A stretch of DNA of 64,000 nt from Oikopleura dioica. Its lineage: Eukaryota > Animalia > Chordata. The stretch is taken from contig OU015568.1 in NCBI GenBank assembly GCA_907165135.1, positions 7,750,001 to 7,814,000 on the forward strand. Direction: 5' to 3'. The notes under the pieces were generated by a model that did not search any database, was not told the DNA's origin, and saw nothing but the letters and a program-made list of their open reading frames with translations. Below, piece after piece: positions 1-64,000 of this stretch. Numbering within the stretch: position 1 is the first letter of the stretch; each line of letters starts with the position of its first letter. The translations under genes and the position numbers were made by a program.

Positions 1-138
1 AATCTGAGAATAAGTCTCAGAAACTTCGCCAGCGCGTCCTTTTCTTCAGGTGAACGGTCGGTTGATGTTTTTGCGTCATTTAACATTTCCAAGATTAAAA
101 GTCTGGATTCTTCAAATTGAGATTTTCCGGCATTCACT
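1..138 (-). CDS. Partial exon of an unknown gene running off the left edge
   Basis: After acceptor ttttatag the frame reads NAGKSQFEESRLLILEMLNDAKTSTDRSPEEKDALAKFLRLILR, open to base 1; no family recognised. Confidence 0.35.
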
Positions 139-1746
139 ATAAAAATCAAGGCGAGGAGAAAGGTGCGCATCAATATTTTAAATTTCAAATTATATATTTC
201 TCGTTTGAACTTCGTTCTTAGTTTTGCGGTATATATATAGAGTAACACTCGGATTTAAAGAAGCTCTTGGATTTGAACTGTTTCTTTGCCTGTAATTGAG
301 AAGCGCAACTGATTTCATTCTCTAATCAGGTTTAGAAATAGTTTCATGGCGCCTATCCTCAATTTTGAATTTTGAGAAGTCACCCTCCCCTTGATCAAAT
401 CTATCCAAGTACCAGTTCATCTTCTATGCATCTGCAATTCCAGCTCATTTCATTGTTGTGAGAAAACGGACCCCGCCCCGTGATAAGCTCGGCGGGGGAC
501 GATTCTTTCTGTACGCAGTGGAAAGTCGTTCCACGCTGTCCGTTGTAAAAGATCGGATGCGATCGGCGCTTTATCAGTTTTCTCTTCGGGGCTTATCAAC
601 GCGGCCCCTACGTAACAGAAACGAGATTACTAAAATTGCCAAATTAATTGGCGCTTTTCGACGAAAAATTATAAAACGCGATACTATCGTTGATGCCGAT
701 AAGCATTAACTTGAAAATTATTTCATTTCTTAAAAAAAAAGTCAACGTTAGTTCATCATCACTAGAATAATATGATTAATTCTCGAAGATATCAGAAATT
801 ATATGCGTAATTCAAAAACAGCCCATTCCTTTTCTGATATACTAGAATTCTTTTTATAGAATTTCAAGGGCTGTTGAGAGCTTTTTTCTATGAGTTATAG
901 AAAACAGAAGCAACTGGAGGGTAAGTTTCACGTTTAGCTGTCACGAGCTGCTTTGTCCTTCACAAGTACTCATTTGACAATTCTGTTCGTTCCTCTTTTT
1001 CTACCTGCCGTTCTTGACGCTAAGCATCCGCCATTTCACATTTTTTCGTCCCCAAGCTGTCTCGTTTACCTCCTTCAATCACGATTTCTTTTCGCCTTTT
1101 CATTTTAAAATTTTGGATGTTTTTTTCAGGAAAAAGTTAGAACGTTTTCTGTGGTTTATTCTTTGGGCTCGCCTTCGATAACGCCTCTCGCCCCCGGATT
1201 CCTGGTCTTCCGGATCGGATGCATGCCAGAATAACATGCTCTTTCATTACTGCAACGCATAAAAAACATACTAAGGAGTTACAAAATTTTTATAAAGAAA
1301 ACTAAAGTTCACGAGAGCCCACTCGAAGCTGATGAATTGCAAGGGTCCATGCTGGCAAATTCAAATTACTCAACAAGTCATGCTAGTTGTCCGCAGAAAC
1401 AGAGTGTGCACCTCTGTCAAATTCCAGGATCCAAACGAAACGTTCAGCGAAAAAATCAGACGTGTAGCAACTTCATCTTCACTTGGGATTCGAGCTGTAA
1501 TTAGATAAACTCGCAGTTAGATGTTTACAAATCGCAGGACTTATTTTTACATGAGTACAGTTGACCTTTTAGTGAAGTCTTGCTGAGCTTCAATCTTCGT
1601 CAAAAAGTCTCTAGATGAAATTTGTTAATCACTATCGAATCTTTCGAGAACAATTTTAACAAAACAACGCGACAAAGCTACAACCGTTCTTTACGTTTTT
1701 TGCAAAAAAAGAGAAATTGTTAGTGTCGATTGATTCTGTTTTCACG

Positions 1747-3760
1747 ATGGATGAAGAAGTGATCGACTTGCTCGAAGATTTTTCCGATCGAGAGTTCGAC
1801 GAAGAAGAGCAGGAAGACGAAGAGCCGGAACTTGATGAAGCTGATCTTCAGGAGATCGATGAAATGGACGAACCCGAACAAGAAGAGTATGAGCCAGAGC
1901 CATACGTTCCTCCAAAACCAGCGGGAAAGATACCACTCAGCTCAGCAGATCTTCTCGCTAGTCCTGAGAGACCAAAGAGAAAAATTCCGACGAATTCGGC
2001 GTCGGGGAATCGACAGGGAAAGATTCCTCTAAGTCAGAGTTCTGAAATTATTTATGCAACAGGAAAGTATAAAGTCACTTTACGTGTTATCGAACTCCTA
2101 CTAAAGCTCATCAGATCTACTTGCCAGTCCAGAGAAAGCTCCCCGCCGACCGGGGAACGCAACAGGTCCTCGAAAACAAGGGAAGATTCTCAGCTCCGCT
2201 GATCTACTGGCCAGTCCCGAAAGACCTAAGAAGCGGACAATCTCGCAGAAACCAGTGAAAAAACCTGATGATCATCTGGCAAAACAGATTTTCGAAGTCG
2301 AAAAGAAAGAACCTCCTCGAAAAAAGATCCTTCTCAACTCTGATGATCTCCTTGCAAGCCCAGAAAAGCCGAAAAAAGTTGCCAGAAGAACCGTCCTACC
2401 ACCAGGCACGAGTCCAGCTCAAAAGAAAAAGATTTTGACCTCTGCGCAGCTTCTGGAAAGCCCGGAAAAGGTGCAAAAGCGAATGCCTCCACCGCCTCCC
2501 GGAAGCCAAAAGAAAAAGATCTTGAACTCAGCAGAGTTGATGGCGAGCCCGGAGAAGGTTCAAAAGCGGCCTGGTCCTCCACCGCCTGGAAGCAAGAAGA
2601 GAAAAATCTTGAGCTCAGAAGATCTTCTCGCAAGTCCAGAGAAACCAACCGGTTCGGTCCTTCGTGGAACAGGGCAGTCTGCAAATCAGCAGGTTAAGAT
2701 GATTCAAAGGAAGAAAATGGACATCAACTTATCCTTCAAAGAACTGACGGAAAGAAATAAGGTTGTGGAAAAGCCCGCCTCTCCTGAAGAGGAGGAGGAA
2801 GAAGATGAACGAATGCCGATTGAAGGTCTGGTTCAGAATATTTTCTAAAACTTATGCTTATAAAAAATAATTGAACCTGAAAAAGTCACTATTGCCAAGA
2901 GCAAGAAACCTGCCAAACCAGCCCAACCTGCTCAGCGGAAGATTCCGCTTACTTCTTCCCAACTTATTGACAGCCCGAAGAAGCCAATTCCTGTTTTGAA
3001 GAAAAAAGTGGCAAATCATAGCAAGAAGCTTTCATTCCCGGGCCCCGAAGAACAAATTGAAGTCGTCGATTCGGACGAAGAGCGCACTGAACAGAAGAAA
3101 CTGCCCATCGAAGGAATGATTCAATTCAGCAGAACTCATAAATCATTATTAGCGACATACCAATTGAATCAGAAAAAGTGACGATTCGAAATAAACCAGC
3201 AGCAGAAGACGATGGCCCTGACAGTGAGGATGAACTCTACGACGTCAAGGAGCGGGTGGAAAATCTCCAAGACGATCTCCAAGAAATGTGGGGTCTTTTG
3301 CAAAAGCTAACAGGACAGGATTTATAATTCAAATATTTATGGAACCGTCATGTTCATGTCAGGAAGTCCAAATTAATAATAATCCAAATTAATAATCATT
3401 AACACGTCATTAACGAATGTTTACTATCCAATTAAACAGCCTTCGCACTCGATGTTACGCGAAAAACAACGGATCCAGATATTCGTAAACATGCCAAAAG
3501 GTGAGTTAACATATCTTACTCGATCTGTTCAACGCGTTTTTAGCATATTCAAGGAAGCGGCAATGTTTGAAAATGTCTGTCCAAGAGCGTCATGGGAGAA
3601 AATGAAGCGCTCCGTGGAAGATCCGGTGCCGTTTTTCGGAACCAACGTCGACAAGTGTTGCCAAACCGGAGAGGAGCCGCGAAAGAAAACAAGCAGCAAG
3701 CTCAACAATCGCAAGGTCAAGAACCAGGACTTTCTCTCTCTCATGTACCCTGTCGATTAA
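1747..3760 (+). CDS. Unknown disordered protein: acidic N-terminus, about 8 K-I-x-L-x-S-x-x-L-L-x-S-P-E-K/R repeats, C-terminal coiled-coil/helical part
   Basis: Joins ORFs 1717-2202, 2255-2848, 2996-3181 and 3452-3760; in-frame joins through introns 3114-3172 and 3314-3439 (both AG|GA..AG) and a GT-AG intron near 3502. Confidence 0.6.
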
Positions 3761-4700
3761 AGTTGTTCTAGTGCCATCCTTGCGAAGAGAATAAAATAAA
3801 TCAGTTAAAAAAAGTTACTGACGATAATTCATTACTCAAGAATTGACGTTGAACAAGTGCTTTTTTCACGCGAAAATGCATGTAAAGGCGCATTTTTGGC
3901 GTTATTTCTCGCCAATTTACGAATACATTTGACCGTGCTACCATCATGGTATGCGTTCACATTAAAGAATGCGACTAGATCACCTTGCCGGATAAGGGTT
4001 GAGCAAAATCTGTGGCTAGAAATGAGAGAAGGACAATCTGCGGTGGAGCAATTTTCTTACAATGCCTCGCTATGCGCTCAATTTTGCAAATCTGGCGAGT
4101 CGGCTCCTTTTTTCACCGCCTTTGAGGATTTCATGAACTCTTAATTTCTCAGAATTTCCGGAGATATTAGTGAGCTAGGATTTCTGAGGGTCTAAGCACT
4201 TTTTGGTGATTCAATTCATGCTATTTTTCAACCACTTTTTCGACCGGAAAGTATATAAATATCGGGCTATCCAGCTCTTGAACTCTGCGTAGTAACGAAA
4301 CGAAAAAGATTCATGGTATTTTCGGAAGTGCGTTGGATGGAAAAAACGATTTGGAGAGTTTTTGGAAATGCGCTTAGCATTTTTTACAAGCTTTGCATGC
4401 ATACGCTTTCGAATTTTATTTGAGCCTCATGAAGGTGGGTTGGATTCAACAAGGTTAACGCTTCTTGGAGGGCTCTACTTTGTAGCACTAATCTACTGGA
4501 CACGTGAACATCAGCTGATCTTTCTTATAGCAAGAAAACGTGAAATAGGTATTGTTTAGCAGTTGAAAATTTGTGGCTGCGTTGCGCAAACATTCATTTT
4601 CATTGTTTGACTTTGAGTTTGAGTAATACTCTCAGACTCCACTCCATGGCGGATTTTCTTTTGTCAGATAAAACTGAGACCCTCCAAACCAGCTTAGTTT

Positions 4701-7316
4701 ATGTTGACCGGCGCAGAAATTGAGATACTAGAGGAGAGCAATTTGGAAAAGGTTGAGTTCAAGTTTTACTTTTTCTTCCAAGAGAGTTTATCAAATTTTT
4801 CAGGTTAAACAATTGATCAACAGTAGAGGAGATGATCTGATTTTGGAAGATGAAAATACTCCAGGTAATATTTTATAATTTTCTTCGTTGATTTCAAAAA
4901 TTAATCTGGGCTTGACTCGAAACCTGAGTAGAAAACCTGACTCAGGGTCTTAGGTTAAGAATTCTGGTGAAGCCGCTTTGCGGCTTTGTTTCTTAAAAAG
5001 CCGCAACGCGGCTTTTCATTAGAAATATGCAAAACCTGACTCAGGTTTCCTACACAGGTTGCCAAGCCTAGATTTTCAAACTCAATTCTAGCTCATGTTG
5101 CTGCATACCTTGGCAATCTCGAGCTGCTCGAGTACCTCATCAAAGACCACTCGCACCTTATTAACAAACTCAACCGTTACGGATGGACGCCCTTAATGCA
5201 GGCCTGCCACCAAGGCCACTACGATTGTGTCCAACTTCTACTCGCTCACGGGGCGAATGTAAATGCCACAACGCCACTTGGCAATAATGCTCTTGGTAAA
5301 TAATTAAGATAAACGTTGAATACGGATAAAGGATCTTGTTAAATATACTTTGTTCAGCTGTGGCGACTGGTTCCGGATTTGAGAAGATAATCGAGACACT
5401 AATTGCGGCGGATGTATTCATTGACAGAGGTTCCGTTCTTTCTATGAATTCGCTTTATCTACTAAATTCTAGATGAACTTACTTCTTCTATCGTCAATCC
5501 GCTTCACCTTGCTGTTCTCCAGTCACGTGATGACATCGTCAAGGTCCTCCTGCGGCAAGGAATAAATGGCAACGTTCGGAACAAATTTACCCAATGGACT
5601 CCCTTGATGACCGCCGCGGTCTCTGGCGAAATTTGCACGGCTCGACTCCTTTTCAAGAACGAAATTGATGGAGAAAAGACAAATACTAATGGTCAAAACG
5701 CGGCATCTATCGCTAGAAAGTGCAAAAATTCCGAACTTGCGGGTTTCATCGATCGCAAAACTCTTCAAAATCTCTCCAACTCGCAGGAAATAAAAGAAAC
5801 AATAATATCCGCCGTCAAAAAAGGGGATGAGCTTGCAGTCAAAAAGCTCCTTCTCGATGATGCTTCTCTCGCAAACTCTCAATCTAAAGATGCTGCTACA
5901 CCTCTTATGTACGCTTCGATGTTTGGGTTTATCAATTTGGTGGAGATCTTGTTGGAAAATGGAGCGGATATCGATGCTAAAGATTATGAAAATGGATGGA
6001 CAGCACTTATGCAAGCGACATATTATGGACAGGCACAAATAGCCAAATACTTAATTTTGAGGTAATTTCCGGAAGTCATGTATTTTTACAAAAAGAAATA
6101 TAACTTTATCTAAAATTATATGGATAAATATTTACATTGCTTCAAAAAACAACCATTCACATGGAAAAAAAACCATTAAGTGGCGCGAATGTCAATCTCC
6201 GAGCTAAAAATGGGCTAACGGCATTTGACATGGCAATGCTGATCAACCTCAACGACACAGAACTGTTTCGAATGCTCGCTGATCGCTCTATCGAGATGGA
6301 TATGCAGCCCAAGAAATCAAGCTTCAACGATTTATCAACGGCTTCAAAAGGAACAACATCTCAATCAACAAACATCTTGTCCAAGATCACAAAGTCCTTC
6401 CGGACACTAGCGAAGCCGTCGAAAAACATGTCGACAGAAGACTTGTCCGCAACAATGATCCGAAAGAAGATATCGCCTAATAACTCTCAATCTCTTTCGC
6501 AACAGATTTTTTCACCTCTTCATCAAGGTCAGTACTGATAGCTCAAGGCCTTCAAGGTCATTTTATGAATCATAATTCAGTCCCCCTCAATCTTCGAAAA
6601 ACTGACGACCTCCCTGAACTTGGGCCTCCAAAAACCTCTCTTCGTCGCAACATCCCTCCAGCATCACCAAAAACAAATACAGATTCTAGCGCTCCATCAA
6701 CTCAAAAATCAACAACTCGTAAATCAGGTTCTAAATATTTTTTTTCTTTAGAAAAAAATTTGAATTTCAAGTCGTGAATTCAAAGCTGCTTTTTGATTCA
6801 ACAAGCTCAAAAAGTAATTCCTCAAATGGTAGTGCCAGTAAGAATCTGCTTGATTACCAGCGCTACGCTAATAGTCCCGGGTTTTCATTCGAACAAGCTT
6901 AAAACTAGAACGCTATGAAGAAAATCCTAGAGTAGTCGGAGAAATACAATAGACAAGTATTATTCCAGACCTTCCAAATCAAGCTCCTACAGTTCAGCCT
7001 CTGCCAGCTCTAAGACGTCATCAACTTTAACTCCTACTCTTCATGATCTCAACCTCGACGACGTAAGTCTCCTCCCTTCTCTTCCTATCTAATCAAAATT
7101 TAGGACGTCCGGAGCGTCCTGGACGAATTATCGATGACCAAAAAATATCAAAAAATCTTCGCCGAGCAAGAAATCGACATTGAAGTGTTCAAAAACCTCA
7201 ATCAAAGTGACCTCGAAGAGCTCGGAATTACTCAACCTAAGATTCGCCAAAAACTCATGCTTGCAATTAACGATGTAAAAGTTCAGAGAGGATATAAGAG
7301 TATTTTTTCAAAATAA
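4701..7316 (+). CDS. ANKS6: Ankyrin repeat and SAM domain protein 6
   Basis: Multi-exon ankyrin repeats; GWTALMQATYYG..YL..GANVNLRAKNGLTAFDMAML..DTELFRMLA matches the last ANKS6 repeats; C-terminal SAM (IFAEQEIDIEVFKNLNQSDLEELGITQPKIRQKL). Confidence 0.85.
4906..5070. mobile_element. MITE of the CCTGACTCAGG / AAGCCGC-hairpin family, in an ANKS6 intron
   Basis: Inverted ends with cctg(a/t)gtagaaaacctgactcagg and internal AAGCCGC-n3-GCGGCTT hairpins. Confidence 0.75.
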
Positions 7317-7511
7317 AAATAAAATCCTGCAATTTATTCCTGTAATTTTGACATCAAAATGGGGTTCAAAAGAAAAGAAAAGGCAATAAAACATAAAGAA
7401 CAGTTAGTCTACATGTAGTCCGGTGTGAATCAAGATGCTGGAGAAAATCTACTGAACAAATTATGAAATCAACAAGGAGATCTCACCCTCTCTCACCTTA
7501 GTAGCGAAAAC

Positions 7512-8095
7512 CTAGTTGAGTTGACCGCAGTCGGAGATGATGACTTTCTGCTTAGTAGTTCCACTTGAGCTTCCGACACGCTCGATGTTCTTGACGACAT
7601 CCATTCCATCAACAACGCTGCCGAACACCACGTGTTTGCCATCAAGCCAGTCGGTCTTCACGGTGCACAAGAAGAACTTAAATTTTTAAAGAACTACCAA
7701 CTAACAGTGGTGGTACCTGTGAGCCATTTGTATGCTTGCCGCAGTTAGCCATGGACAAAACTCCAGGACCAGTATGCTTCAAGTTGAAATTCTCATCCTC
7801 AAACTTGTTTCCATAAATCGACTTGCCTCCTGTGCCGTTATGGTTCGTAAAGTCGCCGCCCTGGGTTCAAATTGGAAGAGTTTTCAGAGCATCGTAAATG
7901 TCAAACCTGGCACATAAATTGAGGAATAACCCGGTGAAAGCTAGAGCCCTTGTATCCAAAGCCCCTCTCTCCAGTGCAGAGAACGCGGAAGTTTTCAGCT
8001 GTTCTTGGAACCACATCCGATCGGAGCTCCATGACGATTCGGCCAGCTCTTTGGTTGCCGATCATCATGTCGAAATACACTCGCGGAAGCGACAT
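7512..8095 (-). CDS. PPIA: Cyclophilin A-type peptidyl-prolyl isomerase, 3 exons
   Basis: [49 protein letters not shown]|[19 protein letters not shown]|[15 protein letters not shown]. Confidence 0.95.
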
Positions 8096-8612
8096 TTCTC
8101 GGTTTCTAAAAAATCACACTGAAAGTCAACTGGTAATTTTTCTCTGAGTCGATGGTAGAAAAGCGTGCCGACTGACTGTGAGCTGATTGTGAGAAAAATC
8201 GATACGGAGATAGAAATAAATCGAAGGCAAGTTCAGCACTTCCCACGTATTCTCGACTATTGGGTAGACTCAGCGCCGTTTCATGGCAGGAAGTAGCTCA
8301 GCAATCATGGATGAGGAATGAATAAAGATTATTAATTTGCATGGCATTGATCGATTATTCGAAATTCTGGCTTTCCGTTATGTTTTCCAATTATATTTTG
8401 GCGCATTTTCGAGACCCATTTGTTTATTGTTGGATCTACTCCAGCAGATCAAATAAACCAAGAATTTGATTTTTAGAGAAATTCAAGTTGTCCCAATTTT
8501 CCAAATTCAAGAGTAAGCGTCGTATTAACGAGCAAGTTTATGACCACGTCGATTACCACCAGATTTGAATTATTTTTCATTTACTATTTCGATTTAGAAT
8601 AGAGGCACGACA

Positions 8613-9583
<971 letters not shown>

Positions 9584-9699
9584 AGTAGTTTTTTTTAATA
9601 AAGATATTAATTTCTGATTACTCGTGTGGCAGTAGTAAAGCCATCATTTATTTCATTTCCAGTTCAAAAAATATATCTACAGTGGCTTAAATCTGGCAG

Positions 9700-11814
9700 T
9701 TATGTTTCTTCGTCTTCAAAAACGAGATCGCGTTCTTTCACATGAAAAATTTCTCTGTCTTGAGTCAAGCACGCGTGATTGAAGTCGGGTGGTAACTGGA
9801 CTGGCTCCAAGGGCGTCGAGGCGACGATTTCGTAAGATGCGTCCGAATCGTAGTCGGTTTCGTAGTCTTCGTTGTCTTCAGCCTCTTGACCAGCTGAAAT
9901 AATAAATAACCTTCTGATCAACTTTCTACAGTATTTGCTTACCCAGAGCGCAGTTCGCATGGTCTTCACAAATATTTTCTCGAGCAATTCGGTTTCCTTA
10001 ATAATTATTTAGTTTTTTTAAATAGGTTTTCTATTAATTTACCTTCGGTAGTATCGTCCATGATCTCAAGATAATCGTTCTCTGGAAAATTTGTCGCTTC
10101 TGTTTCTTTTTCTTTAATGTGGAAATTCAATACTGAAAGAAGACAAAAGTTTGAAACTAATTTCCACCGTTCCTTGGGTAGAGTCGACTTCCGGTTTCTG
10201 CGCGACAATTCGAGAGGTGCTCGGCTTCTCCATCTGCTCAGTCTTGATTGACATTGGTCGCCTTCTCCACCAGTTGTCGATCTGCGAACGGGTAAGATTT
10301 AATTCGAGGGAGATCTTATTCATGGTCTCTTCCGATGGCTTCTCGGCACTCTTTTCGTATTCTTCTTGCAGTCGGTTTCGTTGGGCATCGCTGAATTTTC
10401 TAGGATCTTTCAATTCTGCCGCAGGGTTGATTTTCCTTTCTTTCTCTCTTCGCCTGTTGAACCATCCACGGATCAGAGCACAGTTCTTCCCAAGTCTCTT
10501 CCGGAAATCGTCAAAATCATCCTTCGAGGGATACGCATTTTTGCGAAGGCCTCTTCCAAAAAATTTACTTCGTCCTCACTGAACACTTGAGCAGAGTTTT
10601 TCTTCTTGGACTCTTTCAACTCTGCCTGAATTATCTTCTTAGCCTTCTGCCTTCTGTTATTGAACCATTTACTGATTTGAGCCTGAGTTCTGCCAAGCGT
10701 TTTTGCATAGTTTTCCTGGTCTTCTTTCGATGGATAAGTTTCACTTGCATAAGCTTGTTCCAAAACTCTCTATCTTCCTCCGTGAACTCACTTCGACGTC
10801 CTTTTTATAAGTTCTCAACTCCGAGAAATTTTTAAACTCTGGATTCGTTTTCTTTTCCTTGTGTCTCCTGTTACAGAACCATGCAACGATCTGCGTAGCT
10901 GTTTGGCTGAGCGTTTTTCTGAAATCTTCGACATCCTCGCTTGACGGATACGCGTTCTTCTCGAAAGCTCTTTCCATAAAGTCGACATCTTGTTTACTGA
11001 ACACATATCCTTCGCCTGTCTTTCTGCCGCGCTAAAAATATGAAGTCAGTAAATTTTTCTCTAGTAAAAGAGGGGGTCACAATTATAATTATTACACAAT
11101 TATTATTATAGTGATAATATCATTTTCCAATCAGAAGACTCACAATTAGCTAATTTACCTTTCTCTCCGCAAGCAACGGTTCTTCCTTGATTCCTTCGAC
11201 TCCCAAGCCGACACGCTCTTCGTGACCCTCAATCGTACCTTCAACCGAATTTTCCGGGTGCGCGTCATTAGCTACGGTTTGGGGTTTGCGTCAGTAGTTA
11301 CGGTTGCGTCAATAGCTACGGTGCGTCAATAGCTACGGTTAAAAATGAGTCATAGGGACCATAGAAATTGACACACAGTTTAGGGTGGGCATCAACCTAG
11401 GTCGGGTTTGCCGGTTATTTAGAAAACCAGAAGAATTTGAAGCTATCTAGGTCGGTCAGAACGAGAGTGTGGTCGCTTTACGCTTCCAAAAAAGTAATAG
11501 GTAATATTGTGCACAATGTTTATTGAATAAACGCTAAAAATGGTATTTTTTCATATTGGTATCACTTTTGTAAGCGAAAAGCGACCACACTCTCGTTCCG
11601 ACCGACCTAGATAGCTTCAAATTCTTCTGGTTTTCTAAATAACCGGCAAACCCGACCTAGCTTGATGCCCACCCTAAACTGTGTGTCAATTTCTATGGTC
11701 TCTATGACTCATTTTTAACCGTAGCTATTGACGCACCGTAGCTATTGACGCAACCGTAACTACTGACGCAAACCCCCAAAACCGTAGCTATTGACGCGCA
11801 CCCGAATTTTCCAT
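9700..11814 (-). CDS. Divergent protein with four tandem homeodomains; exon 1 is interrupted by a transposon and the assembly shows three 1-nt frameshifts (gene or pseudogene)
   Basis: Helix-3 motifs WFCNRR, WFNNRR, WFNRRR and WWRRR, each preceded by F-S/T-x-x-D/Q..L/M-E..YPS/KPS; ATG at 11812-11814 directly after acceptor tttttttag. Confidence 0.75.
11256..11803. mobile_element. Foldback/MULE-like non-autonomous element, 548 bp
   Basis: TIRs of roughly 230 bp starting GGGTGCGCGTCA; exact 9-bp TSD GAATTTTCC at 11247-11255 and 11804-11812. Confidence 0.92.
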
Positions 11815-12525
11815 CTAAAAAAATTGCATCAGCTTTGAAAAATGAATCTCCTAAAATCTCTATTCGTTTCTTCTTGCGCAATTTTGAGTGATTTCCGCTT
11901 CTCTCTAACTGATTGAAAATCTAGAAAACAGATGAAAAAGAAATGATTTTTCTCGTTGATTTCCATTTGCCGAAGAGAAATACTGATGAGTCATGATTAG
12001 GCTTCTTTTTGACCCATGACTCATGACCAGACCAATCTCGAAGTTATTATGAAAGCAATTTGACAAGACAGAAACGTTGTAATTGAAGTCGTTGTAATTG
12101 TCGTGGCTAGCTGAAAGACATGAGCACTATTTGCAAAAAAGCTTTGGCCGTAATTCGCAGCGGAAGTCACCCTCTGCTCGAAACACGACATGAGCGAATT
12201 TTAATCCAGGAAATCGCGCTAATCCGCAAAATACGGAAAATTTGTATTTATCAGGGTCACACGGTACTTCTACAGGATGTTTAGACACGTTCTTTCATGT
12301 TAAAGTTCAGTTTTCCGATTTCGTAAAGCTCCAAATTCAATTTTGGAATAGCCTCAAGGACCAAATCTGGCGCTGCTCTTACTGTAAAGAGAGAGGCAAA
12401 CTGTCAGGAGCCTATTCGTGGCGCCAAGCGGCGGACAAGTCTTGTTAAGTTGTTTCCGTTTGTGACACCAAATCGAAAATAAATTTCCAAAGTGTCAAGT
12501 TCCTAAATAACAGACAACTTAAATC

Positions 12526-13182
12526 GGCTACACGACGTTTTGACTAAACCGACGTTCTCGCTAACCGACGTTTTCGCTAAACCGACGTTCTCACTAAAAG
12601 TCAAAACGTCGGTTTGGTCAAAACGTCGGTTTAGTCAAAACGTCGGTTTTCCTTAAAAATGCGGGGGAAATCAGAGCGAATGAGAATAGGCTCTTCCTGG
12701 ATTAAAAATTCTGTCTAAAGCCCGCCGTCTTACTCAAACCGAAATTTCTCTTAAAGTGTTAACTTGGAAAAACAAAATATATATATTTTTTAATTTATTA
12801 TTTTAAAATTATTATTTGAATAACAAAATCAATAATTTTAAAAAATATTAAGTCTGCATAATTTTCTGATCTTTTTATATTTTATCGGTCTTGAGATCAT
12901 TTTTAAAAGATTTATTTTAGTCATATTAGTTAATTTAATGAAGATATTCATTATTCTTATACTTTTACTCTTCACAAAGATCTTTCGAAAGATAATGAAA
13001 ACGTCGGTTTCCAAACTGAGTCTTAACCAAATTCAAGCCGCCCACGCATCTTTAAGGAAAACCGACGTTTTGACTAAACCGACGTTTTGACCAAACCGAC
13101 GTTTTGACTTTTGGTGAGAACGTCGGTTTAGCGAAAACGTCGGTTAGCGAGAACGTCGGTTTAGTCAAAACGTCGTGTAGCC
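12526..13182. mobile_element. Foldback/MULE-like MITE, 657 bp
   Basis: TIRs of about 135 bp starting GGCTACACGACG, built from ACCGACGTTTT units; AT-rich core; 9-bp TSD ACTTAAATC at 12517-12525 and 13183-13191. Confidence 0.92.
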
Positions 13183-13506
13183 ACTTAAATCGCCGCCGAT
13201 ACATAATTTCAATTCAAGCGAGACACATCAAAGAGCTTGATTCTGTCGCTCATACCTCGCTGCTATCTCTACCTCCACAAATACAGATACCGCATTTTCA
13301 CTATCAAAACTTTATGGAAAGACAAACGGAACTATTCAGCTCTTTATATTTATTTTAACTATTCACAAGGAAAATAAAGCATAAAGAAAAAGCAGCGTTG
13401 GGTAATTTTTTCATACAGTAGAAAGCGCATTACTGAGTATCAATCCCTTAATTTACTCTTCGTTTGATTATCATCTTCAAATTTTCATTTTTTTTTTCAT
13501 ATTCAA

Positions 13507-15345
13507 TCATTTTGAATATGGTCGACGATTCTCCAGATTTTCGGTTTGATTGTCGGTGCTGGATTTTCTCCCCTCAGCAGGCGGAGCAGGGCTAGAACTT
13601 GAAGCGCTTTTGTCTTCGGGAAGGGGGTCCTCTTCCTTGATTTCAGAGGATTCTTCTTCCCGCTCGCGAGCTAGAGAGGGTGTCACGTGGACAGTTGGCT
13701 CTACTTCAACGATCGACAAAGCCGACTCATCAGCGGTATCATCTAAGTTTTCGTTAGTTCGTGAAAAATATGACCTTTTTCTACCTTTTCCATCGATAGA
13801 ATCATCAGTAGTATCCTCCTTGTTTCCGGACTCCTTCTTTAATCTTCTCCTAGCATTCGCAAACCAAGTGCTTACTTGCGTCAGGGACATTCCTAAAGTG
13901 GAATGAATGATCATAAAGTTCATGAAAATAAACACCAACCGGAAATGAGTGCGAGCATCACTTTTTCTGCCTTAGTTGGGTAGGGATTTCTTGGATGTTC
14001 CTGGAGCCATGACTTGAGAGGACCAGTCGATTCCCGAGCTGTTTGTCGCCGCTGGATGGTACTTTGTGGGTGGAAGGCTAAACCACCGAATGGATAGCCT
14101 GTTGGGAGAAAGCCGGAGGATGGGTAGAGCTAGAAGTAGCCGTTAGTAGTTTCCTGGGAGAGTAATTATCGTAGTTGAAGAGTCTTATATGTTCCCAGGC
14201 TGCTCACTACATTTTTACGATTTCTACTGTGCTTAAAGTACCTCTAGTAAACAAGCTATTAAGCGACCGCTTCAAAGGCGCCCATCACCCCCGGTTTCCG
14301 ATGTCATTTCGCCTTTTTACACGATCATCCCATGGGAGACTCATTAAACTTTGCGCGAGGACGACACGCGGATTATCTGGCGCCTTCTCAGCCAAATAAA
14401 ATAATTAAGAAATGTACCTAAACCAGCAAAAGGGTATCAAGACTTCGGAAACGGAAATAGATGAGTTAGAATGATGATGATGATGATGATGATTACCCAC
14501 CCACCCGGGAGCTTGAGAACCTGAGCACATTTCGTAATTAGGAAAGGGCTCGGTAACCTGCGTAGTAAACCTGAGTCATGGTCTGAAAGATTTCCAATGA
14601 AAAGCCGCGTAGCGGCTTTTTGAAGAACAAAGCCGCGAAGCGGCTTTGCAAAGTCATCTTTTCAATCGATTGCGGCTTAATTGTCAAAAAAGACGCTACG
14701 CGGCTTTTCATTGGAAATCTTTCAGACCCTGACTCAGGTTGCCGAGCCCAAACATTGATTATGATCCTCAAGTTGAGAGGTTAAAATCACCCGGAGAAAC
14801 CGAAAAAAGGGAGGATTTCTGGAGCCTCCCTGATTCCGAAAGTGACGTGGATGATTTGCTAGCTGTGGGAACGCACTAGCGATGCCCTTTTCGCCTAATC
14901 TCTGTCCTTTCAAGTTAACATTATGTTACTTGTTATGTTTTTAGATGATTACGATGAGCCAGGCGTCCAGGTGACGGTTCCCATAACATTTTCAACACTA
15001 ACAGGTAATCATTGTGAATGTCATGGGTTTTTGTTTAATTCTTTATGAAAAGGTCTCGAGATTATTTTCAAGATATTTATTGAGTTTTCCGATATGTTTA
15101 CGGGACGATTTATCGATAGATATTAGCTTTAACTTACCGGACTTCCTGGAAGAATGGCTGGAACACGAACATCACTGACAGCTGGTGGAACTTGGGTTTG
15201 AAGCTGGAGCCTCTAAAATTTATGACTCATGAAAGCTCATTTTCTTCCTTGATTTCAATCAATATTTGCATTATTTTGTTAGGCCATAAATTATAAAGGC
15301 ACCGAATTAAACTGCACTTACATTGATATGTTCTCCAAAATTCAT
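13507..15345 (-). CDS. Irx: Iroquois (TALE-class) homeobox protein
   Basis: ARESTGPLKSWLQEHPRNPYPTKAEKVMLALIS|GMSLTQVSTWFANARRRLKKE. The two 5' exons (MNFGEHIN|RLQLQT..PGSP|) are inferred from phase-0 GT-AG joins and are less certain. Confidence 0.88.
14540..14750. mobile_element. Same MITE family, in an Irx intron
   Basis: gggctcggtaacctg ... caggttgccgagccc ends with internal AAGCCGC..GCGGCTT hairpins. Confidence 0.75.
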
Positions 15346-16975
15346 CCTTTCGGATTCTCTTTCTTGATTTCCTTCTTGCGCTATCTTCGATGTTTTCACT
15401 GCTCAGTTGCTGTTTTTGGCGAGGAGACTAATGCGGGAAGAAAAAGTTTAGTCCTTATTATGTTATGTTTTGAGTTGAGGGTGTAGAGCGGAAATAATAA
15501 TTTTAGATTTGGAATTGGTAACAAACGAGTTGAGCGCGGCGCTCATCACTCAGAGCGGTGCGTGTTACGCGCTCCGAGGCGCGCTCCCAAGTGGTGGCGC
15601 TCTTTCTAAAATTGCAGCTTGCAACTTTTGAGAAGAGACAACTTTTATGAAGAATAACAATGGTTAAATAGATAGCAATTAGAATACACTGGTTAGATCA
15701 GAAGACTTTTGCCGTGGGAGACTTTGAACAGCGTAATTGAGAAAAGTAATTAGACCTTCTTTGATTCAAAATATTGCCAATTCGAGAGCCAAAAATATTC
15801 GTACTACAGTAATGAGTAGATTATTCCCCTGTGAGAAAATTTATTGTTTATGATATCATCAAAAAACCATTCTATCGGTGTTCTTTTACCATCGTTTTGA
15901 CAATAAATTTTTCCATTGAAAACTCCTCTTTTTCCCAATTTTCAAACAAAGAGCCCAAAAAGAGCCAAGCAAGGTGCAATAAATGGATATACAAACTACC
16001 TATTTGAAGTCCTAATAAAATCCCGAGATCGTCGTTTTTCTGACCTTTTTCGCGAACAGAAACAAAACTGCACGCGTAAATAAAACAACTTCCTCTTCGT
16101 TTTCTTTCTAAATTTGCTCAAATTTGCTTCCGAAAAAACTTGAGCGCGCCTGTCGCTCGATTCCTTGTTGACCGGCTTCTTACGCCAATTTCCGCCAAAG
16201 CTAATGCCACTTTTGAATTGTCGAAAAATCAAGGTGATTTTGGGAATTATTCAAAGGTCAAGAGGACTAAGAAACTTGCTGGTACTCATAGAAATATGGT
16301 ATCTTCTTCATAGAAAATAAAAAAGGGGAGGGGTTAAGGTTAGGGTTACCCTGCGTTAGGTTTAGGGTCAGGCAGCCCCCTGCTAGCTTGATTATCTTGT
16401 TATATCTTGGGCGGCAGGTAGAAGTTCTCCGTTCTACAGTTCAAGAACTCAAATATCTGCACGCATATTCCGGAAGCCAAATGACAAAATCGCATCGATT
16501 AATCTGTACGCCCTAATTCTGAAAGACGATTACTGTTAGTACCGGATTCCGTACACTTTGGCGACGTACTGAATAAAGATAAAGACTAGCAGGGGCGAAT
16601 ACTTTCGCTCTTACTGTAAGTTGACACGTGACCGGATCACTTGAAATTCTGTATTTTGACAACGGAGCCGGTTATTTTTCCTGATAATGAATTTTCAAAC
16701 TAGTTCACTGCAAGTAGAAAAAGTAATTAAAGAATTTCCGCGGCTAATCCTCGTCGGAGGCACTTGTGCCCAAACATGCCCGGAGCGATAAGGGAAGCTA
16801 GTGAGGCCAACACGAAGGAAGCCTCGAGCACTGTGATAGCGATTACTGTAAACTTCCGGCTTCCGTTTCCATTTCGGGCAGGAAGTTCGGAGTTGACTAT
16901 CTAGCCAGTTAGTGGGTAATTTGCACCTGGAATCAACAGCAAATGCAGTAAATTATTGCTGATCTCTGAAGAATA

Positions 16976-19900
16976 CATCCTGACTCAGGTTCTACAGATC
17001 TTAAATGAGAAGCCGCGTAGCGGCTTTTTTACGAAAGAAGCCGCGAAGCGGCTTCGCTAAGAATTAGTAATCTATTAAACTGGTTATGTTGCGAAGCCGC
17101 AAAAATGGGCTTCGTCCATAAAAAACGCCGCTTAGCGGCTTTTCATTTTATCGCTTAAAAACCTGACTCAGGTTTTCTATACGGAATCCTATTACTAATA
17201 CGGATTGCAGAGCGCAGATCCAAGAGGAATAATCAGAAATAGAGCACCAGAATTGCGTATTGAAAGAAGAACTAACGGAGTATTGCTGGAGCCGATAGCT
17301 TCCATCACTGGATGCCCCATATTTCCGCTTTCCGAAGCACAAATGAAGGCAGAATAAAAAAGCTACTCGTCTGATGGTTGACAGTGTGACTGTATCGAGG
17401 CGGCGCTGTCAGCGGCAGTGAAAACTTCCGGCGCGATAGCTGCTCGATCAAAAGCGCTTGAATCAAAGAATCGTTGATTGTGCTGTGTTTCTTTATTCGC
17501 GAATGGATTTTGGAAGTTTTTGACTTGTTCCATAATCGCTGTGCGCCATGTCAGGCGCATGTTCGATAATGCAAAAGTCTACTTCCGATCCGATTCACAG
17601 TATCGCGCCGACATCAATCAGCAAACAACTTCCAAGACACACAAACCGGGCAATGCACTTCCGGAGCACGCCTGGGAAAATCCACAGAATACAACTTTCC
17701 ACCAGAAACATTTTAATCCGAACCGGAACTAACAATTCATCTAAAGCTAATTTACTGAAACCCCATTTAACACTCACAAGGTAAGTTGATATCTCGGCAA
17801 CCTGTGTGAAAACCCTGAGTCAGGGTTCGGAAAGAAAAACAAAGTGGAGTACTGTAGCCTTACAGTAATCTGAATATCTGTACAGAACTCGATAAAAATA
17901 CAAAACTGGCCCTTGAATCAATGTTTTTACAAGAGAAAGTAGTGTAGTTGTACATTCAACTCTTGTGTGCCCAAGTAATTCGTCAGAATTGCCACTCATC
18001 CAGCTCAAGTGGTAGGTTTTATTTTCACTACGGGCTGCTTTCTATACAAATCGAAAAAAGCGCGTTAGGCACACACGCACCTCGGCAGACAATGGCCTAG
18101 AAGAGGGCCTCGGAAGTGGCACTCGCCTCGGGGGCAATCAAATTAGCAGTCAGTAATTTGTCTCTTCGCACCTTGTCTGGAACGTGTTTGCGTCTTGCCC
18201 TGCGGCGAGTGTTTGCACGCTGGGCGACGGGAGATCGCGAAAAATGGAGCTGCTCGGGTTTCCGCTCAGCGGGTGATTTGGGTTGATGATATTGTTGATT
18301 CAGGAAGTGGGAAGAAAAACAAATTCTCATCAGGTGATTTTCGCGCGAATTTGTTTGCCAAGGACTTCGATCGGAAGGGATTTGAATGTGCTGATTTATG
18401 GTTATTACTAAAAAAATTATAGTATAAATTTCTCCTTGAGGATTTTACCTTCGAGAAATTATCTCTTTGAAGTACCCCATTCGGAATATTTCTATTTACC
18501 AGGAGCTGTCTAAGCAACAAGTAGCACTGCGCCAAGATCAAAGCTGCAACAGACAAGCGTGAGATGCGAAAAAAGTCCTACTGTGTGTTGACTCCCTGTT
18601 TTCAAGAAAATTCTCAGCTTTCCGCTCACCCTTCGCCCCCCACTGTACTTCCTGGCCAGAAGAGTATCTGCTTGATATCCAATGCAAGTTCGATAGCATG
18701 GTGGGTCCAGAATAGCAAGATCTACAGACAGTCTTGTTTGTTGCAAACAATTAAGGTCTTCAAGGTCGTGTTTAACAAATGTAATCGGAGGTTTGCCAAC
18801 GGAAGTGACACAAATCAACGAGAATTCTGACACATGTTTTCTCAGATAGCAATATCATCGAAAAAGATGTGAAACATTTCTTTTCATAAATGATCATAAC
18901 TTCGTATTTGCTTCACAGTTTTTTCTGTTACCACGAAATCTGATGATTATCAAACTTTCTTTGGAGCCCAGTGTCACCCTTCTGCGGCGTCTAAAAGTCC
19001 TCCAGTAGCTGATTCGTATTCACTTTGATCTGGGCGGTAGTTACTTGTTGACAGGTTCACAAGGAGGCAAACAACAAGGACCGCTCCTGACTAGATCAAC
19101 AAGCACGGGCAGATTGGCCCTATCGAATGTCACTACCGCTTCCGGCTCTTTTATCTTTCCTAGCTACTCCAAGAACTAAAGTCTACGAATATTCAAATAT
19201 TGACAGAAATTGCTTACTTTGTACTTTTATACCCGTTTTCTTCCTTGATTTCAATTCTTATTCAGAAGATTCAAGAAAAGGTTAAAGTTTTTATTTATAC
19301 AATATTTGCTTCTCGAATAGATTTGCTCTACCAGAAGGCTGTTTCAGTAGTATTGACGTATTCAGTACATTCAGAAAATAATTAGTAAAGTAGCTGTACA
19401 GAAAAAGTATTTCTTTGTGAATCGAACTTGCTTGCGCATTTCAAAAAGGAGAATTGGTGAACGCGGCAGCTGAAAATTAGAGCGGTAATCAGTACACGAT
19501 CGCTTCGTTAACCGTCGCTTGCTTTTGGAAAGTCGACTGTGGTCGCACAACGATCGTCTCGTACGGCGAGAGCACAACCTGAAGATGCGTTTAGAGATTG
19601 AAGAGGATGGTAAAGATACCTTATCGGTGCTTGCTTTTCGGATCGAAAGTGGGGATGCATGAGCTTTGCCTGGTGTCACAGAGTTTTTCTGCTGAGCGAG
19701 GTATTGATTCACTCGGTTGTAGTTTGCCTAAATTTTGACGATTCCAATCGATATTTTTTCCGCTAGAAATTCACCTGCTGGCAGCTATGGGAAAGCCAGT
19801 TGCCATCCTTGCTCCTCAATGTTCCATTAGATCTGCTTGAATGAATGGATGTATTATCCCCATCCGCAATCGACTTTCTTTTGAAGGAAAGATTCGCGCT

Positions 19901-22900
19901 CTTCTTGGAACCTAAACTCTTAGCGCCAAAACTACCTGTGATCGAATTTTGCCTGAAGATGTCCCTTGGTCCGACTTTGCGTCCAATCTGGCTCAGCGAC
20001 TAAAAATTAATTGAATAGGCGTAATTTCGTGGCGTAATTAAGCCGCTCGAGATCAAACGTTGTGAATATTTTTGAACCTAGGAAGAAAAGAGGGCAAATA
20101 GGCTTACCTTGAATGTGCGCAGACTGAGGTGACGTTTTGGAGAGCGGATTTTAATAATGGGCGTTTATGGGTACACGCTGCTGAAAACAAGAGACCCCGG
20201 TAAAAACAGGTTAAAAATATATTTTCGAAAATTTTCCGAAGCCGCTCAGCGGCTTCGTTGTAAAAGCCGCGACGCGGCTTTTTATTTTTGATTATTTGAC
20301 CCTGACTCAGGTTTTGAGCCTCAGGTATTATTGCTACCTTTTTATTAATTTGTCTTATTACAGTAAATACAGTATTCTTTTTCGTAATATTAAGGGACCC
20401 AAAGGACATAAAATCAAGGCGCTAGAAAAGGTGCCCTCCCCACAAAAATCAAATCTCTGGTCCAGCAGAGCTTAAAACCACGTCTAAACAATCAAATTTT
20501 GCGATTTAAAATCTACCGCAAGTTTTTGATGGGAAGTGAATCAAAGCGCAAAAATGCGCCCAAAGAGGATTATTTAAATTTTCCAAACGTGTCTTGACAG
20601 GCTGCGAAGTGAGTTCTTTCTGTTCAGGCGCGGGCTGTCCGAGACCATTATCAGTCCACCTGGGAGACCTTCCGGAACCTAAAAAATAGGGTTAGAAGTT
20701 AAGAAAAATCTTCAATTTTTGGGAATTAGGGTCATTTTTAGTGGAACCCATTTGAATAACGGGGGAAAAGTTGGATAATCTATAATATAGATTCTATATA
20801 TTAATTTAGTTTTTCATGAATTGAAGGGCTTCAACCCTGAGCTCGGCAACCTGTGTTGGAAACCTGAGTCAGGCTCTGAAAGAAATACTATCAAAAGCCG
20901 CTCTTTTAAAGCCTGAGTCAGGTTTTCTACACAGGTTGTCGAGCCCAGGCTTCTCCAAAATAAAAAAAGAAATAAAAGAAAGTAATTATGAAAAAATAAA
21001 TTAAAATTGAAAAAGAATTTGAATTTATTCTTTCAAAAAATTTTCCACGAAAAAATGTTGTTCAACTGACGCGGCGAAAAATCGCCAGGCCCTGAACAAC
21101 GGTACCAGCCAAACAAACACATGTTTGAAAATCATTTCTTGTCAATTGAATAAGTTGGGCCCAGTTTCCTGACTTCCGAAAATTTTTTACGTGGAACAAC
21201 ATCTTGTTCTTGTCGTTCTTTTTCTCGTAACGGAATTACCGACTTTTCGGTGACGATTATTTTACTTGTCTTTTTTTTCTCGAATGAGAGCCTTAATCCT
21301 TTAGAATCATCCTAATCCTGAATATAGAACCAGTTTTTAACTTGGCGAAAAATGCGAATTGCTCGCTCGTCCACGTCGCCAAAATAAGACGCCTCTAACT
21401 TGAGTAATTATGAAAACTGTTTTCGTAATTATAAAAGTAAAATATACCGAGCCGAGCCGTTTTGAGAAACCGCCAAGGATAACCCCGGTTCGCACACTGC
21501 GGTTCACGATTGGAACCGCCACTTTTCAAATATTTCAATATTTTTCGCTAATTAGACAACTCATGAGTGAACGAGCGAAAAGCCGCTTGCGGCTTCGAGA
21601 AAAAAAGACAATAGCCGCGCTGTGCGCGGCTTTTTCTATTTAAGCTCGAAGCCGCAAGCGGCTTCTCGAACGCATATATGAGCGTTTTTGTAACTGAAAC
21701 GCAAATTTTGTGTAAAAGTGCTGTAACAGGTTAAATTTTAAAATTTTCGGTGAACGAGAGGTAAATTATTAAAATATGAAATGTGACGTGTTCGGGAACT
21801 ACGCTCTGTTAATTTGGCTCGGCCTTTTTCACTTCCCCAATTCTTAATCGGGCGAAGGAAAAGTGACATTATCTGACATTTTAACCAATCTATGCTAAGT
21901 CATTTTTAAACTTTCAGATTATTCAATATTGAATATTCTAATAAGGAAATAAAAGCGAAACTGACCTTAAAATTGGGGTAGGGATTTGAGTGGCTTCCTC
22001 CTTTTTTCTTGAGCGGTTCTTTGTAGGGCGAAATTTCTTTTTCCGGAAATTCGAGGTCTTCTGAAATGGCGATGCAGGAGGTCATGTCGGAGACGCATTC
22101 GCATCTGAACACAAGATGTTAAGATCTGAAATGCTAAAAGAATCTAAAGAGCCAAAATGAAATCGTTTTTTATAAACGAAGCCGCGAAGCGGCTTTGCCA
22201 AAAATCAATTATAGATTGACATGGAGCTTTCTCTATAATTTATTTTTGGCGAAGCCGCTTCGCGGCTTTGTTTATAAAAAAAGCCGCTACGCGGCTTTTC
22301 ATTAAAGATTTTTCAGACCCCCCAGAGGTTTTCCTCGTCTGACCCACGTGGGTGAGGAAGGGGAACAGCTGATTAAGAACTGCTTTTAAAAGTTCATACC
22401 TCCTGATAGCTTCTATTCGGAGGCATAAGCCGACGATTATCCCCGTCAGTCCAGCGAGTACAACGCAGCCGAAGATAAATGGAGCGAAGAAGTCAGGTGC
22501 CGCTGCCTCCTCGATTTCTGAAAAGGAAGTAGAGTTAGACTCACGTGGCGGCTGGTAGAATTAGAAAATAGTTGGCAGTTCTAATCGACGCTTTATGCTA
22601 ATGCGCACGCGGATGACTCTCGGTGGAAAATTTCAAATGTCAATTAAGTGGAATAAATGCATTTCATTTTAAATTGTCCTCATCTGGTTAGAAAAGAAAG
22701 GGTTTGACCCTTTTCATGAGTCATTGTTTTTCTTAAAAATCGGGTTTTCCAATATTTTGGCAACTTTGCCCCAACGGGTTAATGGTTTTTTTTCTAGGAT
22801 AGAATCTAGGAATCAGGGTTTCTAGCGTTGACAAAGCGTGAAAATAAATATTTTCAAAAAATATTTACGAGGATGAGCTAATTCCACGCTTCTGGGGAAT

Positions 22901-25625
22901 CGCTGTTTTCGGCCAAGCACCAGCTCAGCTTTGCTTTGAGCTGAGCTGGAGCGCCAAAACAGAAAATAACATCCCGTTCCATCTTTCTTTTCAAACCACA
23001 ATGACTGGGAAAAGCTCACACCTAAACCAAAAATTAGTAAAAACTTGCGAAACTAAATTTCTAGCGCCATATTTTTCTCCCCGCAAAATCGAATAAGAGT
23101 GCATCTGTATGAATATGAAATACTGTTTCTAACCAGAAAGTGAAAGAAAGGGACTTTATTCAAATCCATTCTTGATTAAGAAAAATGCAAGACGCGGTTA
23201 AGGCGTCTGATCCAATACGAAAATAAAATAAATTCACGGCGGAATCTCGCTAGACTTGATCAATCTAATTTTCCTGATGAAAGAGGGACACACGTGGGAG
23301 GAACCAATTTTGGGAAATCATTTCGATCCAGCTCAATTATTTAGAATAGAATGTTTAGCTTTGAAATCTGATTTATTATAAGAACTTTTCCAGAGGGAAA
23401 TTCATAGAAGAGACCAGGGGTAGATATTTTGATTTCAAACCTCATTTCAAACCCCGACCAAATTAGGATGGCCAAATTGGAGTTGAAATGAGGAGTTGTA
23501 ATCAAAGTATCAACCCCTGGAAGGGACTCAAGAACTGGGCTCAGCAACCTGTGTAGAAATCCTTAGTCAGGGTTTCCGATCAGGGTTGCCGATCCCAGCT
23601 CAAGAATATCCATTTTCGTACAGTTGGAATCGTGTACTACAACCTGGATCCATCTTGATAATCAAATATTTTTCGAAATTCGCTCGAACGTGAAAACTTC
23701 TTAACCAATTTACCCAAATTACTTTTTCCAACTGGCGTTAAAATCAATTTGTTCCTCGAAATTTCGCGCGAACATCTTGATTTTAAAAATCAATCAAAAA
23801 AGATAATTCTATAATTTTGAAGCGCTCAAGTTGAGAAACACTCCTTTCGACCGGCTGGTTGCACTTTATCGAGTATTAATCCTTCTTCAGATTTTTTCTC
23901 TGATGAAATTTCAAATTTACCTGGTTGGCTTGGGTCGGTTAGAGCTTCGGCAGTGGGATTTTGCCGGACGCTTCTATGCGACTGAATTATGCTCGGCGCG
24001 ACGTAACCTGGTCGGGCCGCGCTGACAAATGTACAAACTTTTAAACGGTTCAATTTCATTGTTTCTTTTGTAGGAATTTCACGTTCGACAAATTAGTTTT
24101 ATCATCTATCTTTCAAAGACTTCAATAACTTTCAAGAGAAGCCGCTTGCGGCTAAAAGAAAAAGATTATTTTAGCCGCGCTTTGCGCGGCTTTATTAGTT
24201 CTTCGCTCGAAGCCGCAAGCGGCTTCTCGTTTTCACGAAAATCTTGAAGAATTGAACCACTTTCCTAAATTGAGCAAAATCAGCGACAACAACATATCGT
24301 CGGTCGCCAGTCGTTGTTGATTTCTTCAATCTCTATCTCTCGACGAGTGATTTCAAAAAGTACAAAAAAGGCACAACTATTTTCGGAATTTCCAAAATTT
24401 TTAATAGTTCAGCAAATCCTTGGCGCGACATCCGGCTGGCTTCATGTCCGCCTCGCGCCGCGGCCTAGGTGGCGCACTTTCGAAAAGGAGGAGAGTTCGC
24501 GATCGACAGAAAAGTCTGATGATCTGATCAGCTGACTACTGCAAATGTACTGCGAATTTCTCTGATTTTAAGTGCTAATCGAGCGATCCAAAATTCCGGT
24601 TCTGGAAATATTTTAAAATAATAAAGGATAAATTCAATGACATTTCGGCTCAAAAATCGATGTGTGTGAGGAATGTTTAGACAGGCGCCTATTCTCGGAA
24701 ACTATTTCAATTAGACATTTGAGTTCTTATGAGTAATTCTTTCTCGACAAATAAGACTCTTCCAGCTGTGATTTTGATCAATAAGATCTTTAAGATCATA
24801 ATATGAATCAGTTATGATTAGAGAAGCATTTATAACGTAGCCTTACGCTAATTAATCATCATTATAGCTTTGAGTCTCCTTTTAAAAATATTTCAGGTGC
24901 CCTGTTAAAAAAATCATGTCATAAGAGTTTCTACAAATTTTCGGGAGAGAAAGGTCAGCTGGCATGTCGGACACGCTGTTCACATCAACACCACATCATT
25001 TGGGAAACTCTTTTTCCTCGAAAAACACAGAATTCAACAAATTTAAGATTTTTTTCATCTTCTGTTTTTATTTCTGAATCAAGGGTCAAACTTTAATTTG
25101 TTTTGGGATTTTTTTCTGGCGCTTGAGAGGAATGAGCTTTTGCGACTTGACCGCAAAGTTGAGCGCCACGCATTGGATGAAAATGCCGAGAATTTCGAAG
25201 ACGATGTCGGTCGAGTGCTCGTGGTACTGCCATTTGATGTCGGTACAGTTGATCATCTCGTTGGTGAATTCTTCTTTTTGCACTGGCAGTTTTGCGTATT
25301 CTGATAGCTGGTCAGTTGATGCTTTGTTTCAAGGTTGAAAATTGATCAAAATGAGAGGAAAAGAGCTGAGAACTTGGGCGAAAACCTGTATAACCTGAGT
25401 CAGGGCCCGGAATGAAATTTAAGAAAAAGATTCAAAGCTCATTCAGGACCCTGACACAGGTTTATTCACAGGCTTTTAGCTCAAAATCAGATCTGAGCTC
25501 AGCAGCCTGAGTAGAAAACCTGAGTCAGGGTCGGTTTCCCGTCTTCGCCAGAATAAAGATAGATTTGAATCTTAATTTAGAAAAGACCCTGACTCAGGTT
25601 TTTTACACAGGTAGCCAGGCCTAGG
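16976..25625. repeat. Cluster of about 10 full or partial copies of the same MITE family (about 16976-17175, 17795-17830, 20200-20325, 20838-20948, 21575-21670, 22175-22330, 23535-23600, 24135-24230, 25370-25480, 25495-25625)
   Basis: Recurrent cctgagtcagg/cctgactcagg, ctcggcaacctgtgtagaaa and aagccgc-n3-gcggctt motifs. Confidence 0.75.
18097..23015 (-). CDS. Probable multi-exon single-pass membrane protein; exon structure unresolved
   Basis: Phase-1 join ..RSVELAHP|QIEEAAAPDFFAPFIFGCVVLAGLTGIIVGLCLRIEAIRR| (hydrophobic exon about 22396-22520), followed by basic Ser-rich exon-like blocks with GT/AG edges down to about 18.1 kb. Confidence 0.3.
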
Positions 25626-26200
25626 TTCAGATTCTAATTATCAACGCTTGATTCCTAGATATCTGACATCATACACGAATTTGATCGAGTAGCAAATTAG
25701 CGTGAAAATCGCCGTTACGAAAAAATATGAGTACGTGGTCGTCACTTCGCTTGGTTGAATTCGCATCACTAAATACGGTTAGTATTTTGCGCAAACAAAT
25801 TTTCTCGCTCTTCACCTTTATATTCCTCGCTCGCTTCTTCATCGCGGTGGTTGGTCTTTTCGGCGAGCCGGGGCTCAAATCTTGAGCTGAAGCGATCGAG
25901 ATCTTTGCCCTGAAATTGATAATCAGTTAAATAAAGCCGCTCGCCGGATTTCCGTCTTTTTGATAACTAATCGCCGATTCGTATAACGTGTCTTCTTGAC
26001 CGTCTTCTCGGGTCAAGTTGATCAACGATCACGGACGGAACAAACGTTACCTCGGCAAAATAGTTTGTTTCTTTGATGAAACGGCCATGGAGACGCGCGG
26101 CTACCATCCCTACCACTCCGCCGAGAACATAGACGCAGTCGAACATCGGTAGAACTCGGTAGAAGAAATTATCGCAAAAGGGATGAGGAGCAAAGATCAT
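25086..26200 (-). CDS. Possible small multi-exon membrane protein
   Basis: Exon-like blocks GKDLDRFSSRFEPRLAEK..EEYK|VMRIQP..YFFVTAIFTLICYSIKF and ..DIVFEILGIFIQCVALNFAVK; no family recognised. Confidence 0.2.
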
Positions 26201-26873
26201 CTGAAAGCCAGCTTTGTCAGAAAATGCGCTAAAGCATCGTTTAAAACTTACATGATGAAGTATAGTAATGGTGCATAAGGTCAGCGCGGCAATAGCCGTC
26301 AGGCGGAAACAGCGAAAAGGGTGATTTACAATCCAACGCTGGAAATTATCCTAGAAAGAATTGCAAATAATGAATTACCAATTCTCAAAACAGCAATTTC
26401 AATCAACAAAAAAGATAAAAGAAACACGGGAAACTTCAAGACCGGAAGAGGGAGACTGTTAGTAATTAAGTTGTCAGTTTTTATCTTTGTTTTTCTATCT
26501 TGGTGATTTCCAGTAAAACTAATTTTGTAAAAGAATGTGCGGCAAAAAAGTGAATTCATTTGAGTCGAAGTCTAAAAGAAGCTAAGTGCATCTAAATTCT
26601 ACATATCGCTAGAACTTTAACAGATCTCGTACCACAATTTTCAGACAGTTTTGAATACCCTTTCAAACAAAAGTTCTTGAATTCGAAATTTTATAATTGA
26701 ATTTACCGAAAATCTCTTCAATTTTTCCTTCGTCGATGCATTTCTTATTCTCTCTTTTGACATCCTCTCTTTGTCTATTGTTTACTCTTTCCCCTTCTGA
26801 AAAGTCGAGAGGATATATTCTGTGGTCGTAACAATTCTCCGGTCTAATCTTTTAGGTAAGCTCTCTTCTAGGT

Positions 26874-27579
26874 GGTTACACGACGTTTTCAGCATACCGA
26901 CGTTTTCAGCAACCGACGTTTTCAGCCTACCGACATTTTCAGCGCTGCTGAATTCGTCGGTTTGCTGAAAACGTCGGTTTGCTGAAAACGTCGTTTTTCA
27001 CCTGTAAACGCGTGGGCGTTTAGAGAGGCAACCATTTTATCAAACTTCATCTGAAAAAGATATTTCCGTAAATCGTAAAATAACATAAAATCGATGTAAT
27101 ATTAATGAGTCAGTTACAAAGGATTATATTTAATAAAATTATTATTTTTATCCTTTTAAATATTGATTTATCATGATTTTCAATGTTTTAAAAGCATATT
27201 CACGAAACTGAATAATACGTTAATACTGTTAACTAACTGGTGACTATGATTATTATTATAATTAATAATTATTAATTATGTATTAAAAAAGATATTTGGC
27301 TTATCTTATTACTTTTTCAAAATAATGCATTTTTAATGACTCATTTAGAAATGCTTTTAAACTTTTAATTAGCCAATTAAATTCCGAGAACATCGTCTTT
27401 AGATCCATTTGTTTGAAAATTTCGTCAGTGCAAACGCCCACGCGTTTTCAGGTGAAAATGGATGTTTTCAGCAAACCGACGTTTTCAGCAAACCGACGAA
27501 TTCAGCAGCGCTGAAAATGTCGGTATGCTGAAAACGTCGGTTGCTGAAAACGTCGGTATGCTGAAAACGTCGTGTAACC
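26874..27579. mobile_element. Foldback/MULE-like MITE, 706 bp, related to 12526-13182
   Basis: TIRs of about 145 bp starting GGTTACACGACG with ACCGACGTTTTCAGC units; 9-bp TSD CTTCTAGGT at 26865-26873 and 27580-27588. Confidence 0.92.
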
Positions 27580-28134
27580 CTTCTAGGTCCGCTTTTCTCT
27601 CTCCCACTCTCACGTCTTTTCGTTTTTTTTCTCAGACTCGATTAAGAGTCTCAAGAATCAAATTTCCGTCAATCGTAAAAATGCCACAGCATGTCTTTAT
27701 TAACGCCGAAAATCTCGGAAACTTCCTTCCCGTGTCTTGTGATTTCTTCTTTGCGGACGATCAATTATCCTAATTTTCCCACATAAGAAGAAACGAGTAA
27801 AAGGTAAATCATATTACTTTTGTTTTACGAGTTGTGACCTTTGCTTTGGATTTCGTGGAGTTTCATGAAGGCGAAGAAAGATCAGCGTTTATGATAAAAA
27901 AATTAAAGACACCTTTTACGGTTTTTGATAGTCTTTTGTCAGCGAGACTACCGAAGATGAAAAGTAGTTAGACCCACCGAGATGATTATATTCCTAGCTG
28001 TTAATAGATAATAATCGTAAACGTCAAGCGCGGTTTTTATTCTCAATTGGTTTGGCCTCTTCTCGTGGGTTTCAATCAACTTCGTCTTTTGGTTATTACT
28101 TTCGATCGTCTCGAACATTGACTTTCAGGAAGCC

Positions 28135-28162
28135 TAGGGTTAGGGTTATAGTTAGGGTTGGG
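28135..28162 (+). repeat. Short interstitial telomere-like (TTAGGG) tract; a similar tract lies at 16329-16371
   Basis: tagggttagggttatagttagggttggg. Confidence 0.5.
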
Positions 28163-29214
28163 CACTACCGATGATAGCAGACTCAAATTCAGGGTTACGC
28201 CGCCACTTACAGAGTCCTGTCTTGTGATTGGCTGACCGGATAACCTGCCACGGATGGCGAACAGCTTCAAATCCCGGGCAAAGGCCTGATATCATCGGTA
28301 TCAAATCCCAAGTCAGGATACACCCCCCTTACACTGCTTACAAACTCTGACAATTCTGCCAAAATTGGCTTTTAGTTGTCAATTTTAATGACGATCTTTT
28401 GGAATCCTTCTTGGAGAGACTCCAAAAGCTCACTTTTGTCTACTATTATTGAATCTGTTCTAAACCTCAGTTGTGCATAATTTTGCGTCTCGAAAAACAA
28501 CCGCGCGAATCATTGTTGAGGACAGCGAGAACACCGAACAGTGTAGTGGAGACAATTGAATATTCCACGCAACAGTCACATCATATTCCCGTCTCTTATT
28601 GTCAATAAGTTATTGAGCACTTATTTTTTCAAACTGGATTTTGCAAAATTAGCGTCTTTTCGCTTTCTTTTGATCTTCGGAGAGTTCCGAACGGAAAATA
28701 TTAATTTAACTGGCGAGTTTATTAAATGAAAATTGGTGTACTAAAGTTTTATTGCCAACCATGCTATATCTTTCCGAAGAAAATTAAGCTTCATAATCAA
28801 ACTTTCTTATGGCCGAAAATTATGAAAAACAATTCAATTGTTGAGGTTAAAAAAGAGCATTGTTACAACATGCATTCAATAATTGCAGAAAAGAGAAAAC
28901 GTGTCAAGAAATGATGCAATAAAAACGTGAATGAAAAATGTCTGGCACAATGGTTTTAACTGCCTCCAGCCTTTTTTATTGTCTTGAAGTTACTTTTATT
29001 AAACGCTAAAGCGTCGAGACGTAACTCGGAATCGGTGCTTCTGCCTCTCCTTTTCAATTTTTAGTCACGTGAGGGCGGGGTAGATCAGGTTCTGTGGCAT
29101 CACTCTTCTTCTTCCTCTGCTACATTTGAAGGAGGATAAAAAGAAGAGAGATTTTGAAACTTAGAGGCTTCAAGGGAAGGAATCAGGAAATCAAGGAAGA
29201 GAATCTTCACGAAA

Positions 29215-29947
29215 ATGACAGGTAAATCTTGATTTTAATGGCTAAGATTATTTTTCTACGGATCAACTTTAATCTTAGGGATAAATATGTAATTCACTAA
29301 ATTATAATTCGACTAAAATTTATGAGAGCTTATTTTTAATGACGATTCGCACAGATTTTTCTTGAGGGAAAAAGTGTAATGGAAGATTTTCGTAAAAAAA
29401 AACTTTTGATTATGAAATTTCCCAACAAATAAGGACTTCTTATTAAAGATACCTTCCAAGAGTACTCTGAATGGACGACTTGTGATGCCATCTGCGAACC
29501 TGGAGTTCAGACTCGGTACAGATTAGACAGCGAGGGAGTTGGAGTCGAGGTAATTTTACCAGTTGACCTTCAAATTGCTGATTGAACTCATTAGCGAAGT
29601 TGACTCGCTGCTTGATTTTTCAAGTCAGGCAGGTTTTTAATGTTTTTGAATTAGGGCTCGCTGGAGACACGAACTTGTGATGCAGATGATCTGAAATGCG
29701 GAATGTCACTCGGTCTGCCTGCTATTGGACTGCTGGTCATTGTCGGAGTCGTCTATTGGATCTGCAGGTACTTCAAGGGCCTTGAAGTTCAAGGCATCAA
29801 TCTTTGACTGTCGGGAGGGCAACACATTCTTCCTTGCTATCAGTCAAAATTTATTTCATTTTTAGGAGAAACTCTGACGAGTCAACAGAATTAAGACGAG
29901 GCCACGAGCGGCTAACAAATTATAAAAGTGCTCTGAATCATGCTTGA
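29215..29947 (+). CDS. Small thrombospondin type-1 repeat plus transmembrane protein (about 110 aa), 4 exons
   Basis: MT|DTFQEYSEWTTCDAICEPGVQTRYR..|GSLETRTC..CGMSLGLPAIGLLVIVGVVYWICR|RNSDES..HA*; all introns GT-AG and in frame. Confidence 0.7.
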
Positions 29948-32025
29948 ACCATTCTTTTTTTCGAAAAATTCAATAAACAGCTTTTCATAAAAAAATCTTT
30001 ATCATACAGTATGATTCATACTCTACAAAAAGCATCTTTTTTAGCGAGAAAAAAGCTCAAATGAAGTTGGACGAATCCGCAAAAATGTCTGAGAATTGGC
30101 CGGCTCCTCAAGTGATTACAGTTGTAATTTGTAACCTTTTTAGTTCAGCATATTTCGTTTTGATTTAACGCGCAAACGAACAGCATCAGGTTCCTGCCAA
30201 AGGCGCAATTAATCGGCCACACGTAGGTCGAGACAGAATTCTTTACACCACAAATTCGGCTGATTTTTTTATCCCAACTCTGATTCAAGGAAAACGATAA
30301 GTACTCCCGAATAACTACTGTGCACGTTTTTTCCGGATTCAGTTACTAAGAGGCTCACATATGTTCGAACTTATAAGCTTTATAAGCACGAGCAAAAGCG
30401 GTGCTCATGTTATGCATAAAAACGCTCTCTTCTCAAGGACGGAGGAATTCTAGGGTGAGAGATTAAGGTTCTCATGCGTTTTCAGTAAAGAGCTTTGCGA
30501 CTCGCCCTGGCGCTCAGCATAAACAAAAACTGAAGCAGATGCCCTAAGTACGTTAGGACCACGAGGGCAACTGTATGCGATTATACTAGCTTGAGAAGAT
30601 ATGTATTAGGAATGCGAAGTATTACTGCGTTGAAAAATGATAAAAGCTTATCCAATATTTTCTCTGAAAATAAGTTTTGCTGATGCTACTTAAAATTATG
30701 TAAAACTGGTCACGTGTTACTTCGTACTTCACCAAAAGAAAGATGCTTATCAATTGACGAACTCTCCGGCTCCGATATCCTGCCGAGTTTCTTATCTCCA
30801 TGGAAACAAAAATGGAAAAAATTTATGCGCAACTTTAATCGCTGAAATATAAAAACAACAGTCATTATTTTTTTTTCAGAGCGTACGAACTGAACACGTC
30901 ATCGGGTCTCGCCGATAAGAGTAAGAGTTCCAAAGTTCAACATTCCAGGAATTTTTCGCCAACCAGAGAGAATTGACGAGTTATTTTGATTCAAGTTTTG
31001 GTTCTAGCGTCGCCACGTTTCATCCTCTATTGGAATTTTATGTTGTTTTGATAGAAGAAAATAGACAACTAAAACAATTCATACCAGATAGTGCAATTTG
31101 TCACGTGCCTCAGCGGGTTGGTTTAGAGGATAACCCATCCAGGAACTTATTGTTATGTTATAAACTTCGCTGACTAACGACTATTTACACACGCAGTCCT
31201 CTCTTGAGACTCAAACCATGAGAGGTTTTGTTGTCAGCAAAAATAGATCGAGATTCTTTCGAGATTCGGAATCTGAATTTACGAAAACACGTTTCTAAAA
31301 TAGTAACACGTGTAATGCGCGAGATTCTAAGGGCACCTGTCGATGGTCAATTTGTTCGGGGATAAACCTTATTATCTCCAATAAGGGCACAAATTTATGT
31401 TTACGGATCTTAAAAACAAGCCACAAGCTTTCAGGGGTATTGATACTTTGTCGCTACTGCACTCAAAATACCACAAGTGCTTCGACTTGTAATTCTAGAG
31501 CTTGAGAAAATGCTATAGGAAGTCCACGGACCTCATATTGTCAGGTTTTATATCATGTGATATTAAGAAGAACTGTTCGTTAATTATCATATATTATACT
31601 GTATAATTTATACATGATATATACATCTGTTCTTGGCCAACTATTCTCATAAATATGATATGCAATACATATTTCAAGTCTTAATCTATCCTTAAAAGAG
31701 ATGGGTATTCAAAATTTAAACGTGTTCAGTCAATTTTTATAAGCAATAATAAACGCGATTGATAACCAGCTTGACTAGCTTGAGATTTCTCAAGTAGAGA
31801 AACTTTCAATTCAAATTTGGTAAGATAATACTGCTCTTTTCTGAACAACTTTTTTCATCACATGAAACCCTGTGCAAAGTTGAAAGGTTGCGGCGTACTA
31901 CGGCGGCGCGCTCACGAGAGTGGTGCATGCGCCTGTGGCGCCCCGCTGACCCGCATAAAATGAACGTACTCTGACGTTTTCACTCATTCCAGCGATAAAT
32001 AGCTATCGTTGAGTTTTCAAAAAAA

Positions 32026-33085
32026 ATGAAGATTTTTGCTTGCGCTCTCTCGGTCGCTGCCGCCGGTAGAGGTGGACGAAACTTCCAAGGTGAGAGTGAC
32101 GAGCTTCTCTACTCCAACGATGCTTCCTTCGTCACCGGCGACTTCCTCCCTGATCGATTCCCAATCACCAGCGAAGAGAACTACCAGGAGCAGATTGATC
32201 AACACGCTCGATTCGCCCAGAGATACTACAACAACGAGTTCGATGGCCAGCGAAACCAGGCTCGATACTTGAAGATGTACATGAAGGCCTCGCAGATGGT
32301 CGAAAAGGCTGTTGACCGATGCGTCGACTGGGACCTCTTTGTCGCCCCTGAAGTCGACGAGAACGGAGCTGCCTTCGATCGAGACCGACGAGCACCAAGC
32401 GGCATTGGTCCACTCACCGGCACTCTCACCAACCTTGCCCACATCGTCCGACAGTTGGTCATCCCCGCCGTTGTTGAGAAAGACGATAAGAACACCAAGA
32501 AGTGCTTGAAGCACGGCTACAAGATCCTCCGAAAGCTCGACAGACAGCGATACTACACCCTCTGGGGCTACTGCAAGTACATCGATGACACCGAGCGACC
32601 ATGCTCCTGGGCCTACTTCGCCAACGACGGCAAGCCATGGAGAAACCTCGAAGATGGTACCAACGCGCAGTGGGACTCTTACACTTCCAGCTTCTTCACT
32701 GCTCAGCGACACGATCGAGTCTGTGACAACGGTGACAGCCGATTCGATGATGTCATTCGATGCGAGATGGGAGAGCTCAACATCATCAACGCCTGGTACG
32801 GCCGACGATCCAGCAACATCTGCAAAGGTATTTTTTAAGCTTTCTCGGCAGTCTTATTTGTTTATTTTAGGCGACGGATCCGCCACCTCTATCTGCACCG
32901 GTCCAGGCACCATCGTCAACCTCCGAAACAAGGTCCAGGCTGACTGCAACGGCATGGCTTCTTGCGTTCTCGAAGCTTCCAACGAATACGCTGGCTCTGA
33001 TCCTTGCCCTGGCTCTGACAAATACATCCAGGTTCAATACGAGTGCGTTGAGCCCGAAGGATCCGGCTCTGGAGACGGAAACTAA
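32026..33085 (+). CDS. Secreted protein with an unknown N-terminal domain and a C-terminal SUEL/rhamnose-binding (Gal_Lectin) domain
   Basis: Signal-like MKIFACALSVAAA; IRC..GELNIINAWYGR..IC..VQADCNG..SC...ASNEYAGSDPCPGSDKYIQVQYEC; one intron 32828-32869; strong codon bias. Confidence 0.85.
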
Positions 33086-33330
33086 AATCGTTAAAAGAAT
33101 TGTAACGATTTTTTGTAATTATCTCTGCCGCTTATTCTTTCCATTTACCCCTCAAAAAACTTTTTTGAATAAAATTTTCATCAAAATTTTATTGTTTTAT
33201 CTGTACATAGCTATTTCGCATTTCTTGTTATATGTTTTCATTGTCAACAAGCTTTCTATAAGAAGCAAAACGATGATGCATGCTTGCGGGGATATGGAAA
33301 GAAAGAATTGAAGATTTATTAAGAGCTTGA

Positions 33331-34545
33331 TTAATTTTTACGAAATTTGCGGGTTGAAGATATGCTGGACTCAACGAGCGTCAATTTCATTGCCAACTCG
33401 TTGTTTTTTAGTTCGTAGATTGTTCTCACTGGGCCAGCGTTTCCACCAGTTGTGTAGATCTCAAATTTATTCGCTAAAAGACAACTTTTAATTCCAAATC
33501 AGGATTTAAACGTACCTCCAGTGATCTTTATGGAAGAATGAACTGACTCGTCAAGCCCGTTGACGTGAGAATATTCCTTATTGAAGTCGAGTGGGTACTT
33601 TTTCTTCACGAAACCAACTCTAAATATCTGCGAATATTTTCCTTCTGATATCTTCGAAAATGATAGCTTGGGGTTGACTTTTAGTGCCATGTTCATCATA
33701 AAGCCGCTTTTCCACCCTTCGGCATTGAGGTATTCCTTCATGTTTTCAGTTTCAAATTGAACCTACAAAAATATTTGCTAAGTATTTCGAAGAAATTTTA
33801 CCCAGGAAGATTCCAAAATATCCGCCACATCGTCAAATGAACTCGGTGGAGTCGTCCGAATTGTCGAAAAACTCGTCGTTGTGGGTCTTGGACTGGCCTT
33901 GGTTGTGGTGGTTTGAGTCATCGTTGTTGTAGTGGTTTCGGTATTAGAAGTAGTGACTATTTTCTCAGTTGGCTCGGTAGAAGTTGCAATGGTAGTTTTG
34001 ATGCTAACAAAGGTAGTTGTTTTTCTCATGGGTCTAGGCGTCGTCTTCAGAGTCGTTTTGTTAGGAGTTCTTGTTGGAGCTAACGGATATTTTGCCATAG
34101 TCTGCTGGTCGTAATCTGGTGGAGGATCTATCTCCGGTCTCTTCACTTCCCGCTCTGGTTCTTTCTTGCTTGAATCACAGATCAATCGGTTTCCAGATCT
34201 TCTGCAGAAAATTTTCCTTCGTCCATAAGTGTGAAAATCTATTTCCAATAGAGTCCAATAATCACTTCACATGGCTGAAACTAGACCCGCTTCGAGCGTA
34301 AATCTCTCATGATCAGTTTTTCAGCCCGTCATTAAAACACTCAATACTTACATCTGAGTTGGTGTAATAAAGTCTTCGGTCGACGAGAAGATTAATTTTG
34401 TACCAGCCGGCATCTTGATTCGAAGGTGGAGATCTTGGGCAGGCTGATCAAACTTTTCAATCTAAAAGCCCTTCCTTCTTGGCCTTCTTCGAAGACTCGA
34501 CCTAGACGCAACACAAAGAGATATGATAAAGAGGACGCATTTCAT
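33331..34545 (-). CDS. Putatively secreted protein: N-terminal region, Thr-rich mucin stalk, FABP-like domain (paralogue 1)
   Basis: SW|VQFETENMKEYLNAEG..PKLSF..DFNKEY..RTIYELKNNELAMKLTL..SSTRKFRKN* follows the FABP/iLBP pattern; signal-like MKCVLFIISLCVAS at 34545, 5' exon joins unresolved. Confidence 0.6.
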
Positions 34546-35075
34546 TCTCTCGGTCTCTGCTCTGCTCCCTGTCAGGAAAAAAGACGACTTCGCCAAGCGC
34601 GCGTGGCACTGCTTCCCTTCCACGCCATATTAATTGAAATAATAAACAACAACTCGTCAATGACCATGGAATCGAAATCTATTCAGAGTTCACTGTTTGT
34701 GTCGCCAATTAGCCAAGAAATACAAATGCGATGACGTTTGGACATATTTTGAAAACTAACCACGTTTCCATTTTTGACATAATGGGACTAAACTAATTAA
34801 CGGAAGTCCAATTTTGGATTACCAATAAGATTGTTATATCTTGCCAACCGGCCAATCAAAACGACGATCCATAAAATTATGTACATAATGTAAAGAAATA
34901 CAATTTGTTTTTTACGACGCAATGAAGATGCATGGTTTCTTTTTGGATGAAATCTCTTTGCGTTGGATTGAAAACCTGCGGTCAAATCTAACCGTGAAAT
35001 GCTCCTGCCTTTAATTATAAACATTGCCAATATATATAATTATACATTATTATACATATTATTACATTTGTATTA

Positions 35076-35761
35076 CCGTGGTTTTCCATTTTAAGAGCGC
35101 CCACTTTAAGAGCGTTTTTGCCTATATTTTGAAAATGTTGTCATCTTCCAAAATTCCAGTTTAAGAGCGGTTTTGAAGATTTTTATTAGAAATAAAAAAA
35201 TTTTCAGACTTACAGTAAATCATTTATTAAAAAATTTTGTAATCTTTGACTGCTTTTCTGGCCATTTTGAAGTCGAAGGCTTTGCAGTGTCTCTATCTCT
35301 TGAACTTGAGGTTCCTCTTCAATCTCCATCGGGGTCGCGGCTCGTGTTTCATCGATTTGAAGCGCCAGAAAATGCTCGACCAGCTCTTCCTCGTCTTCTT
35401 TCTCCAGCTAACTTTCCAAAACATCCAAGTCCTCAAAATCTTCAACAGCTCCTTCGAATTCTTCCTCCTTGATCAGCCCAGTATTGATCCAAGAGCGCTT
35501 GAAGATTGCTGGATTTATGTTCATGAAGATTTCGTTCGCTTTATTCACGAGATCTTCTTCCTTGATGTTCAGATGATCATGATCGACGATGAAATCGTCA
35601 AGAAAACATCGGATCTTTTTTTTGTAATAGCAGAACACAAGGTTGTCACAAAATATTAAAAATCCCACTGTCATCCTACCTTTATTGAGAAATTTCCAAT
35701 CTAAGAGCGATTTGAGCGAGACCTGTCATCCAAAAAACGCTCTTAAAATGGAAAACCACGG
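35076..35761 (-). mobile_element. pogo/Tigger-like (Tc1/mariner superfamily) internal deletion derivative, 686 bp
   Basis: Perfect 24-bp TIRs CCGTGGTTTTCCATTTTAAGAGCG, TA on both flanks; remnant ..YKKKIRCFL..NINPAIFKRSWINTGL plus acidic tail resembles a pogo DDE C-terminus and has an in-frame TAG. Confidence 0.85.
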
Positions 35762-35784
35762 TATATTGATGATGAAAACGAAGA

Positions 35785-36180
35785 AGCTTCTTCACTTCTC
35801 AGCGACACGATCGAGTCTGTGACAACGGTGACAGCAGATTCGATGATGTCATCCGATGCGAGATGGGAGAGCTCAACATCATCAACGCCTGGCACGGCAG
35901 ACGATCCAGCAACATCTGCAAAGGTACTTTTTGGACTTCCTCGGCAATTTTATTTCTTTATTTCAGGCGACGGATCCGCCACCTCTATCTGCACCGGTCC
36001 AGGCACCATCGCCAACCTCCGAAACAAGGTCCAGGCTGACTGCAACGGCATGGCTTCTTGCGTTCTCGAAGCTTCCAACGAATACGCTGGCTCTGATCCT
36101 TGCCCTGGCTCTGACAAATACATCCAGGTTCAATACGAGTGCGTTGAGCCCGAAGGATCCGGCTCTGGAGACGGAAACTA
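35785..36180 (+). pseudogene. 5'-truncated duplicate of the lectin gene (lectin-domain exons only)
   Basis: Near-identical to 32689-33085 including the intron; no start or signal peptide, and the pogo element lies immediately upstream. Confidence 0.8.
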
Positions 36181-36428
36181 AAATCGTTAAAAGAATTGTA
36201 ACGATTTTTTGTAATTATCTCTGCCGCTTATTCTTTCCATTTACTCCTCAAAAAAACTTTTTTGAATAAAATTTTGATCAAAATTTTATTGTTTTATCTG
36301 TACATAGCTATTTCGCATTTCTTGTTATATGTTTGCATTATCAACAAGCTTTCTTGAAAGAAGCAAAACAACGATACATGCTTGCGGGGATATGGAAAGA
36401 GCGAATTGAAGATTTATTAAGAGATTAA

Positions 36429-37542
36429 TTAATTTTTACGAAATTTGCGGGTTGAAGATATGCTGGCCTCAACGAGCGTCAATTTCATTGTCATCTCGTT
36501 GTTTTTTAGTTCGTAGATTGTTCTCACTGGGCCAGCGTTTCCACCAGTTGTGTAGATTTCAAATTTATTCACTGAAAAAGACAACTTTTAATTTCAAACC
36601 AGGATTTAAACGTACCTCCAGTGATCTTTATGGAAGAATGAACTGACTCGTCAAGCCCGTTGACGTGAGAATATTCCTTATTGAAGTCGAGTGGGTACTT
36701 TTTCTTCACAAAACCAACTGTAAATATCTGCGAATATTTTCCCTCTGATATCTTCGAAAATGATAGTTTTGGGTTGACATTTAGTGCCATGTTCATCATA
36801 AAACCGCTTTTCCACCCTTCGGCGTTGAGGTATTCCTTCATGTTTTCAGTTTCAAATTGAGACTAAAAAAAATGTTCGCGGAGAGTTTCGAAGAAATTTT
36901 ACCCAGGAAGATTCAAAAATATCAGACAGATCGTCTATCGTAAACGAACTCGTTGGAGTCGTCCTAATTGTTGAAAAACTCGTCGTTGTCGGTCTTGGAC
37001 TGACTCCAACATCAGTACAATTCCAAAAGAACCCCTCGGCGTAATTCCTTTGCGTCAACTCACAAGGACAACCAGTTTCACAATTTTGCATGCAGGGGCA
37101 GAATGTAATAGCTTTTTTAAATCGATAAGCGCAAATGTCGTAGCAGTAGATGTCGTCTAGACATTGAGCCTCGCACTCGATTTTTTGATTGAAAGTTATT
37201 GTGTGACACTCAAGGAAGTTCGGACTCGTTCGTCTGTCAAGGCACTCACAGGTTCTACTCGTACAGCCTGTGCAGCCTAAATAGCGAATATACTTTCTGA
37301 ATTTGACTTGAGAGACTCATACCATTTTTACACTCGTCTCCACAGGGACATTCTTCGTTACACTTGCCCCATTTTTTAACAGCCCCAGTTTTACAGGCAT
37401 GATTTTGAGCGCAACTTTCAATCTCTTGATTCCGAAACAAATCGCATTTTCTTTGACATTCTCTCCCCAAACTATAATGTCTGCAGGATTTGCTTATCAA
37501 CCCGGAAGCCAGATAGATCAACGAAAAATATATTGCCTTCAT
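36429..37542 (-). CDS. Secreted Cys-rich repeat protein with a C-terminal FABP-like domain (paralogue 2)
   Basis: MKAIYFSLIYLASG signal; C..CPCGDECKNG|CTGC..CEAQC...CPCMQNCETGCPC; short Thr stretch; FABP-like exons; continuous frame with GT-AG introns. Confidence 0.75.
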
Positions 37543-37731
37543 TTTCTATATATTATTCCGACAAAAAAAATTGACTGAAAGTTCAACTGACTGAATGACT
37601 ATGTAAATAAACGCTAGACACAAAAGTAGACGAGTGCACATCTCGGTCAAATAAAACATGTCCAGCCATCCAATATTTCGAAATTGCTGACTTCACGGCC
37701 CATTTCGAAAGATTCTTGCGAAGCATATTAT

Positions 37732-39016
37732 TTATTCGGAATCAGAAGAAATCAAAAGTCTAATGTCGAGAGTCTTGACTCGACAATCAAAGCTCATCTT
37801 TTTTCTGTTCGGAAGAAGGCGCTGAAGTTGGTACAGAAGATGAAGCAGTGTCTTTTCGGAAAATTATGATCGTATCTTTTAGTGAATAGTAACCTACAAA
37901 ATATACATGAAAGTCTATCAACAAAGAAGACTACAAACCTATAGTTCTATCTCCCTCGCAAAGATACGGGACAGAAGACCACGCTGTGTGTCTAAACCCC
38001 TTTTCTTCTACAGCTGATATGAATGTAGCCACTTGATCAACATATTTCCGACTAGGAGAAATAAACTTGTCAACATTGGCAGTAGGTTTATTCGTAAACG
38101 TTCCACCGCGCTCGACGTAAGGATGGTATGGAAGAACAATCGCAATTATTAAATAGCCACCTAGAAAAATTGAAGATAAAAACCTAAAAGGGGCTTTTAC
38201 CTGGGGAAAGCGCATCATAAGCTTTATCGAGAAACAGATCCGGATTAGCTGCTCTGTCCAACAGGTTGAGCATCGAGATCACATCCCATTTCGTCTCTGA
38301 TTGATCCCAGTTATCCGTATCTAAAATCGTCTGTTACAGCCGCCTCTTTTTAGACGAAAAACCTTCAACAGTGAATCCCCGCCACTCGAGCCTTTTCCTC
38401 ATCACTGGGCAGATTTCTGTCGTGCTCATTTTTTCTGTAATCATGCTCGGGCCTCTGATGAGCGCTCCTCCGTCGCCAGCTCCAAGATCAATCCAATTTT
38501 GAAACTTGAATTCTTTGTTGGTTTCGAATGCTTCTGGCATGAGCTTTGTCAGCTGCTCTTTCGAAACGACGAACATTTCGCCCCGGTGGAGAATCGCATT
38601 TGTGGTCGTTTTCGTTGTGAAGATCTTTAGAAAGGGAGCGGAGACATCGTAAAAGAGTTGAAGAAAAAACTGGTCAGTACGTTCTTTGCTCCAGTTGATG
38701 AACTCATTCGTAGCGTCGTCTTGACTAAGAGCGACGAATGTGCTCTTGATTTTGTGGTCTCCTAATGGCTCTTCGTAGAACTTGAATCGTTATTATTCTG
38801 AAGTGTGTCGTTGCTTACCTTGTCTAGGGAGGTCATTCTCTTTTTCTGTCCAAAAGTCGTAGATCGATTACGGACGACGGCGAGTATTAGTCCCAGAGCC
38901 AAGTAGGCGCCGCACTGGGCCGCGATTTTCCACTTCGACTGCACTTAATAATTCATCGAGTTTAAATCGTCCAATCGGTTTGATGGTTTACTTCTATTCC
39001 TCTCTTGAGATCTCAT
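37732..39016 (-). CDS. METTL9: Methyltransferase-like 9 (DREV1)
   Basis: RGEMFVVS, IDLGAGDG, WDVISMLNLLDR, IVLPYHPYVE, PYLCEGD; the termini are less certain. Confidence 0.9.
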
Positions 39017-39202
39017 GATCTCGGTTGATAATAGGAATAACGAGTCAATATAAGAAGGGATAGAAATATGTTCAGATGAGTCGAAATCGTGTGAAGATTT
39101 GTGAGTTTTTATTAAATTCGTGGCAATGAGGTGAGCAAGAAATAAGTTTTCAGTGTTTTGGTATTTACAGAAGCGAAATAATAGGTAAAGATGAAGAATG
39201 AA

Positions 39203-43766
<4,564 letters not shown>

Positions 43767-44014
43767 TTTAGTTCATTCTGTAATAAATTATATTTACTTG
43801 CAGGAACCATGCATCAACTACAATCGAAGATCACAAGACCTCATTTAATCAAGGTCGGATGAACTTCAACGATTGTTATTTTTTCACGACATTTATTCAC
43901 ACAAGAGACAAAAAAGGGGAGATCAGACATTACAGTAACAAAAAGATGAAGTTTTAATCTAAAACCGAATAGTAGTAAATGAGAATGTAAGTTGGTTCAG
44001 GTGGTGGTTTCTGG

Positions 44015-47000
44015 TTAGCAGTAGAGGAGGATTTTTCGTTCGATTCGTTTTCGGCAAATTGGGCAATCAGAGCATCTAAAAAATATTAACCATGGATATG
44101 CAGATAATGTCTTACCGATCGCCACACATTTGGCAGCTCCCGTGGCCACATAAGAACACCATGTTCATGACGTTATCCAGGCAGATGACGCAGATGACGC
44201 GGTCCCGCAGCTCTTGGTATTTTCCCTGGAGAGTACGGAGAGCCAAGTCGGTGTTTGTTGAGCCTTTAGGGTTGTTTTTCGTGATGCTGAGCGTCTTGAT
44301 ATTTTGGGCAAGCGATGAATTGTTGATTTCTGAAGAAGGAACTTTAATTGCATGTTTCATTGGTTCGAAAAATACCTTGAAGAGATGAGTTATCAGTGCT
44401 GGAGAAAATGGAAGTTTTGGACATGATAGGAATTCTACATTTGATGCAGCTCTTGGGCGTCGAGGAGCACGGTTGACACAGAAGCACATGTAAGCAGGGC
44501 GTGAATTGAATGGTAGGCGGCGTTTCTTCGCACAGATAGCACAGTTTCGGAATGGTGATCTTGTCATCCACCAGTTCCTTGCAGACCATGCATTTTTGAT
44601 CCTAGGACTGCAGGTGGTGCAGCAGAACATGTGATTACAAGGGAGCATGATCACGTCGATTTGGTTCTCTGTGCAGACCTCGCAGAACTTCATCTGGGAG
44701 TGGTTGTTCAGCTGTGTAGCTGAAATCGCGTTATTAGACGTTTTTCGCAGCGGCTTTTCTTGCTTCGCGTATTTTTGATGAGCACGCTCAAGAATCCGCT
44801 AAAATAGTAGCATGAGGAAAAAGTTAAATAAACGCTTGAACCTTTAGCTTAAAAGTCTCTTTCGAATTCGGATCGCTGCAGAGATCCAGTGGTGATTTTC
44901 CGCTTTCGTTTCTTATCGATATGTCCGCTCCGTGCGTGATCGCTAGTTGAACAAGGGATCCGATAGAACTAACGAGGGTAGAAGTACGAGAGGAACTAGA
45001 GTCGTTCTCGACGAGAGAGATGAGATTATGCAACATTGTGTTGCCCTTGAGATCTTTAAAGTTGACCCAGTTATCTTCGTAGAGCGTCGATTTCTTCAGC
45101 AGAATTCGGAGCGAGGCGAAGTTGGCGCGGGAGGATGTGATATGAAGGGCGGTTTCGCGGGCGCGCTCGGAGGCGATAGTGGGATTTGCACCAGCGATGA
45201 GAAGGATTTCAAGACATTCTTCATTCGGCTAATAAAATTTTTTGTCAAAAGATACGACAAGATCTCGGTTACCTGCATGGATGCATAATGAATCGCAGTT
45301 TGACCAGAGTCACAGACTTCGTCGAGAATCCAAACTCTTAAAAATATACTCTAAGAAAACCATAAGATAGAGATAACTTCTATCGTTCCACATTTTAAAA
45401 TACCGGTATTTCGCTAGCAAGTGATTAAGAAAAACTACAAATCTGTCAATCCTCTGATTGTCGGTGAAGAATACCTAGTCTCGTTCGGATGATGCTTCTC
45501 TCAAAAAACCATAAGGTCACATGTCAGCAGATAAACCGCACATATGAAAACCATTCAATAATTAGCTAAGGATGCACAACTTTTATTGCTTGGACCCGAA
45601 AACCCTTGAAAAACTTGGGAAATGTGGACTTGGTGAACAATCCCTGAAGCTACTAGAAATTCTAGTCGCCCCTCTTCACTCCTGAGGGAGTATATTTTGA
45701 CGCGCTTTTTTTAAGGTGGTGGAAGTTTTCTAGCCCACTTCCGCCATACCGACCCTGGAACACCATACCTTTTCTGAATCAGCAGAAAATTTTACACACT
45801 TTGACCCATTAAAATTCTAGAAATCTCCACTTCCGGTCGATTCTAGAGCCGGAAGTCATCGAAATTCGGGAGAACGGGCAACTTTTGGCCTATCAAATTG
45901 ATTCTCAGAAGATTCCCTATCAATGGGCTATCATCTAAGAGAAGAACCAATCCCGGCCACGATCAAATCAACCGCTAAAAACTGAAAAAAAATTCATAAA
46001 TTTATGCTTTTTTCGTTGTTTTGACGGTCGGTTAGACCGCGGTCGGATTTGTTTCTTTGGATGAATCGATAATGAGATGATTCAGAATCTTCTAAGCATC
46101 AATTTGATGGGTCACACTTTATACATATTCGAAAATTTCGTCAACTTCCGGCTCTAGAATCGACCGGAAGTGAAGATTTCTAGAATATTAATGGGTCAAA
46201 ATTCTTGAAATTTTCTGCTGATTCAGATAAGGTATGGTGTTCCAGGGTCGGTATGGCGGAAGTGGGCTAGAAAACTTCCACCACCTTAAAAAAAGCGCGT
46301 CTTTACCAAAGAAACAAATTTATCTCAAACTTACCGACTAGCAAGGTCGAATTTCTCATCTAGCAGAACTTGAAGCGCACCGATCGAGCCCTTCTGCGCC
46401 GCCAAATGGAAAACATTCATTCCATCCGAGTCTTTTACAGCCGGATCTGCCCCGTTCATCATCAGAATCGAAACTAGATCATCTCTGTGACCAACAACAG
46501 CGTAATGAAGCGGACTTGATCCTTGAGCATCTCGTAAGCTCGGAGCTGCACCACATTCAAGTAGTTTTCTTACTACTGCAACGCTTTCTCGAATCACACT
46601 CAGATGCAGGGCCGTCTGACCATTCCAGTTCCGCGAGTTGATTTCAAAGCCACAATCGAGTATCTTCGGAATTCCACCTTCGCTAGCTCCGTAGACAGCG
46701 TAGTGCAAGGGGCCATCTCCAGCCGAATCAGTTGTATTTCTTCCTCCCGAAATCTTCTTTTGAAAGAACTCAATTGCTTCTGAATGGCCAACATACGCGG
46801 CAAACAGTAACGGGTTCTGCCCAAAGATTTGATCGAAAAAGACAGATGAAGGATTCCCAAAATTCAATCGCTCGACTGAAGGTAGCGGCTTGTCCATAAT
46901 CATAGCGTCCCAGTGGGAAAGATCTTGAACCGGAGGATCTTGGCCGGAGCCCGCAGCACTTCGAGAAAGAAGATTAGCGCTTTCATTGAGAAAATACATC

Positions 47001-48288
47001 TGCAGTTTGTCACAAACAACCCGTGCACTTTCAGATCCCTTGAAATTAGCGATGAACTCGAGTACAAGTGGGTTAAAAACGAATTCTTTTGTTCCCACTT
47101 GAACCTTTACGTCCTTATCGGGGAAGATTTCCGACACTTTCCCGATCTTTCCGAGAAGCTTCGACATCTGATCCGTCCATTCGCCGTGGCCTTTTTGGAG
47201 CAGCTTAACTTTGACAGGATCAGGGCTGATTTTGACCAGATCATCTTTGACAAATTTAACTGGAACAGGAGAGGATGACATCGCCGCATCAGCATTTAGA
47301 ATGACGTCTGATCGAGGTGGTGTGTTTTTCTTTGTCAGAACGGCGGGGTTGAATGTCCACTGATTTCTTGAGTTGGCATATTGCACAAGGATGTCAGAGT
47401 CCTCGTCGATTCCGACCACGCGTCCTTCCGCACCGAGACATTCTGACATTGCATCAGTCCAGCCCCCGTGCCCGTGCTGCAAACTCTGGACAATTTCTGG
47501 TGCTAGCATTACCGTAACAAGATCGCCAATTGAAAACGTATTTATCGGTCTTGCCGGATTTGTTTCGCCGAGCGCCGGCAAATGATCGCGATAATATGAG
47601 GGCCCTTTTCCATCAGAGACGCATTTCAAATCCGACATGCCATTGTAGCATATTCGGTAAAGATTGCGCTCGCCGGTGTCCCAAAGGACATAAGCGCCTG
47701 ACTGCGGACTTGAAGGATTCCAATTTTGAATTTCGGTGATTTTTCCTTTTCTGCCCTTGCCGCCGTCCTGATCTTCCCATTGCCAATCGAAGCCTCGCAC
47801 GACACGCGCCCCGGGCAAGAGGCCACGTGTCGGAATGCGCTTGCACTTTCGCCGTGCTTCAACAAGTCGCCGAGGAGCATCACTTGTGCAGATTCGGTAG
47901 AATCGATGCCTAAGGTGGTGTTTATCGCCGTGATAACAAGTCGAACACAGATCGTAATTATGACAATCCGCACATTTCCAACGAATGCCACAAATTGGCT
48001 GTTGCCGGCATGTATCGCACATAGCCTCGGAATGCTGAATTCCTGCTGGAGCAGAGTCATAAACCCTGAATAACTTTATTAGAAAATTGATTCGATTACA
48101 GTAGGCTACCTCAGATCAAATTGACCGCAGCATCGATAATTGGCTGCAGTGCCATTGTCCCAGACAATGACGACTTCTTCATTGCTCTCGAAACTGCGAA
48201 CAGTGCCAAGATGACCGTCGCCCGAGTCTTGGCGACCCCACTTCCAGTCACGGCCTCGGCACACACGGGCTCCCACGAATATGTTCAT
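44015..48288 (-). CDS. MIB1: Mind bomb E3 ubiquitin ligase (Mib-HERC2, ZZ, Mib repeats, ankyrins, 3 RINGs)
   Basis: [33 protein letters not shown]-terminal [15 protein letters not shown]; one apparent 1-nt deletion at 44593-44597. Confidence 0.96.
45715..46285. mobile_element. Long-TIR non-autonomous element in a MIB1 intron, flanked by TTAA (Kolobok-like), or 45699-46301 if the outer arms are part of the TIR
   Basis: TIRs of about 155 bp starting GGTGGTGGAAGTTTTCTAG; TTAA at 45711-45714 and 46286-46289. Confidence 0.8.
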
Positions 48289-48548
48289 TTCTCATGTCTG
48301 AAATATAAATACTATAATTATGAAAGCTACAAGGTCAATCGGACATCTTTAAACCCATAACCCGGCAATCTAATGATTATACATGGCGATTATTAATTTG
48401 TGTCAGGGCCTCTGAGAGTTACGTGACTGATAACCAAATATGAAGGATTCAAGATTTCGGTTCCCACCTACCCAAAGACCTCACGTTAAAGCGTGAGGTC
48501 TTTCTGTAAAAAAAACAAAACTAAAGCTTTTCCAAAAGTTTAATCCAA

Positions 48549-50664
48549 TTAATCCAACTTGGCAGCTTTTTTCGACTTTTTAGCTTCAGCTTTCTTTGCC
48601 GCATCAATCTTCGCCCTCTTATTCGTCAACTTCTCGATGCGTCCTCTGTCCTTTCGCTCCGATTTCTCGATACGTTCCAAAAGTCTCTTTCGCTTTTTAC
48701 TCGTCTGTGCGGCGCGCGCTAATTTATTTTTCTCTGCTTCGATCACGTCCTCTTTGGGTTCTTGTTTATCCCGCCCGGCAGCCTTTACGTCTCGCTTTTT
48801 GAACTCTTTCGGCTTATCTTCCTTCTTTTCTTCAATAGCAACCTATTAATCTTTATCATTCTCTGTCGTGTTTATTTTTATCGTACCTTTGCCATCTTCT
48901 TCGCTGGAGGCTCCTCGGCTTCTTCCGTTTCCTCTTCTTCCTCTTCCTCCTCGAGGTCCTCAGCTTCGTCGTCACTCTCTTCATCAACCTCTTCGTCCGA
49001 GTCTTTGCCAATGCCTGGATCTTCTCCTCGCGCCTTTGACTGGAGAACCTCCATATCTGGTGGAACGTACTGACCCTCTTTGACAAATGGACTCAAATGA
49101 GGTGGAAGTTCTTAAATTTTAAATGAAACTCGGGCTGATCAGAATCGAAAAACAGCTTTTTGTAATATTACTGATGCAAACATATTAATTATTCAAGTGG
49201 AGATGTTACTTACCAGCTCCAGGGACGTAGTCATTAGTTGGCATCAATCCACCAAAGTTCACAGAGTCGAAGACCCACTGCGGCTGGACGGCCTGTCGTC
49301 CAAGTTTTTGGGGAGCTGTGGGTCGATCAATGACCAAATGTGTCACGCAATCATCGTCAAGTTTGAAAGAAGCGCCTGGGTAGAGCTCGCTGTCCCAAGA
49401 AACTTCAGCGCCAAGTGATCGGAGGAGGAAGGCAAGAGGAGCTCGAGGGCACTCGCGGGAAATGAACACTTTGCAACCCTTGAAAATGAAATGAAGATAT
49501 GCACGAGAATTTCATCGAGGCGTACCTTGAAGATATTTTTCTGTGATCGCTGGGTTTTTTCCTGCTCAATGGCTTTCTGGAGTCCTTCGTCGCCAGTTGC
49601 CGCTGCCAGCTCGTCAATATCATCTTCACTCTCTTCGATGGCCTTACTGAATATCCGAGATTAAAACAACTTTTGAATCGGACATCTTACCTTTTTCTTA
49701 GTTCGAGGGTCAGTGATTCCAAATCACTTTGTTGACGCTTTACATATTCATCGTCATCGTAGTCTTTCTGTCCGATGGGTGGGTACTTCAAGTTGTCCTC
49801 TGTGTAAAGTTTGAAAAGGATGAAAGAGGCGACGTTGGCATAGAACTCGGTGAATGTTCGCATGACCTTGTAATCGACATCCTCGTTGTGTTCCTGGGCG
49901 AACTCGTGAGCAACGAGCCAGGTGATGGTTTCGCCCTTGAGCTCGACTTGGTAGTAGTAGCCTTTGATGGAGACGAAAACTTTGCGAATGCACTGTGCGT
50001 GAATGCAAAAGTTCATCCATTCAAAGGCGATTCGACGGCAGTTTGCAACAAGTTCTATTAAAGACTGTTAAAATCAGTTGTTGGAATCGAATCCTTACCG
50101 GCATGGACAGTAGAGCTCTTCGGGATCCTTGCAAACATAAAGATCATGGTCAGGGCATCGTCCATGTCCCTCAAAGCATCGTTAAATGTCGGATATCGCT
50201 CCAGAACAATGTGATCCATATTGTACAAGGGGCGCTGGTCTCGAACTTGGTCGGCTTTTTTCCAGTCTCTTCGGCCCTCGGCTTTCTTCAACTTTTTCAA
50301 AAAGACTTTGTGCGCTCGGAATTTTTCAATCAGCGGCTGAATAGTGAAAAGTGAGTCTTTTAATAGCAGTTGAAGAATGGTACCTCATGGAGAAGGAACT
50401 GGATATCTTTGGTGTAGTAGTAAGTCCGATTGCTGGCAGCTCCCTTTCCTGCCTTCTTTCTGCTTTTAGGCTCTCTCGGATAAATACCCTTGAGGATGCA
50501 CAATCGTCGGAAATCAGCGAGCGAGAGCTAAAAGTCGGAATCAACGAAGAGAACAGCCAAGAAAATCCCACCTGAAGCTTCTTTCTAGCGTTCTTGCGGG
50601 AGATGTACGCGGTGGCCTCTCCCGCCGTGTACTTTTTCTTCATGCCATGCTTTTTGTACACCAT
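48549..50664 (-). CDS. PES1: Pescadillo ribosomal biogenesis factor
   Basis: [23 protein letters not shown]|[36 protein letters not shown] domain ([17 protein letters not shown]), acidic tail. Confidence 0.96.
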
Positions 50665-50830
50665 TCTATCAACAAAAGTATATATAAAAACGGCAGATAT
50701 ATCAATTTATTTTTTATAAATAAGTTAGAACAAGATTGGAGTTGAAGAAGATGAAATCGTGTGTGTGTGTTTTTTGATCATTTTTTGGTTTGAACAGAAA
50801 TTGAACTGGATTATAGAGACAGGGTGACAA

Positions 50831-52113
50831 TTAAGCTACTTTATTCTTCCCCGAAATCAACGGGGAAACTGGGATTTTACAATTAGGGGACATGTTCGTA
50901 ATCTCTTGAACTAGCGTTTCTATCTGGCCGGAAGATCGTGTCTTCCATCGGTTGGCGCCATTTTTCGTCATGATCTTTGGCAACCCGAGGAGCTTGAGCT
51001 TCCCGTCGAGGTACGAGTTTGCCTCCATTTTCTTGAACACAAAAGTCGGCTTTGCCTGGGGCGAGTGGTCGCCGATGTAAGACGCTTTTTCGGATATTTC
51101 AAGCCATTCGTACTCAGTCTTTCCCATGTAAGTCGGGAAGGTTGTCTTAAAAAATAGTTCGATAAGGAATAAACAAAGTGACTACCTGATGAATTACCAT
51201 AAGAATTTTTTGGCCGAAAAAAATTTTTTTGAGATAATGGCATATTCTGAAAGCCCATAAAAAATTAGACAGAATCACCAAATTCTAGGGCCATGTGACG
51301 TCATTATGACGTCATCCGGCTCATTTGAAAATTTTATCTTTGGAACGCTTTTTAGAGCCAAAAACGTTTTTGAATCCTTATTTTCTCGGCGGATTCGGAT
51401 TCCTCGTGAAAAAATACGTGGGGACCCGGGCTCAAACCATCATTACCAACCGGTTCTAGTGTCCGGTAATTTTCGAAACCGGTCGGTTCGAAAAATTAAC
51501 CTCGGGTCCCCACGTAATTTTTCCTGCCTAACAACATGCTATAGGCAGAAAAATATATTTCAAACGATAACCGTCTCAAAAAGCGTTCCAAAGTTTCATG
51601 AATTTGGAGCCTTTTCGGACATTTATTAATCATAAATGACGTCATAATGACGTCATTGAGCCCTAGAAATTTGGGGATCGACTAATTTTGACTTGGGCTT
51701 TCAGAATATGCCATTATCTCAAAAAATTTTTTTTCGGCCAAAAAATTGTTATGGTAATTCATCACCTGAAGATTTCTACTCCACATCCAGCAGGTCTTGC
51801 CCTCTCTGTTGATAATCGTATCTTCGACGACATTAGTGACTTTTGGATACGAAATATTGAACGGGGCCAGGATCGTTTCCAAGAACTTTGCCGAGCCAAG
51901 AGGCTTCTGGATGATTTTTCTTTGGTGGAGACTTCCATCCTCCAAGATTTTCACAAAAACCGAATCTTTGAAAATCGGCGCTCTATCGCCTTCTTGTGGG
52001 ATTCGAGTGCTCAGGCCGCTCATAATCGAGGGCCATTTGAAGTCCAACTTGCCCTCGAAGTAGCTCGTCTCTCTACTTGACGGGCGGGGACTCTTCGATT
52101 TCGAATTCATCAT
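50831..52113 (-). CDS. PRELI/MSF1-domain lipid-transfer protein, paralogue A
   Basis: KW..DSVFVKILEDGSLHQRKII..VVEDTIINRE..WSRNLQ|TTFPTY..WLEISEKA..KNGA fits the PRELI pattern; single intron 51148-51765 contains a MITE. Confidence 0.7.
51188..51763. mobile_element. TIR element of 576 bp inserted at the splice donor of PRELI-A
   Basis: TIRs of about 125 bp starting GATGAATTACCATAA; ACCT (AGGT on the gene strand) duplicated at 51184-51187 and 51764-51767. Confidence 0.88.
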
Positions 52114-52475
52114 TCTAGTTGAAAAATGAAAAATACAAAAATCAGGTACTTGATAAGTTGAAGCTTGATAAATTCAGAAATTGAACAAGAAGGAAATGTT
52201 AATTAATTAAATTAAATATATAACAGTACGACACACGAGTAGTCAGATAGAAAGATTGCATTTTTAGAATATCATTTTTGAGGAAAGAGAAAAATAGCGA
52301 AGACGGAATTTCGCGGTTAGATTCATTATTTGGTCAGCAAATGGATAATTCGATGATGCCCAAAGAAAGGGTTGAGGTGAAAAGGGGGAAAACGAAAGAT
52401 GAAAGGTAGCTGTTTCAGTGTTTGTGAACTTGAAAACTTGTAGTGTTGAACTAGAAGGGAAGAAGCTGCGTGGCA

Positions 52476-53267
52476 CTAGTTTTTCTCCCTGTTTTTCTGA
52501 AGACCTTTGGTGAGAATTTCCTCCAAGGGAGGACTACTCGCGTCAATCTGCCGCTGAGTTTCGTCGACAAGCCGGTCTATTTGGCCGCCAGAGCGTTGTG
52601 TCCATCTTGTCGCGCCCTTGTTCGTCATTGACTTTTGCAAACCAAGCCAGCCCATTCTCCCTGTTAGATAGCTCTGCGCAAGACATTTCTTGTAGTAAAA
52701 CGTCTTTGGAAATAGGGAGAGATAGGTAGCGCGCTCAGAGAGCTCGAGCCATTGGTATTCTGGGTAGCCGAGATATTCCGGCTTCGCGGATTTCAAATTT
52801 CGACTCCATTGCCAAGACGTCTTTGTTTTCGGACAGACGACAGATTCTTCAAGAACATTGGTGGTTGTTGGAAGACTAATGCCAAAAGGAGCGAGAAATG
52901 GCTCCAAGAATTTCGCAGAACCTGAAATTGAAGGTCGATAGGAGGATACTTTGAATGAGGCATTTACCGAGAGGCTTTTGAATGAGTTTTCTGGTAAAAA
53001 GAGATCCATCGTGGAGAATTTCTGTTGAAAGAACATCTTCGAAGAGAATGTCGTTTTGCTGGGAAAGCGAATTCTGGGGTCGATAAGGAGCACGATTTCC
53101 AATGTTCAGCCCTCGAAGAGTTTCTTCCCAAGAGAAATTAAGGCTGCCTTCAATTTCTCTGTGAAAAGGGTTCAATAATAATTTCTTATCTCATTTTTAT
53201 AGAAAAATGACGAGTTTAGTTGCAAATTATTGAACAATTTCCTGAATTCTTTACTGGTCGGTTCCAT
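52476..53267 (-). CDS. PRELI/MSF1-domain protein, paralogue B
   Basis: FSWEE..EDVLSTEILHDGSLFTRKLIQKPLG|SAKF..NVLEESVVCPKTKTSWQWSRNL..WLELSERA; colinear with paralogue A. Confidence 0.72.
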
Positions 53268-53606
53268 CTTCTCGATTTATTCCAATCACAAATCTTCTCT
53301 TTTCGAGTTTCTTTGAGACCCGTTTTCTTCTCCACCAAATCTGAAATCTCTTGAGAAAAAAATGGCCTCCGCCCACGCGCCCGCCAAATAAGGGAATGGC
53401 ACGCGTGGGTTAGCACAGAATTTGGTGTTTTTTGCGTCCGTCTCTAGATCTCCGCAAAACCGATTTTTTCTGTTTTCGATCCAGTCGAGGAGAAAAATCT
53501 TATTTTTCTTTTGCCTGCCTCCTCGATTTTCGCGAAATTTCGTCATTCAGAGCCTTCGAGAAAATTCTAGAGACTCTCTTCCTAATTTAACAATTTTTAC
53601 TTTAGA

Positions 53607-56156
53607 ATGGCGACAGGCCTGGATGATCTGGGAGTCTTCTGCTCGGATCCTCTTGGAGGACCTAATGTCCCCGCCGGAGCTGGTGGAGACTACACCCAGA
53701 TGAAGACCCGTTTCAGGGAGTTTCTTCGTGAATACAGAACTACTGATGGCTCATTCATCTACAGAGATGGTATTAAACGCGCGGTTGATACGAATACGAA
53801 CTTTATCGTTGTTAATCTTGGCCACATGACAGGTAAAACGATTCTTTTCAGATGTGGAACTTACTGTTTCGTTAGGATTTGACCCATCGCTGGCAGAAAC
53901 TATGACAAAGCGCCCCTCCCAGGCTTTTGAGATGCTTGAAGAAGCAGCTAAACTTGTTGCAGATGAACTCACCCGACCTCGGCAAGACAATGAGCCGATC
54001 GACGATGACTTCCAAGTGCAGCTTATTTCCGGAGCCGAGCCCCGTTCGATCAGAGAGCTGTCCGCTTTAGACGTTGGAAAACTAGTCAAAATTCCAGGCA
54101 TTGCCGTTTCCTCTTCACAAGTCAAAGCAAAGGTAAGGTTTTCTTCATTGATTTCAATCTCACTTGAGTCTTTTCTTCAGGCTTCAATCCTGTCCCTCCG
54201 CTGCAGAAGCTGTCAGCACACAAAATCCAACATTCGAATCAAGCCCGGTCTTGAAGGATACGTTCTGCCACGAAAATGCGAGGCCGAAGCTTCAGCATCA
54301 CGAGATCCCTGCCCACTTGATCCTTATATTCTTGTACCAGAGCTTTGCAAATGCAGAGACTTTCAAAATGTTAAAATGCAGGAGTCCCCTGATTCCATTC
54401 CTACAGGTAAAACACGAAAAAAGACTTCATTTATTAACATTTTTCTAGCTGAAATGCCAAGACATGTGGGTCTTTACATGGAGCGCGAGCTTGTTGACCG
54501 CGTTGTCCCAGGAAATCGAATTGAGATAACTGGAATCTATCAAATCCGAAGGCAACAAGTTCAAGGACCAAGAGGCCGGGATAAGAAAACTGCCGGTGGA
54601 GTTGGTATCAGACAGTCGTACATAAGAGTGCTTGGAGTTGAAGTGGAATCGAACGGGCCAGGAAGAGCTGGAAGTGATAGAAATCGATTTACAGAAGAAG
54701 AGGTAATTTTGCTTTTTGGACAGATCTTAACGTCTTTGATTTCAGGAAGAAACACTGAGAGAGCTCGCATTGAAGCCGAAAATCTACGATATAATCGCCA
54801 AATCTATCGCTCCGTCGATTTACGGTTGTGAAGATATCAAACGATCAGTCGCTTGCCTCCTCTTCGGTGGCTCGCGAAAAGTACTTCCTGATGGAAACAG
54901 AAGAGGTGATATCAACGTTTTGATGCTTGGTGATCCTGGTACTGCGAAATCGCAGCTGCTCAAGTTTGCTGAGCGATGTGCACCTGTTGGTGTTTATACA
55001 TCTGGAAAGGGATCTTCTGCTGCTGGTTTGACGGCGGCGGTAGTGAGAGATCAACACAGAGGATTCGCCCTCGAAGCCGGAGCGATGGTCCTCGCTGATG
55101 GAGGTCTAGTGTGCATTGATGAGTTCGACAAAATGAGACCAGAAGACAGAGTTGCTATCCACGAAGCCATGGAGCAGCAGACCATTTCCATCGCCAAAGC
55201 TGGATTGACAACTACCCTCAATACGAGATGCTCAGTTCTAGCAGCGGCGAACTCTGTTTTTGGAAGATGGGACGATACAAAGGGAGAGGATAATATCGAC
55301 TTCTTGCCGACAATTCTCTCACGATTTGATATGATTTACGTCGTCAAAGGTGGATCAAATGATATTTGATGACAATTTGACATTTTTAGATATCCACGAC
55401 GCAACCCGAGATGCTACTCTAGCTAAATACGTTATGAATGTTCATACAGGAGCAGCGAACCGAGAAGCGGGAGAGGACGAGATTGACATGCCAACTCTGA
55501 AAAAGTGGGTATAAAACGATATTTTAGTGGTTCTCATCCTTGATTTCAGGTATATTCAATATGCGAGACAGACTTGTGGACCGAGATTGAATGGAGAAGC
55601 TACCAAAAAGCTCCAAAATCAGGTAAAACAAACTTCCCGAGTTCGGAGCGCTAATAATTTTTCAGTACGTTCTTATGCGTCAAACAATGACGGAAGGCGA
55701 ACGCGCTACTGGCAAAAAGGGAGCCATTCCAATGACAGTTCGTCAGCTTGAAGCCCTCATTCGAATCGCCGAATCACTCGCAAAAATGAGGCTTGCACCG
55801 TTCGCCACTGGAGCCGACGTTGATGAGGCTCTACGACTCTTTAGGACTTCAACAATGGCGTCTGCTTCGGCCGGAGCTTTGTCTGGAGTTGAGGGATACG
55901 AAACCGCTGCCGATGCAGAAGATTTGAACAGAATCGAGCGACAGATCAAGAGACGCTTCCTTATTGGCTCTCAGGTAGCATTTCAAGATATCTTCAGGCA
56001 TTGACGTTCTCTTAGGTCTCTGAAAAATCAATCATGAGCGACTTGACAACTCAGAACTACCCCGAGCGCTCAGTACACAAAGTCCTGCAGATCATGATTC
56101 GACGAGGCGAAGTCCAGCATCGAATGCAGCGACGCATGCTCTACCGCGTCAAATAG
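53607..56156 (+). CDS. MCM5: DNA replication licensing factor MCM5
   Basis: [66 protein letters not shown], terminal QRRMLYRVK. Confidence 0.96.
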
Positions 56157-56318
56157 AAATGTAACTGCCTCTGAATTTCTCCTGACAAATGTTCAAGCAC
56201 GCACTTCCACTTATATGAACAATTTATCTCACTGCCTCTTATCACGACTAGAATAATCACAACTTTCCAATACATGTTCTTGAGGACAACAATTTCTTAT
56301 CAAATCTGACTTGTAAGA

Positions 56319-57606
56319 ATGGCTGAAAAGGTAAGTGAAGCAGGTGACTCAGCTGTGAAGCCGACTGCTTTGCTTGTTATGGGAATGGCAGGGTCGGGGA
56401 AAACGACTTTTGTTCAACGATTGACGGCGGAGTTGCAAATGGCTAATATTGAACGACCCCCTTATGTTCTGAACCTTGATCCAGCTGTAGCAGATCTTCA
56501 ATATCCAGTAAGATGTTTTGAAAAGTTTCTTTACCAAAAACTCCCAGGCAAATATTGATATCCGAGATACAGTCAACTACAAGGAAGTAATGACGCAATA
56601 CGGACTTGGGCCAAATGGAGCGATTATGACTTCGCTGAACCTCTTTTCAACAAAATTTGATCAAGTCTTGAGCTTGATCGAGAAAAGATCACCCGATCAT
56701 GACCATGTCATCTTTGATACTCCAGGACAGATTGAAGTTTTCACCTGGTCAGCTTCCGGATCAATCATCACTGAAACGTTGGCTTCGACCATTCCTACTG
56801 TAAGTCGACTACCAGAGATGCTAATATTCACTCTTCGTTCATGCAGGTAATTTTATACGTGATGGATGTCGCCAAATGCACATCGCCAGTAACGTTTATG
56901 AGCAACATGATGTACGCCTGTTCCATCCTTTACAAAACGGAACTCCCTTTCGTCATCGTGCTCAACAAATCAGATATCGTTAATCATGCTTTTGCCATCG
57001 AATGGATGCGAGACTACGAGACCTTTATCGACGCTGTCAACCGTACGAACTATTCTTCTCTAATCTGATCTAACTAAAGATTAAGAGGAAGAAAGCTACA
57101 TCTCCAATCTTTCCAGATCTTTGAGCCTCGTTCTTGATGACTTTTACTGCGATCTTCGGGCAGTAGGATTTTCATCTGTGACGGGAATGGGAATGACGGA
57201 CCTGATGGAAAAGATTACTGACGCGAGAAAGGAATATTTTGAAGAGTTTCTTCCAGAATTAGAACGAAAACGAGAGAAGGCAAGGCAGCGTGAAGAACAG
57301 CGAAAAGCAGAGGACCTCCAGCGTTTGAAAGATGACTTGGTACGAAGTTGTTTTTCTCTAGAAAAAGTGCTCATTCATCATGTTTAGACTCCATCGGCCT
57401 CGCGCTACAGCTCAACTCGAAGCTCAAAAGCAGCGTCAAGGAAATCAAGCCCTCCGCGAGGGATGATCCCGCCAAGCGAGCTTTTGGAGTACAGAGATCA
57501 GAATGAAATCCCAGGAACTTCGAGTGGACCGAGCACGCGGGAAAAGCTAGAAGATGAGAGTTTTGAAAAGTGGATCAAGGAGACGAGAGCGCAGAGAAAT
57601 AAATAA
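56319..57606 (+). CDS. GPN1: GPN-loop GTPase 1
   Basis: [64 protein letters not shown]. Confidence 0.95.
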
Positions 57607-57702
57607 TAAGAACGACTCCTGCCGAAATATTATAACTTGTAAAATTGACGACTGATACACTGCTATTTTAAATGACATTTTTCTCATGAAGAAATTTTAG
57701 AC

Positions 57703-60700
57703 ATGGCTTGTGTTTTAACCTCCGCGGGAGGCATTATTTCGCTCCTCGACGAGAAGGAGCCAGAACTTCAGATCTACGCCCTCGAGCGGCTAAACGACGA
57801 CAGCTTGATCCGTCAATTTTGGGCTGAAATCGCTGATTCCCTTGAGCCCATCGAAATCCTCTACGAAGATGAGAGCTTTGCTGCGCGAAAACTAGCTGCT
57901 CTTGTTGCTTCGAAGGTCTACTTCAACCTTGGAAGCTACAGTGACAGTTTGAACTTTGCCCTCGGTAAAAATGTCACAAAAAGCTTCAAATCTTGACTAA
58001 TTTAAGCCGCCGATGAAATGTTCGATGTTACCGAGCGATCTGAATATGTCCAGGTTATCATTTCTAGCGCCATCGAAACTTACAAAGAGCAGCGTAAAAA
58101 CGTAGGGAATACGCAATCTTAAAAATATCCAATTTTTCCTAGGGAGAAATCCCAGAAAAACGACTTGAAAGCATGGTCAACCGAATGTTCACAAAATGCC
58201 TCGACTCCAAGACTCTTCGACAGGTGATCGGTATCGCCATCGAGTGCCGACGATTCGATGTTGTGGAGACCGCCATCGCTCAGAGTCCAAATACAAATGA
58301 CACTTTGGCTTACTGCATGCATGTAAGATAATTTACAGTCTTATATCTCTACTCAGTCTTTAGATCGCCAAAAACCTTGTCACTTCGCGAGAACTCCGAA
58401 AAGAAATCCTCCGTCTTTTGGTCGCTCAGTATACCAAGCTCGCAACTCCAGACTACATCGCCATCTGTCAGTGCCTCGTTTTCCTCGACGACCCCTCCAT
58501 GGTCTCTGATACTCTTCGTAGCCTTTTGGCTAAAGATGCTCTCATGGCATATCAAATCGGCTTCGAGCTCTACCAGAACGCTCCTCAAGGATTTTTGAAC
58601 AAAGTCGCTGAATTCCTCCGCGGCGTTGCCCCAGCAGCTGCTCCTGCTGATGCATCCGAAGAAGCTGCTGAAGGCGAGGCTGCTGCAGCACCAGCTTCAG
58701 CTGAAAAATCATCCTCCGACAAGCTCGTCGAAATCCTCAAAGGCGACAAGACCACTCAACTAAATCTTCAATTCCTCATTCGAAATAACAAATCCGACCT
58801 CCTCATCCTCAAGCATTGTAAAGACTCCTGTAGAAATACAATTTGCCACACGGCCACGGTTATCGCGAATTCCTTCATGCACTCTGGAACGACGACGGAC
58901 AAATTCCTCCGAGACAATCTTGAATGGCTCGGTCGAGCAACAAACTGGGCCAAATTTACGGCAACAAGTTCACTTGGTGTCATCCACAAGGGACACGAAC
59001 AAGGCGCCCTCGATCGAATGGCCACTTATCTTCCAAAAGAGTCGAACTCTTCTCCGTACCAAGACGGAGGTGGGCTTTATGCTCTTGGCTTGATTCATGC
59101 AAACCATGGATCTGAAGAGATGATCAAGTACCTCGTCGATCAGCTCAAGAACGCCCGGGACAACACTGTTCGGCATGGTGCTTGCCTTGGTCTCGGTCTA
59201 GCTGCGATGGGAACTGAGAACCGGGAAGTCTACGAGCTTCTTAACTCTCAGCTCACCCAAGATGACGCTGTTGTCGGTGAAGCGGCTGGTATCGCCATGG
59301 GCCTTGTAATGATGGGCACAAATCATCAGGAAGCCATCAACGAGATGTGCCAGTACGCAGCTGATACTCAGCACGAAAAGATCATTCGAGGTCTTGCTGT
59401 TGGCGTCGCCATGATTGTTTTCAACCGACTTGAGGAAGCCGATAGCTTGATTGAGAATCTTATGGCTGACAAGGACGCAGCTATCCGACGATGTGGAATT
59501 TATTGCATCGCCATGGCCTACGCTGGTTCTGGACTCAACGAGGCTTTGAGAAAACTTCTTCACGTCGCTGTTTCTGATGTCTCCGACGATGTCCGACGAG
59601 CAGCTGTTGAGAGCATTGGTTTCGTTATGTTCCGAAATCAAGATCAAGTCCCCTCGATTGTCTCCCTCCTTTCCGAATCATACAACCCATCAGTTCGATA
59701 CGGCTCTGCAATGGCACTTGGAATTGCCTGCGCTGGCACTGGAAACAAAGATGCTCTTGCTCTTCTTGAGCCACTGACAGACGATTCCGTCGCTTTTGTC
59801 CGCCAGGGAGCATTTGTTGCGGAATCCATGATTCTCATTCAGCAAACCGAGGTCATGCAGCCAAAGGTCTCAACTTTCCGAGAAAAGTTGAGGAAAACTA
59901 TTGAGGATAAACATGAAGACGCTATCACAAAGTTTGGTGCTATCATCGGAACTGGTAAGAATATTCGATTTATTCTTCTTTTCATCAAAAATTTTAGGAA
60001 TTATCGATGCTGGTGGACGAAACACTGTCATCGGTCTTTCAACTAGATCCGGCCACGTTCATGCTCCATCCGTCGTCGGAATGCTCGTCTTCTTGCAGTT
60101 CTGGTTCTGGTACCCCTTGACTCACTTCTTGTCCCTTGCTTTCCGGCCAAGCTCTATCATCTGCTTGAACAAGAACTTGGACATGCCCAAGATCGACATT
60201 AGATCTGATGCTAAGCCGGCTACTTTTGCCTACCCCGATCCACTTGAGGAGAAGAAGAGCAAGGAAAAGGAGAAGGTCGAGACTGCTGTCTTGTCTACTA
60301 CCGCCAAACAACTTGGTAAATTTGCTTAACAGTTAACAGAACGTGAACTTTTCATTTCAAGCCCGACAAAAGAACCGAAAAATCAAGCGGGAAGCGAGCG
60401 AAATGGAGGTCGATGCGTCCGACGCAACTCCTAAGAACTCCGCCACTTCCATCGCCTCCACTGCTAGCTCGACTGCTGTCAAGATCAAAGAGGAGCCAAT
60501 GGACGTCGACGAGGAAAAAGAAGCGAAGAAGAACGCCAAATTCGAAATCCTTCAAAACCCTTGCCGAGCTCTCAACCAGCAGCTCAAGGTTCTTTCTTTG
60601 CCAGCTGACCAGACTCGATACAGCCCACTCAAGCCACTTACGTCTGGTGGAATTATTTTGCTGCGAGATGCTAACCCCGAGGATCCCGAGGTTGAGACAT

Positions 60701-60827
60701 TCATATGAAATCATTGAGTTAAATATTTTTCTAGGATCTCTTGGAAGCTGTTACCGCTGGCGGACCAAAGCCAGAGGTCGAGGAGCCCGAACCAGAACCA
60801 CCAGCACCATTTGAATACATCGAGTAG
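57703..60827 (+). CDS. PSMD1: 26S proteasome non-ATPase subunit 1 (Rpn2)
   Basis: [38 protein letters not shown] repeats, [15 protein letters not shown], terminal [12 protein letters not shown]. Confidence 0.97.
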
Positions 60828-61033
60828 ACAGCCAGCCCGACAGACAGATAAATATTTTTCTCTCTCCTTCTTACTGCGCCGCAATACATGTCGATTCTAG
60901 TTCACTATTTTCACGTTCAACTTAGTACATGTTTTAATACAGCAAAATTATATCGCGAGAAAACAACGAAGAATCATTTTTTGAATTAAGAAAAAAGTGA
61001 TTGTTGATGAGTTGATATTGATGTGTTGATTTG

Positions 61034-63278
61034 ATGAATGCTAGAGCAATTTTGAAAGGTGTGACGATTACGTCTGGTTTATGGGTGGGAGCAGTATGTT
61101 ATTATAAAGCTGAAGAAATTGAGAAGAAGCTTGGTAAGTTCCATCGATGTGACCTGGATTAAAGTATTCGTAGAAATCTTCAAGGCAAATTTTGTATCGG
61201 AGTTCGATGTCAATCTGTCCCAAAATGAGCTTGGGAAGGAAATTGAAACCATTGCCGATGAAGTGCGAGCCTTTTTCAACGACTTTCTTTCGGAATCAAA
61301 GCAAAAAATCTACGACAAAATTGTAACTTCGACTCATGAGCCAGAAACATGGAACTTCATTATTTCAACGTTGAAACAATCCGCTTTTGGGCTCCAGAAA
61401 CTTGCGAAATTGGCCATCTTCAAAAAACCCGACGATTGTTTTGTTGAAGAAATTCGCAAACTTTGCCCCGAGACATCGTACGATCTGCAAGAGCTGCTGG
61501 AGTATTTTGACGAAATTCTGTCTAACAGTAGATTTGGCGATGATTGTCTTGCTGATCACATCTCGGCACTCCGAAAACGCAGGATGGAATCAAAAAAGCC
61601 AATGTCAAAAGTGGAACAGGACGAGCTGGATATTGGAAAACCGACTTATTCGTATAAGAATGTTACTCCGGAAAAGGTTCTGGAAGAATATCTCGATCTA
61701 ACAAGAGATTTGTTGGACTCTTCCGATTTTCTCGCAAAGGTTCGAAGCTAAAGTTTTCGAGTTTGTTGATGTTTCGATAAGAGCTGTTCAAAGTCTTTGA
61801 ACTTCAAAGATCTCTTTTACATCTTTTAACACTGTGGGTTGTTTTTTCTCGGTGTGTAACTTATAATGGTTCGATCGTACTTTCAAATATAAAAGTAGCG
61901 CGCTGTTGTCATACAAACCACCACATTAAGAATCTCAAAAATGAAACGATTTCACTGACTAGTAATTGATCTGCGCGTTGAGTAATTTGAATCTTATGGT
62001 TTTAATAAATGCGTTTACCGTGCAAAATGTTAAATAATTATACTTAGACTTTTGCTATCTCTCGTCACGTTATAATACAAGATTATAACTGATATACTTT
62101 TTGCTAGCAATACCTGATCAATTCCGGCGTCATTGACCGTCTATTGGACCTGTCCCGCATCGCTGAAGAATTCCACAAGCGGGCCTTTGAAATCCTCGCG
62201 TCTCTCTCCACCGTTATTGAATTCCGCTGGGATCTTCTCAAACCTAAGCTCATCTTCGAGTCCATCCTCACTCTTGCAAGCTCCGATGTTGAACAAAAAA
62301 GTTTCGCTTACAAAATTCTTCACAATGTTTCTTCCTCTTCACAGGAAAAGATGATTCTTCCAAACTCGTTCCTTGCATATCCAACAGAAGAAGCTTTGCC
62401 GACGAATGCGTCGATTGTTTTTGTCCACGGACTGATGGGAAAAGCTCACAGGTATGTCCATTTCATTCCAAATAGAAGTCAAAATATTTAAAGAACTTGG
62501 CGCTGCAACGATAAAATCATCGGCGATCCAGTTCACTCCTACTGCTGGCCGGTCGAATGGCTCCCCAAAACACTTGCTCGCCGTGGAATCGTTCCAAAAA
62601 TCATTCTTATGTCTTATCCTACCTCATTGACGACTTACAACAAGACTTGCCTCCACATGGATGAAATAATGGATGAAAAGTCAGAAAAACTTCTTGAGAA
62701 CTTGAAATCGCTTCGTGAAAACAATGAACCTTTGTTTATCGTCGGCCATTCGATGGGTGGTCTCCTACTGAAGAAAATAATGCTAAAGGGTGAGAGCCAA
62801 AACTGTGAAAATGAGGAGCTATTGATTGCTTTTTATAGCTCATGAAAATAACGAAACAGATCTCCTGAAGAACATCAAGGGCGTGTGCTTCTATTCAACG
62901 CCGCACTTCGGCAGTTCGTTGGCGAAGCTTTCGGTGAAAGCTCCAGTGGCCAACTCGATCGTTTCATCAGAAGTGCGCGAGCTGAGTTCCGCTTCTGAGC
63001 AGCTCAAAGAGCTCAATGATCAATTCCTATCAGTTGCAAGAAACACGTCTATTCCAATTCATTCCTTCATCGAATCAGTTCCTATCAAAGTGGTCGGCTT
63101 TAATCATTTGGTAGTCTCGAAAGAATCTGCCGATCTTGGCCTGGGAGGATCTACACTTGTAAATGAGAACCACATCAATGTCAACAAACCCTCTTCAAAA
63201 AGTGACATTCTCTACTCGCAACTCGTGAATTTCATCGTCGATAATTTACACAACTCTACTGATTCTGTTAAAAAATAA
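61034..63278 (+). CDS. SERAC1: SERAC1 (PGAP1-like serine hydrolase)
   Basis: IVFVHGLMG..TWR, CWPVEWLP, GHSMGGLLLKK, FYSTPHFGS, ESADLG, NHINVNKP; N-terminal hydrophobic segment; middle exons uncertain. Confidence 0.88.
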
Positions 63279-63362
63279 TTCCATTTTTGCAATTAAAAAA
63301 ATATATTAAAAATAGAAAAAATCAAAACTGTTCTTTTTTTGTCCGAAGATATTTCTATATTC

Positions 63363-63545
63363 CTAGTTTCGATAAAGTTTTTGTTCAAGAATGACAGAAG
63401 AAAGGGAAAGAAAAGCTCCAATGGAGTACATCCAGGCCGATAAAGTCTCGTTCGGCATGTTCCTGCTCCGAGTTTTTACAATCTTTGCGGGCATCATGGC
63501 TATCGTCAACCCATATAGGTGCTGATTGTAAATCATTCCTTCCAT
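63363..63545 (-). CDS. Possible last exon of an unknown gene entering from the right edge
   Basis: Open frame after an acceptor-like ttag, hydrophobic C-terminus; upstream exons not resolved. Confidence 0.25.
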   Translation of the reverse strand: MEGMIYNQHLYGLTIAMMPAKIVKTRSRNMPNETLSAWMYSIGAFLSLSSVILEQKLYRN

Positions 63546-64000
63546 CTAACACCTAAGTTTTAGTTCGTACTTCAGAAAGGTTTTATTGGCTTCAGCAGCC
63601 GCAAATGCCCTTCGCCTCCATCAGCGAGTTCCCCATTTGACGCTTAGGTAAGACCAATTTTGGATCTAAATTGTTTTATATTTTCGAAGAAAAACTCAAT
63701 AAAATAATTGAATTAAATCCATTGCACGTTATATTTAACGCTCGGTTTTATGATCAAATTACCCCTCTCTAACCAGTTATTCTAGCGCACAAACACTACA
63801 AAATATACTGGCGGAAGATTCAGGACATTATCTTGCTTTTTCGATCATGTTCTTGGGCGTCAAAAATCCGTAAGTTCGGACGCTTCCTTCCAAATATTTA
63901 TTAAAATAGAATGATGATCATTATTCTTCCACTGATGGCATTTGCTGTTATGCATTCATGCGCTTATTTCACGAAACTCTCGACCGAAACGACTCTACCT

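Follow-up and report, generated by a model that had tools for sequence, protein, structure and literature searches.

A multi-homeodomain gene of Oikopleura dioica, disrupted as assembled, and the small, apparently undescribed homeobox family around it

Does the gene with four homeodomains (HDs) at positions 9700-11814 of the window, the whole 64,000-nucleotide stretch of Oikopleura dioica DNA analysed here, belong to a known homeobox group, and is the copy in the assembly still a working gene? Its reading frame is broken three times, and a transposon lies in its first exon. A sequence-only reading of the same DNA had proposed a novel, lineage-specific multi-homeobox class beside an Irx gene. 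We consider in turn the gene itself, its relatives, the state of this copy and its likeness to known systems.

Gene model and the four homeodomains

The gene occupies five exons on the minus strand, a location that the sequence-only reading did not mention. Exon 1 comprises only 33 codons, in two parts. The first (11804-11814) holds the ATG at 11814-11812 followed by E-N-S codons, and the remainder (11159-11255, …VEGTIEGHEERVGLGVEGIKEEPLLAERK) ends at 11159 before the donor GTAAAT. The MENS start is common to this gene and the annotated paralogue P0002 (MENSTGIGNEPLLVEKK|RGKWNK), in which the exon 1 motif EPLL(A/V)E(R/K)K is also present. The orthologue on contig L022, from a related lineage, begins with MENFYFLPEDK|RGRKKG and has an intron at the position matching intron 1 (11032-11158; 127 nt, GT-AG, phase 0). 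All four HDs lie in the large exon 2 (10158-11031), which consists of four stop-free pieces (10744-11031, 10634-10804, 10476-10769 and 10117-10575) and runs for 292 codons without a stop once three missing bases are allowed for. Intron 2 (10100-10157, GT-AG) is predicted. Exons 3 (10043-10099) and 4 (9943-9996) are separated by a 46-nt GT-AG intron; their predicted junctions, all GT-AG and phase 1, leave the frame open. The acidic tail that had been noticed after the HDs is encoded by exon 5 (9700-9893), where it covers 9703-9893 and ends in …HVKERDLVFEDEET before the TAA stop at 9700-9702. Exons were searched singly and joined only in a local script for the frame check, in which all four predicted introns were GT-AG and frame-keeping; the read-through of the large exon used X at each break. 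The full-length product would have 426 codons.

The TALE gene said to lie 1.7 kb away on the same strand is there. This Irx gene (13510-14129, minus strand) matches PF05920, has a homeodomain split by an intron and sits 1.7 kb upstream of the multi-HD gene. The adjacency itself appears to carry no meaning, as there is no Irx match near the paralogue cluster described below and other Irx-like matches are far off.

Pfam PF00046 was run on the stop-free pieces of the large exon (gathering score 22.9). The HD1 piece scored 48.9 bits, the one covering the C-terminal portion of HD2 47.9 bits, and the one holding HD4 and the C-terminal portion of HD3 43.5 bits over two stretches, the better of which (residues 60-106) is HD4. 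All three scores exceed the cut-off and place the gene in the homeobox superclass; the four HDs proposed earlier, and every peptide quoted for them, are present. No domain besides the homeodomain was found by Pfam in the exon pieces, and the acidic tail matched no Pfam family. The view that the gene has no zinc fingers likewise agrees with our searches, which found no C2H2 pattern in any of the three minus-strand frames from 9600 to 13520 and no Pfam zinc-finger family.

HD1 (10843-11022, minus strand) carries C50, N51 and R53, with an N-terminal arm that lacks R5. HD2 (10629-10808, minus strand) carries R5, N50, N51 and R53. HD3 (10426-10604, minus strand) has N50 and R51 and no Asn51. HD4 (10234-10416, minus strand) is divergent, with a one-residue loop insertion, W49, R50, R51, P53 and a short third helix. 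Its AlphaFold model nevertheless has three helices (pLDDT 77-86), and Foldseek aligned this model with the engrailed and BarH homeodomains at an rmsd of 0.8-0.9 Å over 45 columns. The series C, N, N, R at position 50 and the absence of N51 from HD3 and HD4, both read from the letters alone, were thus confirmed by alignment. The suggestion that a two-HD unit had been duplicated fared less well. HD1 is 47% identical to HD2 and to HD3, but HD2 and HD4 share only 23%, and HD4 is a separate subtype. The DNA also contains no long internal repeat.

The canonical contact residues W48, F49, N51 and R53 align in HD1 and HD2, and on the strength of these residues both domains could bind TAAT-like sites. 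The contact set is incomplete in HD3 (R51) and in HD4 (W49, R51, P53). The loss of N51 from both, and of R53 also from HD4, makes it more likely that they would act as protein-contact or spacer modules, a role proposed for the degenerate HDs of ZHX/HOMEZ. Across the family, several HDs lack Asn51. The acidic tail would probably serve in activation or partner binding, and the encoded protein would probably be a nuclear transcription regulator.

A small family in Oikopleura-type sequence

The OKI2018_I69 genome of O. dioica holds three loci of this family. Besides the present gene there are two paralogues in tandem on contig C2, in the X-specific region, with four and five HDs. The five-HD paralogue is intact, and each of its first three HD exons is followed by a GT-AG intron. 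The four-HD paralogue was annotated automatically as OKI2018_I69.XSR.g14130, with a public model of 201 aa that skips most of the HDs. Two Tara metagenome contigs contain its four-HD exon in open form (allele P0001); between this metagenome copy and the OKI copy dN/dS is 0.018/0.093, about 0.2. The L022 orthologue is intact with only two HDs, and shares with the present gene the exon 1/intron 1 structure, the linker IKTEQ..SSRIVAQ and the tail. The HD counts over these four family genes are therefore 2, 4, 4 and 5.

Members share a short first exon (MEN…), two to five HDs of typical length in one exon or exon run, and an acidic C-terminal region with a conserved end, which reads …YEI(V/I)…HVKERDLVFED in the closer two. 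The motif HVKERDLVFED is common to the present gene, the four-HD paralogue and the two-HD orthologue, and is invariant in these three genes. Identity of the tail is 55% to the four-HD paralogue and 58% to the orthologue. Similar to this gene, XSR.g14130 combines the MENS start and the HVKERDLVFED tail with four HDs in one exon. HD1, HD3 and HD4 correspond to HD1 (56% identity), HD2 (51%) and HD3 (47%) of that paralogue, and the one-residue loop insertion of HD4 recurs in its HD3 and HD4; HD1 is also 65% identical to HD1 of the orthologue. Where the present gene possesses an additional HD1-type domain (HD2), XSR.g14130 instead ends its HD series with an additional HD4-type domain.

A search that recovered 65 proteins among 1.84 billion, 20 of them traced to source, yielded close relatives from Oikopleura-type sequence alone. 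A search of the ESM Atlas with P0001 returned generic homeodomain clusters only, with values (0.80-0.82) too low to count. No description of the family turned up in the literature searched; the homeobox genes of Oikopleura were reportedly surveyed in 2005. Judged from sequence, the locus is best explained as a member of a small, fast-evolving multi-homeobox family, so far of Oikopleura-type sequence only and apparently undescribed. The proposal of a novel lineage-specific class is upheld as far as the restriction to Oikopleura-type relatives and the lack of a described class are concerned; the gene is, however, one of three loci and not a single novelty.

If the family is functional, O. dioica gains a lineage-specific set of multi-homeodomain regulators. 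The rapidly changing number of HDs, together with a conserved C-terminal motif that matches no known family, would make the family a compact system for the evolution of transcription-factor architecture, and one that sits in a very fast-evolving chordate. For homeobox classification the addition is modest, as both multi-HD proteins and orphan HDs confined to one lineage are familiar.

A MITE, three frame breaks and the state of this copy

The span of 9700-11814 given earlier for the gene does correspond to a five-exon gene, but 11256-11803 within it is a foldback MITE that had passed unremarked. The element is 548 bp long and lies inside the coding part of exon 1, after codon 4. Its arms of 214 nt are 97% complementary, with terminal inverted repeats GGGTGCGCG...CGCGCACCC, and it is flanked by an exact 9-bp target-site duplication (GAATTTTCC, copies at 11804-11812 and 11247-11255) just after the M-E-N-S codons. 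The genome contains no fewer than 12 further copies of nearly full length (75-94% identity), and the interior has no ORF >40 aa. Inverted repeats, target duplication, multiple copies and the lack of coding capacity identify it as a MITE/foldback transposon, and the locus exemplifies the insertion of such elements into coding exons. Translation from the ATG runs into a stop 8 codons on, within the MITE. No other ATG follows in exon 1, and the nearest one downstream falls within helix 1 of HD1. An insertion of 557 bp cannot be a homopolymer artefact. The MITE is a reason to doubt the function of this copy that is separate from the indels.

In the same genome, the four-HD paralogue has a MITE as well, which splits its third HD between residues W48 and F49. 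This is a different element, of 431 bp with an 8-bp duplication, and is absent from the metagenome alleles. Coding sequence is thus interrupted by a MITE in two of the three loci, both of which otherwise show purifying selection.

MITE-derived introns have reportedly been found in another larvacean, and both elements could in principle be spliced from transcripts as new introns, leaving a functional gene in a new Oikopleura-specific homeobox class. We regard this combination as improbable. In-frame G[TCAG]…AG pairs are too frequent by chance, with 12 near the ends of the exon 1 MITE and 45 for that of the paralogue, to count as evidence for splicing. Were the MITEs spliced out, the locus would offer a view of introns just being gained in O. 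dioica, and if the whole reading were true, the HD number of the new class would differ between cryptic species (2 vs 4).

The three single bases that had to be restored in the sequence-only reading match three changes of frame in exon 2, each with one base too few in an A/T run. Break 1 (10802-10806, minus strand) is in a run that reads T5 on the plus strand, in the HD1-HD2 linker; break 2 (10762-10765) is in an A4 run and disrupts helix 1 of HD2; break 3 (10538-10542) is in a T5 run and disrupts the loop between helices 1 and 2 of HD3. The inferred true length of the runs is 5-6, they are the longest runs of the exon, and a unique stretch of 270 bp contains all three breaks. Tiny introns were ruled out as an explanation of the frame changes, as homologous residues run straight across each break in the next frame. 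Single missing bases in A/T runs fit nanopore error as well as real slippage.

Loss of homopolymer bases is the typical error of nanopore data from 2019. The assembly was made from nanopore reads with Canu, polished in three Racon rounds and in one Pilon round with MiSeq reads from amplified DNA, and its authors themselves caution about homopolymers (PMC8008620). A single Illumina polish with amplified DNA makes local polishing gaps possible. The gene might on this basis be intact in the animal, with nanopore deletions at the breaks and a MITE that is spliced out or confined to a single haplotype, a reading to which we give a real but minority share of the probability. It accounts for the position of every break, one missing base at the longest A/T runs of the exon, in an assembly whose authors caution about homopolymers and which received a single Pilon round with amplified-DNA MiSeq reads. 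It is also consistent with the lack of stops, the absence of excess amino-acid change, a dN/dS of about 0.3 and junctions that keep the frame, and one in-frame GT…AG pair at the ends of the MITE would restore the frame at a cost of two codons. The candidate acceptor of that pair has no pyrimidine tract, however, and such pairs arise easily by chance. The MITE stop eight codons from the ATG, with the next ATG in helix 1 of HD1, also speaks against an intact gene. So does the density of the breaks: there are three in 270 bp, while the 11.4 kb of long open exons compared from the same window (155 A/T runs of at least 4 bases) contain none, a comparison that is biased because these exons were picked for being open.

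No predicted protein covering the four-HD exon was found in the public protein collections, which counts against an intact gene and suggests that the annotators obtained no model at the locus. A word search with the HD3/HD4 piece for an independent Okinawa-type allele gave no match, exact look-ups of two ATG-started broken ORFs gave no record, and a word search with the orthologue (P0004), over a length range admitting the intact exon ORF, returned only the self-match. In the JGI metagenomes, an exact DNA pattern over frame break 3 had no match with either run length, and a protein-guided scan found no relative. As the collections searched may lack records close to this genome, these blanks for the allele favour neither error nor real frameshifts.

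As assembled, the copy is unable to make a four-HD protein, given the MITE stop and the three single-base gaps. The rest of the sequence bears little mark of decay. Between this copy and the L022 orthologue dN/dS is 0.22/0.69, about 0.3, and with the four-HD paralogue as outgroup the unique changes number 3 vs 4 in HD1 and 8 vs 7 in the tail. The lack of excess change, this dN/dS and the in-frame GT-AG introns imply that any inactivation is recent. A processed or decayed pseudogene does not describe the locus, which retains its introns in frame, has no stops and evolves at a balanced rate; signs of decay are limited to the frame breaks and the MITE. We lean, by a little over even chances, towards genuine and recent inactivation, with this copy a young null allele or pseudogene whose counterparts in relatives are functional. 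Three frame breaks, a transposon in coding sequence and several HDs without Asn51 would also suit an old dead pseudogene in a family that is altogether the non-functional debris of homeobox duplication. This is highly improbable: the exons have no stops, splice sites are intact, dN/dS is 0.2-0.3, the relative-rate test shows balance, three genes keep the C-terminal motif unchanged, and both the five-HD paralogue and the metagenome alleles of the four-HD paralogue are intact. The locus lends itself to testing how homopolymer artefacts of nanopore data can be told apart from true gene decay in the OKI2018_I69 reference.

Likeness to known homeobox groups

None of the HDs appears to group with a described class, to judge from matches to solved structures that are weak and differ from one HD to the next. 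The best matches of HD1 are POU2F3/Oct-1, BarH and Nkx2.5 (E about 1e-6), and those of HD2 are PBX/Exd and SIX1. TALE homeodomains are recognised by three additional residues in the loop that joins helices 1 and 2, which the HDs of this gene lack: HD1-3 are of typical length, HD4 is longer by one residue, and PF05920 scores below PF00046.

The family might alternatively be a highly derived tunicate offshoot of chordate ZHX/HOMEZ that has lost its zinc fingers. HOMEZ is a protein with several HDs, no zinc fingers and an acidic region. Zhx is chordate-wide, with a Ciona protein already down to one zinc finger and two HDs, and Homez is a divergent Zhx relative (PMC7144352). In the four-HD paralogue, HD4 scores above the threshold of the Pfam family PF11569 Homez (31.5 bits vs a cut-off of 21), ZHX1, ZHX3 and ZFHX3 are among the top structure matches of P0001 (E about 1e-4), and the HD4 piece matches ZFHX3 (E 0.007) and ZHX3/ZHX1 (E 0.014-0.02). 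These scores are no better than those of engrailed, BarH, POU and PBX in the same searches, however, and the pieces of the present gene give no Homez match. From the Irx gene to the stop codon no zinc finger was found, so the two N-terminal C2H2 fingers that precede the HDs in the ZHX family have no counterpart, and no common motif outside the HDs was found. Among the 20 traced proteins of the 65 found, none is named Zhx or Homez. We consider descent from ZHX/HOMEZ unlikely. ZHX1-3/HOMEZ and the present gene are alike in being chordate genes with several HDs, some of which lack canonical contact residues, in the acidic region (HOMEZ) and in the weak sequence affinity of the HD4-type domains; the present gene is much smaller, with its own conserved C-terminal motif and no C2H2 fingers.

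The Oikopleura family resembles the DUX genes of mammals in being lineage-restricted and fast-evolving, with tandem HDs from internal duplication, and DUX4 is among the sequence and fold matches of this gene. The two DUX HDs, however, are PRD-like DNA binders; no signal of orthology links them to the present family, whose HDs differ from theirs in number and subtype. The Mux multi-homeobox genes of amphioxus are also lineage-restricted and fast-evolving, with tandem HDs that arose by internal duplication. They too show no orthology signal with the present gene and differ in HD number and subtypes.

Similar to the POU homeodomain, HD1 has Cys50, and its third helix with the residues that follow (WFCNRRHKEKKTNP) resembles that of POU (WFCNRRQKEKRIN); POU2F3 is the best solved-structure match of HD1 (E 1.4e-6). 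The gene differs from the POU class in that Pfam found no POU-specific domain in any piece, the loop between helices 1 and 2 is of YPS type, and the other HDs favour other classes.

A minus-strand gene with four homeodomains

The minus-strand gene at 9700-11814 carries four homeodomains (HD1 to HD4), encoded in a large exon at 10158-11031 that falls into four stop-free pieces in a three-frame translation of 9650-11260. Against the Pfam Homeodomain model (threshold 22.9 bits), the HD1 piece scored 48.9 bits, the C-terminal part of HD2 47.9 bits, and the C-terminal part of HD3 with the HD4 piece 43.5 bits in two stretches. The AlphaFold model of HD4, a domain with a loop longer by one residue and with Pro53, contains three helices (pLDDT 77-86), and Foldseek superposes the engrailed and BarH homeodomains on this model with 45 aligned columns at 0.8-0.9 Å. 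The Pfam scores and the HD4 fold bear out the four homeodomains proposed in the sequence-only reading, and residues 50/51 were as described there: C/N in HD1, N/N in HD2, N/R in HD3, and R/R in HD4. That reading had also restored three single bases. Each of the three frame changes falls in an A/T run of the exon with one base missing (10802-10806, 10762-10765, and 10538-10542), and addition of one base to the run allows homologous sequence to resume in the next frame. With an X placed at every break, the large exon reads through without a stop codon.

Three introns are predicted 3' of the large exon, of 58, 46, and 49 nt, each GT-AG and in phase 1; two small exons lead to a last exon at 9703-9893, which encodes the acidic tail noticed earlier and is followed by the predicted stop codon at 9700-9702. 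A predicted 127-nt GT-AG intron joins the large exon to a first exon with its start ATG at 11814, giving a coding sequence of 426 codons with the three missing bases counted. We judge the first exon to be genuine because it is common to relatives: the annotated paralogue g14130 starts MENSTGIGNEPLLVEKK/RGKWNK and an orthologue starts MENFYFLPEDK/RGRKKG, with the intron at the same place as in the locus.

The Irx (Iroquois, TALE) gene previously named as a neighbour is present on the same strand at 13510-14129, with an intron interrupting its homeodomain between …VMLALISG and MSLTQVSTWFANARRRLKKE, but the adjacency looks incidental because no Irx match lies near the paralogue cluster. The genome has three further, weaker relatives of the Irx gene, and in two of these the matching stretch contains stop codons. 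A cyclophilin-type peptidyl-prolyl isomerase gene (PF00160, at least two exons) lies at 7512-8095, also on the minus strand.

Paralogues, an orthologue, and the history of the domains

Two further loci of this type, and no more, were found in the 64.28-Mb Okinawan O. dioica reference assembly (19 contigs; the window is chr1:7,750,001-7,814,000). They lie in tandem in the X-specific region, contig C2, which encodes the public protein Oidioi.mRNA.OKI2018_I69.XSR.g14130.t1. Just upstream of g14130, at L013:4005-5891 (L013 being the stretch of C2 holding both paralogues; G000:C2 ~3,159,004-3,160,890), a paralogue encodes five homeodomains of the NPYPS…WF.NNR.KHG type and an acidic tail (…LPDDFTHPVL…), with a canonical ~50-nt intron after each of the first three homeodomain exons. 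This gene seems intact, and its expansion apparently reflects tandem exon duplication.

The second paralogue, g14130, has four homeodomains and the same tail as the locus. Its third homeodomain is split between the W48 and F49 codons by a 431-bp mobile element at L013:7330-7760 (G000:C2 ~3,162,329-3,162,759). This is a MITE, different from the one in the locus, and it has terminal inverted repeats of 21 bp (CTAGGGTCGGCAACCCAACAA) and an 8-bp target duplication (CTGACTGG). Two Tara Oceans metagenome contigs (L023 and L024) carry the g14130 exon without the MITE at 96% protein identity, and this version (P0001) is an open 277-residue reading frame with four homeodomains. The dN/dS between the genome and Tara versions of the exon is 0.018/0.093, or ~0.2, from which we infer that g14130 is under purifying selection. 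The public g14130 model (P0002, 201 residues) is spliced from the middle of the second homeodomain to a short exon and then to the tail, skipping two and a half homeodomains; the MITE in the exon is probably the cause of this skipping.

Closest to the locus, domain by domain, is the orthologue P0004, encoded on a 1281-bp Logan contig (L022) from run SRR23998815, with identity of 62-65% in HD1 and 58% in the tail. The linker IKTEQ..SSRIVAQ is common to both and missing from g14130. The orthologue is intact with two homeodomains, the counterpart of the HD4 region being deleted, and despite having only two it has the linker and C-terminal motif of the locus and matches it in the first exon and intron. 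If L022 comes from a sister lineage of O. dioica, homeodomain number varies between lineages (two versus four).

In an identity matrix, HD1 matches the first homeodomain of both the orthologue and g14130, HD3 matches g14130 HD2, and HD4 matches g14130 HD3; HD2 is an additional copy of the HD1 type. Duplication of a two-homeodomain unit, as first suggested, is unsupported because identity between HD2 and HD4 is just 23% and no long internal repeat was found in the DNA of the locus. The comparison points to gain and loss of single homeodomains, with 2, 4, 4, and 5 across the four genes.

State of this copy

Past function of the locus is suggested by several comparisons. Relative to the orthologue, dN/dS is 0.22/0.69 over 122 codons, and with g14130 as outgroup the unique amino-acid changes show no excess in the locus (3 versus 4 in HD1, and 8 versus 7 in the tail). 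The motif HVKERDLVFED is invariant in the three genes, and frame is kept across all predicted splice junctions.

The first exon contains a foldback element at 11256-11803, overlooked in the sequence-only reading, with terminal inverted repeats and 214-nt arms that are 97% complementary. It is bounded on both sides by an exact 9-bp duplication (GAATTTTCC), and we assign it as a MITE because the genome has no fewer than 12 further copies of nearly full length, at 75-94% identity. The insertion lies directly 3' of the M-E-N-S codons, so that translation from the ATG into the MITE stops after eight codons; the remaining exon 1 holds no ATG, and the next in-frame ATG is within helix 1 of HD1. Members of this ~550-bp family, which carry 17-18-nt subrepeats (GCGTCAATAGCTACGGT) internally and have 9-bp target duplications, are found in at least 15 other places in the assembly; two of the copies, near 4,928,771 and 4,930,171 on contig C4, are separated by 1.4 kb.

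This copy has probably been recently disabled, and we lean towards a real young null allele or pseudogene. A less probable reading is an intact gene with assembly errors, in which the MITE is spliced out or present on one allele only. Each of the three breaks deletes a single base from one of the longest A/T runs in the exon, as is classic for nanopore error, and the assembly was made with Canu, three Racon rounds, and one Pilon round with MiSeq reads of amplified DNA, its authors cautioning about homopolymers (PMC8008620). An in-frame GT…AG pair would excise the MITE at a cost of two codons, such pairs being common by chance. However, the MITE is beyond any sequencing error, and the three breaks fall within 270 bp, whereas no break interrupts other long exons of the window that total 11.4 kb and include 155 A/T runs of 4 or more bases, a control biased in that the exons were chosen for openness. 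Our preference for a null allele or pseudogene thus sets a real MITE against the error-like signature of the breaks. Protein word searches, exact ORF look-ups, and JGI metagenome scans returned no independent Okinawa-type sequence of the locus, and a whole-library search covering 1.84 billion representative proteins yielded none predicted from the large exon, the best match being the paralogue at 46% identity.

Putative function and class

HD1 and HD2 retain W48, F49, N51, and R53, with Cys (HD1) or Asn (HD2) at residue 50, and could recognise TAAT-like cores. Canonical DNA binding by HD3 and HD4 is unlikely, given R51 in both and P53 and a short third helix in HD4; they may instead mediate protein contacts, a role suggested for the degenerate homeodomains of ZHX/HOMEZ. 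With its hydrophobic-acidic motifs YEI(V/I) and DLVFED, the acidic tail resembles a segment for activation or partner binding, and it may be SUMO-interaction-like.

The homeodomains fit no one described class, and their best solved-structure relatives vary by domain and are all weak: POU, BarH, and Nkx2.5 for HD1 (~1e-6), PBX/Exd and SIX1 for HD2, and, for the HD3/HD4 piece, tandem engrailed (~1e-4) followed by BarH, ZFHX3, and ZHX (0.005-0.02). The locus contains neither a POU-specific domain nor, in its homeodomains, a TALE loop extension. Among the 1.84 billion proteins the HD3/HD4 piece had 65 matches at E <= 1e-3, of which only P0001, P0002, and P0004 are close; the other source-traced matches, at 25-34% identity, are unrelated multi-homeodomain proteins from stick insects, a fungus, an amoebozoan, and environmental contigs. 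The novel lineage-specific multi-homeobox gene first proposed thus stands as a real family, but the locus is one of three in the genome. It belongs to a lineage-specific family of a known kind, apparently undescribed, and best called an unclassified multi-homeobox family restricted to Oikopleura.

That this family is a very derived Zhx/Homez offshoot is improbable. In keeping with the sequence-only reading, which saw no zinc fingers, the interval from the Irx gene to the stop codon of the locus contains none, and no piece of the locus matches Pfam Homez. The fourth homeodomain of g14130 scores 31.5 bits against the Homez threshold of 21, and g14130 matches ZHX1, ZHX3, and ZFHX3 structures at ~1e-4, alongside engrailed and PBX. 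We keep this origin in consideration because Ciona has a single Zhx gene, with one finger and two homeodomains (PMC7144352).
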